Shown piece after piece: positions 1 through 64,000 of a stretch of 64,000 nucleotides of DNA. Numbering within the stretch: position 1 is the first letter of the stretch; every line of letters starts with the position of its first letter. The DNA is from Chlorokybus atmophyticus (Eukaryota; Plantae; Mesostigma and Chlorokybus algae). A program made the translations under genes and the position numbers. The stretch covers positions 678,159 through 742,158 of the forward strand of contig RHPI01003156.1 in NCBI GenBank assembly GCA_009103225.1, given 5' to 3'. The notes under the pieces are model-generated. The model did not search any database. It was not told where the DNA came from and saw only the letters and a list, made by a program, of their open reading frames with translations.

Positions 1-478
1 CTCGCGCGAACCAACATGGTCGCCCATCAGCCGTCCGTTTATGACCACAAATGGACGGCTGTGCGCGCGCGACACTTGTCTGGGTGCAACCGTTCAATCA
101 GTCATGTTGAACTAGTGACAGGGCTGACGTGCTGTGTTATCCCTCTGAGGATGAGCAGCAGCGGCTGCTCTCTACTGCCAAATTTGTATGAGCTGAGCAA
201 CGTTGATACACCCAATGCAAAGCATGCAACAACAATGTTGTTAACGTCTATTGCCAGATGGCTACATCAAGCAACGACTCTGCATGTCAGGTGGACTCTG
301 CCCCTGTCCCATCACGAGTCATCCACGAAGGGCGGCCAAGCATGTGGTACAAGCGAAGATTCTACCGTGTACTATGTTGTCCTTATCGACAACATTACCC
401 AGCAAGAAACAGGGTACGTGCAAAAAGTATCCTGTCAGCAAAACTAAGGACACTGAATATGTGGCAGGTTTGCACTAT

Positions 479-479
479 G

Positions 480-511
<32 letters not shown>

Positions 512-560
512 CTCACTCGCGCGCTCGCGCGCTCGCTCGCTCGCTCGCTCTCGCTCTCTC
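479..560. repeat. (CT)n / (CGCT)n microsatellite
   Basis: Directly visible dinucleotide and tetranucleotide runs. Confidence 0.95.
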
Positions 561-628
561 TAATGCATGTGCTGATGGTATGCGCGCAGCGCACGCATGC
601 TACCATCAGCACAAGCACCATTAAATGT

Positions 629-1143
629 CCTCAAAGATGTTGCGGCCGGCACCGATCCACACCACCAAGTATTGACCCATTACCTTGCGGATGCCCGCGT
701 TGTCGGCCGCACTGTAGATCTGAAACAAGAGGGTTGAGAGTGTGAATTGGCATCACAGACACGTACATGCACGCATGCACACGTGCGCATAGATACAACG
801 TGCTTGCATCATTCACCTGTGCAAGGGTGCCGCCGCCGGCCCTGCAGCGCCTCATGGCTCCGAACCAGGTGAACTGCTGGGCGGGGTCGTTGTAGGGGCT
901 GTTGCCACTGCAGCATGTGACAAGGCAGGTGAGTGGGTTGGTCTGAGAACTATGTGCGATGCAACAGGTTGCTGGGGGTATTGCGATACACGTTGCTGCT
1001 TCGATCCACGCGTAGCAGTAGCATCGCGTGTTTGGGTCCTTGGCATCTGTTGGGACGCACTTGGCCCCTAGAGCGTCCTTGGTGGGGCAGCTGCCTGCAT
1101 GTGAGACAGTGTGTGTGTGTGCGCGTGTGCGCGTCAGTTGAGG
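629..1143 (-). pseudogene. Inverted segment carrying the N-terminal exons of a C-type lectin domain
   Basis: Minus-strand spliced reading GSCPTKDALGAKC...RCYCYAWIEAAT|GNSPYNDPAQQFTWFGAMRRCRAGGGTLAQ|IYSAADNAGIRKVMGQYLVVWIGAGRNIFE has the CTL motifs W..A...C...GG.LA.I.S and WIG, with C-rich third codon positions. The segment is bounded by CCTCAA (629-634) and TTGAGG (1138-1143). Confidence 0.75.
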
Positions 1144-2986
1144 TGGCGGGATGCCAACCAGAAGTCGTGCAGGCGCGATCAGACCAGTTCTTCTGGACAT
1201 ATGGGGACACGCCGGACTCAGGTCACATCATCATGTTGTTGTCGTTGTTGCAACCGCTGGTAGCGTTGTTGCTGCTGTGGTTGTTGCGCTGCTTCTTCAT
1301 GTTGCTGTTGACGCTGGTATTGTCGTTGATGTGCGTGTTGAGTGCGACATTTTATCAATGTGTCCATGCGTGTGTAATGATGCGCAGGCACCATCCCCAT
1401 ATAGCCGTACACTGAGTGGTGGTATGACCACATCAACCTGTACGACTCAGACGATACAAGCAGGAGTACTGCCTTGGCATGGTGAGTCACAGAACAAGTG
1501 ACACCCACACAACTCTCTTCCCTTGTTCTCATGCAGTACAACTCACGTCCGCATGTATCGATAGCATATGTGGCAGAGCCCCACGACTATTTGCCAGCAA
1601 CACAGTCACTCTCCTTTGCTTGCGGCAGGTTGGCTGGCTTCAACATCACCGGCCACCCGGGCTCCTGGGACGACAAACTCTTCGACGAACAAAATCTTGC
1701 CGTCTGCTCAGTTACAGATTGACATGCAACGAAACCTTCACCACCACACCCAACAACAACAACAACAACATCAACACCAACTCCTCCCCTTGCATGCAGT
1801 CCCCCAAGTCGGCTCCACCTTCCCCCCCGCCCCTCCCGCCCCAAGCGACCCCCCCTCCTCCTCGTCCCCCTCCTTCTCTACCTCAGCTCTTCCTCCTCCT
1901 CCTCCTCCTCCTTCTCCCCGTCCCCGCCCCCGACGGTGCCGACGGGGTGGGCCAGCGCAGACATCGCCACGGATGCCGCCGGAACCACCGCGTATGGGGC
2001 GGGGACGTGGACCGCAGTATGAGTGAGTGGTGTGTGCGTGTGTGTGCGCGTGGATCTCTGTGCCCGCAAATGTGTGCATGAGTGAACATGTGGCCTGATT
2101 GTGTGTGCATGCAGGTGATATCTGGGGTACAGCCGATTCGCTCCGTTATGTGTATTCTGGTCCCTACACCGGCAATGTTAGGATTGTGGCGAAGCTGACA
2201 GGCCAGGACGATACCACGACACCCAACACAAAAGCGGGCGTCATGCTGAGGACCAACTTGATTCCCGGTTAGCAAGACACCATTCCTGATGCACATAATC
2301 TGGGCTGCGTAAAGGAAGTGTCGGTTGGCTTTGTTTCTTTCTGTGTTGGTTTTGTTGTGGATATGCTGATGGGTTTGCAGGGTCGCCTTATGCGGCGCTC
2401 TTTGGTGCTACGATATGGCGTGGCAAGTCTTTGTTCACACAGGCAAGCAAGACTTCTTGCGCGCGTGCGTGCGTGCGTGCTCATGTCTGCACGTGTGATT
2501 TGCTGCGGTACTCGTCTGGCGTGCGTGCGTGCGTGTATGCACACAGGATTGAGTTTGTCTATGCGTGTTCTTGCACAAGATTGACTCAGCATCGCTTCTG
2601 TTGCAGTACCGCACCGTCGCCGACACGGCCACCACTGCAGGTCCGAGCGCCACCTCAGCCCCGTTCGCCCCTTACGTCCTCCCCGTGTGGTACCGCCTCA
2701 CGCGCCTGGCCAGCACCATCACCTTCAAAGGTAAGAGAAACACACACTCGCACCCACACAACATATACACCTCTCGTCATACACAGCTTCCACCGACGGG
2801 GCTGCCTGGACCGTCATTGCCACCTACGTTGCGCTAGCAGGGAGTGCACTCGCGGCGGGCGGGCCACTGTATGTGGGTTTGCCGTCCAACTCCGTCACGC
2901 ATGGGACGGCGGGGCCGCTGGCCAGCGTGGACGTACAGCGTGGACGTCACGACGGCGTTCTGAGGGGAGAGCCTTCTTTGGTGTAA
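1138..2986 (+). pseudogene. C-terminal half of C-type lectin domain, Pro/Ser linker and bacterial-type concanavalin-A-like (DUF1349-like) beta-sandwich; disabled
   Basis: Exons read EVAGCQPEVVQARSDQFFWTYGDTPDS|GTIPI*PYTEWWYDHINLY...ALAW|LAGFNITGHPGSWDDKLFDEQNLAVCS|Pro-rich linker, PTVPTGWASADIA...|GDIWGTADSLRYVY...KAGVMLRTNL...WYRLTR...STDGAAWTVI...LYVGL, ending at TAA 2984-2986. Lesions: in-frame TAG 1402-1404, TGA 2020-2022 and an apparent frameshift in the linker. Confidence 0.7.
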
Positions 2987-3329
2987 CGTTGTTGTTGTGT
3001 CTCGTGAGGGTAACAGTAGTTTATGAGTGAGACACAGGTTGTGGCTGACAGTAGACTGAAGATTATGAGGCTTTGACTTATATAAAGTGGTGGTGTGAAT
3101 GTGATGAAGGGGAATGAATGTAACAAGTTTTTAACTGATGCAGGGGTGCAATGGTGGTAGTCTCAATGCTGTCGATATACTTGATTGCGTGCACAGTTCT
3201 GTGCATTACTCCGTATGTGATGGTCCTATGCAAATGAACTGTTTACTCGGCATCACATACTTCATAACAACAGCAATAGCATTGATGTCGACGATTGAGT
3301 GCATGCGCTCAGGGACACAAGCAGAATAC

Positions 3330-5535
3330 TTATACCTGCACGTCAAGTGTGGACAAAGCCGTATCACACGCTATGTTGCATTCCAGATTCTCACTATCAC
3401 TAAGCCCTAGTTCCCACACTTCAAGGTATCCGCTCCGTTGATAATCAAAGCGCTGGGGGATAGTGTCCATACCAATCCTACGCCCGACAAATAGCTTGGA
3501 AATGTCATGTGTGTTGTTGCTGTCGTCGCAAGTGCCCATATCGAGGAAATGGCTCCTGAAGTGGTTGTATGCGGGAGCTTTGATATCCAAGTCGTCGGCG
3601 GAGAAATTGACTCGCTTTTCGAGTGCGATGATAAGAACCTGATGGTGGGCAAGTGCCTGTGAGCGCACACATACACGCGCACAATGGTACAAGAGTATGC
3701 GCATGCACACGCACACACGTGTGCAGGCACGCACGCGTGCATCTCCCACGGATGTACCCACACGAACACATGCGTGAGCGCACATCAGCACGCATACCAG
3801 CACAAGTGCGCGCACACTCACACGCACACATTATTCGTTGCTGCTGCTTGCTTGCTTCTGTTGCTGAAATCTGCTCACACACGCAACCCTTACTCACCTT
3901 CTGTTTGCCAAAGCCCAGCAGCCACTTCAAAGTCCCGAAGAACGCATCCGTAGCGTTGTCATCATAAATCGTATCAGCCGCAAGCACTAACGTTGCATCT
4001 CTCAGCTCGGCGATATCGCCTTCACTCCAGGCATAGTCATCCCCTTTGTCACCTGCTCGCAGGAGATGTCAGTCTGTGGTTCGTATCGAGAGGGGATATC
4101 GCCCCAACGTGCCTGATGTGGGGAGAGGCTTTGTCCAGTCCAGTCTGCGCACACGGGCGATATCGGTCTCAAGCGTGTTCGCGTGCACGTTGGCGAGGCA
4201 GTTTGTTAGCACGTCATCGTACGCATCTGAGGCAGATTGTGTGTGTGAGTGTGTGTGACTTCTCTTGCGTGTGCGTATGTACTTGTATGTGTGCATGCGC
4301 TCGGTCTCTCCAACTGCAACATGTGTGATCGCCCATAGCGTGCACTCGTCATGTATGTGAAGCCCCGTGTGGCATATGCAGCTTTTTACCTGTGAGGCAA
4401 ACCCGGGACGCCACTTGCGCAAGAACAATCCCAACCAACCCTGCCGCACAGCTTCATATGCAAGGGCACGCGTGCGTGCGTGCATGCCTGTGCGTGAGCG
4501 TGTGCGTGTGTGTGTGCGCGTTGCCATGCGTGTCTGCTGAGATGCCAATCACATAACATGACAATGCTAGCATACACACCACAAGGACAATAACAACAAC
4601 AATAACAGTAACCGTCTCACCTGGTCCCGCCCCAAGTTCAACCGCCCTGACACCGCAGCACACGAGCTCGTTGCTCAACACCCACTCCGCCAACAGCAGC
4701 GCCCCGGTCCACACCTTGTTGTTGTTGTTATGTTGTGTTAAACCACATCATCACACACACACACACACACACACACTTCTCCCTTACTTGCAGCCCGACA
4801 GCGCGCAGCCGCGTCGCCATGGAGTGCCTGATGACCACATTAGTCGCGCGTGCCTCACCACCATTGTTGTCTTGCTGTGTTATCTTGTTGTGTCCTTTGC
4901 GCGGGAGGACCAGGTCGCCATCGGAGTCGAGGGCGGAGGCGACAAAGACTGTGGTTGTGTGCGAGTTTGTTGTTGTGGGTGTGGGTGTGGGTGTGGGTGT
5001 GGGGCGGGTGTTGGCGTGGACCTGGAGCGAGGGTGTGTATGGTCAGATAGGACAGTGATGCGCATGTTGGTGTGTAAGAGTGGAATTTGCATCAGAACAA
5101 AAGGAATAGACACAGGTGTGTACGTGCAGCCAACAGTAGCTGTCACTGCAAGCACATCTACATATGCATGCATGCATGAACGTAAGTGTGCAACTGCTCG
5201 TGTGCTCGTACACGCGCGCACGCACGCACTCACTCACTTGCACGTTCCTGCCCTTGCATGTGTCGCTCTGATTTGGCATGTGGTTACTTTTGTTTCAACT
5301 TGAGTGTATACCGCGTGCGAATAATACAGAGAGAGCGCACTGGGTGCACACTGTACACATACATTTGCGTTGCTACATTGGGAAGCAATGCTCGTTGGGT
5401 CGCTACAAGTGTTAGTGGATTGTGCGCATGTGTCCGTTCGGTATGCATGCATGCAGTGCGTGTCGCTAAGCAGGCATGCTCTTACTGATTGTACGTATCA
5501 CTCACCTCAGACAGCAGCAAGTCCTCATCTTCCAT
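3330..5535 (-). CDS. METTL22: METTL22-like class I SAM-dependent protein lysine methyltransferase, multi-exon, apparently intact
   Basis: Spliced reading MEDEDLLLSE|VH...DSDGDLVLPR...IRHSMATRLRAVGLQ|VWTGALLLAEW...VELGAGPG|LVGIVLAQ...LDW...VLAADTIYDD...LEKRVNFS...AYNHFRS...IPQRFDYQRSGYLEVWEL. These motifs match the METTL22 family as recalled. No internal stop was found. Confidence 0.85.
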
Positions 5536-5847
5536 CTCCAGCGCCTTCCCCTCGCATCATGACCGACAAACAAACAAACGAAAAGAGTACACGCGCACAC
5601 TGCTGCAACAATCAGTCCCAATTTTGCCTGCATGTGCCGCAACCCTAACCCTCACCTTGATCCTGGATCACTGAACCTTCAAGCTTTCATCCATTGCTTC
5701 ACTGACCCTGATGATCCCGCTGACTCCGTTCGACCATGCAGAAAGACAGGTCCTACTACAGTAAGACCTCGGTCTAGGAGACACGTTTATTCGCACTTTG
5801 TCTCTTAACACAAGGGTCTCTTTCCTTCATGTAAGAGACTGTGCTCT

Positions 5848-5999
5848 GATATCGAGGTTACGTCACAAACATCACGCTAAGTACAACGTGTGATGCTATG
5901 TCATGCTTTGACACGTAATATGTATATCGAGGTTACGTCACAAACATCACGCTAAGTATAAGGTGTGCTATGTCATGCTGTGACACGTAATATGTATAT
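5848..5999. repeat. Tandem repeat, 2 copies of ~75 bp
   Basis: atcgaggttacgtcacaaacatcacgctaagta... starts at 5851 and again at 5926. Confidence 0.9.
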
Positions 6000-6451
6000 A
6001 TATAGCACTTGCTTATATATGGTAATGCACAATTCTTATAAAGCATACTTATTAATGCAGTTCATCAAGCACCACCCTTCGTGTAAGAGAAAATCGATCA
6101 TGTTGAGGTCTCCTACGGCGGGGTCTCTTGCTCCTATAATGGAGAGATTTGAGTGGTAAAGATATGTTCCCCCACAATTGTCTCGTACAAGGCGAGATCT
6201 CTTAGTCGGAGATATCTATCAGAGAGGTTATACTGTACCGCTCCGCTATGGGGCGCAAACACTATTAATACTAACTTGACAAGGCTAATTTGCACTTGTA
6301 AATAAATAAATTGCATCCCTGAGGGCAAACAACTCTTCCTTTGCTTAAAGGTGGGCTACTATTATTGACACACATGGTCATGAATACACATACCGTTCTG
6401 GTGAGACACAGTTGTGTTCAAAGTGACATGTGCAAAATCGGATCTACTTTA

Positions 6452-6475
6452 GGGCGGCATGAATTCATGCCGCCC
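6452..6475. other. 24-bp perfect palindrome
   Basis: gggcggcatgaattcatgccgccc equals its own reverse complement. Confidence 0.95.
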
Positions 6476-7431
6476 CATTAGTTAGCATGTGACCTAATAA
6501 CCCGGTAATGTATCACAAGCCTGACTATTATGCTATGTGGCAAAACTCGATACCATAATAAGAATGATTCGCGTGAGGATGTGTCTTGATTGTGTGCTAT
6601 GTTAAATTTTGCATTTACGAAATCGAGTTTTTGATGACCGAACGCACGTATTATATTATATCAACCGTAATTTTGCACCTTATTGCCTCTTCTTCGCTTT
6701 CATGATCAACTGGCTGCAATTGGCAAGTGAAAACATGGGCTGCCATCGTTATGCGTTTTTCCTATGCTTGCATGCATGTTGTTAACAATTGTTACTAAAT
6801 CAACGTTGCACAATGTTGATGCTTGCATTTGCAAATGGTTAGCCCCTACTGATTTAGCTTTGCGTTTACGAATTCTCATGCTTCCATAACATGTATGTGG
6901 TTAAGTCGAAGTTTCGTGTGCGTTGGGGTATACATTTGTGCTCGATGTGTATAAGCAGAATAGTGGGGAGGAAGGGGGCCAACAAAGTAAGGATTGCGTT
7001 AGCATGGCACATGTGTATGCGAGCGCTCGTGTACACATGTGCGCACACATTTACTCCCGCATGCAATTATTAACATTAAATATACGTATACTCAGTCAAC
7101 GCAATAGTCAAACCACCAACCATCCCGCGGTAAATAATTCATTGATGTGCACAATGCTAGAATCAATAATCAATCTTCTAGCATTGTGCACGTTATTCAG
7201 CCCAAGAAAGCAACTGCTTTATTAGGTTGACTGATGCACGTGCATCAGTCAACCCAATGATGTGCACATGCGGTTTGGCAACCCTCATGTGCAAGCAAGA
7301 TGATGTGAGCAACAGTAACCCGCTCAGCAAGCATATTGCAATGTATGCTTCTACACGTACATGTCTCCATCTTACCCCACTCCTACCATACCACACATTG
7401 TATTGATGGCATTCATGTCGCATGTGCATAT

Positions 7432-7640
7432 AGGGTAGGACAAAGTGGCAAAACGCAGTACATGTTAAAAGTCACCGTGCTTGGGAGGTGCTGGCAATCA
7501 TGTGTGCTCTATCTCCCTGTAATCCATTAACGTGCAGGGTAGGACAAAGCGGCAAAACGCAGTACAGGTTCAAAGTCAGCGTGCGTGGCAGGTGCTGGCA
7601 ATCATGTGTGCTCTATTTCTCCATAATATTAGCATGCAAG
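7432..7640 (+). repeat. Tandem repeat, 2 diverged copies of 104 bp
   Basis: agggtaggacaaag(t/c)ggcaaaacgcagtac... begins at 7432 and 7536. Confidence 0.9.
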
Positions 7641-7992
7641 GGTTTATTTGTCAGCGCTGCCAGCATGCCTAACGCACATGCCGTGTGACACACCCGCTGT
7701 ATTGTCGGTGGCATGGTGGCAGGGGGGCAGCTGGTAGATTAGTCACACTGGCGGTGTGCTTGTAGTGTAGCGCAGCTGTGGTAGAGTTGCTGCACCACAG
7801 TGTGTGGCAGAACAGCAATGGGTGGGTGGGTATGCTGCTTACTATTGTTCTTGCTATTGCTTGGTGTGTACGGGTGCTCAGACATCCATGATCAGAATGG
7901 ATATGCGTATACGAAACATAGTATGCGACGTTTGTGTGTGTGAGTTGCTTGCAACCATGTGTGCAATAACCAATCGGTGCAGAAGTCCATGT

Positions 7993-9963
7993 TCAGCGTG
8001 ATCTGCACATGGCGTTCTGCACTCGAGCTGCACGTGCTGCGGGGGCGGCGAGTGTGACGGCAGCATTGACCTTGTGGTTGTACGGCGTGACGTTGGTCCC
8101 GGCCCCCGAGGAGAGAGTCATCCCTGGTGGGGAGGAGAGTATGCTCATGTCGGACAGGTTGGGGAACAAGTTGAGCGTGGCGGAGGCGGTGAGGCCGTTG
8201 GACGGGTTGGTCGCGGTGAGGGTGAAGGCGAGGTAGGCGTAGTACTCGTGGTCCGGGGCATTGAGGGTGAAAGAGAGGGTCGCCTGCGGGTTGAGGATGT
8301 GGTCGTGGCACGCCGAGTTGATGTCCTTGCTCACGCAGTGGTGAAGACGCATCATCCATGAAGGCAACGCCCCCGCCGACACGCTCCCCAACACGCAGAG
8401 GGTGTCACCCACAGTCCACTTCACGCCCTCCGGCGAGCCCGTGATGGTTGCGGTGGGGGCCGGAGACGCATCCGATATCACCGTGATTGTCTGCGGCCAC
8501 GCTGGTGGCCGCATTCCCACTTGTCCCCGTGAGCTTCACGACATACGATCGCGCGGTGGTATATGTATATGTGGGTGTACTCGCCGCTGAGCCCGTCTGC
8601 CCATCCTCGTCGAGGTCCCATAAATAGGTTAAAGGCGCAGGTCCCACCAAGCCCGTGGCGTCAAGCTGGACCTGCAGCGGGACCACACCCTGATGATGAA
8701 CTCGCCATGATCACGCTAGCACCACTAAGGCGCCAGAGCTTCCCATTGGCAATGTCCGCCAGGAGGAAAGTCTCGTCAGGCATCTGCGGCATGTCCACCA
8801 CGCCCACGCCGTCCAAAAGCACCTCCAGCTGTCAGGGTCGCCGTTGGACCCCAGCGGCATTGCCCATGCGCATCGCACGGCGTAGTCGCCGTGGAAGAAG
8901 GCTCCCTTGTACTTGGCCAGCAGCGCATTGCCCGAGTTGGATGCGAGGGCCGTCACCTTGAACAGACACGGGAGGTGGCATTAGTACCGTCACTTACAGA
9001 ATAGAGCTTCACTTAGTGAACGTTGGTGTCCAGAGCAGCAGTAGCAAATTCAACCCAACACAATGTGTTGATTCTTATTGCACTGCCGCTCTGGCCCGTG
9101 GCGCGGGTGCACAGCCCGCCAGGGCTGAGCGGGGCGGATAGTTGCCATGTGAAGAACGCATGAACACGTGGTCGGTTGGCATTGTTGTTGGCATTGACCT
9201 GGGCGCACATGTTAAGCCCGAGGTTCTGGTAATCCCGCAGGCTGTTGACGCCCTCGTAGCATGGCCACCCCGCGTTCGGGACCAGCCCCGAGGCGGCGCC
9301 TGAGGGTCCACACGGTATATCGACTCCCACGTGTACCAACCAACGTTGCCGATCCATATCTCGGTCGTGCCTGGCCTCTGCGCACCTGCCTTGGAAAAAT
9401 TAAACACACACGAGCACAGACAATTAGTCTTTGTGCACAACGGTCACATGAGACACCCCTGTACGACACATACCTCTGAAGGGGTTGCGTAGGCCGAACA
9501 TGCACACGCGGGCTTTGTCGGGGTCGCCGGTATTGCTAAGTGGGTCGCCGGGAGCAGCTGCGCCGGTGATCGCGTCGATGCGGATGAGGTTGCCGCCGTG
9601 GTCCGGCTTCCTGGGGCTCTGCACGGACAGCAGATGCTGCGAACGCACCGCACCACCCTCCGCCATTGGCACCGTTAGTGTCTGCCTTGCAGACATGTGT
9701 CCACACTCAAGACACATGTGTACGCGCACCCACGCACAAGAGTGCTATTTGAAAAGTTTGTTGCAAGTTGGCGTGAATGCATACCCGGGGTTGTGCTGGG
9801 GTAGTCCCTGTGGAGGTTTCTGTTGGCTTAACCGTAGTCAGTGGAGGTGGAGCTCGCACCCTCGCCATAAAGCTGGAGAATATTTTCAAACTGATCGAAG
9901 AAGATGTCTGTATCCAGGTGGTGTTTCCAGATCAGCATTGTTTGGTAGTCTTGCACACACGCG

Positions 9964-10033
<70 letters not shown>

Positions 10034-10376
10034 NNNNNNNNNNNNNNNNNNNNNNNNNNNNNNNNNNNNNNNNNNNNNNNNNNNNNNNNNNNNNNNNNNN
10101 NNNNNNNNNNNNNNNNNNNNNNNNNNNNNNNNNNNNNNNNNNNNNNNNNNNNNNNNNNNNNNNNNNNNNNNNNNNNNNNNNNNNNNNNNNNNNNNNNNNN
10201 NNNNNNNNNNNNNNNNNNNNNNNNNNNNNNNNNNNNNNNNNNNNNNNNNNNNNNNNNNNNNNNNNNNNNNNNNNNNNNNNNNNNNNNNNNNNNNNNNNNN
10301 NNNNNNNNNNNNNNNNNNNNNNNNNNNNNNNNNNNNNNNNNNNNNNNNNNNNNNNNNNNNNNNNNNNNNNNNNNNN

Positions 10377-10432
<56 letters not shown>

Positions 10433-11307
10433 TGTTTCAGTCAACACCCTCACCTCTCCCGCCAGGAGACAGGTTTTCCTGGCAATGCTTGCCCCACAAC
10501 ACCTGTCTCTCCGCACCAACAACACGATTATCGGGTGACCTCAAAGGCGCTGAGGTGACTGGTGGCGAGGCGGGGGTTGGCCCTGCCGCAGGGCGTCCCC
10601 GCAGTGTACACGATGTAGAGGAGAAGATTGCCATTCTGCAACGGACTTGGCTTAAAGCGCATCGCGAGCACACCGCGATCACCCTCCGACGTCAACGGGC
10701 TACCCGCAGCCACCAGGTCGATGAGTAGAGCGCCCTGAGTCGTGTCAGCCAGACCCGACCACACGTAGATCTTGCCCTGCGGAGGGTTCGTTGGGGGTCA
10801 GTTTGATCAGTAGTCACAGATGGTCAGATGGTCAATAGGACCTTGCATAGCAGTTGATGGAACAGAAGAATTGCAGCTCTTGTGGATGGGCAGCACTGTC
10901 ACTGGTGCAGACACGGAAGATGCACACGTGCATGCGCAGGCAGAGACAGGCAGGTCCATGTGCACACGCCCACACATGGGCATAGATGTACACTCGCAAG
11001 TACACATACGCGCTCACACACACGCGTGCACACAGACACAAACACAGAAACACACACACACACGCACACGCACACAAAGTGCCAGACTCACTTTAATGCC
11101 AGCAAAGATGCGCCCATCGGGTGCGAGGCGCACACAGGTGATGTCCCACACGTACTGCATCCACAGCACCAGGTTCAGCCCCGGCTGCACAGCCATTAGG
11201 GCGCCCACGCCACGGAGGAGGGGGAGGAGGAGACCGACCAGAAGGACAAGGAGTGGAGGGCTTCTGGACTTGGCCACAGCCATGAGTACAGTCTTGACCA
11301 TGGACAT
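7993..11307 (-). pseudogene. Bacterial-type secreted PQQ-dependent sugar (glucose/sorbosone) dehydrogenase beta-propeller plus PKD/Ig-like domains; intron-containing and frameshifted
   Basis: Hydrophobic signal region (LLVLLVGLLLPLL), then APDGRIFAG, GDRGVLAMRF, AEGGAVRSQ, GNLIRIDAITG...FGLRNPFR, IWIGNVGWYTWE, PNAGWPCYEG, YKGAFFHGDY, PKD (VPLQVQLDATG...YLWDLDEDG), WTVGD...LHHC...APDHEYYAYLAFTLTAT. At least four frame changes occur inside apparent exons (near ~9300, ~8830, ~8690, ~8490). One exon region is interrupted by the gap 10034-10377. Confidence 0.8.
9970..10430. repeat. (CA)n and (GA)n microsatellites flanking an assembly gap (N 10034-10377)
   Basis: Directly visible. Confidence 0.95.
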
Positions 11308-11779
11308 GCGCACTTCACAGGGTGATGAGGTCTCGGTGGAGTGACCCTCCAAGCATGAAGGCTATCAACCAACAGCAGGAAGCTGTGAGTGTCTTGGGGG
11401 ATGGAACCACCAATATACTCAACAACGAGCGTTGATGCCAAACCAATGACACTGATCGATAGTTGTTCTTGCTGACAGTGGTACGGACCAAAGTCAAAGC
11501 AAGAAAAGAAGCCACACGGCACGCAAGGTCACACATGCGCCGCAATACACCCGATCTAATTTGCGTGCATAGAATGTGGTACTAACCCATCATGCAATCC
11601 AACTTGCATTGTAATGTGTCACATCAACCTCCTGCTGCATGGCTTGGAGTTTAGCATCTTTGCCGTCACTTCAGCCAATAATGCTCCTTTAAACCTGTCA
11701 AGGCAATGCATCAAAAAAGCAGACGCATGGCATGCACAGGTTAGCTGTGTCACCGTTGAACTGTAATGTGTTTCGTCCA

Positions 11780-13000
11780 GTGGCTGCTTGATGTGGCTTG
11801 CAACTCTAAGGCAGTAGAAAAGGTAAGAAAAACGTCAGTGATCTACCACATTTCCACCTTGCTGGGGACAGGCAACATGTCAACATGTCAGCGGCTTGCA
11901 TGCTGCTGAAGTCACTCATGCGCTATTGTCCTCAGCAACAATGACGTTAATGGATCATCTCATCTGTTCTGCACGCTCACCACACATGGGAGAAAGGTAA
12001 CTGCTCCATGGCAAGCACCTGTCACAATAGTACGTGTACCTGTTGGCCTACAGTGCAAGACGCGTTGCCAAGAAGGAAGGACGAGCGTAGCTGCTTGCCC
12101 TGTCACATCCCAAACGTAAGCTGGGAGGCAGGCATACAGGCCGCCAGGTAAGATGAGAGCGACAGAGCTAGACAGACAGAGACAATGACAGACACACAGC
12201 GACACAGAGAGAAAGCCACAAATAGGTTTGCTCAGCCTCATACCGACAAGCAGGCTTTGTCTCTCTGGATTTTGGTTATTTTATTGTTGGCCTTCCTTAG
12301 CCGCTTGCGTTTCCTCTTCGTCTACGTTTTGTCACCGGTTTTGCCCCCTGTCGCCCAGGTCGTCATCGCCTTTTCCATAGATTCATCAGCAGGGCCCTGC
12401 TATTGTCATTCCCCAGGCAAGGCCACGTCGTTTGCTTAAGCGTTTGCTGGCTCTGTAGCAGGACGACGGTAAGTAACCCTGCCTGCCTTAACACATACAT
12501 GCAAGTCATGTCAGCTGACGTCACTTGAGCCGCTCGCCGCCGCTGTCGTGATCTCAACAAAACCACCAACACACGCAAGTCACAGTCAGTCAGACAACCT
12601 TGGGTGGTTGAAGTCCTCGTGCATGCGGCATAGTCGACAAGTGAAGGGCACACTGTGTGTGATAGAGAAGTGATAGAGAAGTGAAGGGCGCACTGGCAGC
12701 ACCTGTATGGTCCAACCTGCCTGTTCTCCGCCTGTGCTTAAAACGAGATATGCAACACTGCGCGTGCCATGCCATATGTACATGCACAGCGTGCATGGTA
12801 TGAGCTATGCTCTGCCTAAGAGGCTAGCCGCAATGGGACTCTTTCTCCCCGTGATTCGTGCACAGCGCATGCCCGGACACAACTGAGGGCATGCTGCGCG
12901 TTGCATAGCAGTGAACTGAGTGGCAGAACTTAGTGTGGAGGTGAGTAGTTTGGTGCTTACCTGGCCCTTTCGCAAGTGAAGTCCGCCATGACAAGCAAGC
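11780..13000 (-). repeat. Copy A of a diverged inverted ~1.3-kb duplication (partner 17500-18780), probable gene remnant
   Basis: The reverse complement shares collinear blocks with 17.5-18.8 kb, e.g. ttcacttgc...cag|gtaagcac, gcggcggcgagcgg(g)ctcaagtgacgtca, cctggggaatgac, gacaaagcct, acgtttttcttaccttt. Confidence 0.75.
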
Positions 13001-13379
13001 TGTCGCAACACGCAAAACTACGCGCTGTTACCGCTCTGCCTACACAAGAAGCCCTTTCAGTGAACTCTATTGAACAGAAATACTTGGTGGAAGCGCCTTC
13101 CCAGCTATCAACTGAGGACACACACAACCGTTGTAGGGTACATGCTTGTACAAAGCACTGCGGAGCGCACTGCTTTGAACCAGATGGGCATGATAGGCAG
13201 GTGGCACGAGCATGCATGAAACACCAGCACTCGTTTGCAAGCTTGTGATTGGGGTCAGTGGGTTAATGCTTCATCTTAATGAAAAGTATAACTCAGCAAG
13301 CCCTTCCTGCAAGCACGTCAGTCCGGCTGAGCCATATCAGTGTTAGCCAATCACCCAACTCTGCATGGACCAATCTTCT

Positions 13380-14940
13380 TACACATCAACATGCGCAGCA
13401 CTGTCCTCCCTGACCACACCCACACCCACACCCACACCCACACCCACAACATCAGCACACTCGTACACAACCACAGTCCTCGTCGCCTCCGCCCTCGACT
13501 CGGATGGCGACCTGGTCCTCGCGCGCGCGCAAACGACACAACACAAGCTACCACAACAGGACAACAACGGTGGTGAGTCACGCGCGGCTGGATGTGTGCT
13601 CGCTAGGCACTCGATGGCGACGAGACTGCGCGCTGTCGGACGGCAAGCAAGGGAGAAGGGTGGGTGTGTGGGTGCGCGTGCGTGTGTGATGCTGTGGTGA
13701 AACACAACAACAAGGTGTGGAGCGGGGCTGCTGTTGGCGCAGTGGGTGTTCAGTAACGAGCACGTGTGCTGCGTGTAGGGGGCGATCGACCTTGCGGCCA
13801 GACCAGGTGAGATGATTATTGTTGTTGCTGTCGTTGTTGTTGGGGTGTGTGCATGCGTTCATTTCCATGTGGCTGGCAATTCACCTGACACGCATGCCAA
13901 CGCGCACATGCAAATGCACGCGCATGCGGTCATGCACGCACGCGTTTCCAGATGAAGCTGTGTGGCACGATTGGTTGGAACTATTCTTGCGCGAGAGGCG
14001 TCCCGGGTCCTCCACTGCTAAGAAGCTGCATATGCCACATGGGGTATTTTCACATGTACACATTCACATCAACAGGCTGTGCAATGACACCCACAAGTAC
14101 GCACTTACAGGCGACACGACACAGTGCTTGTTGGATACAAAGCACGTGCACGCACGCATATGCACGCGCATGCACACACGTACAAAACAGATGCACGTGC
14201 GCACGCACACACGCATGAGCGCGCGCAAAAGAAAATAGACACACTTACACACACATTCTGTCTCACACATGCATACAACGACGTCCTGACAAACTGCCTC
14301 ACCAACGCGCTCGCCAACACCTCCGAGACTGATATCGCCCTTGTGCGCACACTAAACTGGACAAAGCCTCTCCACACAGCAGGTACGTTGTGGCGATATC
14401 CACGTCCTTGCTCTCGATACTCATCCTAGACTGATATATCTCCTTCCAGCAGTTGCATGGAGTGAAGGCGATATCGCCGAGCTGGGAAACGTCATGTTGG
14501 TGCTGGCGGCTGATACGATGTATGACTAGAATGAAACAACAGAAGGTGAATAAGCCATGAGTGTGTAAGCAGATTTCTGAGATAGTGCGTGTGCGCGTGT
14601 GCATGTGACTGAGCGCGCGTGCTTGTGCTTGGAAGTGTGCTGATGCGCGCGCACGCGTGTGTACGTGCGAGTACATCCGCGAGCAATGCACGCGTGCACG
14701 TGTATGCGTGCACGGACACACACTCGTACGGCTGTGCGCGTGTATGTGTGCGCGCGCTCACCATCACTTCCTCACCATCAGGTTCTTACCATCAATCCCG
14801 AAACCCGAATCAACTTCCCCGCTCAGGACTTGGATATCAAAGAGCTACTCAATACAACAACTTGCAGCAATAGATCGGACACACAAGCGTAAGCTAATTG
14901 TTTGCTGCAGGATCGATACCGACACCATCCCTTATCTCTG
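13380..14940 (+). pseudogene. Second, disabled copy of the METTL22-like gene, inverted relative to the copy at 3330-5535
   Basis: Collinear exons and introns (ASALDSDGDLVLAR, RHSMATRLRAVG, VWSGAAVGAV-like exon, SETDIALVRTLNWTKPL, VLAADTMYD). It has an in-frame TAG near 13775 in the methyltransferase motif exon and a deletion after ADTMYD. No first exon was found. Confidence 0.85.
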
Positions 14941-14972
14941 CTCTGGTTGTGTGTGCGCGGAGCGGATAGCTG

Positions 14973-15488
14973 TTAGTGTGGGAGCTGAAGGGATGGTGAG
15001 AGTTCGGCAGGGGGTGTAACACATTGCGTGCGTGTGATGCAACCTTGTTCACAACTGTTGTTCACAAGATCGCAAGCAAGCGTGCTCCAATAGCCTGCAA
15101 TGTTGGCAAATTGGCCTCTGGACACACATACACGTTGTACTCGTGCCACAGACTGCGCGTGCGTGCGCGGTGTCATGTAACACACAGCATCAAGTTTATA
15201 ACGCACAACATATGCGCACAATGGTGCGCATATGCTCAATTCTATTTCATCACTCTATTTGTCGCCCATGATACAACAACCACAGCACACTGCTCACAGG
15301 TACCACCACGCGACAGGCAATGCAATGAGACCCATCACTCCCAGCGTCGACGGTCTCGCCAACCCCGACACCGACGCGGAGTTGTTGCTGCTGCTGTTGC
15401 TGCTGCTGTGCGAGCTCCCGTAGTAGTGGTGGTACTGCGGCGTGAACTTGCGGGTGGCGGTGGTACTCGTCGTCGTCGGCGGCGGCAT
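14973..15488 (-). CDS. Possible small hypothetical spliced gene (Thr/Ser/His-rich N-terminus, hydrophobic stretch, GQFANIAGYWSTLACDLVNNSCEQG exon)
   Basis: GC-rich open segment 15300-15488 and a plausible AG-bounded exon at ~15050-15120. No recognisable family. Confidence 0.25.
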
Positions 15489-16320
15489 GGCGGCGGCGTG
15501 GTCTTCATCGCTGGAAGAGTTGAAGTGGACGGATGTCGAGTGCTGCTCTGGTATGGGGTTTGGAAGGGTGGAGGAGGAGTGGGAATATTGTGTTAGGAAG
15601 GAGAGGGTGAGAAACGTGCATAACAGGATGGACAGGAGTCTCATTGTATCAGCTTGGGTTCTAGACACAATGTGGCTGGGACGTGGTCGGCCCTCAAGGT
15701 GCTCCGCATAAAGCACTGCGGCGACGCCAGAACATCATCGAGTGCGTGTTACCGCTGCTGCGCGCGAGCGCGCGTGCGCACACACACAAACACATTTAGA
15801 AGCATACATACTGGAATACACAGCTGCAGCATGCACGCATAGACGCACGATAGCAGCGCACACAGTAGCACACATAGTAGCAGCAAACACACGTAGACAC
15901 AAACACGATAGGTGCACGCACGCACGCACGCACGCACACACGGAACCGAAAGATTTACCTGCTGTCCACTGCTGGCGCCCTGGCCAAACCTGGTCGCCCC
16001 TGACAGTGTCACATACAAACGTTGAACACATACACATATGCACGTGCGCGTGCATTCGTACACACGCTCATGTTGCTATGATGGACGTACTCTTGCACTG
16101 ACTGCATGCGTTATTATTCACCATGGTGTGTGGACTGAGCGGACTGAGTGTGTCGCTAAGAGCCTGCGCTACACACGCGTCACATGCATCCATAAACGCA
16201 AACGTACGCCCCGTACTCTGTCCACACGTAGAACAACACAAAAACACACACACAAAAAAAAAGGGGAAGCAAAGAAGAAAGCACGACACCAATCTCACCT
16301 GCTGCTGGCCTAGTCGCCGC

Positions 16321-16396
16321 CCTTCCCTTCCCTTCCCTTCCCTTCCCTTCCCTTCCCTGGCCTGGCCTGGCCTGGCCTGGTCTGGTCGTGGCCTGG
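16321..16396. repeat. (CCTTC)7 followed directly by (CCTGG)5 pentamer array
   Basis: Directly visible. Confidence 0.95.
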
Positions 16397-17029
16397 TCGT
16401 CGCCGCAGCAGACCAACGACGGTCACGTGGGTGTGCATTTCAAATCTGAAACGCACCCGGGGGTGGGGGGGGGGGGGCGATTGAGACGGATAAACGACGT
16501 GGTGACATGGATATCACTACCATCCGTGTCTGATATCTTATTGGTTTGGTAGGACGCCGACGGTCGGCGGAACGACGACGAACAAGCCCTTCCTCACTGT
16601 GTGGTGGTATTGAGGGAAAAGGGGCTTGCCTTGCGTCATAACCCGTCCTGCAGTTTCTCGCGTTTGTAGTGCTGTGCAAGTACCTGAGTCAGCGAGCAGT
16701 TGAGGCTTGTTGTAGGGGGCATCGTGTCCTGTTGTGGTTGTTGTTGCACACCCTGTTGCTGTGTAGATGCTAGGACAGCCAACGGTTGTGCAGAGTCAGC
16801 TGTCTACAAGCTGGGGCGGATATGTTTTCCTGTGTCTTGATACTTGGTCTCGATACTTTTGGACGTCATGGTGTGCGAATGTCACTTACTATGCGACTCA
16901 TGCATGGTAGAAGTGCCCAACTTAGGTGAAGTTTTAACGTTGCAGATGACTTCTCACCTGTGGTCAATCACATGCACAGTACTTTGGCCAAATGAGCGCG
17001 TATCAACAAGTGCATCGGTCGCTGTACAT

Positions 17030-17055
17030 ATCGACAACGACATGTCGTTGTCGAT
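17030..17055. other. 26-bp perfect palindrome
   Basis: atcgacaacgacatgtcgttgtcgat equals its own reverse complement. Confidence 0.95.
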
Positions 17056-17499
17056 GTGCACCTTGCTGCCAAGTGTTATTGTGTAGACAACAACACCAGA
17101 CTGGTGCCAGCAAGGTAGCCAGCATCCGAGTAGGCATCTGCCCTGCAAGCAAGCAGCCTCAGCTGCATCTTTTCGCAGGCGGTGCTGTGGTCTTCTCTGC
17201 ATCATGCTGCTTGCCAAGTCTGAGGCCAAGGGGACTAAATGAGAATGTGTTGGTGGTCCATCAGATCAGACACGCAACTCTGCGCTGTGCAGCTGCGTGA
17301 TGTCACCTGATGCGCGCGCGCGTGGTGTTACAGAAGTCCGAAGTGCTGCTACTGCACTTATGCTAGCTAGTGTGCATGTGTGCATGCGCGTGTGCGCGCG
17401 TGCATGCGACCTCGCGTGTACCTGCACGCTCGCATGCGCAGGAAGTGCGTATGTGCGTTGTGACTCGCATCTCGTGAGCGAGCATGGTTCTTTTCGAAC

Positions 17500-18780
<1,281 letters not shown>

Positions 18781-19050
18781 ACACACGCGCACTCTGTACA
18801 ACAAGCGAAAACACTTACACCTGGAGGCTAGTCGCCAACATTTCAAGCTAATTAAGCATGCTTGGTTGTGATCATTCGTGCACATCGGTTGTATCTAAAA
18901 GCCAAACCACACGCATGTTATGTTACACCCCCTCCCAAACTCACTGTCTTCAAGGCCCTCAGCAACCACACTGCATACAGCCACATTGCACATCTTCTGT
19001 GTATGTCTATGTCCATGTGTAGCAACGCCTTCATTTATCGTGTTTACAAT

Positions 19051-19815
19051 TTACTTGCCGCACAATTTGCCGTTAATCCACTCCGGGCTGGCCTTTGTGT
19101 TCCACTCGGATGCGCCGTAGCACACTTGCGGCCTCGTGCCCGCATCGTAGAGCTTGCACACATGGCACAGGTGCACCCATACTTGTGTCGCTATGCTTGT
19201 GTGCGCACACACGCTTGTGACATTCATAATGCGAGACATGGCGAACGACGCATCCCTTTGCTCACCTTGCTGTAGCGACCACGACCCGGGAAGTACGCCC
19301 AATACTTGCAGTTGGAGTTGGCCTTGCACCTGGCACAAAGTCGCGGAGTGTTGTATGACCTACAACTTGTGTGTGCATACTACACGGCCGCCGTACCACA
19401 GCGGCTGTGAGTGAGAAAGTAGTGTCCCTCCTGTGCGTGCACCTCCTGCTACCTGTGGCAGCACTCGTCTGCGTTGTACATGCCGTTAATCTTGCGGATG
19501 CGCGTGAGGGGCGGGGTACTCCACACGTGGTGGCCTTGCGGCTGAGAGCAGTACGACTTGCACACGGGCGTACCATCGTACAGCGTCTGGGCATTGGCAC
19601 ACACGACAGCGTTAATGTCGACAGCTCGTTGAAATGCTGATGCTGATGTTGGCGACTATGCTGAAGAGCAGAATGTATATAGACACAGTCGTGCGCGCAC
19701 ACGTGCGGGCAAACACACCTTCAGGAAGAAACCATGGTTGCACATGTAAGGAAGCCGCAGCCGCTATGCGTCGGCTGGCATCGACCGTTGCTGCCGCACG
19801 GGTTGGACGCGCACA
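19051..19815 (-). CDS. Cys-rich extracellular protein fragment: EGF-like exon plus PAN/Apple-like domain; possibly a pseudogene
   Basis: Exons CASNPCGSNGRCQPTHSG..., AVDINAVVC...KINGMYNADECCHR|CKANSNCKYWAYFPGRGRYSK|...CHVCKLYDAG...WINGKLCGK* (TAA at 19051). The EGF-like exon changes frame near 19745. Start codon not located. Confidence 0.6.
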
Positions 19816-20252
19816 CTAAAACAGCAAGTGATAAAGACATGTGTGAGCGCATCATGCATGTCGGCATACCAGAACACCCCTTTTGTTCATAACGAGCACA
19901 TGTGGATGTTCAATCTTCCTTCTTTGTTGCACAGCATAACTTGACGTGTGACGCCCATGACCACTTCGTACATTACCCACATTTCTGCACTGCCTACATT
20001 CCGCCTCCTCTAGCGCATGCACGTGTGCCCTTCATGTGCAACCCAACCCAATTACAGCCATGGCACTATGCTGGACACGAACCTGAACTATCACTTTCAA
20101 TCAATGCTGTACTAGTGCGCAACTGCAAGAACTCCAATGCAAACATCTACACCACCTCAAACGCAGTGGGCAACAGGCTTCACATGCCCGCAAACTACAC
20201 TACACTATACAAAAGAATGGCCGAACTAACTCAACTCATCGTCTCCTCCTCA

Positions 20253-23200
20253 TCACCAGTGATCATACCCAACACTCGGTGCCGCAGCAGGTGACGTGTC
20301 GTCCTCCCCGCTAAGCGAGCTCATTATGCCCTGCACGGAGGCGTACGTGCCGAGCACGGCGCTCACGCCTGCAACTACAATGACGGTCCCGCAGGCCACG
20401 CGCTCCCACCGCGCGGCCCAACGACCCGAGAGCTTCAGGTAGCACACGCACGGGAGGACGGCGGAGACGGTGAGGGAGAGGAAGGAGCCGATGAAGGCCA
20501 TCACAAGACCTGAAGAAGGGAGAGTGTATCTGTGTGTCTGTGTGTGTGTGCGCGCGCGCGGGCACGTGCATGCATGCATGCATGTGTGGTGCTTGTGCGC
20601 GTGCGCGTCCGTTTGCACGTGCGCGCGTGTATGCGTGTTGTGGGATGTGGGTGGCGAGACCCGACCAGCAGCGAGCACACATACTCACAACTTGACCAAC
20701 GGTGTTGCCGCACAACCACAAATAGAGGTATCATTTCTCCTCACCGAAGAACGGCACGACAATGGCCGCGAGGGCGGTAGAGGCCACGAGCGCGACGCGT
20801 ATGCAGAGGGACGCCACGTGGTGCGCGGGCGAGTACTCGGCAAATGGCAGGAGCTCCTCGATCGCCATGGCCACGGGAGATACCGTCAGCGCAAACTTCG
20901 ATATCGGGTTCACCACCTGGTTCAAACATCGACACATCAGCAAGGGGAGTGCGATGGAAGAGGGAATACATGGTGTTGATGTGGGTGTTATTGTACCGTG
21001 ATCCATATGGCCACTTTGGACGCCACGCGGTCGGCGGGCAGGTTGAGGGTGATCTGGGAGCTGAGGTCTTCGCCGTACATCATGTAGCCCGCCACAGCCG
21101 TGATGCCGTACAACAACACGCAGATGGTAAAACTGCAACCACAAGTGTCGCTGTCTAATAAGTCTCTTACAAGTCATGATCCACACGTCTTGAGTGTGTG
21201 GCATTTGGTGCATGGCCATTGCGTGGAACCCAAGTAGACCACATATGCGATACAACATGCGATCGCACCTGACATCGAGGATGCGGTTGAACTGCCTCGG
21301 CTTCCTCATCGATTGGTAGATGACTGGAAAGACGGCGTGGCCGGAGAAGCAGAAGCCGACAATGCCGAGCGCTGTTGGCAGTCCCTGCGCACAGCACAGG
21401 AAATGTGTGCTTGCGAGTTCAGCGGCGTGTACATATATTAACTGAGCGGGTTTAAACAGGGCAGTCACCTCCAATCTCAGCAGCGTGCCGGTGTGCGTGA
21501 ACCCCACGCCCTCAAAGGCGCCCACCCAGATCACCATGACCATCATCATCGCAGACGCGAGCACGCCACCAGCTGTGAACACGCGCATACAAACACATTT
21601 TTAACCAGGCCATCAACACAACATACTCACGCGCCCACAACAAGCAGAAAGTATCGGTTGGTTGCGATTGCGATAGCGATTGATTTGGGTGCGGTGCAGC
21701 AAGGCAGATGATACATGTTCCCCACATGTATGCAATAACCACATGTTTGCAAAGTGTACCTGAGAGGTAGGAGAGAACGCTCAAGTCCTTCAGCAGGCAG
21801 CTCGGGAGCACGATGAGCGCCGTGATCAGGACAAACCCGTGCTGCGCAGTGAGATGCAACCCCGCGAGGTCGAAATGCGGGAACAGATCTGCAACATAGA
21901 TGTATGAGATGCATCTTGACGAGGGCTGAAGTCCACTTGTGCCAAGCATGTTGGAATACTCACTGGCGAGGTTGTCTCCCTCCAGGATGAGGAACTCCAC
22001 CGTGCACAGGTACAGCTCCACATACAGCACGATCGCAACGAACATTCTCCTGTGTAACCACCAAGCGCGTGATGCGCTGGTACACATGTTGTGGGTCGCG
22101 CGTGATGCAGTGCGTACCCGTAAACGCCAAAGGCCGCTTCGCCGATGTCGGGGTAGGTGTGAAGCCCCGGCCTGCTGTCCAGACACGCGCGAAGGAGCTT
22201 GCCGGTGTAGCAGCAGATCATGGCGAAAGCAGCCAGCACCAACAGCCCTGAGACGCACCGTCGTCAGCAAGTCATTGATGTTGTCGCACTGTTGTGGCGT
22301 GTATATGGCCACTAGCGCAAATATGACTCAAGTTGCAAAGCACAATGAAAGCACTAGCTTATTGTCAAGTTGTTGTTGTTGTTGTTAGTGTTGCTGCGTT
22401 CGAGCTTGTGATGTGCGTGTGGCGGTGAAGTAGCACTGAGATGCTGGGATGGGATACAGCAGACCAACGGTACAACTACTCACCTGCCCAACCAGCTTGA
22501 GCCAAAGCATACGGCGTGGACAGCACCCCCACACCCGCCAACACGTTGACACCTGCACCACACCATCCACTTTACGCAACCCCAAAACTCATCACTGATC
22601 CCACCAACACGCATTACCATTGAAAGACGCTTGCATGAAGCTGCTGCCAAACTTGCGATCTGGCCGATCAGGCAAGACCGGCCCGTGATAGTGGTAATCA
22701 CCCTCCACCCCGTTCGCGTGGGCACGCCGCACGGGCGGTTTGGGCGGCAACGGTGGCTTCGACGAGGCGTGCGAGGCGAGTGGGGACGGGCGTGAAGAAG
22801 GCGCGGGCGAATCAGGTGCTAAAGAGAAAGGTTGGGTGTCGTCGTAGTAGCCGTCGGCAAAGTCGGATGAGGCCGTGTCGGCGAGAAGAGGCGTGCGGAG
22901 AGTGCTTGTGGAAGTGGAGGTTTGTTGTTGCTGTTGTTGTTGCTCGGAGTCATCGCCGCCCTGAGCCAAGCCATAGCTGCGACCGAGGGAGGGGGAACGG
23001 GCGTACCACTCTGACGAATGCCTGCGCAGAGATGTAGCAATTGTCAATACACATAGGCACGGGCACGCGCATGCGAATACACTCACAAACGTGTGCGCGC
23101 GTACACGCACACACTGGCGTCAACGTACAAGCGCATGCACACACGTGCACACGCGATCACTGTGCGCGCACAACTCCAAGCAGTATCATGTGGAATAAGT

Positions 23201-23960
23201 GTGCATGCGCTTCTCAAAGTTGCTTTTTGCCAATGGACGGCGTGTTACAAGCAAGACACACTTGGAAACACACATACAAAAATCCATCTCAACATCAAGT
23301 CACGTGTTCCCAGGCCATGTATGCGATGTACCTGTAACTCTGAGGCCAGTACGCCCGTGGTCTGGGCGACGCGGCGCTTTCGACATCCGCGTCCTGCATG
23401 CCTGTGTGCGTGCCCACTGCACGCATGCAAAAGTGTTGTTGAGTACCATGCATGTTTCCCACACTTTGTATGCGGTGGGCTGCAGTTTCATGCACCACAA
23501 ACTGAACTGCATGCCTTTGCGCATGCCTTGCAACTGTGAGAGTGATAACATTCACAATGTTGGTACGACTATTGTTCATGACTGCAGAATGTACTTCTGC
23601 TTGGAGATTTGGATCAGTACTCTCCTTGTCATGCGTGTGTTCTTCGCATGAGATACCATAGTCTGAATGAATTAATGTAGCCAGTGAGGAATGCAACTGG
23701 AAATCTATTAGCGCTGAGAGTGGCAGTCACTGACATGCAGATAGAGTACAAGCCCAGGACTGCTGATATTAACTTCGTGTCACAATGCCTATGCTTTGCA
23801 CATGCAAGGCATAACGGCGCAATGCAGCAAAGCATAACATACCAGACCAGCGGCGGGGCCTGCCCTCCCTGCCCTCCCGCTCCTCCGCGCCGCGCTCCCG
23901 ACCCCTGCCATCCCTCTCACCCGACGGGATGTCCATGCCTCCCCCTGCGTCACCCATCAT
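20253..23960 (-). CDS. AVT1: Vacuolar amino acid transporter AVT1-like (amino acid/auxin permease family)
   Basis: Exons give YWPQSYR (plant AVT1 N-terminal motif), GSSFMQASFNG|VNVLAGVGVLSTPYAL, YTGKLLRAC...TYPDIGEAAFG, VEFLILEGDNL, GFCFSGHAVFPVIYQSM, GYMMYGED..SQITLNLP, NPISKFAL, IVVPFFGLVMAFIGSFLS..VSAVLPCVCYLK. Confidence 0.92.
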
Positions 23961-24530
23961 GCACGGGTCCCTAACCCCTCCCCGGCCACCGCCACCGCCG
24001 CCGCCACCACCGCCCCTGACAACACGGAGGAGTCACTTGCTCGCCTGGCCAGGAGAGCAAAGCAAGGAAACCCTAAAATGTGGGTGTGTGGCGAGGTTTG
24101 TGTCGATCGCCAACATGGCGCTTTTTTACGCTGTTGGAGTGTCGCGCTGGTGCTCGCTGGGCACAAACGCACACGACTTGTGCGGCATCACGTGGGACGC
24201 TTCTCCGCTTCAACCGACTCTGGGACGGTCCGGATCGGACGGCGCACGTCCGGCGACAGGCGCATCGAACGGCGGAAGGTCGCGCGGGCTCACTGATGTT
24301 CGCATGCAAAAACTAAACGGTTTTGTTGGGGAGGGCTTCTATTCTACCAGGCCAGATTGGCCGAGGCCGGACCAGGCCAGGAGGGCGGGGAGGAAGGCTG
24401 TTAGACCGGGACACCATCAACTGCATCATCAGGCCAGGGGCGTTGGAGATGGGTGGAGTCCTTCTCAGTTGACAGCAGGGGGCGGGCGCCCCCCAAGCAT
24501 AGGGTTGCTTGTTGTGCTAGTAGAAGACAG

Positions 24531-24984
24531 ATGGAGTTGGCCATGGGGCGGCGATCGTCATCAGTTGCAATGTTGGCGCTCCGGGCCATTGTTTGCGCGA
24601 CATTGCTGGTCTCGTTCACAGGTGAGTGAGAGTTGAATGACAGTTGGTTATGGTTGATTTTCTCACAGCTGCAGTTGGATCAAGTAATAGCTGAGTTATG
24701 GCACCTGCGTGAGCTACAATGAAAATTTATCAATAGTAGAGGCCTCACTTGCGGATATTCATCTCACCTGAGTCTAAACTGGTCCAATGCACTATACTTG
24801 GTCCCATAGTTGTACCCTCAATCACCTCTTTCTGCATACTGCGCCTTGCTGCTGATCAACACGGCCACAGTCATGCTGAAAGTTCCATCAGTTCATGATA
24901 AGGTTTAAGTCACCCTACTCAGCAACAGACTGAGGAGTTTAGATGAAACAGTTCAACTTAACCCCAAGACACAAACAATAATCT

Positions 24985-25078
<94 letters not shown>

Positions 25079-28000
25079 NNNNNNNNNNNNNNNNNNNNNN
25101 NNNNNNNNNNNNNNNNNNNNNNNNNNNNNNNNNNNNNNNNNNNNNNNNNNNNNNNNNNNNNNNNNNNNNNNNNNNNNNNNNNNTCCCCCCCCCCCCCCCC
25201 CATTCCCTTCCCGCTCTATGTGTCCCACTGTGTGAAATCTCTCCTTCAACACCATACTTCATGCCCCTGTTGTAACAAAACCCTCTACTAAACACCCCCC
25301 CGCCCCCTTTCTCACCCTGTTAATTCTCCCCTGTTAACCTCTTCCTGTTTGTCCCCAGACGCCTTCCAGGTCCTTTCCATCTCCCGCCCCTCCCCCTCCC
25401 CCTTCGCCGACGCCCTCTTCAACGACACCGCGCTGAGGGGACCGGTGGGAGGGATGGAGGTGGTGGTAGAGGGGACGAGGTTCAGGGAGGAGAGCTTCAC
25501 GGCGACGATGGATAAGAGAAGGGTATGTGGGGGTGGATGGGTGGGTATTGTTGGGTGGGGGATGTTGGGGTGTGTGTGCGTGCACGTATGCGCACAAACA
25601 TCAACACGCACATGTGAAATCTACGTGCGCGCGTGCGCGTGCGTGTGCTTATGTGCCTGTGTGTACATGTAAATTACTGTATGGGTGGAATGTCAAGGCC
25701 TTGTATCGCAGATTGACAGTCAAGTGGTGGACTCTGAGACGGCCCGTGTTTGGATCCCTTCATCAAGAATAGCCAAGACCGCCTTGCTGGAGATCTCCGA
25801 CGGCACGGACGACAACCTCTACTCCGCCACCTTCACCTACGAATGTACGTGTACACGCTTGTGGCCATGCTTCTGTTAGTCAGTAGCATGTGGGTTTGAG
25901 GACGAACACCTTTCCCTTCTCAGACGTGTTGGGTACCGAGTTCAACTCCTCCCTCCTCGCCTTCTACTCCTTCTCCGGCGACCTCAAGTCCGGTCTCAAC
26001 CGGTCTCTCGATGACCGCGAGGGACGCATACCCTCGTCGTACGGACACTACGGACCCAACTACAGCCCGGATCGGAATGGGGTGCCGGACCGAGCGCTGA
26101 TGTTTGCGAGGGGAGAAAGAGTGGAGATGCCGGCCATGCTGGGACAGGTGGGTGGGATGGGTGGGTGGGTGGGTGGGTGGATTTTTATGTGTGTGCGCGT
26201 GCATCTCGTTACCTGTAAAGTGATGTTGTTCTCTGACTTCGTTCGTCTTCGGACATACAGAACTCTTCGTGGACGCTGTGCATGTGGGCATATATTCGCA
26301 GCGGGTCCAATGTGTTGTTTGCCGAGCAGGTGAGCATACCACACTCACAACACATACGCACAACGCTACCAGTGCTTGCATGTAGCAAGTCCCACAACAC
26401 CCACACTCCTCTCCATCACAGGATCACAGCAAGAACCACCGCGTGAACGTCATCTCCATCCTCGACGCGGGTGCTCCCGAGGGCATTATCGAGCTTGACG
26501 GCGTTCCCGTTGGCAACATCACTCTCAACACGTGGCAGTTCATCTGCGTGTCGAGGACAGACTCAACTATCCGTCTCTACGCGCACGGCGACTTGATCGC
26601 TAGCGTGCCTGCGAATATGGATGAGGAGTTGATGAATGTGGTCGCGGAGAAGAGTATGCTGGGAGTGGGACTCGTCGGACAAGTGGATGATGTGTGGGCG
26701 TGGAACAGAGCGCTGAAGGACTATGAAGTCAATGGACTGTATCATACGGAGGGTGAGTTGAGGTGATGTACATATGTGCGTGCGTGCGTACGCACGTATG
26801 GGTGTGGGCGTCGGCGTTGGCGTGTGTTTGGATCTGTGTATGTGTGTGTGGGGAACCAAGCTGCTGACGACATGTCAACAGAGTATGCGGTGGAGTTGGA
26901 TGGTGTTAGCGGCCACTTTGAGGTGTACAGCTCCAGTTCTCAGTCAGTCCTCGACTCCGCTGCCTGGCGCCCAAACTCACGGGTACCCTTTTCCACTCCC
27001 CCCCCCCNNNNNNNNNNNNNNNNNNNNNNNNNNNNNNNNNNNNNNNNNNNNNNNNNNNNNNNNNNNNNNNNNNNNNNNNNNNNNNNNNNNNNNNNNNNNN
27101 NNNNNNNNNNNNNNNNNNNNNNNNNNNNNNNNNNNNNNNNNNNNNNNNNNNNNNNNNNNNNNNNNNNNNNNNNNNNNNNNCCCGCTCACCCTTCTCCTCC
27201 CCCCCTTCTTAGATCACCGTCGAAGCCTGGATCAACCCCGCCATCATCACCGGCACGCACGTCATCCTCGACCAGCCCGTCGCCTCCGGACTCGCGAGCG
27301 GCGTGACTTTGTCTATAGTCAACGGTGGTAAGGTGCGCTTCTCGGTCGTGACCAACAGCGCCCAGACGCAGTACCGCACGGCCACAACGGACGCGGTTGT
27401 GGTTGAAGTAGGGACGTGGGCCAAAATCAGCGCCGTGTATGATACGACAAGCATCACCATCTATGTCGACGGCGTCGTGCAGGTACGGGAGTGAGTCAAC
27501 GAGTGCTTGCGGTGTTGGTTGCGTGTGCACGTGCACTCACTGATAAGTATGTCAGCATGCGTGCGAGGGAGCAAGCGAGTGCATACAATGGTTTTTTATA
27601 GAAAAGCACTGAGCACCACCAAATGCATGCCCAGCATTTGTGTGCACACGACGTTGATGACCACTGTTGTATGCACAGTTGGTTGGTGGAGGCCTTAACT
27701 CGGTGAAGTTCTACACCGTGGCGCCCACTCTCTCCCCCCTACCGATCGAGTTGAGCACGCAGCCGATGCGCCTGGGCAAGAGCGCCGCGGGCGTGGGTGA
27801 CGGGTTCGTCGGCCGGCTGGGCGAGGTCCGCCTCTGGTCGCGAGCACTCTCCACTGCCGATGTCGCCAACATGTGTCCCCTTGCTGGAACTGAGACGGAC
27901 CTGTTTGCTTTGATACGGATGGATGATGGCATGGGCAACAACTACGCTGATGGCAACTCCCAAGGTGAGAGACACACGTACACGCACACAGCCGGGCACG

Positions 28001-31000
28001 CATACGCGCAAGCACACATACACACAACGTGCATGGGTGTGTGGGTGGTGTTTGGGTATGTGGGTGCGTGTGGGCACACACGCATCCACATACGCACATT
28101 TACACACGTAGACGTTTGCTCAACAAATGAACACACGCAAGCAGCAACTGACATCCCTGCTGCGACAGGTGTCTACCTCTGGTTCATCTCTGACCTCCTC
28201 CCGTTCTGGGTCCGCTCTTCTTACTACTCCACCTCGCTCTCCCTCCCGCACTCCACCGTGGACGGTCCCGGCGTCACTGCCGCCAATTCCTCCGTCCCCG
28301 CTTGGTTCGTCGCTCAGACGCGCGGCGAGTGCGGGAAGCTGCGCAAGGAGGGGGGAGATGACCTCCAGGTGGTGCTCGTGGGGCCGTTGGATAGGCATAT
28401 GTACGTTGTGGAAGGGGAGATTGAGGATAATGGAGATGGGACGTATGTTGGGGAGTATGTGCATCATGCGTGCGGACACTACGCTCTGCGCGTCGAAGGG
28501 AAAGAGGTTAGTCAAGTCAGTTGGTTGAGTGGGGGTCAAGGAATTGAGGGCCGCTTTTAGCGTAAATTGAGTTAACTGAGCTCTTTGTCTCACCTTATAC
28601 AGGTTCCGTTTGAGGATCAAAGTGGGCTTCTGATTCGAAGCCAGTCGGCGTACTTCTTCAGCGGGTCTCCGTACAAGGTGTACATCTATCCCGGGTTGAC
28701 CGAAGCCGCCCACACCTTCGCTTATGACGACGAGGACCTCCTCGACAACGACGACCTGGAGACCGCCTACGCGGGGGTGCCCGCCTCGTTCATCGTGCAG
28801 GCGGTGGACAAGTGGGGTTGCGCGCGGATGTCCGGCGGGGACAGCATCGAGGCCATGTTGGAAGGACCATACAACAGTCCCATCCGCGCATCCGTGACGG
28901 ACCTAAGAGATGGACGCTACCTCGTGACATACACGCCCGTTGTACCTGGACCCCACGTACTCAGCGTCACGCTCAACGGCACCGAACACATAGGGACCAA
29001 CAACACGTTCACGCCACGGGAGAAGTGCGGCACCGCCTTTGGAGATGACGGACCGGGAAGCCCGTGGTGCATTCAAGTCAGCGCAGGTACAAACCCACAC
29101 TGCACACATACCCACATACTTCACAAGATCACAGGATATCCACTCACAGCACGAACAATGTGGGCATCTTGTGTGCGACACACACGTGCCCGTGTTACTC
29201 ACTCTCTGTTGTGTTCTAGTTCCTGCAGCACTCCAGCTGGACAACACGGCGAGCGAGGCTTACGTTGAGGTGGACCATGCTGACCCGCTATCCCTCTCCT
29301 CCCCTCCCGATGGCTTCACGCTCGAGGCGTGGGTGAAGCCCCTCGCGGGTGTTAGTGTGGCCACACGCCAGAACATACTCAGCAAAGAGAGCGAGCGCAG
29401 CGGCCATGGCTACTGGTTCGCTTTGGGTTATGTGAATGACACTGCGAGGAACATCTCCGCTGGGTTTTATATCGGCTCGGATACGTATCGGACAATAGAG
29501 AGCGAGTCCACTATCCCCGTCGACGAGTGGACACACGTTGCCGTCACATACACAAAAAAGGTTCTCAGGCTGCTTGTTAACGGAGATACGGTTAAGACCG
29601 AGTCGTGGGGAGGCGCCTCCTCGGTTAGAGAGAACAGTCAGCCTCTCACTATCGGGTGGGGTTTCAACGGTGTCATCGATGAGGTGAAGATTTCTCCTCG
29701 TGTCAAGAGTGAGGAGGACATCATGAACACTATGCATTGTCCCGCCGACTCATCTGTCATAGCGTACTGGGCGTTCAATGAGCAGGAGGGCTTAACCGTA
29801 TACGACGCATCAGACAACGCTTTTGAGGGCAGATTGGTTAACTCTCCCCAAGCTCAGTTAGTTGCCAACCAGGGTGCGAGTACTAATGCCGGTCAGTTAG
29901 AAGGTCCCGCAAGCAGTGTGATGGGTCCTTTTGACCCAACTGTGGGTATCAAATCCAACCTCAACATCACTCTCGTCGACAAGTGCGGCTTGCCCTTCGG
30001 CCTGACCTCCGAGACCGATATCGCCGCGACGGTGTCTTACCTAGACACCGAGCGCCGGGTCGATATCGGCTCCACGTTCCCGAACCTGGTCGCAACCCTA
30101 ATCCAACCCGTGGATATCACCGTATCACCTGACCACCCGGGATGCGGCCTCGTGGGTGAGATATCGGCCTCGTTCACCCCGGCTGCGTGCGGTGCAGCCA
30201 CTGTTGATGTCACTGTGGGTGGAGAGTATATCGGCAGCTCGCCGATATCTGTCAAGGTGGATCCTGGTTTGCTAACTAATTGGGAGCAAACTACAGTTAC
30301 GGGCCTGCGCGATGCAGTGACTGGATTGGAAAGTACTTTTGTGATTGAGGCGAGGGATAAGAGCGGGTGCTTGAGGCCAGATGGATATGATGAGTTTGTT
30401 GTACTTGTCACGCGCACGGCGGTGGATGTCAACGGCACTGAGTCCGATGAAGAACTCACCGGTTCCGATGCAGGTACATAGTGTGTGTGTGTGCATCTCT
30501 GGCACTTGCGCATGCATACGTGCGTGCATATGTGTCTACGTGCGTGCTTGTGCGTGCATACAAGCGCGGGCGTGCTTGTGCGCATGAAGTACACATTGCA
30601 TATAGTTCTTCAACATGATATGTTGCTACCTTTGCGTTACTGACTCTCCACCACGTTCACAGTGTCCTACTGGGCCACCGTCCAGCCCTCCCGCAGCCCC
30701 CTCCACCGCGTTTCCCACACTCCTCCCTCTCCCGGCCTCTACTCCATCAACATCGGTCTCCGTTCCACCAACGGCAGCGTGGTCACTCCCATCACGGGGA
30801 GCCCCTTCACTATCGCGGTGGCCGCCCCAGAATGGCGGAGGTTAGAGACGATGAGAGAGGGTCCGGATGCGAGATATCAAGCGAGTGGGGTGGTGTATGG
30901 GGAGGACTTGTTCGTCGTGAGAGGGTGGGGAGGGGATAAGATGGCGAGGGGGGATACGTGGAGACACACGCTCAAGTGAGTGGTGGTTGGATGGCATTGG

Positions 31001-33566
31001 GAGTGGTGAAGTGTAGTTGCGAGGGGGAAATGAGTGATTGATTGATTGCTGATGGTGTGCAGGAGCAAGCATGCGTGGGCGTATCGGCGTATGATCGAGG
31101 TGACTGACTATGATGGTGACTATGCTGTCGGGGTGACCATTGATACGGTCCCGCTTGTGAGCGGGGGCAAGATGCGCACTGACTGCGCCGATGTCCGCTT
31201 CCAGGTTTGTGTTTGTTGTTGCATTGACAGGAGCGAACTTTGACCCGTGCAAATGCACGCACGCACAACACACAGGCAGAAACACACGCGTACACTTACA
31301 CGCACGCATGCACAAATGCACGCAGACTTCACAACACTGACACCCAACCTGTCTCCCACCTCCCCGCAGAACCCCTCAACGGGTGCCCACATCCCCCACT
31401 GGGTTTCTCCCTCGGGTCTCCCCGGCGGCTGCTCCTCCCCCTCCACCACCTTCTACCTCCGCGCTCCCCACTCTATCGACACCTCCACCGTCGTTGTGGA
31501 GATGCTTTACGGCAACGAGGGCGTGAAGACTCCCCTCGCGGACGCGTCCACATTGTTTGAATTTTATGAGAGCTTCGATGGGAGTCTGGCCTCGAGGTGG
31601 GGGCCCGCGACGCAGGTGTGCGAGTTGGTGGAAAATAATGTCACGGCATTCGCGGTGGATAAGAGCTTCAGAGGGGAAGGGAAGGGGAGCTTGATGGTCG
31701 ACAACATCAACCACCCGGGTGAGTGACGCATGCATACACGTGCGCGTGCACACACACACAAAGCGCGTGTCAGCGTGTATATGCGTTTTTGTTTTTTGTG
31801 TATGTGACGCTCGCATGTTTTGCACTTGTATCGTTGCTTCTTATGTACTACCGCATACAAAAGCGAGCAAGTTGGCACCTCTAATTTAGTTCTTGGAATG
31901 TGCAGCTGGAGCGCTCGCAAGCATAGACTTCACTCCCTTGTCCTCCTACATCATCCGCGGCCACTTTTACGACTCGAACGCCCAATCCGCAAGCCACTGG
32001 ATCAGGTCAGTTGGTCAAATGAAGAGCATCATTACCCCCCGCACCACCACACACACACACAAACCCACACACCTCCTCTCTCACAGCCCCGACTACAACT
32101 GCGACCTCGGCGGTTCTTACGTGGACTTCCTCGCTGTCGGTCTCCAGACGGCCTCTTCCGCGACGCACTACTCGACCTTCAAGCCCGCGCTTGCCAGCAA
32201 TGCCGAGAGAGCGCCCGGGTGGCACGCGTTCGAGATACGGACGGACGAGGTGTCGGAGATTTACGTGGACGACGTGAGGGTCAGGACGACGCCACATGTT
32301 GGTAAGTGGGATGTGGGGAGTCTCTCTTGTGTTGGGCTATTGTTTTTGTAGTAGTTGTTGTTGGTGTTGGTGGTGGTATGCGAGCGAGCGAGCGTGCGTG
32401 CGTGCGCGGGAGCGCGTGTGTGTGTGTGCGTGCGTGCAGATCTCTCTGCTTACAGAAGTGATGTTGTGTGCCTGTGTAGGTGTGACGCAGCGGGTCCACA
32501 TTCGAGGGGGTGACTCCTGGACGCGGAGCGTTGCGTGGTGGGATGCGGTGTTCGTGACGAAATTCAGCAATGACACGGTTGTGTCTGTTGGTGAGGAGGA
32601 GGCTGTCATAAGCGCGCAGCACATGGCGTGGAGCAACACCGCCACGCATCACCTTCAACCCCCAACCCGCCACGCATCGGTATGTTGTGCGTGTGCGTGT
32701 GCGTGTGCATATGCGTGTGCGCGTGCGTGTGCAAATGTCACAAACACACAACATTCTTTCGCTTGCAGGCTGCTGTGCTCAACGGCAGCAACGTGTACCT
32801 CCTCGGCGGTTTTGACGCGCCCGCCGACCACCAAGTGTGGGCGTTGGACCTGGAGAGCAAGTACTGGAGTCAGCCTCAGGTGTGGGGCAGCTTGCGTCCG
32901 GCTGTAAGGCGTGACCACGCTGTCGCGCTAGACACCAACACCAGCGTGGCGTACGTGCTCTTCGGCCGCACCGCCGACGGGCAGGGCTTCGACGACGTGT
33001 GGGCCTTCCACATAAACGACGGCTACTGGTCCCGTGTGGACATTGCCACAACCTCCCCACCCCCGCGCTTCGGACACGCCGCGCATGTGTACAACAACCG
33101 CGTGTACGTATTCGGCGGGTACGTGTTCGGCGTGGCGCCCACAGATGAAGTGTGGGTCCTGGACTTAGCCACATACGCATGGACTGTTATGGAGTCCTCT
33201 GGCCCGTCCCCACACTACTTCGCCTCCACCGCACTCGACGCCAACACCGGCAGCGTGTATGTTCACGGCGGGTTGGGCGAAGACAGCATGCCTATGGCTG
33301 ACCTGTGGAAGTATCAACTTGAAACCAACACCTGGACTGAGGTGAGCAATTGTGTGTTGTGTGTTTTGTGTGAGATGCATACTGATTGTGTACGTGTGTA
33401 TGTAGTCGCTGATAACAACCTATGTTGGCAGGTGGCGCAAAGTGCCATCAGTCCAGGCCTCCTCGATTCCGCGACTATGGTGGTTTACGGTCAGAAGCTG
33501 TTTATCTTTGGCGGGCATGGCAACAACACGTACTCGCAAGACCTGTGGAGCGTCTCCATATACTGA
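24531..33566 (+). CDS. Giant secreted multidomain protein: signal peptide, ~3 LamG/concanavalin-like domains, ~4 filamin-type Ig repeats, Kelch blade, DUF2341-like domain, C-terminal Kelch repeats
   Basis: Exon 1 reads MELAMGRRSSSVAMLALRAIVCATLLVSFTG|gtgagt. LamG motifs: WTLCMW, TVEAWINP, FTLEAWVKP, WTHVAVTY, FNGVIDEV. Filamin motifs: EDNGDGTYVGEY, VTDLRDGRYLVTYTP, GSPFTIAV. DUF2341-like: WAYRRMIEV..DY.V...DT..LVSGGKMRTDCADVRF...MLYGNE...LFEFYESFDG. Kelch: VYLLGG, VLFG, VYVFGG, VYVHGG, LFIFGG. Stop TGA at 33564-33566. Two gaps (~25079-25183, ~27008-27180) hide parts of the gene. Confidence 0.85.
24985..25200. other. Poly-C tract and assembly gap
   Basis: Long C homopolymer adjoining an N run. 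Confidence 0.9.
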
Positions 33567-34151
33567 GTGTATCTTTGTCTCACTCAGTAGCTCATGACGC
33601 TATAGGGTTGGTCAGTCGTATGAGCCGTATTGTCGTGGTACTGTGATATCAGCAGCATGTGTACATTGCACACCTGTGATTTATCCATTCAACTCTTACA
33701 ATAACGCTGCAGTGTGGATTATGCTGGCGGGTTTGCTAGTTAGTGTACGCCAAGTAGCAGCGTTTGCCATTGCTCAAACAGACGATTCTTGTGCATTATT
33801 GCTGAGGCTCTGTAGACAAATTTGCATGGCATGTACTTCACCACAAGTGTCGGTGGTCCACAACCAATCAAAATCCAAGTCAACACATGCATTGCATGCA
33901 GAGCTGGCACAAGCTTGCATACATACCAGCGCGCATGCCTACACTCCGATCTGCATTCAGCTAGTAACCACTCATTACTCAACTCAAGGCAGTTGGCCCT
34001 TTCAGCATGTGAACAACGCAGTCGTACATGCACACACAACATAGATTCATAGCTAGACTCACACAGCTTTCAGCAATACGCACAGGCAATAGCCGCACCA
34101 TCACCAAAACTATAGTCACACTCCCACCACACAATCGCGCGCGCACGCATG

Positions 34152-35542
34152 TCACAGGTCAGAGTGTGATCCCGTGTTGTTCTCGTACTCGAGCGCGGCA
34201 GCAGTGGTGGCGTCGTCGAGGGGGTCGTGAGGCGGCGGTTGCGATTGTGATAGCCGCTGGATGAGAGCGTGCGTGCTCACGCGCAGCTCTGACACCGACG
34301 CAGGCGTCACCAGCCGCTCAATGAACTCGGGAAGGGGAGGAGGCGGGGCGGATGACGCTTCCTGCTGTGCGCCTGTTGACTGCGTGCTTGAAGCTGAGGG
34401 GGTTGACGCCTGTCCACCCTGTGATAGTCAATGGCACTTGAGCTCCACAACCGCTTCGTACATGTGTGCGCTCTTGTAGAGATGAGTCGTATAATGCACT
34501 GAGTGAATGCGTATGCTTCTGAGAGTATGGCTATGCTGCTACACTCTCTGCACACTCACAACTATGGGTGGAGGCTTCATGGCTGTGTGGCTACCACATT
34601 GCACGTGAGATTGCACACGAGTGATGAAGCACATCAAGCCACTGACCTGCGACTGTGCTTGGCGTGCCCTGTGATTCTGCATCATCTGGTAGTGCATGCA
34701 AGCCGCATCTGCAATTGCAAGCACATACACCCCGCAATCGACGGAGTTGATCTGCTGCGGCGTGTGTTGACGGCGATGCAGCGGCGGAGACGATGCACCC
34801 AAATACGGCGCAACCGCATCTGCAAGCTGTCGAAAGAGCATTCTTTTCACACATTGTGCTATGCATGCAGTCCGCTTATGGGCTGATCTGTTCTGTGTCA
34901 CTCACTTCGCGAGCTGAAGGTTCATTGGCGTCACCGAGGGAGTCGTAGTACTCAAACACATTGGCTTCTCTGTCGTATATCAGCGTGGACCAGTGCGATC
35001 CACCCTCAGCAGCCTCCACATCCGGGTTGTTGCAAACGGGGAGAACAATCAGCGCGCGTCGGGTGAGCTCGAGGGGCTCAAGTGTGCTCTTTGCGTCTTC
35101 CTCATCGGGACAGTGAGCCACCCAATAAGCCACTGAAGGAGACACTAGCAGCACCTCTTCTAGCCCCTGTGGCAGAGCAGCAGCTGTAGTGAGACTTTGT
35201 ACATACCAGGCTGCACACATGCTCTGGCACAAGGCTTTTGAGCAGTGCGCAATCGTAGCAGCCAGTACTTCAGCTTGCGCACTGAGTAGTCCAGTGTTCA
35301 CTCACAAACATAGGTGCTATTCTGCTTGCATACAAGCGGAGCAACAAAGCCAATCAAACACATGTAGCGCCTGCCTGTTGGCTGTGTAATTGGCTCACCT
35401 GAAACCTTTCCCGCCTGCAGTACTCAAAGTAGAACTCAATGACGGCGTCATTGAGCCAGTCGTCCGTTTTCAGCAGCTCCACATCGCTGTCGTTCAGCAC
35501 CGCATCGCCATAGTTGAGCACACGCTTCGGTTTGGAGCTCAT
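34152..35542 (-). CDS. SENP8: NEDD8-specific protease (SENP8/NEDP1/DEN1, Ulp1/C48 family)
   Basis: MSSKPKRVLNYGDAVL..SDVELLK...WLNDAVIEFYFEY; LPVCNNPDVEAAEGGSHWSTLIY (catalytic His); FEYYDSLG; QQINSVDCGVYVL (catalytic Cys); C-terminal VTPASVSELR; TGA at 34152. Confidence 0.93.
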
Positions 35543-38370
35543 ACTTGTGCGTGCTGTACTCGTGCGTGCTCTGCACCAGACGCATACACAAGCTGAGAAG
35601 CCAGCGAGGAACCTGGGTTCAACAGCGTGCTGCCTGCAGTGAGCGCAATGTCAGTGGTGGTCCGAGCCAGTTGTGCTCTTTCGGTACAGCAGTATTGGGC
35701 TGGACAGCATTTAATACATAAGCCTGAAGCTCAAGCTCTTCCCAGCAAACTCAGTGCTATGCATACTCTGTTTCACATTGTCAAGCTGCGCAAAAGCAAG
35801 TTCCTCTGCATAGGTAAACGACGGGACCTCCGACAACGGTGGTTTGCCTCCATTTGGGTTCCAACACGGACAACAGCTCACACCAGCATGTCAACACTCA
35901 AAAGCTCAAATGTAATGCTCACACAACAATGCAGGCAGCTACTTGACAGTAGCGTGAACTCAACGCTGAAAGCTAACAACAAATAAACTGCAACTCAGCA
36001 GCCACAGGCATTACCTCCTGCGGCCCAAGGCTTGCTCCTCCGCTTCTCAACAGCACCGGATCACTCCTGCGCCAATCTTAGCTGCTCTCTTCAACTTCCA
36101 AGCGACAATACCAACGACGACATCAAGCTGGCCCCACACTTTAGCTTGAAGTAATGCACAAGCAGCCTCCCCACAATTGAACTCCCCAATGCGCTCAGCT
36201 TTCTACTAGGCAGCCTACTGGCACACTCAGCCCTTCACAACAGCCGAGCATGAAGCGACAGCTTGCACCTGAGCGCAAGTTCAAGTACAACCGCTGCCAA
36301 GTTGCTGTGAGGCAAGGGCCTGCATACAAACACTGCCAGCTGGCAGTGGTGCCTATCCGATGCCAGCTGGCACTCCCTGAACCAAGAAGATAATCTCGAC
36401 GCCGTCTGCCGGGAAAATGGAAAATGGCGGAACACAAAAAGGGCATTATCCGAATCAAGACGGAGGCGACGGACGGGCACGAACAATCGACCTAACGTGA
36501 GCGTGAGCTAGGCCGCTAGTGGGCGCGTCGCACGTTCACTTTAGTTATGAAGTCGGATAAGACAACACCCGAACCGTTCAAAGTACAATCATTGGCTCTA
36601 GATATTGAGCGTGTGATGGAGATCTAACGTGAAGAGATCTAACGTCAGCACGGAATTGCAATTGCCCATTGGTTCGGCAGGACTGGACCGGAGGGATTTT
36701 GAGCATTTTGTGGGTGTTGTGTTTTGGGGGTGTTTTCCATGCGAGTGTGTGCGTACGGCGTTCGGGCAAAGTTGCTGAGGTCCGTACGACTGAGTCGTGA
36801 CTTGAAGCGGCAGGCATGAACTCACCGCCCCCTGTTACAAACCCCTGGCATAATTCAATCCCCTCTATCCCCTCCCTCCTCCCCCCCCCTCCCCCCCCTT
36901 TAGCTTTGTCAACTTGTGAAGCGGCCCACTTCAAGTGGGTGCTTTGTTGGTGAAAGAGGGTTGACAGTTGCAAGCGGCATAATATGTTGATCGCGCCCAT
37001 TGCTTGAATTATGCACGTACATGGTATGACTTTTCACACAATTGTGTTGTATTTTTGCGTAAACTTGTCATGAAGTCCTGAACAGCAAGTGCTATGTATG
37101 CTATTTTACTTCGTAAGAGCTGATGGCCTGGCATGCTTGCATTCATGCCATACATGTAAGCCCATGATGTGTTTATGTAGTATTTTTGTCTTAAAATTTA
37201 ACTGCTTACTTATTTGTTGAACAACCCTTTCTTTGTATTCAGCTTTTTTCGTTGATCGTAGCCCTTCAATAATTTTTACTTCTCGCTCTAGCAATTGTCA
37301 TCGGTTTGCTTGGCATAACTAACCGCAGTTATGCCAAGTAATTTGTGAATACAATCGATGCAATTAACATAGGTTGTTGAAACAATTAATAGCACGATGC
37401 TATCAATTATATCGTGCCAACAATCAACAATAATATCATTATTTTGACATCAGCTTGATGCTTACAATTGCCATGCTACCCCCCCCTCCCCCCCGCCCCT
37501 CTACTGTTTTAAAACATGAATGAGCACTGTATGCAACATGTGGCCCACACTTCTCATTATGCATTCTCAATATGCAAATCCACATTACCCAAACCTCTTG
37601 CGACGATATTATCCTAACCTCCTACGTCTTGCATGCGCTGCCTTCACTTGTTCTGCAATCATGCACTCCATTCAGAATAAGCATACAATTCAATATGTTA
37701 CCCGTAACAAGCAACAAAGAAAGCTATGGCATGTCACGCGACAAACACTAAAACTTTACAATGATTATCAATCACTTGCAAACAAGATATTTCTTGCTAC
37801 ATCATGATACACATAGCACAATTTGCTTGCATTGTTTGTTTGCAAGCACATCTACCCACAGAGCGTGCTTCGCGCAGCTTTGATGTCTGCTATGTCTGTC
37901 CGAATGATTCTGTTAAGTACTTTGAGGTACACAGCAGTAACCTACCCCTTCATGGCTTTGGTGCTTATCTGAAGTAATCACCGCACTTAGAGCTACCATG
38001 CTCATGAAGCATGCATTCAGCCTGGTACAGTGTATTACCTGCCGCTGCTTGGACTTTTGAATCCCCTTGCCCCGCCCGGTTTCCAGTCGTGCCGACCCAA
38101 TCGGCTGCCGTTAGATCTCTTGCCATCTAGATCTGTTGCCGTTGGATCTGCATGGGATGGGATCAGCATGTGCCATGGGCTCAGCGCGAGGTCCTCTTGC
38201 TTGCTTGGCAGGTCTCTCCCTTCCAGCTGTGTGCTTGCTGTGCTGCAAATCATCCTCTCAGCTCAGTGCTTTCAGTTCAGTCTCTCTACTCTACTCTACC
38301 AGGCCAAGCTGCAGCGCAACACTCTACGGTAGAGGCTCTACCGCCCGCCCGCCAGAGCTCCTCTGCCTCG

Positions 38371-41300
38371 ATGAGCTACGTGGAGCTGCTGACCACATGC
38401 GCCTTGGCTGGAGCGGTGCTGGTTGCTGTCGTTGCACTTGCACGCCGGCAGGTAAGGCTTTGGCATTGTGTGTGCGGTTTGCCCGTCGCTTTTCGGCGCT
38501 AAAGATGGCTTTGCTTGCTTGCTTGCTTGCGTCGTACGTTGTGTGAACAAACATCCACATAGTTGTGACGCGGTCTGTGCTGTGTCACGTCTTTTCCCAT
38601 TCGCATACATCTTAGGCTGTATAGATTCTGCACACACTGCTTCATGAACATGTATTCTTGTGGTTGCCTACACTGATTGGACTTCCAATTCATGTTCAAT
38701 CTCGATCCATGAGCTGATGTTGTCATGCATGAATGCATGCGCTTGTTTGTGCATATCACATACAATTGCTTGCATGCCAAAGCCGTATTACATGTAGTGG
38801 CCATCATCTAGTATCTAGGATCTCCTCACCATGAGGTGTGGAATTGTCAGGATACCTCAATACTCTCGGCTTGTTGATTGGCATGGTTTGAAGAGTACTT
38901 ACTGTTGCCTGGTGTCATGTCAACCATCTGACTTGTTGGGTTCGTTGCTCTCGGTAGTTGGCGAGGCACAGATCCTCCTATGAAGCTGCAGTTGAAGCCG
39001 AGCGCCAGCTGTCTGCGCGGTCCAAGCTGCCGCCCGCCCCGCACAAGTGGTATAAGGAGAATGGCTGGAGCCGGCTCCCCGTCACGCGGTGTTGTGTGTG
39101 TTTGGATATGTTGTTCCAGGCAAGTTCAATACATGGCTTGCTAACCACTGTCTGTAAACTTGCTTATGCGAAGTTCACAAAAAAATCTTCCCAAACAGTT
39201 TGTGTGCAGAACCTTCCCAAAGGACAACAAGTTCTTCTCTGATGCTATGCAATGCATTCACAGCTGCTGTAGCAAGGTGCAATGAGTCAACATTGTGTTC
39301 ATGTGCAGCCGGCTGACGCCAAATGCTGCGAGATCTGCGGTGTGGCCGCCCATCGCTGGTGTGTGCGAAAGGCATTGCCGGACTGCAAGCTCGTAGCCAT
39401 AGCTGCGGTCACCACCGACATGCAACACCATTGGGTGGAAGGCTCGACTGACTTGGAGGACGCACCCGAAACTGAACCTGTTTGCACTCATTGCAAAGAG
39501 CCTTGCGGTGAGCCGAATACAGAGATTGCGTATACTACGGTAACCTACAAGCTGCTGTGGCCTCGCCTTATATTGTTGTGTCACACAGCAGGCTCGGGTT
39601 TGTTGGCTCAGCAGCCGTTGTGGCGTTGTGTTTGGTGTCACAATATGGTGCATGTGGAGTGTCATGCTGCTTCTCTGAAAGCTGGCATTCATCCGGATGA
39701 TCTGTGCGATCTCGGCCCGTTCAGAAGGCTGATCCTCCCGCCCACGTGCGTACACGACTTCACGACTTCCGCATCCCAGGAACAAAAAGGCTATAACCGT
39801 AGCATGTCTCTCAAACGTGTCGTGAGCTCCATTGCTCAAGGTGCATGTAGGCCGACAACCCTGTTGTGCCATGCATCCGGCAGCCGCAGTTGCCAGTGTT
39901 GTTTGCTGACACATATGACTTAACAGGAGCCAACAAGATGGCACACTCTGCACACAATGCTGTTGGTTCATTTAAACATCGTGCGAACAAGGCCGGTGCT
40001 GATGGCCACCAGCAGTCTTCCTCAAATGCACAGACGAGCTCAGAAGACACACCCGCGGAGCCTCCCGCATCCAGCAGCAGCAAGCAAAACCTCCCTTCCT
40101 TTGCGGCCAACACAACAACCGAGAACAACGGGTCCCCAACTGTGCCGAGCACCACGCCAGACGCGACACACATGCCGCACTGTATACCCAAGCACGCCAT
40201 TCAGAGCAAGTACGCCATATCAAGCCTTCCCACTGACACGCGGCCCCTCCTGGTGTTCATCAACAAGCGCAGTGGTGCTCAGGAGGGTGCCACGCTTAGA
40301 CGCCGACTTGCACGCTTATTGAACCCGTTGCAGGTCCGGTTCACAATATGTGCATATGACTTGGTGTCGGCATCAGCGTGTGTTGTCGTTGACGTTGTGC
40401 TGCTCTGTTCAGGTCTTTGAGCTGTCCAGTGAACAAGGACCAGAGGTTGGGCTTGCCCTCTTTGCAAATGTAACTCACTTTCAAGTGGTTATTGCTGGTG
40501 GAGATGGCTCAGTAAGGTATGCATATACCAGATAGCTGCTGTTGTGATTGTGTTCTAGACTTTTATCGTTAATTGCTGATGCATAGTGCTTGGACAGCTG
40601 GGTGTTGAATGCGATCGAGCAGTGCAAGTATGAAAATCCTCCTCCTGTTGCCATTCTTCCGCTGGGTACTGGTAATGACCTGGCGCGTGTTCTGAACTGG
40701 GGAGCTGGTTTCTCACGTGACATCAGTCTCGGGCACATCTTGAAGGACATCGAGCACGCTTCCGTGGTGCTACTTGATCGGTGGGAGATGGTCATAACCG
40801 AGGGCAAGGCTAGCGCAAAGCCTGAGCGAAAGGTCATGAACAACTATGTTGGCATCGGTGTTGACGCAAAGGTACAGTACCATGTGATGCATGAAGTGGT
40901 AGCTTGGTAGCTTATCTGAGTGGCTCTCTGCAGGTGGCCCTTGAAGTTCATAACTCCAGAGAAGCGCAGCCCCACTGGTTTTACAACCAGATGGTGAACA
41001 AGCTGTTTTATGCTGCAGAGGGTGCCAAGAACATCATTGACGGTCCTTGCCACCTTCCGCAAATACTACAGGTGACTTGATTGTATAGACTGGTGCGCAT
41101 TGTGTTCACCATCACATGCTGCAGTGCTAAGCTCAGCTGCTGCAGTTACAATGTGATGGGAAGGAGTTGCCAATCCCGGACGGGATCGAAGGTGTAATGG
41201 TGGTGAACATCGGGAGCTACATGGGCGGTGTTGACCTATGGAACAAACCAGGACCAGATGAGAGCGATGAGTACTCGCCTCAATCCATGAACGACGGCAT

Positions 41301-41668
41301 ACTGGAGGTGGTGGGCGTCACTGGCTCATGGCACCTTGGCACGCTGCAGGTGCCTTGACCTTTCTCTCTTGATGTTGTTTCAGTAGGTCAATTGTTTGCT
41401 TTGAGCAAGTTGTTGATATGCTTTTCGCACTATCGCCGGACGTACACGTAGTTGGATAACACCAGGTTGCTATGTATTGCAGGTTGGGTTGGCGCGTGCT
41501 TTGCGGTTGCGACAGTGCCGGTCAGTAAAGTTCACCACAACCAACAAGCTTCCCATGCAAGTGGATGGCGAACCCTGGATGCAAGGGCCTTGCACGATAG
41601 AGGTAAGTCTTCACGGACAGGCCAACATGCTGCGGGGATCGCACGGAGAGCTCGTGGGTATGCAGTAG
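38371..41668 (+). CDS. DGK: Diacylglycerol kinase, plant DGK1/2 type (N-terminal TM segment, two C1 domains, catalytic and accessory domains), paralogue A, lacking the conserved C-terminal tail
   Basis: [27 protein letters not shown]; C1 Cys/His motifs; [15 protein letters not shown]; AGGDGSV; [16 protein letters not shown]; [11 protein letters not shown]; [10 protein letters not shown]; DGILEVVG; [13 protein letters not shown]; stop at ...GELVGMQ*. Confidence 0.92.
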
Positions 41669-43672
41669 GCCTGAGGGACAGCAAAGATTGCGGCCTCTTG
41701 TGTAAGCGATGAGGTTGCGCTGACACCAACCTCGCTCAACAGTTGGCTCGATAGCAAGCAGCTATTGATCTCTCGTGATGTGCTCAACAGCCGCGGGGGG
41801 CTACCATGCATGTCTCCATTGACGTTGAACAAGCAACCACTGTGGTGCTGGCGCCCGCATAAAAACGCGTCCAGCCAGTATTCGCTGCAGTGGCTGCCAT
41901 AGACACCTCACTGCAATGCAAACACCTGTAGCGGTTGTGGTCTTGTCCATGCAGCTTTCTGGCTCAGAGCAGACAATCGCCTTCTTGAGGAGCCGCGGTT
42001 GCGACAGTCAATGCAAACTGTTATGATAGGCCAAGTTAAGGACATAAAGCGTGATGATGGAATTGATGTAAAGTGGTTGTGGTGCGTGCATGGCAACTGG
42101 TGGTTAGCAACTGGCTAGTGCCTTGGAGTGGTTGTGCGCATGTATGCTTGTTGCGTTATGAAAGTGCTCAATTCATGTGTAAGCATGGTTTGAAGAACAT
42201 GGTTGCTGCTGGTGTTGGCTTATATGTGCATGCGCACATGTGTTTCCACATGCTCTCACCATGCACAGCTTCACACTCATGGCACTCCATGAGTGTGGTG
42301 CTTCACATCTATGTACATATTGCCAGGCCATGTGCCCTAGGCAATTTTGATTATCTGCATGGCCCTCAAGCACTATTACAGATAGTCCTAGTACCTGTGC
42401 AGTAGCGCTATGCGTTGGCCAAGAGTAGCAGCACCAGAGTAGGCACCATGCAACCCAACAGTGTGAGCGAGCTTGCACACGCTTGCTTGTATAGATCTGA
42501 AAAGCTTATTTCGGGGCCAGTTAGCAGGTGGTAGTAGGAGGTGGTAGTGCAATGCTATGCTATGCACTGCCAGTGCACAACAACAACCACACAGCAGCCA
42601 CAACCACACACGCACACACGCACAGCAGGTGACAGGCGGCAGGCACAAAGACGTTAAGTAGAAGACACCAGGGGCAGGGGGCCTAGGCTAGCTAAACGAG
42701 TGCAAGCAAGCAATGGTAGCAGGACAAGGCAGTAGAGGATAGCAGCGTGTGTACCTGCGCAGCCCCAGAGGCTTGTCAGCGACCGCCACAACCATGCGCT
42801 AGCCCAGGCCCCCTGCTTGTATGTAGCGTTGCCCTATGCTTTGTGCAGTATTGGCAGATTCGCAGCCTTTGTAGCTCTCCCTCGCGCAGGACTATGACTA
42901 TGACATCAGTTGAATGCCGACAAAATTGTTCTCTCCATTTGGCCGCCAGATCGTACTGAGGAACACCTCACCACCTCGCGGAATGCATGCAGGCGTGTAG
43001 GCGTATTGCACTGTAATGCCATTTGCAACATAACACCAAACGATGCATTGCATAGTGCCTTGCAATTGACTTGCTGAGCACATTTTCGGCGGAACCAGCA
43101 GTAGCAGCATTGACGCTGGCATCTTACAACCCTAACAGAACTAGCAGCTGCAACACAACCACAATACATTGTATACACTACTACCGGTACTACTCGAGTT
43201 CCCAGCCACGGGACTGCAAGCCCGCGTAGAAGCACAACACATGTTGTACAACCTACTGTACAACAACAGCAGCCGCACCTACAGCAGCAGTAGCAAACCC
43301 GGCGACACTGGACAAGGCATGGTTGGCAATAGCACACACGCACACACGCAACGAGCAGTTGCAACCGCCCCTCTTCATGTCGGCCTGGGTCTCTCCTTTG
43401 ACGACCCCGCTAGTCCGCAGCGCCTAAGACACCTCGGCTTAGCTGTAAGGAAGACTCGATCAAGCACATTACAACAGCCAAAAGCAAATACAAACCCAAC
43501 AACTACCCGTTTTTTTCCATCTGTACTTGATGGGGACTCGCACGACAGACGCCATGCATCAAAGCGCGCAAGTGCACGCGCTCCAATTTATCTTTATAAA
43601 GTATGATGTCATGATTGGCTGATTGGTTAGCTTGGGCACACAATAGACTACCTGGTATAGATGTCCATAAGC

Positions 43673-43890
43673 CTGCAATCAGCAAACTAGTGAGTTGGTT
43701 TGCGCTTGCGGCAATGTGCGCGTGCGTGCGCATGCGTGTGCGTGCACTCTTACATACACATACACGCGTGTTTATGTGCTGCAATTAGCAAACTAGTGAG
43801 TTTGCGCGCAGGGCGATGTGCGTGTGCGTGCGCATGCGTGTGCGTGCGCACTCTTACATACACATACACATACACGCGTGTTTGTGTGTG
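43673..43890. repeat. Tandem repeat, 2 copies of ~106 bp
   Basis: ctgcaat(c/t)agcaaactagtgagtt...cactcttacatacacatacacgcgtgttt starts at ~43673 and ~43779. Confidence 0.88.
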
Positions 43891-43929
43891 TAAGGGAGAA
43901 GGAGGAAAAGGGGGAGGGGGAGGGGGGGG

Positions 43930-44700
43930 CACTTACTTCTCTGCACAATCATGGATTTGACTCCGGTTTGGCCCAAAGGGAAGCCAGTGAGTGCTCTGGT
44001 GTAGGCATTGCTTGAAGTGAGGGCATCCGGGATCTGCGAATCTAGCAGTGTAGTGTACAATCGCCTCCTTGTAGCCTCCGTGATGCTACGTGTTGTCAAG
44101 AAGAGCGCCTTCCTCATCCGGTCTTTACAATGCTAACAACATGACATAAACATTGACAATAACAAGCAACATTACATGCAATCCACGCACAAGACCTTCA
44201 CCTCCAGTACAACCCTACTTTGAACTTTAAGACACGCCACCTTGTAGTCATTGCACGTACTTTCCAACTTCACCTTTTCAGCCAGATGTACTTGGAATTG
44301 CTTGTTTGAGGTCGAATACTTCGTCCAAGCCTTGTCTGCTGAGCTTTGCAGTTGCGATGCTTGGTGGCACGTGGCTCTCTCATGTTTGGGTATGTGGCAC
44401 TAAATGGAGACGCGCTCGCATGGCAATGAGCATCGTCTCGAATGTGTCAGTGCTGTGGGTGCTATGCAATGCAATGTTAACGAAGTCATGACCAAGGTCC
44501 TCCTCATACCTTTCCTACGACCAAAGACAAACTCAGACTATGATAGACTATCATGATGTAATTATGCGACAAAATCAACAACTGCAACAATTGATTCATA
44601 TTCGCGGATGCGGCAATGAGCCTGGTGAGCTGGCACAACAGCTGCAAGGCGGCCTTCATGCTCCTTCGACAGCTAGCAGCAACAAAGCTGAGGCGAGATG
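43930..44700 (-). CDS. Possible hypothetical gene or gene remnant between the two DGKs
   Basis: Several protein-like open segments separated by intron-like DNA: SKEHEGRLAAVVPAHQAHCRIRE; RYEEDLGHDF; DKAWTKYSTSNKQFQVHLAEKVKLESTCNDYKVACLKVQSRVVLEVK; RMRKALFLTTRSITEATRRRLYTTLLDSQIPD...TGVKSMIVQR. No family recognised. Confidence 0.3.
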
Positions 44701-46385
44701 GTGAATATTAAACATAGACACGGAAGAGGCAGCAAAGCATGGCAGTAGGCCTACCTCCACCACGGCCGCCGCTAGAACCTTAATTGAAGCTGCAGAGGAC
44801 GGCTTCCAGGACGGCTACCCGCAATAATTCGTCAAAAATCTACGATTTACAAGCTGTAATTATTGATTGGTGTTGACGAATTACCCGTAGTGCAAAACCC
44901 GCGCAGATTTATGTGATAGGCTTAAACTTAGGCGGGTTATTGGGCCCCAACAGGATCGACAGCTTTTGGACAGGCTGTTGATGTCAGCCCATGGCTTTCA
45001 AAGTCGACACAATGCCAATGGCAATGGCATTATGCCAAACCTATAACTTATGCATTATGACCGGTAATTCTTAATCACATACGGCTTATATATACAAGTC
45101 AGAACATTCAGCTATATCTATATTGGATGATGAATGACACATCATAGCGTCGACTTTGATGGCATGCTCAACCCTGCTTGTCACATCATGTAAACATGCG
45201 TTAATGCGCGGCACATTGACGCATGTTGCATGAACCATGAGCAAAATGTCTAAAATAAAATGTGTAAGGAAAAGGAAACGTACCCATGCAAAGCAATACC
45301 GTAATGCTTCATACTGTGCTTGTAAAAACCTTGGCGGCGCGCGGCTGGTCTACGTGTGGTGCTGGTCGTCCTGCTTATGGTAGGTGCCGGGCCTGACCTC
45401 TCCCTCGATATTCTATGCGCTCCCTTCGCAGGTACACCCTTCTGCTACTCTCCGCCTTGCCTGAATGCTCTATTGAACTCACAAATTCCTGCACTTGGAA
45501 CCAGCCCCCTTACTTGTTGGCATTTGTTTTGTGCAATTTGCTTGTGCTTAAGCTTGAAATGTGATGGCTTCTGCGTGTGCGTGCTATTGACCAACGGCCC
45601 TCTGTTTGCTATATCATTTATTATGTAGATAGTTGCCAAAGTAGTAGTGACGAAATATATCTATATAACTCAGTAGCTGTGACGAAGCATGGCAAATTGT
45701 ACATTGTGTTTTGACTTTTATTTTGCCTTATCGCTTAATGGATTGTTCGCAATAGTATACAACTTGCCCACAACCATACATACAGCGACACATTTCCCCG
45801 CATAATATATATCAACGAACTTTTGCAGATTTTGGTGGTGTAAGTTTATGGCTACTGCGCTGGTGATTACCAAAAATTTGCTATACAATTTGTTTAGAGC
45901 TCTACAACGTCCACTTCCAACATTTGTACTGCAATGATATCTTCACGCATATTGCTTCATGTTTAAAACCATGTTAATGTAAAGAGGCTTACAAGAGTGA
46001 CTGATTCCTTGCACCACAAAGTAGTATTGAAGTGCCTTATAGAACACCAGTAATGGGACCTATTCCACTCATGCAGCACAAAAGCACAGTTGTTCACACA
46101 ATCCGTTCACTCGAGCAGAGGGTCAACCACAAGTGAAACCGATGGCAACAATACAACTTGCAATATTAGGCACCTAGCGGGCTGCTGCACCCGACAAAGC
46201 CACCAGATCACCTACCTGCCTCATAGGTATAAGTTATGTACATATATTATAAAAACATGCTACAATACTAGCAACCCCGTGCGTACAGACAACCCCCCTA
46301 TTACCCCTGTCGACAACACCACTCAAAGCAAAGCCAATCTCAGAAAAGACAACCCCCCACACAGAAACCACCAGTCTGATGACCC

Positions 46386-49300
46386 TCAGTAGAGCTTCCG
46401 GGCCATCTCTGTCAGCAACGCTCTCCTCTGCTGCGCAGTGATGAGGCCGGAGCTCTCTGCGTTATCCAGCACCTCGCCCATGACCGCAGCGGCGTAGCCC
46501 ACGGGCTCTCCGCGCGATCTCCGCAGCATGAAGGCCTGCCCGTGGAGAGTTATCTCTGTTGAGCAAGGACCTTGCATCCACGGCTCTCCGTCCACTTGCA
46601 CCGGAAGCGTGCCAGTTGTGGTAAACTTCACTGAACGGCACTGTCGCAACCGCAATGCGCGCGCCAACCCAACCTGCCCGCAACACATAGCAACCGGTGT
46701 CAACTTAGTCCTAGCAGTTCTGCATATTTGCCTTTAGACAATCAATCAACTGAGTAATATATGTCCAGGTAGCACGCATTCCACCACTTCAAAACGCAAA
46801 CACACACAGGACCGACTAGTGCATCACAGAGGTGAGTCATTTAGGCACCTGCAGCTTGCCGAGGTGCCATGAGCCAGTGACGCCCACAACTTCCAATATA
46901 CCGTCGTGCATAGATTGAGGCGAGTAGTCATCATCCTCATCTGGTCCTGGTCGGTTCCACAGATCTACGCCGCCCATGTAGCTCCCAATGTTGACAACCA
47001 GCACGCCTTCGATCCCAGCCGGGATGGGTAAATGCTCTCCGTCACAATACATCTGCAGTGACTGAGCTTAGCACCATACTGAACAGAGTTGTGCCACATG
47101 AGAGACCTAAGCATGAACGGCCTGCATGAATACTACCATATGGCTGTCTTAGCATGCAAGTAACCTGTAGAAGCCGCGGAAGTTCGCCGCAAGTATGGTC
47201 AATGATGTCCTTGGCACCCTCTGCCGCATACCAGAACTTGTTCACCATCTGGTTGTAAAACTTATCGGGCTGCGCTTCTCTGGAGTTATGAACATCAAGG
47301 GTGACCTACAAAGAACGAGACTCTGGTCAGCTATCATGCTGGCACTTGTCATGCATTACACAATATTGTACCTTGGCATCAACACCAATGCCAACATAAT
47401 TGTTCATCAGCTTGCGCACAGGCTTCGCGTTCGCCTTGGTACCGGTTATGGCCATTGCCCATCGATCGAGTAGCACTACAGAGGCGTGCTCTATGTCCTT
47501 CAAGATGTGCCCAAGACCGACATCGCGTCCAAGAAATGGGGAAAAACCACCTCCCCAGTTGAGCACGCGTGCCAGGTCATTGCCAGTTCCCAGAGGGAGT
47601 ATAGCAACAGGAGGAGGGTTTTCATATCTGCACTGCTCGATTGCATTCACCACCCAGCTGTCAAGCACCACATCAAAGCAACTATAAACAAAAAGCTAGG
47701 AAATTAGTTCAACTAAAGCGGCCTTAACACTTATTGCAGCGGTTACATACCTTACTGAGCCATCACCACCGGCCACAAGCACTCGAAAGTGTGTTACATT
47801 TGCAAAGAGGGCCAGCCCCACCTCTGGTCCTTGTTCACCGGACAGCTCAAAGACCTGAACAGAGCAGCGTAACAGTGAGCAACAACTACACGCAGTGATG
47901 CCCACACAAAGTAACACATGCGCATTGTGTGCCAAACCTGCAATGGGTTCAGGAGGCGAGTAAGGCGGCGCCTTAGCATCGCGCCCTCCTGAGCGCCACT
48001 GCGCTTGTTGATGAACACCAGGAGGGGCCGCGCATCTGCGGGAAGGCGCGATATGGCGTACTTGCTCTGAATGGCGTGCTTCGGTACGCAGTGCGGAGTG
48101 TGCGCGGTCGTGTCCAGCGTGCTGCTTGGTGATGCGTGTGACCCGCCATTCTCGGTTGCGTTGGCCGCAGAAGAAGAGAGGTCCTGCTTGCTGCTGTTGG
48201 CACTTCTGTGGCCCAGACCATTGCTGCCGCTGGATGCGGGAGCTTTGGCAGGCGCATCTAAGCTGATTAGTGAGTTGGAGGAAGATCGCCGGTGGCCTTT
48301 GGCACCCTTCTTCGCACGATGCTTGAATGAGCCAACCGCAGTGTGTGCAGAATGGGCCATTGCATTAGCTCCTGTTACAATGGTATAAGCAAACACACAC
48401 AACGGCAGCAAGTGCTACAACACGCAAGCCGACACGCACCTTGTGCAATGGAGTTCATGACTTGTGATAGAGAAGTACTACCATAGGAGCTTTTTTGTTT
48501 CTGAGACGTGGGAGTTGTGAGGTCATGTACGCATGTGGGCGGGAGGATGAGCCTTCTGAATGGGCCGAGATCGCACGGGTCGTCTAGGCGAATGCCAGAT
48601 CTCAGCGCTGCAGCATGACACTCCACATGCACCATACTTTGGCACCAGACGCAACGCCACAACGGCTGCTGAGCCAAGAAACCCGACCCTGTGGCATGAC
48701 ACAACACCGAAGACTAAGAGAAAGTAGCTGGTTGCTGATGCATACGCAATCTCTGTGTTAGGCTCACCGCAAGGCTCTTGGCAATGCGTGCAAACAGGTT
48801 CTGCTTCAGGTGCGTCCTCCAAGTCAGTTGAACCTTCCACCCAATGGTGTTGCATGTCGGTGGTGACCGCCGCTATGGCCACGCGCTTGCAGTCCGGCAA
48901 CGCCTTTCGCAAACACCAGCGATGGGCGGCCACTCCACATATCTCACAGCATTTGGCTTCAGCCGGCTGCTCATAAACACGATGTTTACTTATTGCAGGT
49001 TGCTGCAAGTCGTGTGCATCATGCAGTGCACAGACGAAACCTTTCATCCTTAACAAACAAAAGGGAAACCCTTCTGGTAAGGATGAGAGGTTGTGACTGA
49101 AAGCTGTTATAGACGTTGTAGCAACCTCTCGAGCAATTGCACCAGAAATGGTTTGCAAACCATGCATTAAACTCACCTGAAACAACATATCCAGGCAAAC
49201 ACAACACCGCGTGACAGGAAGCCGGCGCCAGCTGTTTTCCTCATACCACTTATGCGGGACGGGCGGCAGCTTTGACCGCGCAGACAGGCGACGCTCGGCT

Positions 49301-49928
49301 TCAACTGCAGCTTCATATGAGTATCGATGCTTGGCCAACTAGGAGCAACAAACACAACAGGTCAGGTGTAAAGCAACGTTCTTAACATCAAATATAACAG
49401 CGGACCACAACAAGCACTCATCGCAACATGCAAAGAAACAAACCAAAGGAACATCAGTAAGGTACATTACAGATTTGACAAATCATGCTTCATAGAGATC
49501 TCGAAATGTGTAATGTGGCCACTACATCTGATATGCCTTGCGCGTGACAGCACCTGTATCTGATATGCACGAAGGAGTGCATGCATGTACGACAGCATCA
49601 GCTCGTAGATGCAGAGCTCAAAGTAGTTATTCACTTCCAATAGTTCAGACAAGTACAAGTACACTATCCACTAAGGGACTATGCACCATTGATACGTATG
49701 TGTATGCAGATGGGAAACTCTACCGCCTTGAAACAGCACAAGTTGGATCACAACCAGTTGACGGATATACTCCTTTCACTCGTGCTATTATGACAGCAAA
49801 TACATCAACAGCGCTAACAAGAGATAGGCAAACCCGCACATCAATCGTACCTGCCGGCGTGCAAGTGCGATGACAACAATCAGCACAGCTCCAGCCAAGG
49901 CGCATGTGGCGAGCACCACGTAGCTCAT
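46386..49928 (-). CDS. DGK: Diacylglycerol kinase, plant DGK1/2 type, paralogue B (full C-terminus)
   Basis: Same exon structure and motifs as paralogue A. It ends ...[36 protein letters not shown], matching the plant DGK1 C-terminal tail as recalled. An alternative in-frame upstream ATG lies at 50024. Confidence 0.94.
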
Positions 49929-50687
49929 GGGCAGAGGCACCCCTGGCGGCCGGTAGAGGTCGTGAAGCTTCGCCTGGTAGAGTAGAGACCCTGAGCTGGA
50001 GGCTGCCTCCGCCTCCGGCTGCATGTTGTGTGTGGATGGCACAAGCAAGCGGACTACAGGGAGGAGAGCTAATTGTTACAGACCATTTAGAGCTAGAGTC
50101 AGGCCTGGTCTAGCAAGCGCGGCCTGGCTCGGCCTGGCCTGTGATCCTGCCTGTCCTTGTGAGGGGGCCATAAAGGCCCCAGCAGGTTGAACCGTCACAT
50201 TCACCTGTCGCCAGCAGCCGCAACACCTTCCCTGAACGTTCTAGAGCAAGCGTAAATCTATGCCCTGTACTCTTTTGTGCAAAAGTGTTCCCCCGCCTCT
50301 TCGCCTTGTCAACAAGAACCTCAAGTCCAACGCCAGCACCGCCCCAGTCGCCGCCTCCTCACCCGGACATCAAGCTGTCTCCATATAGTTAAACCAAGTT
50401 AGCTCAACTGCAATGAACAAACCCGATGGCACCACCCCAGCTTCCGATATCGGGTAAAGCGTTTATAACAACGGGTTTTGCCATGACCTGCTGATGATAC
50501 CGGAGCTAAGGTTGCGACCACGGTTAAGGCTTGCACTTCAATTGCTGCGGTTTAACCGGTTTAGTGTAGCCTGCTTGTTCGAAACTGTGGTGAGCGGCGG
50601 CAGTGGTGGCGAGGTTGGCGTTGTCCTTGTTCTTTCGAGCCATACTTGGGTTGTAGAACTGCTTCTACAGACGAGGCGTCAGGCAAC

Positions 50688-53600
50688 ATGGACTTGCTCC
50701 CGCACAATTTCGCGGAGTTCCGCTCTCAGACGTACTGGGACGGTTTCTTTCGCAAGGTTGGGTGTCGGCGTTGTGCTGATATTGGCACGCATTGCAAGGA
50801 AGCAGCACAAGCAGCAAAATGTGTTTCAATTTGTCATATTCCTTAGATTCGTCGAGACTGTTCAACATGCACCACTGCATGCAAGCTCTGCATGCATGCT
50901 GGTTCTTATGGCAAACAACAACTGGAGTCCTTCAGCACGTGTGTTTCATCGCAGCAGTAGTTGGAAGTGTATACGTTTGATCTTGCCGTTGCTTGTTGAA
51001 CCGGTCATTTTTGAATGCGAGCGACGTGCTGCAACCAGCTGTAGTGTAGCTTTTACATGCTGCACAGCACGCATTGCGCTTGGTGGCCTTACAAGCCTGC
51101 TTGCGTCCTCCACTACTTAGCAACTCAGCAAGCACGAACCGGTATGCGATTGCTTTTACATTGCAGCCAGCAGCAGGAGCAGCAGCAGCAGCGGTAGAGG
51201 TAGGAGTAGTATGGCTGCTGGCCCAGTAGAACCAGCTGTGTTAGCTGTAGGCGTGCAGGGCATGACAGTAGTAGTAGCGGTAGCACTACGTATGCACCAG
51301 TTGTAGCTTACTCAATGGCGGGCGTAGTAGTGCCAGTGGTCCTCAGCGGTGTTAGGCGTACTTGTACTAGTCTAGATATTGGTATTACATGTTTGCACTA
51401 TGACTAGTAGTAGCTAGCTTACGACACCTTTGGCTGCCCACCTTTCAACTTGACTGGCAAAGGAAAAAGCGTATGTGTGTATGCGTGGGTGGAGGGGGGG
51501 GGGGGGATATAACAGCACATCACGGTAGGGTTGTATGCGACTTGTAGTACTTTTCATGGTCCGCGTAGGTTGCATGTAGTGCACATCAAGTGAGGTGAAG
51601 TTACTGGGGCTCAGCAGTTGTGGAACAACGACTAAACACAACTCCAAAAACACAATACAATATCGATCTTCCAATTGGACCAGTGCCAACTTCATCAACC
51701 AGCTGATTGCATTCGTTATTGCAGCGTAACAGCATACCATTTGAGTGGTATGGCGACTGGCAGCAGCTGTCCGCCTTCGTGCGCCCCATGTGCGCGGGCG
51801 AACAGTCTGAAAAGGAGAAAGAGGTGTTGATTGTCGGATGCGGTAACTCGGAGCTCTCCGCTGAAATGTATGACGGCGGCATCGAGAAGATCACCAACAT
51901 CGACTTCAGCAAGATTTGCATTATGGAGATGCTGAAGAAGAATGTCCGCGCGCGCCCCAAGATGCGCTGGCTTGTCATGGACATGACAGCCATGCAGGTG
52001 CCATGCAGCTTGAAGTCTCTGCAATAAATGATCTACTGTTGGAAATTGCTAAGATAATTCTGTCTGCAGTTTCCGGATGCAAGCTTTGATGTGGTTGTTG
52101 ACAAGGGTGGCTTGGACGCGCTGATGGGCGAACCAGGTGAGGATGCGGAGGCTTCCGGCGGCAAGTTGCTGTCAGAGGTGAGCCATGTGCGCATGCGCAT
52201 ACACGCATGTATGTTGCTATTACACTATATCATGACTACTTTTTAATTGTGCTGTGTGTCGCAGGTGTGCAGGGTAGTGAAACCCCACGGCGGTTGCTAC
52301 GTATGTGTAACTCTGGCTCAGGAACATGTGCTCGGTATGCAGCATACACATGAATATGGTTGTTGCTGGAGCATACAATAATGGCCTCCTGTGGGAGCTT
52401 ATGGTCATGCCCGTGCGTGTGCTCAGACTTGCTGCTCTGGAAGCTCAGATCTGGATGGTCAGTTGATATTTTCCGAGTACCACCTGTGGTGACTGGCAAC
52501 ATGATCCCATCTCCGTTGCACACCTTTGTGGTTGTTGCTACTTCAGACCCTGCTTGTTTCAAGGTTAGGTTCTGTATACAGCTGGATTCTATGTACAGCT
52601 GCAACTGAGGTTATACCTGCTGACTTGTTGTGTGATTGCTGCAGCCAAGCATAACGCTCGGTTTCCCTCGCGAGTACAGTGCTGGTGGCAACGCAACCAG
52701 CCTGGGCCAGGCACAATGCTTGTTGATTGTCGCGCTACTGTAAAGCTGTTGAGCTGCACAAGTTGGCAGATGGTTACCGCGTTGACTTGCTTTGAACCTT
52801 GGCTGTCTGCAGCATGAGGGTTTGCTTCAAGCTGTTGACAAAATGCTCGCACTCAGCAAAGACATTGTTGTCGAGGACTTTGAACGCCTGGTCCCGGGCC
52901 GCAGACTGGTACTACAGCAAATTGCATGGTATCATGTCAAGTTGTCAATGCATGATAATCCTACAAAGTGCCTTTTTCAGACTGTACATGCTTGAAAAAA
53001 ATCGTGAGCATTCTGATTAATGTGAAGGTGCGAGACTTGACAGAAGACCAGTTGACTGGCGCTCTCAATCCCAAGTCTGCGCGCCGCTTATCAGCAAAGC
53101 GGGCTGTGAAAACAGGCCAGTCAGTAAGTCCTGCTGCAGACGTGCAACAACTAACAGAAGGGATGCCTGAGCACGCGGTAAGAAAACACTCTCTGACAAG
53201 GCTGTGTGGCACCAGACACAACGCAAAAGCAGTCGGTACACTGCGGTTATTTTGGATGCCTCAGATGTGGATCCCAATGCTCGTCCTGCCCCAGGCTGTG
53301 CCGTGTTTCTTGTGCCACAGGTACGCGCCTTAGCAGCATGTTGCTGCCTACCCACCTGCTTTGCTGTATACAGTGCATGCACCAAACAATATGCACGCAG
53401 CCCTCTTCTCTTGCTTGTCACCTTGTGCTGCCATATTGTGCACAGGGGCGAGAGCATGAATGGCTGTTCTCATCCGTAGAAGGACAATGGCAGCTCCTTG
53501 AGCAGACTGGCATGGCCCGGTTGATACTGGTACGGTGCTGCAGTTCTGTGCTTACTGTATCAGCGGTGTAACACTTCCCAATGATGATTCATAGTGATTG

Positions 53601-55981
53601 CGACTGTCCGCTACGCTGTATCACTGACTGGTTGTGCATGCTTGTACAACCTGTAGGTTGCGTTGAACAGGGGTCACCAGTTTGGGGACCTTGCACAAGT
53701 GCAGGTACGTCTTGGCGGTTTTCCTTATGCTTATTTAATTTGCTGCCCAGCTGTCTAACACAACCTGGCAAGTTCTGAATGGATGCCATCTATTCGTATC
53801 ATTTCATCCCAGTTATGATCAGGCGGAGTTGTCTCCTCTCGTGCTACGGCTTGTGCCTGAGAAGTACAGAAACAGTGACATTCCAATCCCGTAAGCGGCA
53901 AGGGTGTTATTTGCTGCAGCCGCTAATTGTCAATATGTAATCATGCATCTTCCAGCACATGCATTCCTGCTGCTGAATTCAATTCAATGTGCAGTTACTT
54001 GACCACTGACTCCGGTATTGGGCATCGTATAGTTCTGGAAGAGGTACCAAATTGCATATGAGAGTTGGTTGCGGGCAAATTGTTGCATGAACAGAGTCAT
54101 GAGTGATGTTGTTACTTGTGTTTGCAGGTAGAGTCAGCGCTATCTGGCCGCATCACAGTTGAAGACGTCGAGCTGCGAAGCTCTATGACCACCAGCAGTA
54201 GTAACGGTAGCCATGGAGACCCAGGCATGTTCAGAAGAATGGTGTTCGCACGCAATCCCAATCTGATACAGTCAGAGGCTGTGCTGGTTCCGCTGTCATC
54301 GTATGAACCGGTCGCGGCACGCACAACTGGTACTCGAGTACCTGGTAAGCATGGCGCATCGTCTCAAAGCGAATCGCATCATTGTTGATGGTTTGGTACC
54401 TATCTTTTGTGTCTGTTCTACTCCTCTGCAGGCCGACACACAGCTACCACAGCTGCCAAGAAGAAGCTGGATTTGGCTGCTGGTCTTGCGGGGTTGTCGC
54501 TGAATGAAAGGCTGGTAGATCACTCGCAACTGGCCAGTGACTATCACCAAGCAATGATTGCAGGTACCTGCGCTGTGCTCCGCTTGGAGCGATGTTGTAC
54601 TGCTAATGTATGCCTTAGTCTATAAGAGGCTTACTGTACAATTGCATCTAACTTTTTCAATGTTGTTTGCAGGTCTCAGTTTGGTTGCGTCTGGCCTGGA
54701 AGAGCGCATAGCTTCTGGTCTGCCAGTGAGCGGTTACTGCCATCTCATGCTTTGATAGCGGCTTTGCAGTGGGTTACTCAAGTTGTGTTGCCAGCCTTGA
54801 AGGCTCTCATTGATTGCTTACAGATTCAAGCAGTTGTTGTCGGTCTTGGAGGTGGAGCACTGCCTATGTTTCTGTTGCGACATTTCCCATTTGACATTCA
54901 GGTAGGAGAACCAGCATCCCCTTTTCAGTGTGCTGAATGTTATGGTAGACATTTGGTTTTGTCAACCACCTTGACAAGGCATGCTGGCTGTGTCCACTCT
55001 TCCCAAAAACGGCTAGATTTCTCTCAGGTAGCTGAGCTGGACCCAGTGGTTATTGACATGGCTGTTCGCCACTTTGGCGTGAGGCAGTCATCAAGACTGC
55101 AGGTAAGGTTCTTGCTATCCGAACGCACAGTGATAAGCACGCTCCTGTGTATGCAGTTCGTATGTACACAAGCTAACCGGCAGGTTACAGTCCAAGATGG
55201 TGTGGCAGCAGTATCCGCCATCGCTATCGCTGCAAGTGTAGATTCCGACACGGGCTCGAACGAGGACCCGCGATTGACTGACACCACGCAGGCCTTGCTG
55301 GATATCATAGTGGTTGATGCGGATTCTGGGGATGCAAGGCAAGTAGCAAACAGTTTGGCTTTCATTCGACTTGGCTGCTTGAATTGCTTAGGTCGTACGT
55401 CTGATATCTGCCTTCACTCGCTATGCAGCTCTGGCATGAGTTGCCCGCCTCCAGAGTTTGTGGCATTGCCGTTTCTGCAAACGGCAAAGACGGTCCTCAC
55501 AGAGACAGGCGTGTTGATGATCAATACGTGTGCTCGATCAAACTCTTCGTACGAGGCAGCTCTTGAAGCTGTTCTGGAGGTACTTAAAGAAGCAACCGTA
55601 CACACATGCGCGCATGCATGCATACACTTACTGTGCAAGTTTATGTTGTGTTTGTATGGGTCTCTTACTGCATGCAGCATTGTCATGGGGAATGCTTCAG
55701 CGTGAGGTTGTAGACTGGCTGGGTAGTGAGCCAATGGAATTGTGCCACAGGTATTCCCTGCCGTGTACACAGCAAGCATGGAAGGTGATGTCAACAGGGT
55801 ATTGTTTGCGCTGCCAATCAAGCCAATGCAACCAAACGCAAAGCCTGCAGCGCTTGCAGAACGGCTCGAGTCCCTCGCATCCTCCCATGCACCGTGGGTC
55901 AAAACACTGAACCTGGTCAAGCTTGTGGAGACACTTACACCCGCAAAGCGGCGCGAAGCGCAAATGACAAGCTCTTCATAA
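50688..55981 (+). CDS. METTL13: eEF1A lysine and N-terminal methyltransferase (METTL13), two methyltransferase domains
   Basis: MDLLPHNFAEFRSQTYWDGFF|...FEWYG...VLIVGCGNSELS..MYD.G...ITNIDFS; FDVVVDKGGLDAL; FLVPQGREHEWLFSS.EG; FRRMVFARNPNLIQSEA; YHQAMIAG; VVGLGGGALPMFL; ELDPVVIDMA..HFG; DIIVVDADS; GMSCPPPEF; NRVLFA. Confidence 0.93.
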
Positions 55982-56602
55982 TGCAATTGCAATGTGTGTG
56001 GCACTGGTCGCGTGAAGAACTGGTAGAGAGGCTCGCGCTCTGGTCATGTCTGTTGAGCTGTAATTGGGTATTGCACTGTCGTTGATCTCCATTGCACTTG
56101 GTGCAATTTCGCACGCCTCTCCAATGTGTCTGGTGGTACCGTAAGCGCAATGTTGCTCTCTCAGTTGTAACGACAGCTTTGGTCCTCGCGCAAGTGAAAT
56201 TTTTGCCAGTATAACTGTTATGCACCTGCAATCCTATGTGAGCGCATGTGCATGTATACATAGAGGGTAAGCTGGTATAAGTGCATGCAAGGTATCACCA
56301 CAACATGTGAGCACTCTATGCATGTGCATGCATAGAAAACTGTAGGCTTGCAAGTCTGGTGAAACAAGCACTCAACATGATGCGAGCAGTCCTTATCAAC
56401 TGCAGCAACCAGCAGTGGTGTCAAGTCCGGGTCCTGCTGTGTATCTGCGTATATGTCAAAAATATAACTGTGCTGTTCAACTTGAGAGAGGGACGGACTG
56501 CTTGGATCTTTTGTACACCCGTAGCATGGCACCCTACAATCTGCACTGCCAGCTGGCGGAGTGCTGTGAGCGACAGGGGCGGTGGCGTCGGGGGCGGCGG
56601 CG

Positions 56603-58725
56603 ATGGACCGCCAGGGGTTCATGGCGGTGTACCAGGAGCTTGTGCATGAGGTTGCCAGCGATCCCCTGCTGGCGGGTCTGCCTGAGCGGGCGCGCGCATG
56701 GGTGACCCGCATGGTGGACTACAACGTCCCTGGCGGCAAGCTCAACAGGGGCCTCATGGTGCCGGAGGCCCTCAAGCTGCTCCTCGGTGACGCCGCCGAC
56801 GCCGACGCTCTCGACCAGGCTGCTCGCCTCGGATGGTGCATTGAGTGGCTGCAGGTGAGTGCATGGTCTCACACAACAATGCACATAGGCAGGAGGTGCG
56901 CGTTGAGCGCAATTTCATGCAGCTTGCAGCACAATCAGTCGTTTATTTGGAGTGAATTCTAGCAACAAGCATGTACAGAAGCGGTACCGACTGAAAGCTT
57001 GTTGTGCTTAGCCTGCATGAGACAATGCACGTAACCAGCAACACGGGCTACAGCGCCATGTTCAGTCAATGCGCCCTCAATCTTCTGGGTTGCAAATGTC
57101 CTCAACAAAGGCAACGCGCTTGTTGAGTCAGTAGCTGTTAGTGTTGCTGCAGTGTGTTAAGAGAAGCAGCTCACAGCACCCGTCTGCACATGCTTCTACT
57201 CTTACCCAAAACCACGGCTGTTGAACATGACCAGATTTGGCCACACAGAACTGCTGCAGAAAGTGCATGCATGGATGAGTGCAATTGTGCTATGCCACTG
57301 ACAAGCATAATCCAAAAACAACGCAGGCTTTCTTCCTGGTGGCTGATGACGTGATGGACAAGAGCGTCACTCGGCGCGGTCAACCCTGCTGGTATCGCGT
57401 GGAGGGTGTTGGGCTCGTGGCGTGCAACGACAGCATCCTGCTTGAGAGTCAGATATATCGCATCCTCAGGAAGCATTTTAAGTCAACGCCGATCTACACA
57501 GATTTGCTGGACCTTTTCCATGAGGTCACCTTGCTCACCTCAGTTGGTCAGATGCTGGACCTCATTACTACACCTGAAGGTCATGTCGATCACGCGCAGT
57601 ACACTATGGAAACGTAAGTCACACCGTGTGTCTCACGTGTAATAATTATTACACAATTACTACTTATGCAATCAATGGCACGGAACTGCTACTATGTGTT
57701 GCAGGCACACACAGATTGTCACGTACAAAACCGCCTACTATTCGTTCTACTTGCCGGTAAAGCCTTGCTGCCTGCCTTTCTGCCTTAGCCGTAGCTGATG
57801 GATTTGTTTTTTGAGGGCTGTTTTTCGAGGGCTTTCTCTCACAGCTGTTGCATGGCCCTCGCAGGTGGCCTGCGCAATGTTGTTGGCAGGAATCAATGAT
57901 GAAGCGCACTTTGCATCTGCGAAGAACATCTGCTGTCAACTCGGGCAGTACTTCCAGATTCAGGTGCACTCCAGGTGATCAGCAATTGCTTGTGACTAGA
58001 TACGCACGGACAGGCAAATTGACTTATGCTGACTAACTCGCTCCATCGTATTGTCCTTGCCAGGATGACTATCTGGACTGTTTCGGTGACCCTTCTGTGA
58101 TTGGAAAGGTACAGCTTGTGACAGGTCCATTGTGTTGTATTGTTGCTCAAATCACGCATCTGCGCAGGTTGGCACGGACATTGAAGACAACAAGTGCTCT
58201 TGGCTCGTGGTGCAAGCACTGAAGCGTGCAAACCCTCAGCAGAAGCAGTTGTTGGAGGTGTAGTCGTGTGTTGCTGTGTGTTGCTGTGCCTGCTGCATCG
58301 AGCCCTCACCATGCCATTGTGTTGAGTCCCGGTTGCTGCAATCGCTGCAGGAGAATTATGGAAAGCATGACTCGAATGCGGTGGCTGTCGTCAAGCAGCT
58401 GTACAATGACCTTCAATTAGAGGTGACTTGTCAGCTGTGGCCACATTTGCATCCGTTGTTGATCTGCAGCATATGCCTTTGCAAAGCTCTGCCACAGGAC
58501 GCATTCAGAGCTTACGAAGATGAAAGCTACTCGCGGATATCGTCAGCGATTGCAGAGGAACGGAATGCCGGCTTACAGGTACAGATGCCATGTAATGGCG
58601 CATGTTATGTTGAAGGTATCTGCTAGTTTGTAGGCTTGCAATAAACTGCTACATAGGTGACCACTTGGCTTGTGCAGGCCGTATACACCGCATTCTTCCG
58701 AAGGATCTACAAACGGGAAAAGTGA
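56603..58725 (+). CDS. FPS: Farnesyl diphosphate synthase (type I trans-prenyltransferase)
   Basis: [12 protein letters not shown]; GWCIEWLQ|[11 protein letters not shown] (first Asp-rich motif with FF upstream); RRGQPCWYR; GQMLDL; [14 protein letters not shown]; GQYFQIQ|[10 protein letters not shown]; [12 protein letters not shown]; ends IYKREK* (TGA 58723-58725). Confidence 0.96.
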
Positions 58726-60535
58726 CAGTTTTGTTACCGTCTAGCTATGATTATGACACAGTTGGCAACGAACATCCACAACGACTAAAGGTCGATAGTT
58801 GTCATCTAATTGCACACGTGTGTAGCAATTGGCGCTCAACCCCTGATAAGGCGGGGTATCGCAGAGATGCATGCATTGACAATCGAATCAGAACATTGGT
58901 AACAATTGTGTTCAAAGTCTTAGCTTCTCAACCAGCTCGAAGCCAAGATAACATAAGCCTCGTTGTTGAAGCAGTGGGATGCGGTGCACAACAGCGTGCC
59001 CTTTCCATGGTTGCCCACTTGTGGATGTTGCTGAGGGCCCTTTCCCTTGTAGTGCGACCGGCCTGTGGCTAACAGCCAGCAGCCGGCCACCTGCAAGCCC
59101 TGTTTGTGCCATGAGGTGGGGTGAGCATGTTGGATCTCTTGATCTGCTGCCTTTGGTAGTAAAACCGCTTGTGCGTGTAACATGTATTGTGCTGAGCAAT
59201 AGCAAATTCTAGAAAACCCACAAGGTGTGCTGTGTTTGTTTGGTAGGTGTGATGCTTGCTTTATGCTGTTGGTGATGGTTGTGTCACTTGATTGTGCTGC
59301 CACACGAGCACGTGTGTGTACGCGCGAGCGGCATTGACCATTAGTATACACACGGCAAGCGCGCACCACACCCCTTTCAGTTGGTGGTCGCGTCTCGAGA
59401 CTGCAAGCTGACCCTCTCACGCGTCTACTAGTAGTACACTCACACGTATCAGCGTACACATCCTCGTTGCAAGCATATCTAAGCTCTTTCACTCGCAGTG
59501 GAAGAAAGCCCTCACACCAACACCATGCTCCTATCCCAAGTTGTTGAAAAGGACATGCTCCATTAGTTGTTCACTCCCGCTCCCAATGGGTACAAGAAGT
59601 CTCGTTGAGATAGCAAGTCGTAGCTCCTTCGGGGGTGATCCCTCAGTTATAAGGCAATGAACACCAATTGCAAGGATGGTTTAACCTCCATCACTTCAAG
59701 TTACTGTAAGTTACAGTAAACGTGATATCACATTGAGTGAAGGTATCATATCTCATCGTGTGAGGTGAGTCACTGCAATTTGCTTCATTGGCCCTCAAGC
59801 TATCTTTTTTCTTTTTCCTTTCCTGACCACATGTGTGATCCCCAATCCTGGTCTGCATCCCATGCTCGCCACCACTCTCGCTACAAGGAGTCATATCACG
59901 TTAGCACGAATTGTGATGAGCGAATATACGTTCTAGCTGAACTGCATCAAACTTTGATGCAAGATTGTGACGCAACAAGGGCTCACCACGGTTTTTGCAA
60001 CATTGTTTCAAACAACACTGTGGTATGGCATATTACACATCACAAGCTGAAACAATTGTGATGCTTGCCATGTCCATATGTACATATTATCGGAATGCAT
60101 TTTAACAACACAAGCCAAGTTTCAACGGATCCATTGCATTGATGTTGCAGTTTTAGTGTTTGTTAGCAATGGGTTGTTGATGGTTTAATAGTAAAGATAG
60201 GTACAACAAAGGATGTGTACATTAATTCCCGATTGTAAACACACATATGTTAAGTAATGAAAGTGGGCGAGCTTGTAATATGTTGGAATTTCATATTTGC
60301 TGCTTGTATTCTCCATACTCTCAGCCTCCGCAATATATTCCAAACTCACATGTATGTGCATGTAAGATTTGAAGTCACGTACCCAAAACAAATTCACATA
60401 GCGTGAAATGTCATGTTAGAGCGCACCCTTGCATGCTCAGCAAAAAGCCTCTCATGACTCTGTCTCATTGAAAACGTGTAATAAATGTCTTATCGATTTG
60501 TGCGATGCTTTGACCAGTACTGTCACGACTTGGGA

Positions 60536-60658
60536 CAGATCCAACTCATGATAGTGTCTTTTACTACCATAGCCTAGTGGGAGGGCCCCAATTGTTACAA
60601 TGGTAACGGAGCTTGACGTCTCAGGTTCAACTCCCGTAGGCGACTGATGCAGATCCAA
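60536..60658 (+). mobile_element. Short tRNA-derived, Pol III-type SINE-like insert with a 9-bp flanking direct repeat
   Basis: A-box TAGCCTAGTGG at 60570-60580 and B-box GGTTCAACTCC at 60624-60634. The cloverleaf stems pair poorly. cagatccaa occurs at 60536-60544 and 60650-60658. Confidence 0.6.
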
Positions 60659-60969
60659 GACAAAAATAGAGCATTTGGGGCGGCTTGCCCTAGGCTGGGA
60701 GCGGGATCACGACCTGCGTGCCGAGCCAGTTCAACGTAAGGCCGCGTGAGCGGTCGCGCTGCGATGGTAGGTCGTGCGGTGAGAATGGCCGTTGGGTCGA
60801 TCGGGACCGTTCGTGGGCCAAATTTGACAGGCCGCGGGCACAGCGATCATGGTACGGTCGTTCACACGGCGACGTGGGCTAGTGCCTTATTGGATTATGA
60901 GAAACTCATGGGTTAAATTGGGGAGGAATGTCACGAATTGAGATAAACTGTGATAGACCTCACTTACGG

Positions 60970-61018
60970 TAGTGTCTTTTACTACCATAGCCTAGTGGTC
61001 GGGCCCCAATTGTTACAA
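60970..61018 (+). repeat. Truncated second copy of the 5' half of the tRNA-like element
   Basis: 49 bp nearly identical to 60552-60600 (A-box present, B-box absent). Confidence 0.85.
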
Positions 61019-61459
61019 CTACTGTTTAATAATGATTAGGCAACATTGTTCACTCACCACCACCACCACCACCACCACCACAACAACATCAAGTCGTAGC
61101 TAAACGATAGTACGATAGAGCAGCAACATTCACGACGCATCCCTATTGAAAAGCCTACACCTCGTACACACCCAATGCAAGCACAAAACACATGGCAACC
61201 GGCAGGGTGCTTGTGAAGTAGGGTTGGGAACTAACTATTATGTTAGGTAATTACTTGTTAATATAACGTGCTTTTCAATTTATGTTTAAACTTGTCCATT
61301 TCAATAACAAAATCTGCTCCAACGTAATCTTATTGTTGGTTACGAGTTATTAAATATAGCGGTGTTACAACTGTTCAATGTTAATGCACATGTTGTGACA
61401 GCGTTGATATTAAGCAGCTTAAAGCTCGATTGTCTTCACTCGATCAACACAAACCTTCA

Positions 61460-61740
61460 GCATCGCTATCTGAAGTATGTATAATGCACACATATACATA
61501 TAAATACATAGGGATACATGTATATATGTATGTGTAGTATACATAATATATAATATACGTTGTGTATACACACACATATATTCGCGTGTATGTATATAAA
61601 TGTATATATATACACATATGTATATGTATAATATGAATGTATATATATGTATATATATGCGCATATCTTTATATATATATACATATATGTGTATGTGTAT
61701 ATAAATACATATATATACATTCATATTATACATACACAGG
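61460..61740. repeat. AT-rich (TA/TG/CA)n low-complexity tract
   Basis: Directly visible degenerate dinucleotide repeats. Confidence 0.9.
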
Positions 61741-62348
61741 TTTTGTGTGACATATTTATTTAATTTTAATTTGTGTTTTTGTTCATATTTGTTCGTGCTG
61801 AGCTTGATCATAAATAAGGCTTTTGTGTTCGTCATGACCAAATATTGCTATCCTAACAACATAGTAACGATATGGTAATAATTGTGATTGGTTCGTTAGA
61901 CGAAGCCAAAATCTGCTGAGTTCCCAGGCCTATTATGAAGAGGTTGTGGATTACAACTTGTAATCGCTTCATGCGGGGAGGGGGGTCGTTGCAGTATTCC
62001 AATACCCATTCTCCCGCCCCCAACAGTGCTGCAGGCACGTGATCGCACTCTGGCCGCTCCGGCCTGGCCCCTGCGGCGGGCGGGTGATCGCGGGTGCCAG
62101 GCCAGGCCGGGCCAGGCTTGTACTTGGCCAGAAACCAGGTCTAGGCCAAGGAGGCTATTCTGCTACTAGTGGTAGCCTACCACAACAAATACAGTTGCCT
62201 CCTTACTAGTCTACTACGCCGCCGCTGGCCGAGCCTAGCTGGGCCAGAGCAACGGACCAGGCCGCATCCAACCTGGTAGCCCAGCCTCCGCCCAGCCTGC
62301 ACCAATCTGGCCTAGCCTGGTGTGTGACTGGTCTCCTCCATCACAGTC

Positions 62349-64000
62349 ATGGAGTGGCAGCCGCTGGGCCTCCTGGCCGCCGCCGGCGGGGAGGAGGCGG
62401 CGGACCAGCTGCTGCTGGCGGTCCGGACGGCCCTGGGACCGCTGCTGCAGAGCGCCGGAGGAGGACGAGGTGTAGGAGGAGAAGGAAGAGGAGATAACGG
62501 CCAAGAGATCCTCAGACTCACCTGCTTGGCAGTTGGAGATTTGCAGCAGGTTGTGTCCTGCTGGTGGTATTGTTGGAGCACTACTAGTGCAAGATAGTAG
62601 TAAGAGAAGTGGTAGCTATCATCTCTGTTGCTGTTGTTGTTGTCTGCGACTATGCATGTTTGGTATGAGGTTCTGTTGTTTTGATTATGTTTGAACGTAC
62701 GGTTTTCTGATCTTTTTGAGAATGCATGCAGGATGCAGCGGGTGCGGAGCTCACGCCTGAGCTGTTGTGCAGACTAGTCACAGGTAACAGACTTCTTACA
62801 CTGTGCGCACAACACTGCAGGCATTGGATGTGCAAGGCTCACAAACAAAGAACGTATAGACAGAGATCAGCATACACCTGTGTTGATACCCAATCTGATT
62901 TATGTCTCAGCGCGGATGGATGCGGACAAGGCCGCATGCTTTGACGCCGAGAAGGCCCGTCGTGAAGCGGCCTTTGGTGAAGCCAACCGCCTGTTTGAGG
63001 TAGTGACCTTCATGCGACTGTGAACATGCAGATGCGTGCGTGTGCGTACGTGCATGCGGATAGGTGTGCAGGAGTGTACATGTGCTCGTGTGCCTGTGCG
63101 CATGTCTTCTTGTAAAAGTGTGCGCGCGTGTGCGTGTGCGTGTGTGTGAGCGCGTGTGTGCGCAGGTGCATATAAGTGCGAGTGCATGCATGTGTGCATG
63201 TCTGTGTCTGTGTCTGTGCATGCCTGTGCAGCACAAATACATACCCTCTCGCATTTTCTGTACAATAAAGAGAGACTCATTGCCACATACACACAGGAAG
63301 CCAAAGCTGATCTGGAGGCAGCGAGAGTGAAGCTGGCAGAGGCAGAAGCCAAGCAGGCAGCGAGTTCAGAAACAGTAAGCGCAGAGACCGCACCAGACAA
63401 CCCACCAGAGCCAATACCAGTAGCCAAAGAGAAGCCGAAAGACAAGCCCACTCCCGCAGCCGCTGCCGGAGCCAAACCCACAGCGAAAGGGAAGCCGATT
63501 CCAGAAGCCGTAGCCGAACCCGTGCTCACAATCCCGCAGCTCCAAGCCGATATTGACAAACATACCCAAACACTCCAACTAACACAACAACACAAAGACT
63601 CGGCAGAAAAAGCCCTCTCTGCCAGCTTCAGAGCAGTGTGGGTTTACTGGCTCGACGTATCGTCCTTCGCTCCCGACGCCAACGCGCTCGCCAACCTACT
63701 CGACCACGGCTTCCCCGTACACGCCGTCCTCGCGCTTAAGAACAACAACAATGTTGGGTCGATGCCTCAGTATGTGAAGGACCTCGTGCGCATGCAGCGG
63801 GCGAGCGCGGATGTTGGCGACGCCACTAGGCGTGTGGCGGTGGTGGAGGTGGATGTGGGCAAAGAGGAGGAGGAGGAGGAGAACAACAAGGAGGAGAAGC
63901 AGGAGGAAGAGGAGGGAAAGGAGGAGAAAGACAAGGACAAGGAGAAGGAGAAGGAGAAGGAGAAAGAGGTTGTGACTGAAGATGACGTGAAGAGGAATAC
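62349..64000 (+). CDS. 5' part of a large gene running off the window; resembles the N-terminus of flagellar central-pair protein PF6/SPAG17
   Basis: Spliced reading MEWQPLGLLAAAGGEEAADQLLLAVRTAL...|DAAGAELTPELLCRLV|...AKPTAKGKP...VWVYWLDVSSF...LANLLDHGFPVHAVLAL... followed by a Glu/Lys-rich tract. The order of segments recalls the SPAG17 N-terminus. The coding call is solid; the family call is tentative. Confidence 0.7.

What the first reader, a model, noticed from the sequence alone, without database searches (positions are those of the whole stretch)
24531..33566. Giant secreted LamG-filamin-Kelch-DUF2341 mosaic protein with an architecture I do not recognise
About 20 exons encode, by rough estimate, a ~2000-residue protein with a signal peptide and no obvious C-terminal membrane anchor. 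It alternates LamG domains with filamin-type Ig repeats carrying extra Cys residues and N-x-S/T sites, then adds Kelch repeats and a DUF2341-like domain. Filamin repeats and Kelch propellers of this type are mostly cytoplasmic, and DUF2341 is mainly prokaryotic, so this combination in a secreted protein could be an undescribed algal surface, scale or matrix scaffold. No stops were found in the readable exons.
Basis: partly seen in the sequence, partly recalled or inferred. Interest (0 to 1): 0.75.

Follow-up and report, generated by a model that had tools for sequence, protein, structure and literature searches.

The report
Secreted green-algal lectin-rod protein, propeller head
This is one intact 20-exon gene for a secreted protein of about 1,900 residues, belonging to an unstudied family found so far only in early-branching green algae, in which a sugar-binding-type module sits inside a Kelch propeller; it probably works outside the cell, but its function has not been tested.

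Summary
On the + strand, 24531-33566 is one gene of 20 GT-AG exons with a 5,772-nt coding sequence (1,923 aa). It has a signal peptide, no membrane anchor and no stop codons.

Domain order: signal peptide, TIG, LamG, LamG, filamin x2, LamG, filamin-type Ig x2, then a six-blade Kelch propeller. A DUF2341 + ConA-like jelly-roll module is nested inside blade 1 of the propeller.

Gap 2 lies in an intron and nothing is missing there. Gap 1 lies in intron 1. That is exactly where every complete relative has an extra ~240-residue N-terminal LamG domain, so that domain is either lost here or hidden in the gap.

The architecture is not unique. Full-length collinear relatives of 2,150-2,290 aa exist in Mesostigma, Chloropicon and Cymbomonas (two copies) and in metagenomes. 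Pyramimonas and Tetraselmis are known only from 5'-truncated or partial sequences. Chlorokybus has a divergent paralogue. All are unnamed "hypothetical" database entries, and I found no paper on them.

The best reading is an extracellular protein that binds glycans at several sites and acts as a scaffold. The scale or matrix role is an untested inference.

This gene is a new, unannotated and divergent member of the family. The family itself is an undescribed variant of extracellular mosaic proteins. Interest is moderate.

The parts
24531..24621 (+). Exon 1: start codon and signal peptide; ends in ...SFTG.
   Evidence: It uses the first in-frame ATG. The hydrophobic core scores KD19 2.11. The donor is CAG|GTGAGT and the phase fits exon 2. 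Relatives have signal peptides ending ...A(G/E)ET at the same point.
25079..25183 (.). Assembly gap 1, inside intron 1 (24622-25358, 737 nt).
   Evidence: It is flanked by 93 C and 17 C. Family profile positions 1-243 (N-terminal LamG and linker) have no counterpart anywhere in the window. The domain is therefore either lost or hidden here.
25359..25522 (+). Exon 2: first half of the TIG/IPT Ig-like domain.
   Evidence: Matches family profile positions 244-284. The TIG sub-profile hits E2 and E3 in order. Relatives score on Pfam TIG at 2e-9 to 9e-7.
25712..25844 (+). Exon 3: second half of the TIG domain.
   Evidence: Matches family profile 297-337. The ...FTYE|Y|VLGTE junction matches Mesostigma ...YEYKYVLGEE.
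25924..26147 (+). Exon 4: start of LamG domain 1.
   Evidence: Matches family profile 339-411 at 5.5e-21.
26261..26329 (+). Exon 5: a 23-codon exon inside LamG 1 (NSSWTLCMWAYIRSGSNVLFAEQ).
   Evidence: Found only through tblastn with relatives. Splice sites are ACATACAG| and CAG|GTGAGC, phase 0/0. Matches profile 414-435.
26422..26752 (+). Exon 6: rest of LamG 1.
   Evidence: Pfam Laminin_G_3 at 1.4e-6. Matches profile 436-537 at 4.5e-27.
26882..26982 (+). Exon 7: start of LamG 2.
   Evidence: Matches profile 539-569. The donor is CGG|GTACCC, phase 0.
27008..27180 (.). Assembly gap 2, inside intron 7 (26983-27212).
   Evidence: The family profile is continuous across it, 569 to 571. There is a pyrimidine tract and an AG acceptor at 27212.
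27213..27482 (+). Exon 8: middle of LamG 2.
   Evidence: Pfam Laminin_G_3 at 2.2e-12. Matches profile 571-672.
27679..27964 (+). Exon 9: end of LamG 2.
   Evidence: Pfam Laminin_G_3 at 5.2e-6. Matches profile 686-777.
28169..28506 (+). Exon 10: filamin repeat 1.
   Evidence: Pfam Filamin at 1.5e-8. Matches profile 783-891 at 1.5e-39.
28603..29086 (+). Exon 11: filamin repeat 2.
   Evidence: Pfam Filamin at 4.9e-14. Matches profile 912-1056 at 3.6e-53.
29220..30473 (+). Exon 12: LamG 3, filamin-type Ig 3 and the first part of filamin 4. The acceptor could instead be at 29228, 9 nt downstream and in frame.
   Evidence: Pfam Laminin_G_3 at 3.6e-23 and Filamin at 1.7e-4. Matches profile 1067-1455 at 4.2e-95.
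30663..30975 (+). Exon 13: end of filamin 4, the Kelch closing strand, and blade 1 strands up to ...DTWRHTLK.
   Evidence: Weak Pfam Kelch and Filamin hits. Matches profile 1478-1565 at 1.6e-24. Later blades of the window match the same profile segment.
31063..31204 (+). Exon 14: start of DUF2341 (WAYRRMIEV...).
   Evidence: Matches profile 1570-1615 at 2.5e-14 and insert profile 55-102.
31370..31718 (+). Exon 15: rest of DUF2341 and start of the ConA-like jelly roll.
   Evidence: Pfam DUF2341 at 5e-4. Matches profile 1620-1727.
31906..32005 (+). Exon 16: jelly roll.
   Evidence: Matches profile 1736-1761.
32087..32301 (+). Exon 17: jelly roll.
   Evidence: Matches profile 1782-1836.
32480..32679 (+). 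Exon 18: end of the jelly roll, last strand of Kelch blade 1 (...AWSNTA) and start of blade 2 (PPTRHAS).
   Evidence: Matches profile 1844-1908 at 5.7e-14.
32769..33341 (+). Exon 19: Kelch blades 2-5.
   Evidence: Pfam Kelch families at 1.8e-46. Matches profile 1943-2110.
33432..33566 (+). Exon 20: Kelch blade 6 and the TGA stop; ends ...QDLWSVSIY.
   Evidence: Matches profile 2124-2155, the profile's last position. Relatives end ...DLWSLAVY or ...GDLWSSAIY.

Best explanation
Positions 24531-33566 (+) are one intact 20-exon gene. It encodes a secreted, anchor-less protein of 1,923 residues, as far as the assembly shows.

It is a divergent member of a conserved family of early-branching green algae. 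The layout is:
- a signal peptide;
- a rod of five Ig-type domains (TIG plus four filamin-type) interspersed with three LamG jelly rolls;
- a C-terminal six-blade Kelch propeller.

The first blade of the propeller is interrupted by a compact DUF2341 + ConA-like jelly-roll module.

Shown here: the gene structure, the domains, the family, and the nesting. The nesting is shown by profile collinearity in the window and by structure models of relatives.

Inferred: the protein is exported. It uses its four lectin-type jelly rolls, and perhaps the propeller, to bind glycans or glycoproteins of the cell covering (wall, sheath, mucilage or zoospore scales). The Ig domains would act as spacers. It would thus be a scaffold or cross-linker that binds at several sites, not an enzyme.
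For: Single gene:
- tblastn with eight full-length relatives is collinear from 25926 to 33563.
- A family profile of 2,155 positions matches exons 2-20 in order, from position 244 to 2155. It fits within a few residues at almost every junction; the one larger shortfall is about 18 positions at E18/E19, a variable stretch in relatives.

Intact and constrained:
- No stops, and every intron is GT-AG.
- Of 225 aligned family-invariant positions, 188 are identical in the window.
- 11 of 13 invariant Cys align as Cys. The other two look like alignment slips.

Secreted:
- A hydrophobic N-terminus and no other hydrophobic segment.
- Relatives start with typical signal peptides and all end at the same ...DLWSxxVY.

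Domains: Pfam.

Nested insertion:
- The profile segment before the insert is also matched by later Kelch blades of the window.
- In the AF2 model of relative P0196 (pLDDT 77), solved six-blade propellers align from residue 572-576 to 1191 with only about 255 aligned residues. Examples are KLHDC2 6do4_B (Z 26.0, rmsd 2.8 A, 253 aligned) and LZTR1 9mey_B (Z 25.1).

Fold of the insert:
- Its model has pLDDT 82.9 and pTM 0.85.
- It matches ConA-like lectin/glucanase folds: 5joz_B at Z 15.6, GH16 enzymes at Z 14-15, the Vibrio cholerae sialidase lectin wing at Z 14.0, and legume lectin, ERGIC-53 and calreticulin at Z 12-13.
- It lacks the GH16 catalytic motif.
Against: - There are no expression, localisation or binding data for any member.
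- The signal peptide was judged by hydrophobicity and homology, not by a trained predictor, and its h-region contains an Arg.
- Fold matches are generic: all ConA-like families tie at Z 12-15. They do not identify a ligand.
- The window's copy sits on a long branch (2.44 substitutions per site). It also lacks the N-terminal LamG that all complete relatives have. Its role may therefore have shifted, or the model may be incomplete at gap 1.
- The 3D models are of relatives (30-50% identical), not of this protein.
Confidence: 0.6

Rival explanations
1. The gene model is incomplete at its 5' end. Exons for the family's N-terminal LamG domain (about 240 residues) lie in the unread stretch of gap 1, so the true protein has about 2,150 residues like its relatives.
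For: - All complete relatives have this domain directly after the signal peptide.
- The window lacks it exactly at the intron that holds gap 1.
- Intron 1 is 737 nt, against 79-230 nt for the other 18 introns.
- Poly-C at both contig ends may be a sequencing artefact, so the 105-N estimate may be wrong.
Against: - All four gaps in the window sit in simple repeats and are given sizes of 1-343 nt. They look like short unresolved repeats.
- About 720 nt of exon plus introns would not fit the estimate.
- No remnant of the domain is seen in the 632 read bases of intron 1.
Confidence: 0.4
2. The protein is a secreted enzyme, not a scaffold. The Kelch propeller could work as a sugar-acid mutarotase or an oxidase. 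The jelly roll could work as a glycanase or lyase on wall or scale polysaccharide.
For: - Kelch exons also hit PF24996 NANM, the sialic-acid mutarotase propeller, at 4e-10.
- The insert's fold matches include GH16 glycanases, alginate lyases and sialidase-associated domains.
Against: - The NANM score of 39.5 bits is below its 45-bit cut-off, and generic Kelch families score far higher.
- No hits to the glyoxal/galactose oxidase domains PF07250 or PF09118.
- The propeller has six blades. Galactose oxidase has seven (my own knowledge).
- No ExDxxE motif in the window. Among 15 relatives the pattern occurs only once, unconserved, in P0196.
- The best solved matches of the propeller are protein-binding adaptors.
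Confidence: 0.12
3. The protein is a soluble recognition or adhesion ligand between cells, such as gametes, zoospores or cells of the sarcinoid packet. It would act through a membrane partner and would not be a structural matrix component.
For: - Filamin-type Ig repeats occur in the plant gamete-attachment protein GEX2. PF23616 Ig_GEX2_N hits relative P0026 at 4.3e-6.
- TIG, LamG and propeller domains are typical of animal adhesion and guidance proteins (my own knowledge).
- The window's copy is fast-evolving.
Against: - No membrane anchor and no known partner.
- The family is also present in Chloropicon, for which no flagellate or sexual stage is known to me.
- The GEX2 hit is weak and covers one Ig domain only.
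Confidence: 0.15
4. The region holds two or more genes, or a decaying pseudogene.
For: The copy is on a long branch and lacks the N-terminal LamG.
Against: - All 19 splice junctions keep the reading frame, and the coding sequence is 5,772 nt without a stop.
- The match to the family profile is collinear, with no internal start or signal peptide.
- 84% of the aligned invariant positions are kept.
Confidence: 0.03

Closest known systems
Uncharacterised green-algal orthologues: Mesostigma viride Mv19498-RA.1 (2,256 aa), Chloropicon primus QDZ22519.1 / A0A5B8MPT2 (2,153 aa), Cymbomonas tetramitiformis CYMTET_9115 and CYMTET_42004, Pyramimonas MMETSP1081 CAMPEP_0196599450, Tetraselmis sp. GSL018 A0A061RIZ3 (partial)
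   Same: - The same order of TIG, LamG, filamin, Kelch and the nested DUF2341 + jelly-roll module over the whole length.
- The same C-terminal end (...DLWSxxVY).
- The same invariant cysteines and a signal peptide.
   Different: - Only 30-44% identical to the window's exons, and the window sits on a long branch.
- The window lacks, or hides in gap 1, the N-terminal LamG domain.
- None of these proteins has a studied function, so the comparison gives no mechanism.
Chlorokybus atmophyticus Chlat1 Chrsp4S06411 (P0202, 2,826 aa)
   Same: It carries the LamG, filamin, Kelch and insert modules, and it comes from the genus that earlier notes assign to this genome.
   Different: - It is a paralogue, not this gene: 25-37% identity to the window's exons.
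- It has extra Gal_Lectin and PA14 domains and does not end in ...WSxxVY.
Attractin / MEGF8 (animal extracellular Kelch-propeller mosaic proteins)
   Same: An extracellular Kelch beta-propeller combined with lectin-type and other adhesion modules. Pfam PF24981 Beta-prop_ATRN-LZTR1 hits at 7e-34.
   Different: - No CUB, EGF, PSI or C-type lectin domains and no membrane helix here.
- To my knowledge those proteins have no domain nested in a blade.
- The propeller's sequence similarity is generic to Kelch.
Prokaryotic DUF2341-LamG surface proteins (e.g. MEM0360148.1, Candidatus Diapherotrites archaeon, P0121)
   Same: DUF2341 next to ConA-like/LamG jelly rolls in very large exported proteins.
   Different: - In the algal family the module sits inside a Kelch blade of a eukaryotic, intron-containing gene.
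- Similarity is limited to about 100 profile positions (1.2e-19).
Filamin / Dictyostelium gelation factor (ABP-120)
   Same: The Ig-type rod repeats are recognisably filamin repeats (1wlh_A at 1.5e-21 to the Mesostigma relative).
   Different: There is no calponin-homology actin-binding domain. The protein has a signal peptide, conserved cysteines and sequons, so it is not a cytoskeletal cross-linker.

Membership tests
Green-algal TIG-LamG-filamin-Kelch(DUF2341) family (Mv19498 / A0A5B8MPT2 type) | Collinear similarity over the whole length. | tested here: met
   Exons 2-20 match family profile positions 244-2155 in order. tblastn with relatives is collinear.
Green-algal TIG-LamG-filamin-Kelch(DUF2341) family (Mv19498 / A0A5B8MPT2 type) | DUF2341 + jelly-roll module nested in Kelch blade 1. 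| tested here: met
   The insert profile hits exons 13-18 in order, positions 3-392 of 393. The module is found whole only in family members among about 200 proteins. Structure models of relatives support the nesting.
Green-algal TIG-LamG-filamin-Kelch(DUF2341) family (Mv19498 / A0A5B8MPT2 type) | N-terminal LamG domain directly after the signal peptide. | tested here: not met
   The N-terminal profile has no hit in the window (best iE 0.84, to a different LamG). The domain may be hidden in gap 1, so this is a variant or an assembly defect, not grounds for exclusion.
Green-algal TIG-LamG-filamin-Kelch(DUF2341) family (Mv19498 / A0A5B8MPT2 type) | Signal peptide and a conserved C-terminal end ...DLWSxxVY with no anchor. 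| tested here: met
   Exon 1 has KD19 2.11 and no other segment exceeds 1.27. The window ends ...QDLWSVSIY, as relatives do.
Filamins (actin cross-linkers) | N-terminal calponin-homology actin-binding domain; cytosolic. | tested here: not met
   No CH domain in any exon or relative. A signal peptide is present.
BTB-Kelch / KLHDC ubiquitin-ligase adaptors | BTB/BACK domain or cullin box next to the propeller. | tested here: not met
   No BTB or BACK Pfam hit. UniRef's "Btb poz" name for the Tetraselmis fragment is not backed by Pfam. The structural match to KLHDC2 is at fold level only.
Galactose/glyoxal oxidase (radical copper oxidases) | Seven-blade propeller with Glyoxal_oxid_N and DUF1929 domains. 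| tested here: not met
   No PF07250 or PF09118 hits. Six blades were counted in the sequence, and the best structural matches are six-blade propellers.
GH16 glycoside hydrolases | Catalytic ExDxxE motif on the jelly roll. | tested here: not met
   The motif is absent from exons 14-18. Among 15 relatives the pattern occurs only once, unconserved (EYDDFE in P0196). The fold match is at Z 14-15.
Attractin/MEGF8 | CUB, EGF, PSI and C-type lectin modules and a transmembrane helix. | tested here: not met
   None of these Pfam families was found. No hydrophobic segment other than the signal peptide.
Plant GEX2 gamete-attachment proteins | Filamin-type Ig ectodomain on a transmembrane anchor; gamete-specific expression. 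| tested here: inconclusive
   Only a weak Ig_GEX2_N hit in one relative (4.3e-6). There is no anchor here. Expression cannot be tested with these tools.

The most novel reading that the evidence does not exclude
The family is the long-sought protein organiser of the organic body scales and thecae of early green algae. [quoted passage not shown]

The known carriers fit in part:
- Pyramimonas, Cymbomonas and Mesostigma bear scales.
- Tetraselmis has a theca built with the same 2-keto sugar acids as scales.
- Chlorokybus has scaly zoospores.
- No member turned up among the named hits from land plants or core chlorophytes.
- Chloropicon, with no known scales, is an exception.
Probability: 0.1. 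Interest if true: 0.75.

Novelty: new variant of a known kind. Interest (0 to 1): 0.45.

Why it matters
The extracellular matrix of the earliest-branching green algae is poorly known at the protein level. A 2023 review (PMC10762512) states that the chemistry and role of the scales of Chlorokybus, Coleochaete and Chara motile cells are unknown.

This family is a conserved, single- or low-copy, secreted protein of about 2,000 residues. It occurs in both chlorophyte and streptophyte early lineages, and I found it in no named land plant or core chlorophyte. That makes it a concrete candidate for an ancestral matrix component of green plants that was later lost.

It is also a clear case of a domain pair (DUF2341 + jelly roll, otherwise mostly prokaryotic) nested inside a blade of a Kelch propeller. 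That gives DUF2341 a structural context.

For genome annotation, the gene appears to be missing from the protein sets searched. Its 5' end needs checking across the assembly gap.

Tried and rejected
- The search for homologous proteins with the Kelch exon returned only generic Kelch proteins of 183-334 aa because of the length filter.
- The same tool with the whole-family alignment A1 was swamped by bacterial LamG proteins and retrieved only Mesostigma. Restricting the query to the insert module worked.
- Profile and sequence searches of solved structures gave only Kelch, filamin and pappalysin-LamG hits. Nothing matched DUF2341.
On P0056 1430-1785 it gave only leads below 0.9: DUF2341, DUF6250 and sialidase-like CBM.
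- The E12 tree did not resolve where the window's copy belongs.
The source organisms of the metagenome and Logan members, and their gene neighbourhoods, therefore could not be read.
- I found no N-terminal LamG remnant upstream, either by tblastn at E<=20 or with the family's N-terminal profile.
- My by-eye guess that the downstream minus-strand ORF 34876-35301 is a Ulp1-type protease got no Pfam support.
- I did not verify that the genome is Chlorokybus. The only Chlorokybus protein found is a paralogue.
Exons were searched one by one by reference and scored singly against the family profile. The 3D models are of relatives.
Full report
**What is in the sequence**

The + strand between 24531 and 33566 has a chain of stop-free stretches separated by short CA/TG-rich introns. 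I scanned the stretches one by one, by reference, against Pfam. The hits were:
- Laminin_G_3 in three places (1.4e-6; 2.2e-12 with 5.2e-6 for its C-terminal part; 3.6e-23).
- Filamin repeats at 1.5e-8 and 4.9e-14, plus two weak hits.
- A strong Kelch propeller (1.8e-46).
- DUF2341 at 5e-4, below Pfam's own cut-off.

**Gene model**

I paired GT donors with AG acceptors under frame constraints. I then corrected the model with relatives. The result is 20 exons with a 5,772-nt coding sequence and 1,923 codons before the TGA at 33564-33566. One 69-nt exon (26261-26329) was found only because relatives aligned there.

A profile built from seven full-length relatives has 2,155 positions. It matches exons 2 to 20 in strict order from position 244 to 2155, and adjacent exons abut within a few profile positions at almost every junction. 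The one larger shortfall is about 18 positions between E18 and E19, a variable stretch in relatives. This is the main evidence that the region is one gene and that no internal exon is missing.

Exons were searched singly by reference and scored singly against the profile.

**The two assembly gaps**

Gap 27008-27180 is inside intron 7. Exon 7 ends at a phase-0 donor (26983). Exon 8 starts after a pyrimidine tract and an AG at 27212, also phase 0. The family profile runs 539-569 and then 571-672, so nothing coding is lost.

Gap 25079-25183 is inside intron 1, within a poly-C tract of 93 C before it and 17 C after it. Every complete relative has about 240 residues between the signal peptide and the TIG domain: a LamG domain plus a linker. 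The window has no trace of this domain anywhere.
- For hidden exons: intron 1 is 737 nt, while the other 18 introns are 79-230 nt.
- For a true loss: all four gaps of the window lie in simple repeats, with estimated sizes of 1-343 nt.

I cannot decide between the two. I put hidden exons at about 40%.

**Secretion**

Exon 1 starts at the first in-frame ATG and encodes MELAMGRRSSSVAMLALRAIVCATLLVSFTG. Its 19-residue hydropathy maximum is 2.11, and no other exon exceeds 1.27. Relatives begin with typical signal peptides that end ...A(G/E)ET at the equivalent point. All of them end, like the window, at ...DLWSxxVY. No trained signal-peptide predictor was available. The model has 18 Cys and 19 N-x-S/T sites.

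**The family**

A full HMMER scan of 1.84 billion representative proteins with exon 12 found no near-identical protein; the best hits were 33-37% identical. Seven clusters aligned over the whole exon. Pfam shows that these clusters share the window's entire architecture. Their sources are:
- Mesostigma viride Mv19498-RA.1;
- a Pyramimonas MMETSP transcript;
- Chloropicon primus QDZ22519.1 / A0A5B8MPT2;
- a partial Tetraselmis sequence;
- metagenome and Logan sequences.

A search restricted to the insert module added two Cymbomonas tetramitiformis proteins, further metagenome members, and Chlorokybus atmophyticus Chrsp4S06411. The Chlorokybus protein is a divergent paralogue with extra Gal_Lectin and PA14 domains, not this gene.

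One cluster of 70 marine-metagenome sequences is 66% identical to Chloropicon. One Logan member is 61% identical to Tetraselmis.

All named members are green algae of early-branching lineages on both the chlorophyte and the streptophyte side. None of the named hits is from a land plant or a core chlorophyte. That absence is only as good as the top-150 list and the names available. No paper in the library mentions the accession numbers or the domain combination.

**Is this copy functional?**

Of the 225 aligned positions that are invariant in seven relatives, 188 are identical here. Eleven of 13 invariant cysteines align as Cys, and the other two look like local alignment slips (PGGC and NCDL are present). 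The copy is nevertheless the longest branch in a tree of the exon-12 region, and its position is unresolved.

**The nested module**

Exon 13 ends with a Kelch blade (…ARYQASGVVYGEDLFVVRGWGG…DTWRHTLK). Exon 14 opens with the DUF2341 start (WAYRRMIEV…). Exon 18 ends with …AWSNTA…PPTRHAS, which runs into the next blade's AAVLNGSNVYLLGG in exon 19. By sequence, then, about 330 residues sit between the third and fourth strands of blade 1. One blade precedes the insert and five follow it.

Three results support this:
- The profile segment before the insert is matched by later blades of the window.
- An AlphaFold2 model of relative P0196 has a mean pLDDT of 77. Solved six-blade propellers align to it from residue 572-576 to 1191 with only about 255 aligned residues, for example KLHDC2 6do4_B (Z 26.0, rmsd 2.8 A) and LZTR1 9mey_B (Z 25.1).
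- The insert modelled alone, from the metatranscriptome-like contig L001, is compact: pLDDT 82.9 and pTM 0.85.

Residues ~103-317 of the insert model form a ConA-like jelly roll. The matches are a GH43 C-terminal domain (5joz_B, Z 15.6), GH16 glucanases (Z 14-15), the Vibrio cholerae sialidase lectin wing (Z 14.0), and legume lectin, ERGIC-53 and calreticulin (Z 12-13). These scores are tied, so only the fold class is established. The GH16 catalytic motif is absent from the window's exons and is not conserved in relatives: the pattern occurs once, in P0196.

**How it most likely works**

- Shown: an exported, anchor-less chain of five Ig-type domains and four lectin-type jelly rolls, ending in a propeller.
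- Inferred: it binds carbohydrate-rich material of the cell covering at several sites and links or spaces it, with the Ig domains acting as a rod.

The rivals are an enzyme, a soluble adhesion ligand, and an incomplete 5' end. Each is given with its odds in the Rival explanations section. Two genes or a pseudogene is very unlikely.

**Context and limits**

Earlier AI notes on this genome call it Chlorokybus. My data are compatible with that: the best full-length match is Mesostigma, and a Chlorokybus paralogue exists. I did not verify it, and this gene was not found in any protein set searched.

The metagenome members could therefore not be placed, nor their neighbourhoods read.

**Verdict**

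The gene is a new, divergent and apparently unannotated member of a conserved but unstudied green-algal family. The family's architecture, a lectin/Ig rod with a propeller that carries a nested DUF2341-jelly-roll module, is an undescribed variant of extracellular mosaic proteins.

Noticed in passing
window 24986-25078 and 25185-25201; also 10034-10376, 18445, 27008-27180: All four assembly gaps of the window sit in simple repeats: (CA)n/(GA)n, (CT)n, a 93-nt and a 17-nt poly-C, and a C-run. The long poly-C at both contig ends around gap 1 may be a sequencing artefact, not real sequence.
   Followed up: partly
window 24619-24630: Exon 1 ends ...TG|GTGAGTGA. Read through, it gives ...SFTGE*. Relatives' mature N-termini start with (A/G)ET... 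of the N-terminal LamG at this very point, so the first intron seems to sit exactly where the missing domain begins.
   Followed up: partly
window 29219 / 29228: Two in-frame AG acceptors lie 9 nt apart at the start of exon 12 (TTCTAG|TTCCTGCAG|). Either fits, giving possible alternative isoforms that differ by 3 residues.
   Followed up: no
window 20731-21588 (- strand): An upstream ORF piece hits Pfam Aa_trans (amino-acid transporter) at 3.7e-11. It is probably an exon of the neighbouring gene on the opposite strand.
   Followed up: no
P0202 (Chlorokybus atmophyticus Chlat1 Chrsp4S06411, 2,826 aa): A paralogue of the family carries additional Gal_Lectin, PA14 and Laminin_G_1 domains and has a different C-terminus. 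The family has therefore diversified within Chlorokybus.
   Followed up: partly
L001 (contig Ga0138264_1192791), 384-6853: The N-terminal and C-terminal parts of the P0195-type ORF lie in different reading frames on this contig. Residue 1 is in frame 3 and residue 1574 is in frame 2, so the contig has a frameshift relative to the deposited protein.
   Followed up: no
window 24622-33431, introns of this gene: Most introns are 79-230 nt and rich in CACACA/GTGTGT-type tracts. In wrong frames these give long runs of H/T/C/V codons and many spurious ORFs on both strands.
   Followed up: no
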